Shown here piece after piece: positions 1-64,000 of a stretch of 64,000 nucleotides of DNA. A program made the position numbers and the translations under genes. The notes under the pieces were generated by a model. It was not told the DNA's origin, did not search any database, and was given only the letters and a program-made list of their open reading frames with translations. Location: contig OZ320322.1 in assembly GCA_976226885.1 (NCBI GenBank), forward strand, positions 37,076,001-37,140,000. The letters run 5' to 3'. How positions within the stretch are numbered: position 1 is the first letter of the stretch; each line of letters begins with the position of its first letter. This DNA comes from Iphione sp. A-MEVVRFRX5. Lineage: Eukaryota.

Positions 1-28860: not shown

Positions 28861-31800
28861 CTCACAGACATTATATCATGATTGTTGGGGTTTCATCATT
28901 AAAAAACCGAAGTCTGGTTTCATCAAAAACCCAAGTCGTTCTGTTCTACTTTTCGTCATAATCCCGATACCATTTGACATGGGTAGGAACGTAAAAGCAA
29001 AAACACCAATCTTAAACATCCCTGACCACGTCCGGGGCTAAAAAAAAAATACACGGGCACGTTTCTGCCGGATTCTTGCCAATAGTAGGGAGGTGTCGTA
29101 CTAATTTGTATTGACGACATAACCTAACTACAATAACACATCCCTTCCCTCTGATGGACAATTAAGTCTCTCTTTAACGTAGAGTATGACAGTAGTTATA
29201 CCTGCTCGGGACATGCATCACGTTTAACCGTTATAATATAGAGCTACCGTTTCAAAATTGGCTCTCGGTCCGTTTGATCCGTCCGATGTCGTTTCCTCCC
29301 GATTCCTACGATCCTGTCTGTACCGGCGCGTTTGCATTGGAGCCCCTAATGTCGGCAGACAGGGCCGGTGTGATAGGCTACTAATCTGAAGCCCCGGTTC
29401 ATACCCTCAACTTACCCCGACAACACCATGTATGACTTGATGATGACAGATGGTGGCCCAGTCTTGGTGCCTGACTCGGGTAATGAGCATGAACAGCAGG
29501 CTGGACACGAGTCACTGATCAGTAAGGCACCCCTCCAACTTACCTGCCTATCTATGTCTAATTAACATCACAAAGGTAATTTAGCCAAGGCCTCACACGG
29601 TGACAGCTGACAGATATCTGTCTGTTTAAGTACAAGAGTATTATTTAAACCTGCCATGGTCAGAAGACGGGTTGACATGATGCACCTGTACAGGTTACTT
29701 TGATCACAGAGGGAATTTTAAGACAAAGGGAGAGGGTACGGCAGAGTACAAGAACGTTATGTAAAGAGCCCCAAACGGACAAAATAAAGAAAAGGGCCTT
29801 CCTAGTAGAAGCCAGGAAGAGACAGGGTGGATAGCATGTTAACGCCATTGGGTCAGGTGTGAGGGAGCTTAAATCTTGGAGGATTATAGTGGCGTTGCCA
29901 CCAAGCTAAATGAGCAGACCACCAAAACAAACATCTCATCTATGCATTGCCCTGCATTATCATCAGCGATCTCCATCTCTTATAACCTGTATGCCACTGT
30001 CACCTGCGACTGCACAGAGGTCACCAAGTGCGTTTGAGAGAGTTAGGTGTAGAAGCTTATGAAACAGGACCATATCATGCACATGTATATATATGTATAT
30101 ATATACCAGCTGCAAGGCTAAACGGCGCTGCCAAATTCCGGCCTGGTTGACAAGCCGGCGACGGCCTCGACGTGACAATTAACATGGACTCTGCTAATTG
30201 TTTGAGATACCAGCGACTTAACGAGGACGTGTAGTGTGGGAATAATGAGTGACATACCGCATCCTTGTGGACTAGACGCCATCCATCATCGTACTTCAGG
30301 CCCCGCGACTTAAGACGTGCCTTACCCTCTAATTGCTCCTCTTAATAGACCCACTGCACAATGCCAACGTCTGCTTTTGCCAAATTTGAGCAATCTAAAG
30401 ACGGCCTTTCTTTCATCTTCGTTTAGATATGTATCGTTTCATCACTTAAGTTGCTGTCATGTATCTTCAACGACTCCAGACATGTTGACATATGCGATTG
30501 TTAGTGCGAAAAAAAGTCCAAAAATTGTTAAATATTAGCTTTTCTTGGGTAAAGGAGATTACATCTCTGAGGCACTCACCCAGGGGTGTGGTTCAGGAGT
30601 GTTTAGTCGTCATAATAAGGTAAACAGGTATACGCATGTGCTGCTACCCAGCATAACACAGTTGAACGTATAGACTCCGAAACGACCCCATTGCACTTAC
30701 GTTTCTTTTGACATTTCAATCAACTAATAATGTTTTATTTTCCAGTAAAAATGACTTGTTTACCAAGAAGTGTGTTTTCCTTGGCAGAGTATATTGTATC
30801 TGTTTTCTTTACGGGTGATATTTACCACCACTGAGAACAAAAAAAAACTAATTTCGTATATGTTACTACACAAACACGATATACAAATATACAAACAAGG
30901 ATTCTATTTCCATGTGTGATTCGTAAAGAGGATAATTTTTTGACGGTACATGTGATATACGGCTAAAAATAGATTACCGTACCGCGGTTCCAAGAAGTCT
31001 TTTGCCTCCATTTACTCTCCATGATCTAACATAGATGGGAAGGAGGCGAAATGTTTAATTCTCTGTGGTACTTGGTTACATTTGTAACGCTTGTTACCAT
31101 ACTTCTGTTCTTTTTGAATGTATATACAATGTATACATATGCAGGATAGATACATAAAAAGGATAGATGTTTTGATATGCACGATTTGTTGATTGCTATC
31201 TGAAATGTAGGTGGTGCTAACTGACTACTTATTTTCATAGAAAGAGCATAGACCGTCTCAGTTCGTTAGCAATCACATTGTATATTCAAAACGTAAATGC
31301 GCATTGACTAAAATGTGCTTGTTACTGAATACAGCTCTATGTGAACAGAACTGGACATACAATATCTCATATTGGAAATACATGCTGCGTCGACAATACC
31401 TTCAAAACGGTTGAAGGCCAGCTCGACATAACAATGGCCACCGCGGGGCTCAAATTGTACAGGGCCAGTCGCTATGTAAACAGTAATCTAAAAGTATGAT
31501 GTGCGGAGGCTGGTGTTGCATATTGATAGTGATGATGGTCCAGGGAGAGTGGCTAGTCCGAGTTGGACAGTCATGTCGGTCTCCCGAGGATAAAGCTCCG
31601 AATGGGAGGGACTAACGTCATTTTGCATGGGGTTGTAGGAGAGCTTTAAACCTGAAAATCGTGCGAGATGCTCTCAAACTATGTACATATACAGATATGT
31701 CAATTAAAAAGCGATAGAGGGAGTGGCCTTTCGGCTTTAGGTACATGTCTCTGAAAGAAGAAGAGTACATGTACAAGGATGCATAAGTTATGAGACTGTT

Positions 31801-32361
31801 ACAGTTCAAGGGGTGTGTGTACATGTATTTGTATGTGGGTATACATGTACATGTCTTTGTACCAATATTAAAGGCGGTGTCGTTTGTTGTACGCAGCTGC
31901 ATGCTCCAATATCTGGGAAGATGTGGTTGTGTACGTGAACGGCTGGGGTCACCTCAGGATATTGGGACAATTGCAGTGTGTTTGTACACACGCGTGTGTA
32001 CATGTACGTGTGGGGTGAACTAAGGAGTCCGCGACAAGGGAGTGTGTGAGTATGGCTGTGTGTGGATATGGCTTGGTTGTCCTTCTCTGGCCGTCTGACA
32101 TGCGGTGACCTAAGCCTGATCAATGATCCTGTAATCCTTGTCTAAATCCCCGCACCTTATCCCCCTGGACGGAGCGGCCACCCTCCTCCTAGTTGTAGCA
32201 GAAGGGCCCCCATCATTCGTCATGTCATCTCCAGCCCCCGCCGGAGCAATTTTAATGGCCATAATGCAAGCACGCTGGGACACGGGCCTTTTAACTCTTA
32301 CTTTTTTCAATGGCGCGTTCAGGATTAGCAACACTGTAGAGAGCAGTGTGGCCATCATGGC

Positions 32362-32371
32362 TGATTGACAG
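32362..32371 (+). promoter_or_regulatory. PBX-MEIS/PREP composite site TGATTGACAG (Hox3 intron)
   Basis: Exact match to the known TALE heterodimer decamer, ~100 bp from TTAATGGCCATAAT. Confidence 0.55.
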
Positions 32372-34080
32372 GATAAATATGCTTTCTACTCGGAAACATG
32401 GGGCTGTCATGTGAACCCCAGCTGTGAGAATCAGTATTGACGACTAGCAGATAAATCGCGATAAATTGCTCGTCGATTTGCTGCAGCTAAAAACGGTACG
32501 TGAGCATTGTCAGCGTAGCTGAGTTCAAATGGTAATCCTGTTTGTAGATCAAAAAGCATACTGTCGGGTGCAGTTGTATTGGAGAAAAACATAATGGAAC
32601 GAACAGCGCATGGCCGCATTTGGAAACATGTTTCTAAGCTTTATCTCTTCGAGATGAAAACAGGCCATACAATGACGCAGGCGGTACATGGCTGCATATA
32701 TGAGTGTGTCTCTGAGGTAGATAACCAAATGTGTTTAGAATTGACCAAACAAAAACAAAATTCCCAATTGTTTAATATAGCCCGCATATCTTCAAAGGAA
32801 TAACACCCCCTGGTATAGGGCTTGTGAATACTAGAGGATCCTTTGAAGTGTTTTTTCACTCCACCATTGAATATAACGCTATTTTATAGAAAGGAACGTG
32901 ACAGTGTATCTGCCATGATATTTATGTATTCATGTTATTTATATATTCGGACTCGGTATCTGAGTGAGACTAAATCATCCTTTTCCCACCGTCTTGAGCT
33001 AGGCAACCTGGAGTACGGATAACGGGAAAGAGAGTATCTGTGTGTGTGGCGGGGGGTGGGGCTGACGTTGTGAGGGTTCCAGTCTTGTGTTACCCTGACG
33101 GATGGATTCTAGTCGTGACCTAAGGGTAGGGTTGGGGCCTTGTTAATCCTTGACCCAAACTACAGTCAGGTTCGTTGCTTAACTGGATTAATGAAACGTC
33201 AATTTGTACCTTGTTACACTCCTTGTTTGAGCTGAACCCCCCAAACGAATGACTCTATTAGTGAGAGGGGTTAAGAGGGAGCGGAGTGGGGGCCCGTGAG
33301 CTCGAGTTACCACCGGGATCACGTGAGAAGCGTCCCAGGGAGGCTATTACATGTACATGTATATGTGCTTGACTTCAAATTGCAACATTATACAGTTTTC
33401 AATTACAAATTTACCTAGCTAAATGTATCGGTAGAGTGATATATTTATTGAACGATCTACTCCCTAGCATATAGTTAGATTCAATTGTCTTCTTTCTGAG
33501 GGGTTTGTCACATGTATGCAGAAGACTTCTGGACGTAAAATATGTCTCTGCATGCGGAGATGGAGAATGCATCCTGCTGAGTGTACTTAGATTAGGAACA
33601 TATGTCAAACATCTGTATCTTCACCATTGCTTTCTCTGGTTTATGCATCCATATGCATAGAAAATCCATCCCATCCTGATTTGTCATCTATGCATACGCA
33701 GCCGTGTGTGTAGGTCCATAGATATCAGTGTACATCTGAATGCTCTTGGGGTTTGTTATGGGCTGGGTAAAATATGTGTACACATCCATTGCCATATGTG
33801 TAGAAAAATGCATACCTGTGATAAGGACCTAAGTCATTGGAATGCAATAAACTGCTATTCTGTTCACTGATATTCTTCCCTTTCTGGCAGTATGGACAAA
33901 TAGTTTGCTTTGGGATTGTTTTTAATCAATGTATTTTGAATGAAGCTCATATTGCTTTTAGAAAAGTTCACCTTGCTGAATCATGCCAGTATGATACAGT
34001 GACAACATTATATGGAAATTTTGCTTGTAAATGCCCTGCGAAATTGGTATACATTGTTATGGTTTGTTATACATGTTCAT

Positions 34081-34407
34081 GACCAAGGCAACATGATATT
34101 ATGGTTGAGCTCCAAGCTAATCCCTAATTGTGTACACTTTATAAATCATACATGTATTGTATTGTAAAAGACGTGTCCATTGTGTTTAGCACACTTCACA
34201 TTTTGGCAGGTTTCAAATATTGGTAGAAGACATACCTCGAGGTTAAAATTCCGTGACCGAGGCAACATGATATTCTGGTTGAGTATCAAGCTAATCGTCA
34301 ATTTGTGAACATTTCTCTTTGTAAATTATCATGTATTGTATTGTAAAAGACGTGTCTATTGTGTTTAACACACTTACTATTATTGTAGGTTTCAAATATT
34401 GGTAATT
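34081..34407. repeat. Diverged direct duplication, 174-bp period
   Basis: GACCRAGGCAACATGATATT...GTATTGTATTGTAAAAGACGTGTC...GGTTTCAAATATTGGTA occurs at 34081 and again at 34255. Confidence 0.85.
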
Positions 34408-34488
34408 TTGCACCACAATCATATTATGACGAGAAATGATTCTGTTCAATATATGATATACAGGTAGGCACGTTGACTGTGATCTTAC

Positions 34489-34972
34489 CTGTAGTAGTTG
34501 ACAGGTGTGGCTGGCTCTGCGACTGCTGCTGGCGGTGTTTGGATGCTTGTCTGTTCTCCCTCATCCACGGATAGATCTCTGCCTGTTGAGTCTTGACGTT
34601 CTGGGATACAGGTACCAGTCCTCCAGGGCCACCACCCCCTCCCCCTGCTCCTCCTCCTCCTCCCCCTCCTCCACCCGCCCCTCCGGGAGGCATTCCACTG
34701 CATCCAAGGTCCTGCATACATGAAGGGGTAAACTGCTGAGGCGGGTACTCCATAGTTTGACATGTGCCAACGCCAGGGTGCTGGACACCACCTGGGGGGC
34801 CGCCATTCCCACCCTGGAGGAGGCAGGAGGAGCGGGGGGAGGGGCTGTAACCGTCTCCTGTCGACCCATATCCCGGGAGACCACCGTCATAGCCGCCGTA
34901 ACCGTTGTGCTGGTAGAAGCCCGGCGTGTAGGCTTGGCTTTGGTCGTAGTAGCCCTTCTGTGGCATCACCAT
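34489..34972 (-). CDS. Hox3: Hox3 homeobox protein, first coding exon (N-terminus, Gly-rich tract, YPWM hexapeptide)
   Basis: Reads MVMPQKGYYDQSQAY... (Hox3-type MQKxxYYD N-terminus) to AEIYPWMRE (YPWM at 34562-34573). Ends at a canonical donor ACAG|GTAAGA (intron starts 34488, phase 1). Other in-frame ATGs at 35017 and 34966, so the exact start is uncertain. Confidence 0.92.
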
Positions 34973-35236
34973 CTCCCGACCCACGAAGTTTATTTCGTTC
35001 TGGCAAGGCCCCGACATCTCTCGCACTGTTTACATCACTTTTTGACAGTTGCTCCAAGCTCTTGTGGCTCTGTACCGCCCCCCAACACCCCCGAGCCTGT
35101 GCTTGGGTGGGGTATAGCTGGCAGGTACAAGGTCCGGAGGTGTGAAGATAGGGGGTTGTATGGGGGGGACGTATGGCCCCTCCAATGCGAAGAACCTTTC
35201 GTCCCTGGTTCTTGCAGCGACAGCAAGCGTATAAAT
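34973..35236 (-). other. Hox3 5' leader part of the coding exon, preceded by a strong splice acceptor
   Basis: Minus strand ttttccactttctttattttctttccccag|ATTTATACG, with AG at 35238-35237. Implies at least one upstream exon. Confidence 0.7.
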
Positions 35237-38200
35237 CTGGGGAAAGAAAATAAAGAAAGTGGAAAATATATATTTAAAGAACAACAGCTTTAAGACACTA
35301 GGAGCATCAGAATGCGGAACTCTGGTGAGCAGCAAGTGGTCACAATGACAAGCACGATTTACAACATCGGCAATAAATCTTTCCTTGGCCCGCGCCCCTG
35401 GCACAGCGGGAAAGGCCATTAGCCTATTTTTGAAGTTTTATTGCCCCTTACTCCCTCCTCCTCCTTCCCTCCCTCCCTCGTATTTCTATGCTACTCCCCT
35501 TCCCCTACTCTGCATCCTCCTCCTCCTCCTCCTCCTCCTCCTCCGCCCCGTACTTCTTCATTGGGGCAGGCCAGAACGGGCGCTCGGTGGTTAAGACCGG
35601 CACTCAACGTGTAGGGAGTTTTACAACCGTAGCGGCCAACGATCGGTGAGGCGAAACGGAGCCCCATAGAGGGTTTCTTGTTCTCAGCCTCAATCAGAGT
35701 GGCTTCTCGCTTCTGTATGCGGCTAGGCGCCACATCATTGTTTACCACAAACAGCAGCAGTATCGGACCTGTCTTCTACAGCTGTATACGCCAGCTAGAC
35801 TGAGGTTGTTAGTCTAAGTAAGAGGCATTTAGAGGTAAGCCATCCTGCATCGTTTACGGGCGGGAGACAACTCTGCCCGTCGTGCTACCGCTGCTGTGTA
35901 TGGACTCTACTTGGAAGCGACACCATCTTTGTTTTCTGCTTCACCGTTCGCGCCTTGTTTGGATATCTTCTTTTAGTGTTGCCACGGCCTATGGTCGTGC
36001 TTTCCAAATACTCTACCGCTTGGCTTAATTTGCTCGTATGTAGAGGTAAAGCTATAAGTGTGTGTAGTTCTGTTTGGGTCTTATCAGAAAAGGGATATTC
36101 ATATGAAAATAAACATAACGCGGGTGCATTAGTTAGGGGGGTGGGGAATGACTGAAAGGAAGAACCGACCTACATATGGACCTGTTCAAATTGGCTTGCT
36201 TTCTAATTTGAAAGGAAATTTACTTTTTGTTTGGGATTGCTTATACAAAACATGTTTGTGACCAGATCTTGCCTGATGCCCTAGGGAAAACAAGGGCATG
36301 ACATCTTATCAAGAATATATGTAGTGATTTTAATGTGATAAGTTCATCGATAAAAAACAATGACATTTGAAATAGGCCGTCTACATTCACAGAATGGAAT
36401 TGTGGAACATTTCATTAGAGATGAATGGTAACATAAAGCAAAACAACAAAATAAATGTTTGTCTAAATCCTAATTATCGCATAGACTAAAATGTAAATAT
36501 TGTATGAATAATAATCCAAGTTCCGAGCTATTGCTGTGGATTTCCACCCGCCAGTCATGATATATAGAAATAGAGTGTAAATTTTATACATCGATACTGA
36601 ATAGTTTGTGCTAGTGTGCAAATATTTGGATCTTTGGTCTAGTATATCTAAATGGTGATAGCAATCGATTGCACCTAATGACACACATTTTTATGTTTTG
36701 TGTGTCATAATCTTTGTCTGTCATATCATGAAAAGTCTGTGTTTCAGTACATAAGCAATTCTGCGTTTAGGTTCCCTCTATTTGAAGTAATATTTATAGT
36801 GTATCACTTTCATTTCAAGTACAGGTTGATGAATAATACATGTGAATTGATTAATATCTAACTTTATCTCTTTATTAACGCAGGGTCGGTACAGTTATAC
36901 CACAGTGATGACTAGGGTATTACAGGAGACCTCCACTTCATATTGAGTATTCATACACTGTGTATGATATAAAACAGTTCAATAAGTGTGAAGAAATACT
37001 TTTTGCCTCAATCTGAGTGGTTTTCCTCGTATGGGGGTGTAGGGTGCATTACATCCCCACTACTGAACACGCGTCATATCCTTCCAGGGACTATCCTACC
37101 CCCTACATGTTCGCACGCTAGATATAACCGTAAGAAATAGAAATATCAAGGGTGAATGTTGCTGGCCTAGAGATGACCCTGGTGGCGCAGGCAGAAGGTT
37201 TGGCTTCGCCTGGCATGTCTTTAACCGGGGGGTTAGCTTCAACAAGGCAATCTTTAAAAAAGCAGGAGGTGGCCATCCTGAAAGAAGACGGCGCTGACAG
37301 GGTCAAGCCAGGTTTGACACTTCCCCCTCAGTGCGCAGCTTTTAACGCCGATTGGAAAGAGGCATTCCCTGTCTCTTCTCGGTTCCCTCTCTACTTCTTT
37401 TCTTGGTTTTGTTTTCGTCTTTTCTCTCTGTCTGTCTACCTCCCTGTCTCCGTCTCTCTCTCCTCTGCACTCCCTACACCTTCTACCCCTTCCCAAACCA
37501 GTAAAATCCACCGTCATGGTACGGTCTGTGCCGACTTAAAAGCACATGCAGAATTAAATCGACCGCAGTTGCCTGGGCTAGGGCGAGCGCAGCGGACGAC
37601 AACCCGATCAATGGCCAAGTCCTCCTTGTCCAACTCGCCCGGCCAATACCCCCCAATTGGATTAGAATTTTTTCTAATCGCCTTTCCACTTAATTGGTGG
37701 TATCGGCCCGTCGTCGGGATCGTCGACAGCATCGTTGGCGGATGTGGTCCTGGGGAGGGGAGTGCAAAGAGGGGGGTGTTTCCTTAGAAGGCAGCGAATA
37801 GGGTTTGTGCTTGTACGAGTGTGTGAAAGGGCGGGGGGTGGAGCACGGTAGAGGATGAGACGGAGGTGGCGGTGGCCAGTGGATGGGGCAGCAGTGGCAG
37901 CAGCCGTGGACGCAGCTATTCACGGCCAACCGCGGCTGAATTATTATGTATCTGAATCGAGCTGCCAACAGGCCCAGGCATAAAAGGGACCTGTCGGTCT
38001 GCACCGGCGCCACGTACAATAACGCGCCCCTAAACGCTTCCATATCAATATCTAGAATGGGCAAATGCACACAATATCGCTCGCTGGGCCGGCGCGATGA
38101 TAAAGGGGGCCCACGTTTGAGTGACAGTTCGAAAAGAGGGGCACACAGGCGAGGATTTCATTTCGCGGCGCTGCCTCAGATATAAAACTGAAAGAGGTCC

Positions 38201-38883
38201 GGGGGAGGGTGGCGGAGGGTTAGATTAAATGAATTTTCGGATGTAGAGCTTGAATAGAATACGGGCGGGTGCTATCTGTGCTGCGCCCCGGTGCTCACCG
38301 GAGGAGTGTCTCCCTCCTCCCCCCTTATCCCGCCTCCTCCCCGGAAGAAGGCGATGGGGCGCCCGATAGGTCTGGGGTCGGGGGACTGGGGTCCGCGGGT
38401 ACCATGGACCGGCCCGCGGCAGGGGCCAAGGAGAACCGACCTGGAAGACAGGGGGAAACCAGCTTCGAAAAAAAGTCTTGGATGACACGGACCGCAGAGG
38501 ATAGTAAATACAATGAAAGGTTGGACGCAAAGAATAGGAAATATACGCCCATTTGAAGTTTTGCAAACGAAGCATTTTACGAAGACTCTTTCTCCATGTG
38601 ATTCATCCTTTCATCAAGCCTAACAAAATATTCGTGGATAAAAGAACCAACCAAAATCAGCCCTATATAATTGCTCGTATACAAGTGCAGGAATTTCTAG
38701 TAGAAAATCACAAACAATACCCGACAAATCGACTGTAAAAATATGTGTACTTACAGTAACTACAGATGACTGTTCGGTGTCTGTGAGGAGAAGCTGGGTG
38801 AGTACAGCAGACATACTGAGAATTCGGGGGATAGTTGGAATTATTGAAGGCTGATTCAGCTGGCTACCAGGTAATTAGCTCAC

Positions 38884-39060
38884 CTGGACATACAAGCGGT
38901 GTATGTAAAAATGGGAAAGGTGGGTTGGTAGTGGGCGGTGGTAAAAGTGACGGAAAGGCAGCGAGGACGAGGGCGTAGTAGCAGATCTGGGCAGGGGCGA
39001 GATGCAATGACCATCACTTTCTTTCAAGGAAGGACTGTCTCTTGCCGCCTCTGATTTATA
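38884..39060 (-). promoter_or_regulatory. Candidate TATA promoter and upstream Hox3 exon
   Basis: Minus strand TATAAAT at 39060-39054; strong donor CAG|GTGAGC with the intron starting at 38883. Confidence 0.35.
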
Positions 39061-42000
39061 ACACATTCATACACAGGTGGCGGGGAAGTGTGGTCAGTGA
39101 TGGCACACACCAGAGAGGAGGCACCACCTCGGTTGGTCAGGTGTGCGTATGCTCAAAGCTGGCCAAATGTTCTTTGGCTTAATGCTTAAAGAGCCCGGAG
39201 AAGACAGAGAGGGTTTCCGATAGTGTTTAAAGTGGGTGAAGGGGGCGTTATCTTGCAGCCCGTTTTCATCACCCCACCTTATACAACGGTCACCTGGGCA
39301 CCGGGGGCCTTCATTGACCATTCAGTGAAATTCAGTCGGTCGGCCGCCCTTTCACCTACCGCTGGTCGTTTACCTGCCAAATGGTGGCCATAAAAATCTC
39401 CCTTGTCCGGGTATCTCCCACTACCCCCAGCAACACTGAAAAGCAAGCCAGAGAAAATATCGTAGAAATTGCACTTGGCTCACCCAATGACTGATAGTGT
39501 GGATGGGCGAAGGCCGCGGCGGTAGCGTCGGCGGAACCATTTTTTGAATTTGCGCGCCCAAAGTCCTGAATCGGTGAACGGCAAAAGGTATGCTGCTGTG
39601 GGGATGCACGCATAAACCATAGGCTGGAACGAAACGTCCGAATTTGCAAATCCTCATTGCTAATGTCGGCTCAGAAGTGGTATCTATCATTGCTGGGGAT
39701 CTCATAGAGTGACTGAAAATGCCCCTGCTGTTACCGTGTATTTAGATACAGAACGAAGAAGGTTTGAGTTTTGCCGCACGGGTTGACCCCGATTTCTGGC
39801 CTACATTGCTGGCGTTGCCAGCGCCCGTCAGGGGAGGCCATCGACAGAACAAAGAAAAACAAACGACCTGAGGAATACTGGCTTTGGTACCAGATTCTTA
39901 ATCCCCTCGAAGGGAACGTAAATTATTGCTCATCATCGGGGTTGTAATTCTAAGAAGGTAAGTATGAGTTAAATCGAGTTTTCGTCTGCGCTTACTGAGG
40001 CCTTTAAACCCAGCTGGGAGAATGTCTTAGATGTAAACAAAGTTAACCTACTTTCATACTAAAGCTGAAATATGACATGCAACGAACATGATCCTTGACA
40101 GACTGTCCGACGTTGTTCTGAATTGTATTTTGAGGACTGAAATACCGATTTCATTGGCAATTTTCTCTTAAATTCGTTACTTAAGTTTATTTGCATAATA
40201 CGCGTTGTGCTACTAACGATGACCCAGGGCGGGAAGCCATGATGCACAATGGCTGAATATATCACTGTCACTACACCTGGACAAAAATAGTTACATGTGG
40301 ACTAGATTATGAGAAGTGAGAATATACACGGGGGAATTGGGAATGATTATGCACATAGTACATGTGGATTTAATCGAATTTGACAACCAGTATTGCGCAT
40401 TCAATAGAGCAACGGATTATCAAAGTTTATGTTTATTATCGAACTTAACATTTTGGTTTTATGAAAAGGGAAAGGAAATTTATATATTTCCATTACAATA
40501 ACGCAAAAACGGGCTTTTACGTTGCCCAGTTTTCGTTTTCTCAAATAATGACGATAACCTGCTGACTCGCGAGGCGGTAAGGTCTCCATCCTGACCGAGC
40601 CATGTGCCGCGAAATGGTGGAAACGAAAACTAAGTCAAAAATACAAGTATAATAACTTCGGTGAAATTAGGGCTTGATTTGTAAATGGGAGTTTGCTTTC
40701 ACTCACAATTTGTTTTGAAAAGAGCGGAGTTATGCTGGTGAGGGGAATTACCCCCCCCCCCCCCTACTCTCTGTAACATAGCCAATATTGAGGCCCTCGT
40801 GGGAGGGAATTGGCATCTACTCGTATTATACAGGCTATGAAGTGCATGGATGTATTTCTAACTAGATGATAACATCCTTTGCATCCACGTAAAGCAAACC
40901 CACGAATTCGTCGGGTTGCATAGGTCATTTTCTTTTTTCCCCTCTAAAGAAGACATAGTCACGGAATAAAGATGCGCTACTATACCATGGCAAAGTGGCA
41001 GTAGTTTGCTATAAAAGCCTCCGTCTCGTGGCGAATTACTGCCAAAGTGACGAGGATGGGCATGTGATGGCCACTCCCGCTGCTATCTGCGCTCGGACAA
41101 AGAGAGGCGCTTGAACTAGGGGCATTAGGCATCCCCGAGCTATTACATTATTATATTAACGAAAAACATATGATCAATATTTGATAAAGCGGGCCATCCG
41201 CTCGTCCGCCGCTACGAGCTTTTATTCAATCTACTCATTTCCGTCGGAGTTGGCCCCGATTGGTTGAGAGCTGCTCGGGCGAGCAAATAAAACCTCATCC
41301 GCTTGGAGATTGTGCAGGCGCATCGTCCCCCCATCTCCAACAAAAAAAGAAGAAACGGAGAAGCAAGTGGGACTACGGGTGCTGAGGTGGGGATGCCTCT
41401 CCTCCAGTGTTGCGACTGACAACGGTGTCAGCGACAAAAGAAGCGAGCAGAACGGCGTGGCTATTATTAAATCTGCGAGCAGCTCCCCCCTGCCCGGCCG
41501 CTTGAGCCGGATATCACCTTGAGCAACTTGCACGAACAGTTTAAGCTTTAATAAATCAATACGCGAATCAGAAAGCGGGAATTTTCAGCGCGTAATGCCA
41601 CCGCGTCAGGACAATTTTCTTAATTAAGACAGGCCGGTAATTTTAGGCAAGGGAACGGGGGGTTGACGACAGTGTGGAGGGGATCTCTGCCACCCCTTGC
41701 ACCTCGGCCCCTGCAACGTTATGAACGTAGCCCAGCAGCGATGTAATCATCTAATAGTTCCAGGGTGCCTATATGAATCATATCCTCCCAAAACAATAGC
41801 ATTCTGATTAGAATGGGGTTTCACATGCAACTAGTGCGCCGGGAGGCGAAATGGGTGAGGCAGTGACCCGATTCTCTAGAACACCGAGGGAAAAATCCAT
41901 AACCATAATAAACATTAGCAGCTCTGCGTGGCAATAAAACGATTTAGATCTGCATATATCAGCAACAAGCCTATAGGCTATAATATCAAAAACAACAGAA

Positions 42001-44560
42001 CACAAAGAGCTTCACTGAAGGCAAACAGACGAGGAAAATACACGGATAATATCAAAACAAATCTGTACGTTTTCAACATTTATGATATAAGGATGAAGCA
42101 GTAGATTGGGCCCTGTCAATAGAAGACAACAGCCTGAGAACAGCATTGGGCAATAGGTAAAACCACTGCAACACGCTGCCCTCGTTATCTAAAATTGTAC
42201 AGACTCCAGAAAGGGTAAGAGCCGTTCGGACACGTGAGGATTTTTCTCCCTCTTTTTTTTGTGTCATTTGCATGCATGCGTGTTTGGTGTGCATTTTGAT
42301 GTGCGTGCGCATGTCTGTATGAGCGCACGGGCGTGTCCTGTCTGTCCGTGTGTGGGTTTGTCTGGGTGCGTGTGTCACGTCCCCGGCCACAACAAGACTC
42401 TAATGACTCGTCCCTTTCATGTCGACTGACCAAAGGCTGCAGCGGGCTTTTATTATAATTGGAAACACGAGCTACTCAGCGAGCGGATCGATAGGTGCTC
42501 GTGCTGGCCTGATTAAGGCTCGGCTGGCCGCTCTAGCCTTCCACCATCCCGCCCACCCATCCTGTCCCAATTCCCGAGAAGCTATCGCGGACAGGAAGCG
42601 GTGTTTATGGCTGATCTCTGTACCGGTTCCGGTGCGCTGCACATAGCCGACCTTGCCGACGAAACAAAGGCGCGACTGGGCCCTATGGCAGGTGTATGGG
42701 TGATGGAGAGCTGGTGGTAGGGATAGGGGGTAGCACACCTGAGAGGTTGCCATAGAAACCATACTCGTATGTGTCACTTTTATGATTAGGGGTTATAAGC
42801 ATAGTAGATTGGCGCGCTAGATAAACCAAATTGTAATATCTGAATGTAATCCTGCGTAACACTGTCTGGTGTTTCTTTATGCTTTTATTTTGTATGCGTG
42901 GTCATTTTTCACGGTCGCCTGTGTATCTTGTCGGTGGGCATGTTTTGAAGATATACATGCATTGGTAGGTGCAAGAGAAGGAAAATCAGTTGTCAGCTGA
43001 ATAAGTACAATTCATTTATACAAGTATTGTGATATTTTTACGACACACGCACATTCAAATAAGTGTCAATACCTCAAATGATTTATCAAGTTGTTTAAAA
43101 ACTGTAGACGTTATATTGCTGACAGTCTATCACGTGACTTTCTACTGCCGCCCCCTCTAGTGGTCTTAGATTGAAGCCTTGTTTGTGCTGTCCGGGTCTG
43201 GCTATCCATTGTGTTTACACCGGGGTGTAACCATGCCAACGTATCGTTCTCATTGATGATCAGAACGGGTGACCGAATCTATGTGTGTACCTATACACCT
43301 TCCATGCTCAATGTGGAATGTCAGTATCTTTTCTGATGTACTTTTGGTTATACAGTGTAGGTATTTGTTGGCGTGAGTCTGTGTACCATTGCATTTGGTC
43401 AATTAAACAAAAGCGTGGCGCACTGCTTGACACCTAGTTTTTGGTACACCATGTACATGAACACTTTTGTAGTGTTTCGTAAACCATGTGCATGTACATT
43501 TTTTGTATTCTACTCTGAGGAAGACAGTTTCATGTACGACTGATTGAAATACGGATATCGATGTGCATATATTTTTTAATGGGAAATTATGCCGTTTATC
43601 TTCCTGCATCAAGAAAAAGCAGTGTATCCGTTCAACAGCTGTTTTGGTCTTCAACACACTTATACCAGAGGTATGGCAGTGATGCGTACTGTGTGAAGGG
43701 TGTTACAGTGAATTACCAGCCTAATTAGGGTTGCAGCAGAAGGGAATCTTCACCCGTCTCTCTGAAACGATCACATTCTACTGCAGCAGTTAATCTAAAC
43801 ACTTACGTTTCAAACGGACGGTCATAGAGCTCGATATTATGCAGGTCTTTGATCCATAACAAGTAATATGTACGTGTATTCGTTTGAAGCTGATATGTAT
43901 GTGCAAGTACAAAAAAGTTTTTAAACGGATAAACATGTAACTTTTATTTTGTAGTGATCTATGAAAAGAAAGGTGTCACCGTTGATAATCTTGGGGGAGC
44001 GGACTCTATTAGACCATGAGTTGTCATTGTTAACTTTTGTCTCAAAATCCAGTTCCTTAATTCGGCATACTTAGTTGCATTTACCCAGAGGAGCACCTAC
44101 ATTCTCTCAATTATTGGATCCTTTCTGAGCACCAAAAGTGTCCACATTGCGTGTGAATTCCCCAGAAATTACGTAAGTCACAACCATCAGGATGACAAGA
44201 TTCACACGGCGGTCGCCTTCAGGCAAAGCGCAGAGGTTAACAAGGGGTCGTCGACCCAACATCCAGAGGAATTTTGCTTATTTCCCCCCCGAATGCTGAT
44301 CACCTTCCGGCCCCTTTCAAACGGACCACTCCTCTCACTTGGAAGGCGAAGTTACAGTTCTTTCATATCGTAGTATAAGTAAATATATTTACAAGCAGCT
44401 CTGAAAATTCTTTCTTTTTAGAATGTTTTCCTGTTGGAAGTAAACAGTTTTGATGGGATTTTCCACACATCACCGAAATGGTATAATGAAATCAGACAGA
44501 ATATAACTTCATTGTTCATGTTGTCCTTTTCTAGTTTCACAAGATTTAAGGAAAACATTT

Positions 44561-45167
44561 GTGACCAGCCAAGGAAAAAGGGTATTCCAGTGCAAACCTA
44601 TGGAAACTAAAGAACATTTTTGGCTATCATTTGGTGTAAAGATTGTGTAAATACTCCTTCTAGATCCTGAGATATCTCAGTTCAAAATTGATATAACCGA
44701 CCTTTCAAAAAGATGAAATTTAATGCTTAATGCATTCCTTGACATTCTATAGTCTAACTATCTAGATACTCTGAAATATATAAATTATTCTTAAGTTTTC
44801 ATTCTTTCACAGAATCTGTTCTAGAAAAGATATTTTTAAAAGGGTTTCAGTTCTTGATAGGGCATTTCTTATATTTCTGTATTATAAAGGCATTTAAAAT
44901 AATCCTAAAATTTTGTTACTATGGTAACTTAATGTATTCATTTATGTAAATTAGCTCATTTACATATCTGATCACATGACTTAAAATAACTTAATAAATA
45001 ATAAGAATTTACAAAAACTGACTTTTGCAACAGATTTTACAGGAAAAATTAGTAAAGAGAGTTTTTCATGACTAGATTTCCATTTCCTTAATTTTGGGCC
45101 TCAAATAATGGTTATTTACACTCTGACTTTTTTTGCGCCGGATACCCCTTTTCCCATGGCTGGTCAC
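44561..45167. mobile_element. Non-autonomous DNA transposon (MITE), Sola1-like
   Basis: About 37-bp imperfect TIRs (GTGACCAGCCAAGGAAAAAGGGTATTCCAGTGCAAA vs GTGACCAGCCATGGGAAAAGGGGTATCCGGCGCAAA). Perfect 4-bp TSD ATTT at 44557-44560 and 45168-45171. AT-rich non-coding interior. An AWWT TSD is reported for Sola1; the family call is inference. Confidence 0.8.
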
Positions 45168-45798
45168 ATTTGCAGAGAAAGAAAATACATCTACAGCAAA
45201 ACCTGCTTTCACGAAATCCTATAATCTAGGGATATTAATTTGCTGATTTGACTAAAGCTGAATACTTTTTTCAGCACATCGCAGAAATAAAATACTATTA
45301 AAAATACTATTCAAAAATTGGTAAATCGTTTAAAAGAAAAAAATACAACATGCATTCATTCTTAAAGACCATTGCCTAGATATTTATCCGAACAAACTTC
45401 CACATGAAAAAAACTACATGATTTACTCTGGTTAATCCTATCTGTTTGTATTGCCTCTCTGCTCATATTTTTGAAGATCAAACTCCAGGGGACGTATTCA
45501 TTTACTAGGGGAATTTTACCTGAGTGTGCGGGACTTGGTTTCCAGACCCAGGACTGTGCTTTTGCTTGCCTTCGGTTTGCCTACTGCTCTATGGCGACGG
45601 TCGACAGTGGGCCGTGGTGCCATAGTTCGCCAGATCCCAATGAACCAACAATGGCTGGCGCCAATGCACCCCGGCGCCCACCACTCTCCATCGGACTTGG
45701 AGACGCTTCATATCAACCCCGGACGACCAGTCGGTGTTTTCACAGACAACAAATAGTCCACGGCGCATGCGTGCTGGACTTCTTGCCGTTTGCAGGAG

Positions 45799-45808
45799 CT
45801 GTCAATCA
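45799..45808 (-). promoter_or_regulatory. PBX-MEIS/PREP composite site TGATTGACAG
   Basis: Exact match on the minus strand (ctgtcaatca). Confidence 0.4.
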
Positions 45809-45848
45809 CATTTCTGACACCAGATGGAGTTGGCTGCTGGATGGATGA

Positions 45849-45898
45849 GTGGGTGGGTGGGAGGGAGGATGGGTGGGTGGGCGTGTGGGTGGGTGGGT
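45849..45898 (+). repeat. (GGGT)n-rich G-tract, potential G-quadruplex
   Basis: Ten GGG runs with mostly 1-nt loops. Confidence 0.6.
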
Positions 45899-46451
45899 TG
45901 CTGTGCGGGTAGTTAGTTTGGCAGAGAAGGGGGGCTGGATGGAGGAGTACGACTGAGTGCCCACAAGATCAAACGTGGAATGCTTTTAATTAAACGTTCC
46001 CTGGGTCCAGTTTCACAGGCTTCTCTCTGCAACATAGAATCGGTCCTACTTGTCCAGAGCAGGCAACCCCGAGGCACTTTTGAGGCCGAGGTGCCATCCC
46101 GCCTCAACCGAACCCACCCATGTACCCACCAATGGGTCTCCGAGGTATTATGTGAAACCTTCAGCCGTGGGTGGAGCTCCAATCGACACCCCAGTCTGCC
46201 ATGCGGCCTCCAGCTGTCAAAACGACACACTTCACGGTCGGCCTCTCTCAGAGAGCCGAGCCACCCAGGAGGTTTACCAAGATGAGCTCAGGGCTTGAGT
46301 AATATAGAGGAACGCCTCCAAATCAGCCAGCAAAGTTAGCTTTAGCTCAGCATGTGTTCATATGTTTAATATGAAAAAAACTGACGCACAGCGGGAAAAC
46401 GTCAAATATTGCCCAAGATAGTAGATGGATCAGAAGAACTTTAATCTTTAA

Positions 46452-46804
46452 CCCAATAGGGACTGGAGATGCCTGCAGGCACTCCCCACATAGGTCCTGA
46501 AGATGCCTGCAGGCACTCCCCACATAGGTCCTGAAGATGCCTCCAGGCATTATTTAGGTTACATTATATAATAATGTGAATTTTGAATTTTAATGATTTT
46601 CCCATGAACAACATATTTACCACAATTGTAATTGTGTAATTTTTTATTATTTATATAAAAAGTATATATTGGTTTATGATTTTTTATATTGTATCTATTT
46701 ATTGGATGTCAATAGTCAAAGCCTTAGTCCTTTAGGAGGATAAAAACCCCTGTAGCCTAGCCCTATAGTGATTAAGTATCCAACCTGTCCCAGTCCTGAA
46801 TGGG
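46452..46804. mobile_element. piggyBac-like MITE
   Basis: TTAA on both sides (46448-46451, 46805-46808). CCC...GGG ends; TIR CCCAATAGGGACTGG vs CCCATTCAGGACTGG (12/15). Subterminal tandem repeat. Confidence 0.7.
46467..46549. repeat. 34-bp tandem repeat (2.4 copies) inside the piggyBac-like MITE
   Basis: AGATGCCTGCAGGCACTCCCCACATAGGTCCTGA twice identically plus a partial copy; each unit contains the palindrome TGCCTGCAGGCA. Confidence 0.9.
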
Positions 46805-47526
46805 TTAAGAATATGTACTTCTTAAAACGGACATGGTAGCGACAGAGAATACAGAATTCGAAGGGTTAATCGTAGGAACTAATTTTTCTCCCAAATCTTC
46901 GACATTCTTCTCACATTCTAAATTAAGAGGGCCAAGTTGAAGAAACTTTGTGTCACGTTGCTTCTAAAGCAATGTCAGAGCACATCTCATTCGATTCCGT
47001 CTTCCTATTTTTTTTTAATATCACCAAAGTAGCACCATCTTGTTTCTTTCTGTTGTAGTTGATGGCCAGATGACAGTAGAAACCGGATGACCCCGGTCCA
47101 AGCAGTGCGTTTGGCTCTTCAAGGAGGTTCAAGAGGTTCCCTGGCTGGCCGCCAGGTCGTGCGCCTAACTGTGTCACGTGAGATCTCGCAGTTGCTCATT
47201 GTCGATCGAGATTTGGCCGCGGGCGACTTGCCACGTCTGTGACGAGGTGCACGGCTGTTCAAGTGTGCGTGTGTGTGCATGTGCAAGTGAGTGTGTATGT
47301 AGGCTAGTGAGTCAGATGCTTGATGAACTACATGCCTATGAGTCTGAAAGGCCCTTTGAGTGAGTATGTGTACCCGTCAGTGGATGAGTACGTGTGTGGG
47401 TGAGTGACTTTGGATGTGAGTGAATGACTAGGTGTCTACATGTCAGTAAACTGGCTTGTGTTATTAACCTGAGATTCCTGAATGTATGTACGATCGATGT
47501 GCCATCAAAGAGAGAATGGTAGTCTG

Positions 47527-47730
47527 TTTCAGATTCAGATTTCAGATTCAAACTATTTATTGAGCAATCAGATTCACCTTTAAAGGAGATTTCCATACGA
47601 TGCTCACAATTTAAACCAACAAAAACTAATATAATAACACAAGAAAAAAGATATATTAACACCTCTTTCATACACATTGGTTTGCATGGGAAAGGAGCAA
47701 TAAGCATATAGCTTTACAAAATTTAACCTT
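47527..47730 (-). mobile_element. Possible 3' end of a non-LTR retrotransposon or SINE
   Basis: Minus strand AATAAA (47561-47556) followed by a short (AATCTG)-type tandem tail, a common LINE 3' end form. No clear ORF. Confidence 0.35.
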
Positions 47731-48798
47731 CATATCAATAAAACATAAGAAGACACCAATCTGACAGAAGAAGATAAGAAATACATAGGCAAGGAACTAT
47801 TAACATATATGTTTGAGGCTATATGCATGTACACGAGTATGTGTGCACAGTATATGATGGATATATATTTCAACTATCAGTATAACACGCAGATTATTTA
47901 GAGAGGGAATAAATGAGAGAGCATGCAAGCGAGTGTGTGTTCTATTTTCTGGCGGTAGAAGCGTTCAGGAAAGGCGCCGCTATCTCAAGAAGTCGTGCCA
48001 CGTCAATCTCTGTGTTTCAGTGGAGAACATGAAACAGACCCTTAACTTCTGAGGCAATGGTTCTCCCGAGGCCCCCTTGTACTGCCCCTTCAAGTCGATT
48101 TTCTTGAAGCAATCTGGAACGGCAGGCATTGCTGAGGAAAATAAACAAGTCTTCATTGCTGTCTTGAAAGCAGACATTACTTGTACAGAGCCTTGCGATG
48201 TTCCTATGAACTTTCTGGTTTTGTTGTTTTCCCTAACACACTTGGCATACACATGATATAGGCTAGTGATATGATGGTGGAAACCTTGTCATCTCCTATT
48301 TGATAATTTCTCTGTACTGAATCTGATTTACTTGTGTGCGATGAAAGTAAAAGATTTCATACATATCTGAAAATGCCTTTTGCTTAAAATGTAGTCACCG
48401 TATGTTTGCACATCTGCAAGAAGAATTACGAAAATATGGAAGTTGAAGGTGGCTAGCAGAATACAAACTCTCCAAATATTCGAGCACAAAATTCAATTCT
48501 AAAGTAATGTTCCTAATTTAGCCACCTCCACCATATATATATACATGTATATAAAATCGTTGCTCGTTTCATTTCATACGAGCTTTTCCGTCCAAGTGAC
48601 CTCTCGTTTGTTATATTTAGCGAGGTTCCAAAGAGAGGTATAAGCATAGACATATAATGAAAACTAAACTATTTATCGCAACGAGGATGCATAAGGATGA
48701 TTAACGAAATATCGAGAGTTGCTCAACAGCATTACTTACATGTTGAGATGAAACAATTTTCAGTTCTATACATTAAGAATATTGATTGATGATAGTAA

Positions 48799-49128
48799 GG
48801 CCTAAAAATAAATTCTGTGTTTTTGGTGACAAGCAAAAAAAAGAGAGTGGCTCGGTTGGTAGGTACCTTTTCATTTTTCTTTTTTCCAATGTTAATTCAG
48901 GCTTGCAGGAAGAAAGGGTGTAGGGTTATATCACTTCTTCTACTTACATTTTATTGAAACTTATATCAAATGAAAACTAATCACGTGGGTAGTAATTTGG
49001 TGTATAGAACATGTCTCAATCAGGATTCATTCTGAATTTATTTTTAAAAAAAGAAGAAAAAAAGGTTACAATTGGCTTTAATGTAGGGTTGCTCGGATTA
49101 CCCGAAACAGACATTTTTAATTTAGGCC
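48799..49128. mobile_element. PIF/Harbinger-like MITE
   Basis: TAA TSD at 48796-48798 and 49129-49131. 31-bp TIRs starting GGCCTAAA, 22/31 identical. Confidence 0.72.
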
Positions 49129-52100
49129 TAATGTGTGTATGCACTGTTGGTTTTCGTATAGTGTGAGGAAAGTCCGTTAGGAGGCCTACTGGTGCTGTTT
49201 GAATATTAATGAGATGCGGGGGTGCCCACAACATTGCGTCACAAGCAGCAACTGGGGCCAATTATGTACCGGTGCTTTATACCTTTTCTCCCGAGAAATA
49301 TTAATAAAAAGTATTGGTTATATCATAAGTACATACCGAACTAAAGGAAAGTGCAAATTCTTCACAAAAATCAGTTCACTTGGTAACTGAAGGATGACGT
49401 GGTTCTCTTAATATGGAGACCCTAATAACCTGTAACAAAGGCACCATTTAAGGTATGCCGCATACCAGGCGAAGCTCCTAACCATATAACCCAACGCGTC
49501 CACTTATCTGATGGTAAAGGAACACAAACCCACTGTCTCGACTCCTTATACGTTATGCTAATAGCCCCGGTAGTGACCCAAAGAAGGACCCAGGGGGCAG
49601 GCATGAGGGGGCACTAGAATAAACCACCATCACCAGCCTCAACCCCTGTAGGGGATTCTCCCTACCAGCATAGCCACTGTATAATAGACAACTTCGTCGC
49701 AGACCTGCAATTATGGAAAGAAAGCAATAAAACGCGTTAGTTCTACACGTGATTCAATCGAAATCAATTGAGAGTAAGGTGCCTTACTAGTGGTGGGACT
49801 GGGCAGTGTTAAGGTTGGTCTTGGTGTGGTGAACACATATATACACATTAGAGGTCGTGGATTAAGGTTGATACTGGATGGTACGAGCTGCAGGAGGACG
49901 TACACATAAGCTTACTCGAGGAAACCACAAGATGGGACGGAGTTTCACGGGCTTCATCATTTCCGGCTCATCTTGGAAGAACCATTAAGGTTCCCGTTCG
50001 TCAAGTTGTTGGTGGGTATGTTAGACCTCAGTAAAAGGTGGAGGTAGACAGGGAACTACATGTATACATCAAAACTACTCCTCAGGACTTCACTGGAAAT
50101 GTATATGAGGCAAGCACAAATCACACTTCACGTAAGGGCACTTTTCTCAGTTTTTATCGCTTATCCTACCACACAATTGTGAGCACTGTACTTGTACGTA
50201 TGCATAACGGACAATGTGTTTTTTCAAATACGATATTATTGTAACGGACAGTAATACTCGACTCCATGCCGGCAATTCAATACGAAGGATCAATTGTAAC
50301 TCCAAATAAGACTTTCCGGAGACTGGGTAGTCAGAATGAAATGGACCGGTGAAGCACACAAAGACTAATGTACATGCATGCATGCATCCATCCATACATA
50401 CATGTAAATATGCACACCCAACTCACACCCCTCGAACACGCACACCAGGATCTACAATCAATAATGGGCGGTCAATGAAAGGCCGAGCTGACCTCACCTG
50501 ATGAAGGTATTACGGCACTATGTATATATACGAACACATTAACTGTACATGTACAGTAAATGTGTAATGGAGAGGTACTTTTTAAATGGGGTTGGGTCGG
50601 CTGGGGTATGAGGGTAGATACTGGTGGAAGCGACAAGCCGGATGGACATCAAACCACTCCTTCCCCGTACACACAAACTCACGACTGGTCCTCCTCCTCA
50701 TCGTCGACGACGACGACGACGGTCGGGCGTCGTCGGTGCATAATTGAGCGGAAGCAAACAGTGGACGTCGCGACGGGCGTCTGCCTGGCCTCGCCGCGTC
50801 CCCGGACCCTCAGGAAGAGCACTGGAGGAGGACGCAACCTGGGACCTGGATGCCAAACCCTGGAGAAGGCGGGGGTTTGGCGTCACCGGGCTTCACTATG
50901 CTGTCGGTAGGTCGTCACCAGATATTGGCAATGGCGGTCCATTTCCCCAACACCGTCGGTAAGGTGCTTTGACTCAGATGGGTGGGAGGTGTTGTCATAT
51001 ACATGCACATGTACAGGGATAGAGAAGCACTTGTGTTCAGGGGTAAAGCAAGAGAAGGGAATTATGGTTTTTGCCACCAAAAGTTGTACATCCCCCCTAA
51101 AAATAGCATTGTACAAAATATATGTCTTATGCCTGATCATCATCAGGATATTTCCATCTGGAAAAACAACACTTATTTTGGATACCCCCCCTCTCTTTGT
51201 CTCCCTTTCTGTCTGTCTGTCTGTCTGTGTGTCTCTCTATCCGCTTCTCTCTCTCTCCATAGACATATCAGCACTTTTAGGTTTCCTCATATTGCCATTT
51301 CCCAATCAGAAAACATTCATTTAACATTTTCTTGGCGCTCCATTTTCCAACAAACTTCTTTCGCATCCACATGTCCATCTTGTCCCCCCCCTGCCCTGCA
51401 CACATATACCACTGTTGATTCCAGCCACCACAAATTATCTATCTGGTCCCCAGGGGTCATTTTGTCTTTTGTAGTTGATGCATCTGCATGTAAAGACATT
51501 CACACTCCCCGGTCTGTGAGCCTCTGTACCCATGCTTTACACAGACAACATTCATAATATCACTATCACTCAGAGTTACACACATGCAATGTTCAAAGAA
51601 ATCATTCTCGTAACTAAGATAGCAAAACTAAATGGGTGAATCACGAAGCCTAATTTTCACTGAAATCACCTATGTATTACACGTGCATATTCAGCATTGC
51701 ACATTATCACATACGCGCATCCTCCCACAAAGGTCTACCTACCTACTTATCAACGCTCACAAACACTTCCTTTTAGAAGCCTGCGTGTCTGACAGAACTG
51801 AATTAACCTGAGATCCTAGGTACAAGCGTCCCTGATCCTAGTTTAGGAGTCAATAAGTCACATCAAAGACCAGGGGCGGGACACAGGTGTGTCTTACCTG
51901 GTGTTAATTTCCTGCGAACCACGCCCTGATTACAGGTGAGAGCTTGAGCTTCCTTGGTGGCCTTGGAGGCGGAGGTTTTACACCTGTGCAAGTAACCACT
52001 AAAAAAGAATCTCGCAAAGAAAACCACCTGTGAGGGAGGCCGTTTGAAATTGAACAGCTCCCAGCCGTCTTTAGCAATACAAAGAGAGAAGGGCGAAGCA

Positions 52101-55100
52101 TAGAGGGGCTGACTACGGAAAAGTGGGAATTCTTTAACAAGAATAATCAAAGCAAGACTACGGGAGTATTGGTGGTCTCAACGTGAATATCAGCGGGAAG
52201 TAGATGAGTACCTCTCAGAGAGATTAATGAAAATAGATACAAGACATATGTCGAAAGATCACTGTAGGTAACAGGGACGTCTTTCATTTCCAAAACAAGA
52301 GGAGTCTAAATTATGTATGCATGTATATGTTACTAGATAAAGTGATCTCAGAATTGTGGTAGAATTCAACAGTACATATGTGTAAATGTATATTCATACC
52401 ATAACAGAGATGATCTAACGATGTAATCATTATCGCGCACATGTAATAAATACAGTGACATAACAAATATTCTACGTTATAACACTATTTAAACTGCGGT
52501 TTCTCTTCTCCTGAAATTCTCATTTAGTCCTTTAGAAATTGCTCTTAGGATATTAATCATGTTTTTGTACTTGCAGGACACAAATTGACCCAAATAATGC
52601 TCTTTAAAGGCCCGATACAAAAGCCCCCAATCCCATTTCCGTTCTCTATTGGTTCGTTCATTTTTGTTGAGGTTGCCTTCAGAGATAATGAAATTTCCTC
52701 GAAAGATGACAAGAGGAGATCTAATTGTTGAGTGTTGCAGAATCCTAGTTCCCTCCCCATCGACAAAACACCCTCCACATCTCTCTCTTCCCATCTCCTA
52801 TCACTTCACCGTCCCAGAATCTCTCTCCTTCGGAGCTCTTCCCACCTTAGGCTATTAGTTGCTGATAATAGAATTAATAAGCTGTAAACCCTGGGTCCCA
52901 GAGGACTGGCATGTAGTCTTGGTTGTGTTTATTAATGGTTGGAGGAGGCGTGCTGGCATCCCGGGCACCTATTCACGTCGCCTGCCTCTGCCAACAGCCA
53001 ATGGTGTGCGGCACCTCCGACTACCCTGCCACCTGTCGGCAAGCGAAGAGATATCTTCCATCTCTGGTATGAAGCAGTGCCATCAATGTCAGTGCATTTA
53101 GTTCAGTATTCGGCCATCTCTCTGTACCCTTGCACAATTGGCAATAATTATCAGATGTTTTCCCAATTTAGATACTTATCGCCATATATCCAAACATTAC
53201 ATCTTTTTATATAATGAGGCAGATCCTTGTCCCTTCTTTAATAAGTGCGTGACATTACTTCTATTCGAGGTCAAAAGGTGCAAGTTATGAACATAATTTA
53301 CTGTGCAACTGAAAAAAAAACGTATGTCTACAAGGAAAAACGAGACAAGGTGAGAGACACTGATAAAATTACCCCTTGTGGGGTAGATATATATGGCCCC
53401 CACACACACTCAATATAATTGCTTAAAGCCTTTATTCTCTTTCTTATTCAGTATCGAATAATACATGTACTGATAATAGACGAAACGACCCCTTAGTCAG
53501 CGAAAGTCAAAGAAGTGCATCAACTGGTACCTGAGAAGGTGAAAAAAGACTCAGAAAAGTGACCATAAATGGGACAGGGTCTGGTCTTGGAACAAAAAGC
53601 CATGGTACATGTGTAGTAGCAAGAGGAACAATTAACAAAACTACATAATACTGAGTGAAAGGTCAGTCAAAAGTATAATTTCCTCAGAAGGACAAAGTCT
53701 ATAGATTGTACGAACTCAAAAGCAAGGGACTCATTATCTGAACATTGGTTGTCAATGATGAATTATCATGGAAGAAATAATGGTCCAAGACAAGCCAAAA
53801 ATAGTCTTCGAGTAAATATTCTATCGCAATTATATTTCTGCATCCACCTAATTAAAAATAGCACGAAAACTTTGATTGTAATGTTAGATTTCGTTTACTT
53901 CTACGGGGAATCGAACGTACATCTGTGAATAAACGGAACAATTTTAAGATCGGGATATTTTCTGTCTTAATGGTGAACAACGTGACGCATAAACTTATAC
54001 AGATGCTAAACTAGGGGATAATTTCGGGTGTGAAGGAGCGAATGAGAGTGTATGGTATACAGATATTAAGCTACGTCTATGGCTGTTTACGGGGATAACT
54101 AGTGGCGCCATCTGCATCCGCAAGGACAAAGGACTCCAGAGAAAATAGGCTTTATACCTTATAAGTAAGGATTCGTTCACCATAGTATTAGTTGAATAGG
54201 GTGAGCCTAGCAGGACCAAATTTATCATTTATTTAAGCACCTTTGAATTACCAGATGAAATTTATAGTCACAAATTCGTTACACGCCAATTCATTCCGAA
54301 TTTCGATAAGCAACGTGAGTTTTCTTATGCCCTGCGAAGTTTGTCCCTAGTTTTCTCTAGTCAACGCCTTTCGTATGTTGTTTGCTTTTTTAAATTTCAC
54401 CCAAATAAGTATTCGTGAGATTAAATTTGGATAAATAGTTTTTTGAGTATGGGCTCTTTCGGAGAAGAAATGGTTCAGCTCTACGTATCTCTTAAATAAT
54501 AAACTGGTATTTGCCCAGCAGTCCGATATTTGGGGGGATCTGCCCGACCCTTCTCCCTTATTTTCGTTCGATCGACCATTGTTGATTCCAGCGTGCCAAT
54601 ATACCCAGCCCCCTATAACATGCAAGTCCATGTCCCGAGATCACGTTTCAGCAGGTTTAATAAACCAGCCCCCTTCCCTTCATCCTCCCACTGCCCTTCC
54701 CCACCCCGGGGGCAGTCAAGGGATGCGGGCCCGAGCTCAGCCGACCATGCCCCGGCCGGTCAGCGGCCGTGTGGGGGGAAGCCAGGCCGGCCCGTTGACA
54801 TGGCTGACGGCTGACTGACCCACATAGTCCGCCACCTCCTACTCCAAGTACTATCTAAAGCCGCCGCCTCCGCCGCCGCCGGTGATTTATGTCCGTCTGG
54901 ACCGGCACCAAAACACACATAAAGAGGTCAGAAACTGGCGTGAGGTGCATGTACAAGATGGCTCCCCCCTGGTTTAGCTACTTCTACTCCCACACAAACA
55001 TTAGTGGACCGGAGTTCGTTTCGCTCGATGAAGTGCACGTTTTGCAAAGATTTTTTTTTTCTTTTCCATGTTGGGGGCCATTTTTTCCCCGTTTATTTTA

Positions 55101-58100
55101 ATCATTCACGATCTGTTATGGCGCGGAGATAAAGTGTCGGAATCTGAACATGATGGGGACGCTGGGAAGGACAACTAAGAATATTTGGGAGAGTTTCAAA
55201 ATAAAGATAGAAATAAAAATGTACAAAAAATGTTAATCGAAAATGATAAAATGCCACGACGAGAACACATTAAAAAATCCATTTCTTTGGCTTCAAACCA
55301 AATTGATGCGTGACACCACAAATAATGCACTAGTGTGTGTGCTTTTTCATGGTCTTGTGCTTACCGAATTGTGAATTCCCTAGCGCGGAGGAATGGATGA
55401 ACATCCCAAACAAACACGCTCACAGATCCAATTCGATCAAAAGCCAAAAGAATTCTCCTCAACCCCATTGTTACTTGCGAGAAGAAAATTTCGTTCAGGA
55501 CAATTTGACGCTCTTTTACATGTATATATCTGTTAAACAGACAGTGTAAAAAGGGTTGGAGATGGGGCATAAATAGAAGAAAGCGAGAAAATGGAGAAAC
55601 GGGAAGAAAGAGAAAAAGAGAGACGAAAGGACAGACAGAGAGAACCTGAGAAAACTGCAAGAGACATTCAGAAAAAGCAGGAGAGAGTAAGAATGACAGA
55701 AATTAACGAAGGAGACAGTGAGCGAGTATAAAAATGAGACTGAGACAGATAAGGGATAGTGGCGTATGTACTGCCCCTACCACGACAGTATTGCCAAATC
55801 AACCGTTGATTTTTCTCTTGAACAAGAATAAATACTAAATGGTTCGATGCAATACATTCCTTCCTCTTCAGCTAGGAGGAAATAAACATTTCTACAGGAA
55901 AGTGCATTATTTCGTCACAGTTCCACCAGCGATCCTCTTTTACATGTATATTGTATCTTTTCGTATTTTATTCCAGTCGAGTTTCCCATAGAAATATATG
56001 CAAGATCTCTTCTTTATTTGACTGATTTTGTCACCTTGCGAAGGGATTGAAATCGAAGAAAATACATGTACAATGTATATGTACATGTATATAGCACGCC
56101 CCTTATTGCGGCTACCCCTTGTTCCTCTTATAACCTGTCCACATTAGAACTTATTCTCTTCATGTGTCATATTTCCTCTTATATTTTTTAAATTCTCCCC
56201 TTATCTGGGTCTGCCCTCCTTATGCGTTTGCTCCGAGAGGGGAGCATACCGTTAATTTGTGCATGGATATGTAGGGCAGGAAAGGGAAGGAGACAGTGTG
56301 GCGCAGACCCACGTAGTGGGTCAGTAGCTAGCGTAGATATACGTGGTAGCAGACAAACATCGTAGGGCGATAGTTGAGTTAACCCAGCAGCCCGTAAGCA
56401 GTAGCATCCACCCTCCCCCCCCCCCCACCATCCCACTTGGTCTCCAGGGTCAACTTGTCAAAACAAGGTCGACAGCGGCGTGGTAACATCGGCGGCGACC
56501 GCGACCGGCAGGCCAGCTCCGGTATCAGCCTGCTACAAAGTAGATACAAGAGGCGTAAAGAGGATACAAAGCCATCCGAACCCCTCTCAACGGTGTCAAC
56601 AAGCCGCCCATACCCCTACCAATGACCCTTACTTATTGTTTTTATAAATAATGCGGTCTACGGTGCCTCTCCGGATATGTGTCGATAATTTGTGTACATT
56701 TAGCTAAGAATTGGCCATGTCTTTTTGCTCGAAATGGAAATTCCTGGTTTTTCCCAACGTTATGTGTTGAAAAAGGTTAATATATATGTACAGATATACA
56801 AAAAACTCCCTTCACATTGAATATATATATACATGTATATATGTATGCACGAGTATTTAGTAAATGTACCTTAAGTATACGCGGCAACTGAAGACATGTC
56901 CGTGCATTTACATATCTAGTTTAACAGACTGATATGTATGAATTGATGTGGCACGTTTGACCTCCAAACGGGATAGGCCAGTATAATATAGCCTTGTCTA
57001 GCTCCACTAAGTTTCTTCACGATAAAGTCGGTAGGAATGCTACAGATTTGAATGCGAAGCATGGTTAGGCATGTCCTCGGATCCACACTGAAGGAAAACG
57101 GACTTGAATGCTTCCTTTCACTGCCAAGTGGAGAAAAGATGAACAAAAACAACCCTTTCGCACTTAGCTGTACGAATGGACATGTTTCTGGGGGTCTGTT
57201 AAGGTAAAGAAAAAGCGACTTTCGCGAGAGATCCTTTTAATCATCTCCTCCCCTTTACCCCGCCTAGTTTTTGCCAGTAGCCTTTTCAAAAGGAATCGAA
57301 AATTCAACGCTCAGGTGTCTGAATGACAAATTTCTGATTGACATCTCTTGCCATCATGGTCTGAATGTGAAGGCCGACGGGCTGCTCCGTTTACGAGCAC
57401 TCAAAACCGGAATGTTGATGAAAGAGGGCCTACATGTCCCACCATGAAAGTCGATTGGTTCGTATCGGTATGAATGGGTTGGCAGTTAACATCGATGGGG
57501 GAAAAAACCTTTAAATGTGCATTCTGTTATCTAGCAATACACGTCCTCGGCTATAGATCCCAACATTCAGTCGCAATCTTCTCTCATCCAAATGAATTTC
57601 ATTCGAAGATTGGGCAATTTGGGAGGAAATGTAGCTGATTTTGTATTTTTATGGGCCATCGTTAATTCGACGTCTGTGTGGTATCGTAAAAAACTGTCAC
57701 ACAAATGGACAAAGGTCCCCTTTGTGCAGACACGACTGTAGTTGCGTTCAGTGCAGACTTTTGCGTCTTGAGGGCGAGTTTTTCTCGGGTCGCCCATCCC
57801 CGTCTCCGGTCGTGGGCCTGGAGCCTAAACCCGGAGTTGTTCGGCCTGTCGATGCCAGCCCAACCGGAGACCTGTCCCCCCCTCTCTCCCCGCCTCAATC
57901 AATGCTGCGAGAGATCAGGCGTAACGCGCGAGGCGCGACAGCCAACGGCCGGCCAAGGTTTGTTCAATGTGCCATACCAAGCAGACGCCTTAAGGGCCAC
58001 AGTGTGTGAACAATTCATTTAGAGTTCCTCTTGCTTCCTTCGCCCATCCCAGCAGGAGTTGTGTGTGTGTCGGGGGAGGGGGGCGGGGGGGGGGGGGGTC

Positions 58101-58488
58101 AGCGACCCAGTAACCCTGGGAACTGACATACGCGCTCCGACTGGTCACAACTGTTTCTATGCCCACAGCTGCTACTGCTGCTAGGGATGTATTAGAAGGA
58201 TAGAAGCATGTGGAAACATTCCTCGCCATAGCAACCAGAGCAGTCCAAGTCCACCCATCAGACAGGCATCCCACCGACACACCCTACCCCCATCCAAATC
58301 TCACCCCCGGCTTCAAGCTTATAGCTGGCGGTGGCCATACAGACAGGGTATCAGGGCTCAGCTCTAATTAACCAACCCCCCAACAACCCCAAACTACAAT
58401 ATCCCTAATGGATCCAGCGCGGACTTTCCACTCATTCCGGTAAGCACCAGACTAATCCCTTCCAGCAAACACCCCCGCCCATCACTAG

Positions 58489-59031
58489 TGTAACACAAAA
58501 GGACGGATTCAACCCAGGTTCTTCGGAATTCTTCTTTATTCTTCCTAGGAGCACATGGTAGTACAGGTACTCTGTGTGGTGGTCAGCTCCCTTCTGGCCA
58601 GGGGCCTTTGTTCTCTGCCCCAGCTCTGTCTCCGGTGCTCTGCGCACACTACCTCGCTGGAGGGGTTCATTTATACTGACCGGGAGTGACGCTAGTCACG
58701 CCACCCGAAGGTTTACATTTCTGGGGGCGTATCTCGCTAGTTGTGGTTGACTACGTTTTCATTTGTTATTGGGCCGTACGCCTCCCGATCAGTTTCATTG
58801 ATACCCCTCGTCAGGTTCCACCTATTGTGTACCTTTGCGCTAAATGTTAATATATGTAAATGAGTATACGCTACGAAAAGATATGTAAATGTAATGGAAG
58901 GGCATTGTCTATCACGTACCTTTTGTACCTGATACTAACGCATATAAATACATATGCTACACACTAAACATAGTGTAAGTGAATAAAACAAAAGGTACTT
59001 ATATACTTCATAAAACACACACTGTGTTACA
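58489..59031 (-). mobile_element. 3' LTR (543 bp)
   Basis: Perfect 9-bp terminal inverted repeats TGTAACACA (58489) and TGTGTTACA (59031). Minus-strand TATAAAT at 58675-58669 and AATAAA at 58540-58535. Directly preceded by the PPT. Confidence 0.88.
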
Positions 59032-59042
59032 GTGCCCTCCCC
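59032..59042 (-). other. Polypurine tract
   Basis: Minus strand GGGGAGGGCAC immediately 5' of the LTR start TGTAAC. Confidence 0.75.
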
Positions 59043-59390
59043 GGGCCGAATCTTTTTTGGGGCCCTTCCAAAATACTACGGGAGCATACCACCTAGTGAC
59101 CACTTGTAGTTTGGTATACAAGTAATGAGACATAGACAAATTCATGGGTATACACTGATAGGAGTACAAAAGAGTATAATTAATATTAGGTTAAATATTT
59201 GTGCACAATAACTGTGATCTCCAACATCATCGTTTCACTCTCAGTCCTGTTATTTCGGTACCGATTCCAATCTCCAAGCTCTGATAAGTCTTTGGTCACA
59301 CTAGTCAGTGTGTTTCACCAATGTTCATGTCAGTTCACGCTTATCACCGTCGTTCAGGAAATGTTCATTTCCCAGCAAACCACTGTGTGC

Positions 59391-61661
59391 TCATCGGCTC
59401 GTCCTCACAGTAGTTCTCATAGCGACACGTCTCAGTTTCTTGGGATGAACAGCATCAGCTGAATCAGAAGAGTCACTGAAAGGTTGTTTGAGCATAGCAG
59501 TCTTATCATCACTATCAGCAGGAACAGTAACATCACCATCAGACAGTATACGAGCAGCAGCATTAGTTAGAGCATGGCTTTTATCGAAAGGTTGAGATAG
59601 TAATACAGTTTGTTCAGTCTCTGGAGAAAATGATATTTCATCATGACGTCTGCCAGTCCTCGCGGGAGACTTGGATGGCTCTTCCTTTACCACGACTTCA
59701 TCCTCCTGCTCCAAAGGCAGGAAGGGTAGCATCTTCTTGACAGCAAATTTGAATAACCACCTTCTTTTCAGGAACATCACAATGATAACCACTAGGATGA
59801 GTAAGATTACACCTGCTATCACAATGTAGGGGACATGAGAGGTTTCAAGATTCATATGGTCCTTTGACCTGGCATTATCTAACATAGAGATGAGAGAATC
59901 GATGGGTTCATCTTGAATTGGAGGGAGTTGGTTTAAGTCAAGTTTAACATCAAAATTGTGATTTTTCATTGGTTGCCAAATGGGTAAGGTTGAAAGATTC
60001 CTTCTAATAGGAGTCCTAATTCGAGTTTCACGTACAACTTCATATTCCAAGCGATCTTCAAAGTATATGGGAAGTTCAAGTTTGTCTGTGATAGCTCTAC
60101 AACCAGACTCAAGGGTAACAATACTGAAAGGAGTTTGAACCATGATACGTTCTTCCAAATCCGTACCAACACAAAGCTTCCTTAGGTAAAACTCTTGGTT
60201 CGTAGCTACTAACCATTGTCCCTTTGAGACATACCTGGCCAACGGTAGTTTCAGTTTATTAGTAACAGTAGTTTTACACAATTCTCTAATCTTATTCAAA
60301 TCTCTTTGGTACAAGGCTAATGTACAATACTTATGGTGGTTCATTTCATATACCGCAGATGTCATTGAGCAAAAGTTTATATCTGGTTTACCACATTCAA
60401 TTTGATCTTCTAATGTCAACACAGTATATTGTTTACCGTCAACACTAACAGCAAAGTTCTTGAACTCTAATTCATATTCAGCAGTCACATTGGATGTTTT
60501 AAAGGGTACAGGGAGGCTAATAGCCTCTTTAACTCGAAACTGTTTCGCCACGTCAAGTAAAGGTATCTCTAGTGTTATTACCAGTTGATCACGCAAGGCC
60601 ATCGTATTAGTCTTTAAGATTGTATAATAATACCAAGGTTTTTCTCTGGGGTCTCGGGGTAGCATTAATTGGGGTGGTAACTCAACTTCTATAGATTTCA
60701 GAACTTGCACCAACTCAGGGGCTGGTAAAAGGTTCGGGGACAGTTTCTTCATGGATAGTTTTGAAACTTTAGCATGTAAGTCTGTAACCAAAGCTGTTTC
60801 TGCAATAATTAAATCTCTCACAATATTAAGGTTGACCTGTGTCTGGGCCTGTGTGATCGTGAACCTTTGTAAGGGGATAATAGCTCCAATGAGGTGTCTA
60901 TAACTCTGTTGCCATGCCTCGACTAAATTTCCCACCTTTTCGATTATCTGATTAATAGCATGACGGTTTTCTTGTACTTCCATTTTGGTCATGTTTATGA
61001 GTGACAGGCTTTTGGAAAGCACATGGCGAATTACTTGTTGTCTTTCTCTTAAGTCATTTACTTCCCTTTGTAAAGCCTTTGTCTCAAAATAGGCTATCCC
61101 ACTAAATATCCCTGCAGCTAAGGAAACAAAACGTTTTGGTCTCACGGGTACACCTTGTCTATTTGCCTGTCGTGATTCCTCTAACTCACTATGTCCTATT
61201 CCTTTTATTTCCTGGAAGTCTAACCAGTTTTTGTCATGAAGCTTTCGTAATGCCACAAGTTCATGTGCCTGAGATCGGGTAATGTTATAGTAGTACATCG
61301 CTTTTAATGAGTCCCCATCGTCAAAACTCGTGTTCGCAGCTTGATAGGCTTGATATTTATATGTTGCATCTTGAAACCTGGAGCTAAAGTAATCATTGGC
61401 CACTTTGGTTATCTGGTCTGCTTCGTCAATGGTCCGGTTGATGTATAAAAAGTAGTTCTCGTATGCCTGTAGGTCAAGCACCAGTCCTACAAGCCATCTG
61501 GATCGAGTAGTATGTATTTCGGCCTTTGACCGGAAGAATACATGCTCAACTCCTTCACGCATGAGGCTCCCATGAGCCAAATGGAGGATGATCAGCAGCA
61601 ACCTAGAGGAACCAAAAGAAAGGTACCTATCAGGACCTTGAGTATGGTTTTCTGGTCGCAT
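59391..61661 (-). CDS. env: Env-like class I viral fusion glycoprotein (F-protein-like)
   Basis: ORF track start at 61682 is GTG; first ATG is 61661. Hydrophobic signal-like LLLIILHLAHG; furin site RPKR (61142-61131) followed by hydrophobic fusion peptide FVSLAAGIFSGIAYF; heptad-rich helix; Cys-rich ectodomain; NxT/S sequons; TM VPYIVIAGVILLILVVIIVMFL then KRR; cytoplasmic tail. Confidence 0.9.
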   Translation of the reverse strand: MRPENHTQGPDRYLSFGSSRLLLIILHLAHGSLMREGVEHVFFRSKAEIHTTRSRWLVGLVLDLQAYENYFLYINRTIDEADQITKVANDYFSSRFQDATYKYQAYQAANTSFDDGDSLKAMYYYNITRSQAHELVALRKLHDKNWLDFQEIKGIGHSELEESRQANRQGVPVRPKRFVSLAAGIFSGIAYFETKALQREVNDLRERQQVIRHVLSKSLSLINMTKMEVQENRHAINQIIEKVGNLVEAWQQSYRHLIGAIIPLQRFTITQAQTQVNLNIVRDLIIAETALVTDLHAKVSKLSMKKLSPNLLPAPELVQVLKSIEVELPPQLMLPRDPREKPWYYYTILKTNTMALRDQLVITLEIPLLDVAKQFRVKEAISLPVPFKTSNVTAEYELEFKNFAVSVDGKQYTVLTLEDQIECGKPDINFCSMTSAVYEMNHHKYCTLALYQRDLNKIRELCKTTVTNKLKLPLARYVSKGQWLVATNQEFYLRKLCVGTDLEERIMVQTPFSIVTLESGCRAITDKLELPIYFEDRLEYEVVRETRIRTPIRRNLSTLPIWQPMKNHNFDVKLDLNQLPPIQDEPIDSLISMLDNARSKDHMNLETSHVPYIVIAGVILLILVVIIVMFLKRRWLFKFAVKKMLPFLPLEQEDEVVVKEEPSKSPARTGRRHDEISFSPETEQTVLLSQPFDKSHALTNAAARILSDGDVTVPADSDDKTAMLKQPFSDSSDSADAVHPKKLRRVAMRTTVRTSR

Positions 61662-61678
61662 ATCACGAGGGTTAATTC

Positions 61679-64000
61679 TCACATCATAGAGGCCAATAAT
61701 TCTAATAATGCTTTTACTTTGTTTGGTTCTTGTTCTGTCTGGTTTGTTAATTGGTTTAAACGTCTAATTTTTGCTGCGCTCGTTTCGCCACTACTGCTGC
61801 TATTCCTTACACGCTTGCTAGTCCCTACCCCTGTTGTAACTGAGGTAGCGGATTCTAATGCATCCATGTCAGATGCTTCGGTTTGACCTACTTCTCCATC
61901 ATCAGCCATTGGCTGTTCTTCCCCCACAAGAGGTTGATCAATGACAGCTCCTCTTGCCTCTACTGGTGGCTCTGGAGGTGGTTGTGGAGCGACCTCTGTC
62001 CGCGTCCCATTTCCGCCACCATACCTTTCTCTCAGCCTTGCCAATGGTATGTAGTCAGCAAGGGGTGAGTCTGAGGATGACTCCTCTAGAACAGTGGTGT
62101 TATCAACATCACTTTCTTCGCTACTGAGGCTTTGCTCACTAGCCTCCATATCTTCGGCCTCTACATCTATGGCCAGCCTGGCCTTTCGTAGTGGCCTTTG
62201 GGTGTCTTCAGGTTTGGGGATCTCCCAATCGAGGTTTGCCTTGCGGAGGTGTACAGCGTGGACCTTGCGCTGTGTACCAGTCAGCATGTTGCGGATAACA
62301 TAATTGACTGGTGTCACCACCTTCATGACCCTGTAGTACGGTTCCCATCTCATGTCCAGCTTACCCGAACGGTCATGCTTAAACACGTACACTGGGTCTC
62401 CTTCTTGTAGATCCGCCTCCTTTGCTTTTCGGTCATGGTATCGTTTTGTACGCTCTTGTGCCTTGCTGTGATGCCTTTTCACAATCACCATGGCTTTGTG
62501 ATGCCTCTCTAGCACATGTTCATGGTGTCCTTCACCCATGTAGCGAGGCCTAGGGCGTAACAAGGTGTCAAGAGGAAGGAGTGGATCACGACCCGACATG
62601 AGGAAGAAGGGAGAATGTTGAGTTGTCTCATGGTTGCAGGTCCTTAAAGCGAGAAGTGCAGAGGGAACCATCAAATCCCAGGATCTGGAATCCTGCATTT
62701 GTTTTGAGGCAATGTCGTTCCAGACTCGATGAACCCTCTCAAGTTTGCCATTGGACTGGGGATGGTATGGGCTAGTCCTGATCCTATATATCTTCATCTT
62801 CTCGCAGATGCTCGATACTATATCGTTTACGAACTCTGTCCCATTATCTGACAGTAGGATCGCAGGACACCCATGTCTCGGTATTATCTCTGATAGTATC
62901 AGGTTAGCCACAGTCTGCGCTGTCTTGTCAGGTACAGCGAAGAACTCAGGCCACCCTGAATACATATCTACAAAAGTGATCAAATACCTATTCCCTTGGT
63001 GTGACGTGGGATAAGGGCCGCAAGTATCAATAGCCAGCTTCTGAAATGGTACTTGCACCAAGTCCATTCTCTGCACTGGCGGGGTCTGTTGCTTCAAGTT
63101 GCGTGAGTTGCATGCAACACATTGGGATACATGTCTCACAACATCTTTATACAGACCTTTCCAATGATACTTTTGTCTAATGCGGTCATAGGTCTTGTCC
63201 ATCCCCATGTGACCTAAATGGTCATGGCACTCTTGAAGCACAACCAGCTTAAGGTGATTCGGTATGACTAGTTTCAAGCTAGGAGGGTCCTCACTAATGT
63301 AGTAAACAACCCCATCTACCACACTGTAGCTAGAACTACTCGTCATTTTACCAATTTGCTTATCCCTGGCTTGCTCTGCCACCATGTCGAGACTGTCTTT
63401 GTTACTCAAACTAGGTAGAGGGTTAGGCCCATCTGAACCCTCTTGTTCTTCCTCATTAGCTTTCAGACTTCTCTGTACATCTACTTGGTCAGTGTTAATA
63501 ACATTGACCTCTACCCCTCTCGGGTACCGGCTAAGGAAATCTGCCTGTTTATTCTGGGGGCCACTTATGTACTCAATCGTACAGTTGTATTCACTCAGCT
63601 CCATGGCCCATTTCTGGACCTTCACGTTTTTAATTTCCGAGCTGAAAAGGAACTGGAGGGGTTTGTGGTCAGTCTTTACCACAAAGGATGCTCCCCATAA
63701 ATATGGTTTAAACTTTTGTATGGCATAGATTATGGCATATGCCTCACGCTCAATAATCGGCCATCTTTTCTGGGTAGGATTGAGCTTTTGCGACACAAAG
63801 TGTACAGCACGTGGCCCCTCTTCATGGTCTTGGACCAACACTGCACCAACCGAAACATCTGAAGCATCTGTATAGATGGTAAAGGGTTTTGTCATGTCCG
63901 GAAATGCAAGAATAGGATCTGATGAGAGTGCATCCTTTAGTGTCTGGAATGCCTCTTGGCAGGCGGCTGTCCAGACAAACTCATCAGTTTTTCTTGTGAG
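61679..64000 (-). CDS. pol: Pol polyprotein C-terminal part: RT connection, RNase H, integrase (HHCC, DD35E, GPY/F-like) and acidic tail
   Basis: Frame is open to the window edge (LTRKTDEFVWTAACQEAFQTLK...). RNase H motifs TDAS, EREAYA, TDHKPL, ADFLSR. Integrase CHDHLGH..CVAC, IDTCGP, SDNGTEF, SNGKLERVHR, WEPYYRV. Confidence 0.95.
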   Translation of the reverse strand, partial: LTRKTDEFVWTAACQEAFQTLKDALSSDPILAFPDMTKPFTIYTDASDVSVGAVLVQDHEEGPRAVHFVSQKLNPTQKRWPIIEREAYAIIYAIQKFKPYLWGASFVVKTDHKPLQFLFSSEIKNVKVQKWAMELSEYNCTIEYISGPQNKQADFLSRYPRGVEVNVINTDQVDVQRSLKANEEEQEGSDGPNPLPSLSNKDSLDMVAEQARDKQIGKMTSSSSYSVVDGVVYYISEDPPSLKLVIPNHLKLVVLQECHDHLGHMGMDKTYDRIRQKYHWKGLYKDVVRHVSQCVACNSRNLKQQTPPVQRMDLVQVPFQKLAIDTCGPYPTSHQGNRYLITFVDMYSGWPEFFAVPDKTAQTVANLILSEIIPRHGCPAILLSDNGTEFVNDIVSSICEKMKIYRIRTSPYHPQSNGKLERVHRVWNDIASKQMQDSRSWDLMVPSALLALRTCNHETTQHSPFFLMSGRDPLLPLDTLLRPRPRYMGEGHHEHVLERHHKAMVIVKRHHSKAQERTKRYHDRKAKEADLQEGDPVYVFKHDRSGKLDMRWEPYYRVMKVVTPVNYVIRNMLTGTQRKVHAVHLRKANLDWEIPKPEDTQRPLRKARLAIDVEAEDMEASEQSLSSEESDVDNTTVLEESSSDSPLADYIPLARLRERYGGGNGTRTEVAPQPPPEPPVEARGAVIDQPLVGEEQPMADDGEVGQTEASDMDALESATSVTTGVGTSKRVRNSSSSGETSAAKIRRLNQLTNQTEQEPNKVKALLELLASMM

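Follow-up and report, generated by a model that had tools for sequence, protein, structure and literature searches.

A complete, recently inserted Ty3/gypsy element with an intact predicted F-type env in the Hox cluster of Iphione sp.

Within the Hox cluster of Iphione sp., we identified a complete, recent Ty3/gypsy element with an intact env that is predicted to encode an F-type fusogen, and this element likely spreads by enveloped particles that pass from somatic cells into the germ line. An intact and recent element of this type had been proposed in an initial annotation of the DNA, and the proposal held, as gag, pol, and env are open, the LTRs differ at a single position, and an F fold is predicted for Env. 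Intact young F-type errantiviruses as a kind are already published (PMC13524379; Chary and Hayashi, eLife 2026). The novelty of this case concerns the expression of env, including genomic evidence for an env splice in a sister family.

Structure of the element

The analysed window is a stretch of 64,000 nucleotides (C22:37076001-37140000) that covers the 3' 5.5 kb (58489-64000) of an element of 9,637 bp on the minus strand, the 5' LTR of which lies beyond the window at C22:37143583-37144125. The 3' LTR (58489-59031, minus strand) has a length of 543 bp with TG...CA ends and was delimited by its sequence and by comparison with the 5' LTR; its perfect termini (TGTAACAC...GTGTTACA) had been recognized correctly beforehand. 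LTR divergence, which the initial annotation had marked for checking, amounts to 1 mismatch over 543 bases, indicating that the element is young and was recently inserted. On the same strand, the 3' LTR contains a TATAAA-like box (58670-58675) and an AATAAA (58535-58540), both as consensus matches only. The polypurine tract GGGGAGGG (59032-59045, minus strand), followed by 3 nt up to the LTR, was found in the sequence and is retained in the sister families. The PBS is located 11 nt behind the 5' LTR, and 18 of 18 bases are complementary to the 3' end plus CCA of the host tRNA-His(GTG), an end with 13 genomic matches, two of which were checked with ARAGORN. We count this long primer spacer among the added value of the element; several of the His-primed elements listed in PMC13524379 likewise have their PBS 8-21 nt behind the LTR.

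The left flank ACTAG had been suggested as the target site duplication, but this 5-mer is not repeated at the other end. The duplication is the 4-mer CTAG (58485-58488), with its partner beyond the 5' LTR (C22:37144126-37144129), and a 4-bp duplication was also seen in 17 of the 20 family copies for which the two ends were covered. A 5-bp duplication was ruled out, as it was found in 2 of 32 copies, one of them within a G run. The hallmarks of Metaviridae, namely paired LTRs, PBS, polypurine tract, and a short duplication, are all present, and GAG, POL, and ENV are all intact within one element, which is how PMC13524379 defines errantiviruses.

Upstream of the window, the sequence of the whole element (L001) has an open gag frame of 352 aa (stop to stop) with three CCHC knuckles, and pol, which is also open, encodes 1379 aa in the order PR-RT-RH-IN by Pfam. 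The 3' part of pol (61679-64000, minus strand) encodes RNase H, a 'mini' bridge domain, an H2C2 zinc finger, and the integrase core in an open frame, in agreement with the uninterrupted RNase H-integrase region noted earlier; PR and RT are encoded outside the window. The catalytic motifs DTG (protease), YLDD (RT), and D-D-E (integrase) are kept, and the disabling mutations that the initial annotation had considered in the upstream gag and RT were not found. Among solved structures, RT matched Ty3 RT best (E 1e-98). A Bel/Pao element with env (roo-like) was ruled out on the basis of the Pfam families RT_RNaseH and Integrase_H2C2, which are of the Ty3/gypsy type, the complete lack of Pao families, and the nearness of RT to Ty3. 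In a structural model of pol residues 607-906, the bridge between RNase H and integrase appears as a helix (206-219) and three short strands (225-228, 231-237, and 240-245) with pLDDT 70-84, and thus as a 'mini' domain rather than a pseudo-RNase H. A mini domain of an N-terminal helix and three short strands marks the ancient errantiviruses (PMC13524379, section 7).

The pol frame is in the -1 frame relative to gag, and the overlap carries GGGAAAC, followed by a hairpin of -24.1 kcal/mol (z -3.3) whose stability was reached by none of 200 shuffles. The slippery site and the start of the hairpin are retained in 20 of 22 family copies and in 4 of 11 sister copies. With retroviral examples as the precedent, we predict that this combination is a -1 frameshift signal for Gag-Pol.

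The predicted fold of Env

The env ORF (59391-61763, minus strand), for which an F-type class I fusogen is predicted, overlaps the pol frame. It comprises 790 aa from stop to stop and 756 aa from the first ATG at 61661, not 757-763 aa as given in the initial annotation; the spliced product would have 741 aa by arithmetic from the predicted junction. The motifs that the initial annotation had quoted are present. The only furin site, RPKR (61131-61142, minus strand; aa 174-177 of the 756-aa frame) is a basic site that precedes a hydrophobic peptide across the homologues, and the predicted fusion peptide FVSLAAGIFSGIAYF (61086-61130, minus strand) directly follows it, with a hydropathy peak at aa 178 and support from the alignment of homologues. 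The motif LSPNLLPAPEL, a signal peptide that was seen by hydropathy and alignment, seven sequons, and a single transmembrane helix (approximately aa 611-633; 59763-59831, minus strand), behind which a cytoplasmic tail of about 120 aa is modelled with low confidence, complete the picture. The Cys-rich domain of the earlier description was right in its position after the furin site but amounts to six Cys, all of them in F1, with none in F2. Because F2 contains no Cys, a disulfide between F1 and F2 is impossible in this Env. In viral F proteins, F1 and F2 are linked.

The Env sequence alone gave no Pfam match and no PDB sequence match. Among 8,000 scored candidates, 36 were homologues of Env, and Baculo_F (PF12259) was reached through homologues only, being matched by 15 of 29 aligned sequences (28 homologues and the query). 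A profile search retrieved PDB 9w4c/9w4d, a 'fusion protein', with E 2e-6; no paper on 9w4c, 9w4d, or 9w4e was found by title. AlphaFold was used to model the Env monomer (pLDDT 65.7, pTM 0.44), and a fusion-protein fold, the presence of which had been a point to check, was recovered with Foldseek, in the BFVD, and by comparison with Nipah F. In the Foldseek search against the PDB, RSV F ranked first (E 5e-9), and all 45 matches listed were pneumo- or paramyxovirus F proteins, with RSV, HMPV, NDV, hPIV3, and henipavirus F among the structural matches. The BFVD matches included baculovirus F (E 5.5e-19) and chu-like glycoproteins. With VIA, 290 residues were aligned to Nipah F at an rmsd of 7.9 and a Z of 10.6; for a model rich in helices, a Z of about 10 counts as moderate. 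Global TM-scores were 0.2-0.3 and rmsd values high, as expected for the monomer of a two-state trimer; as the TM-scores are low, our claim is limited to the fold family and does not extend to a precise model. In this sense, Env is predicted to fold like the class I F fusogens of RSV, Nipah virus, and baculoviruses. It has the class I fusogen fold and the order of parts in common with baculovirus F (PF12259) and pneumo-/paramyxovirus F according to the model, whereas identity in structural alignments is 8-15% and the Cys in F2 are missing. In IMG/VR viral contigs, 39 pattern matches yielded no confirmed relative.

Expression of env

Behind the PBS, an ATG precedes a GTGAGT donor by 14 nt, with the donor boundary at C22:37143485/6. 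A predicted acceptor, consisting of a pyrimidine tract and TAG (61603-61619, minus strand), would start the env exon at 61602 (C22:37137602), immediately ahead of the hydrophobic signal-peptide core. Donor and acceptor are both in phase 2, and the arrangement is well conserved within the family, with the ATG-donor pair kept in 20 of 21 leaders found and the acceptor in 20 of 20 copies scored. In five lineages, the ATG-to-donor lengths are 14 nt (the window's own), 11 or 32, 17 or 23, 14, and 17 or 23 nt, all of which equal 2 modulo 3, and the acceptors are in phase 2. The ATG-donor stretch is missing from the sister copy L049. In two sister lineages, in-frame stops directly precede the signal peptide, and an ATG is lacking for more than 100 codons; these lineages therefore cannot make Env without splicing or recoding. 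In the window family, Env may also be translated from unspliced RNA, as an in-frame ATG is located 20 codons 5' of the acceptor. In a distant family (about 29% env identity), an acceptor-like site was seen, but no matching donor in the first 700 nt.

Direct evidence of env splicing in one sister family, which has about 80% env identity to the window family, comes from the genomic locus L045. This locus of 3,758 bp consists of an LTR (515 bp), PBS, leader, env, and LTR, is flanked by the duplication CCAC, and is colinear with the full-length copy L053 except for a 5.86-kb gap that extends from the GT donor to the AG acceptor. As L045 is joined exactly at the GT/AG sites, it shows that the sister family produced spliced env RNA, which was then reverse-transcribed and inserted into the genome. 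We rejected a chance deletion as the origin of L045, since both ends coincide with GT/AG sites that had been predicted beforehand from the window family, and the junction is in frame. For the window's own family, we predict spliced env with the same sites and phase.

Of the 52 env loci examined, L045 alone was a spliced copy; the 25 loci and 22 exact leader matches of the window family yielded none. An extra leader match at C2:102.13 Mb was rejected as a spliced copy because it is a 3'-truncated unspliced one, and L015 was rejected because its junction connects gag with late pol, not the leader with env. The acceptor of the sister family is AAG, versus the usual YAG, and the L045 junction has 2 nt of microhomology.

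In Drosophila, Env-F of ZAM/Beagle, gypsy, and Idefix is translated from a spliced subgenomic RNA, and in ZAM and Beagle a short peptide is encoded by the first exon, which lies upstream of gag (PMC12992720), as is predicted for the window element. The spliced copy L045 thus extends the ZAM-like leader-exon design to the 'ancient' group. The available main text of PMC13524379 contains no mention of splicing, subgenomic RNA, frameshift, or Hox, and at the level of titles and abstracts, no published genomic copy of a spliced env outside insects was found.

Copies, relatives, and mode of spread

The copy number, a further point of the initial annotation, turned out to be at least 21-22 near-identical copies in the genome, with at least 21 full-length env matches at 96% identity or more and at least 22 exact leader matches. 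Identity to the window copy is 96.1-97.9% for the other 21 copies of the family, so none reaches the >98% across three ORFs at which PMC13524379 counts an element as multi-copy; that rule is a copy count and not a criterion of membership. All three frames have full length in 7 of 22 copies examined, the LTRs are identical in 4 of 20 copies, and LTR differences range from 0 to 13 of about 543 bases, with one copy with a broken 3' LTR set aside.

Differences from the window copy are mostly silent. For env, dN/dS was 0.03-0.19 (median 0.076; 18 open copies of 21), and for pol 0.07-0.15 (median 0.092; 14 of 21 copies), where all pairs use the window copy as reference and are thus not independent, and copies with stops are excluded. 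These ratios indicate that purifying selection acts on env as strongly as on pol. The argument that env is needed between insertions is known from work on vertebrate endogenous retroviruses, and our data can be read in the same way. Such selection shows that env mattered and says nothing about which cells it enters.

The novelty for spiralians that the initial annotation had implied did not stand, as 74 annelid env-carrying elements (148 word matches in the supplement, two per row) and 23 elements with the same tRNA-His 12-mer, found in annelids, molluscs, and barnacles, among others, are already contained in PMC13524379. This survey describes 1,512 such elements, including F-type 'ancient errantiviruses' in Annelida, Mollusca, and Thecostraca, and assigns ENV_F in 29 of 30 annelid rows examined. 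With this group, our element shares the GAG-POL-ENV order, Ty3/gypsy pol, multiple copies, the tRNA-His 12-mer, an F-type env with furin site and fusion peptide, and RNase H plus 'mini' domain; judged by these descriptions, the window family probably belongs to the His_GUG-primed ancient errantiviruses. The host spread of the His_GUG rows suggests clade A5 (Thecostraca, Annelida, Mollusca). A 543-bp LTR occurred in none of the 17 His_GUG rows examined out of the 23 counted, and env or envelope is not mentioned in the available text of PMC8556966 on polychaete LTR clades. Drosophila errantiviruses differ in having a duplicated pseudo-RNase H bridge and mostly Ser, Lys, or Leu primers (PMC13524379, sections 5 and 7), whereas in the window element the bridge is a mini domain, the primer is tRNA-His, and gag carries CCHC knuckles.

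In the proposed life cycle, full-length RNA would be transcribed from the 5' LTR, and Gag would be translated, with the predicted frameshift at GGGAAAC and the hairpin giving Gag-Pol. A second RNA would be spliced from the 14-nt ATG exon to the acceptor before the signal peptide and yield Env; after furin cleavage, Env would serve as a putative trimeric fusogen, the monomer fold being predicted. Host tRNA-His would then prime reverse transcription, and integrase would insert the DNA with the 4-bp duplication that is seen at the ends. Infection of the germ line from somatic cells is the functional model for Drosophila errantiviruses (PMC12992720).

A movement inside germ cells only, with env as a passenger or in a role other than entry (receptor interference, budding), is in our view unlikely. 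It would accord with section 11 of PMC13524379, according to which the transmission mechanism is not known outside Drosophila, and with L015, in which an internal deletion removed most of pol and which yet has a 4-bp duplication, suggesting that copies may be moved in trans. However, env is as constrained as pol, sister families keep 79-86% env residue identity while dS is saturated, and the furin site, the fusion peptide, and the phase of the splice sites are preserved. A still-circulating exogenous virus that re-enters the germ line from other individuals or species would fit copies that are young by their LTRs and yet 2-4% from the window copy, mostly by silent changes, because of which many source lineages must have been active; homologous env with 42-64% local identity also occurs on short contigs. 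This origin is nevertheless very improbable, as the same genome also houses five or more sister lineages and one distant lineage, which fits long residence, and as annelid clades are host-concordant in PMC13524379. We keep to a likely spread in which enveloped particles pass from somatic cells into the germ line, and the window family is possibly infectious, with the selection on env in support.

The location within a Hox cluster was assigned correctly in the initial annotation: the region C22 36.95-38.39 Mb (1.44 Mb) contains 10 homeoboxes, all of the same strand. Their sequences fit what we take, from known signatures, to be Hox1-5, Lox5, Antp, Lox4, Lox2, and Post2, a gene set that marks the host as a lophotrochozoan, presumably an annelid. 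The presumed Hox3-type homeobox is at 24566-24736 (minus strand), and the likely first coding exon of Hox3 with YPWM is at 34427-35029 (minus strand). The same set of Hox genes is named for Capitella in bioRxiv 10.64898/2026.05.18.725834. The element is inserted in unique DNA in the 283-kb gap between Hox3 and Hox4, on the same strand and with its 3' LTR 23.5 kb upstream of the YPWM exon. This arrangement, in which the 3' LTR points toward Hox3, together with the description of annelid Hox clusters as one regulatory domain (bioRxiv 10.64898/2026.05.18.725834), could speak for a copy kept as a Hox3 regulator, to which we give hardly any credence: with LTRs one base apart, the element is too young for conserved co-option. 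Moreover, 1 of 84 env matches falls into the cluster versus about 0.1 expected (0.12% of the genome), and as the window was chosen afterwards, chance suffices. Most likely, the insertion is a chance landing, and its position is a curiosity unless it affects Hox3. At the level of titles and abstracts, no LTR elements within annelid Hox clusters were found.

It is quite doubtful that this non-insect errantivirus family persists as an infectious enveloped virus of a marine invertebrate and is transmitted from animal to animal, beyond its spread inside the gonad. If true, the whole life cycle of an errantivirus would be written in the genome, with a spliced env RNA that was packaged and integrated, a selected env, and copies with identical LTRs. 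How non-insect errantiviruses express and use env is left open by the survey in PMC13524379, and the genome answers part of this question without RNA data. L045 fixes the env splice junction and places the making and reverse transcription of env RNA in a cell with access to the germ line, and the selection on env, equal to that on pol, suggests that cell entry is part of replication.

Hox cluster and other homeobox loci

A homeobox scan of the Iphione sp. assembly (G000; contigs denoted C plus number) detected a Hox cluster of 10 genes, ordered and on one strand, over 1.44 Mb (G000:C22:36.95-38.39 Mb). From paralogue signatures, we take the genes to be Hox1-5, Lox5, Antp, Lox4, Lox2, and Post2. 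No Post1-like box was present among the 10 homeoboxes of this cluster, which we infer to be of the lophotrochozoan, annelid-like type. The scan also revealed an open frame of 2,139 aa that contains four or more homeoboxes (G000:C1:18955286-18958543) and three close homeoboxes in tandem (G000:C13:13024302-13027752).

Related lineages and primer-site spacing

In rows 22-84 of the env match list, the same genome contained at least four sister lineages at about 78-85% env identity, as well as a distant family at about 29%. The His primer site and the LTR termini are common to these and the window family, and several of them have an open env and near-identical LTRs.

The distance from the LTR to the primer site is usually 0-3 nt, whereas it is longer in the window element (11 nt to the tRNA-His site, L001:9273-9283) and all its relatives, where other families have 8, 9, 13, or 15 nt. 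In the table of an errantivirus survey, several His_GUG rows have 8-21 nt (PMC13524379). With such a long spacer, integrase would need to remove a long overhang. In the copy L009, the 8 first spacer bases directly follow the 3' LTR in place of a clean target-site duplication (G000:C2:5691320-5691327), as if an untrimmed cDNA end had been integrated.

Incomplete elements with env, and a possible viral counterpart

The env model matched, at rank 9 in BFVD, an uncharacterised 801-aa Abalone herpesvirus protein (E 1e-16, TM about 0.33), which may be an F-type protein of a mollusc herpesvirus.

The copy L015 (G000:C22:28401493-28407485; 5,993 bp) lacks most of pol, with an open env and a 4-bp target-site duplication, and arose either by mobilisation in trans or by deletion after insertion. 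In a sister family, the 3,758-bp element L045/L046 (G000:C11, about 98.395-98.399 Mb, minus strand) consists of LTR, primer site, leader, env, and LTR. The junction between the leader and the open env frame coincides exactly with the predicted splice sites, the LTRs differ at 2 of 515 positions, and the target-site duplication is 4 bp. This element is a spliced env RNA of the sister family that was copied and integrated.
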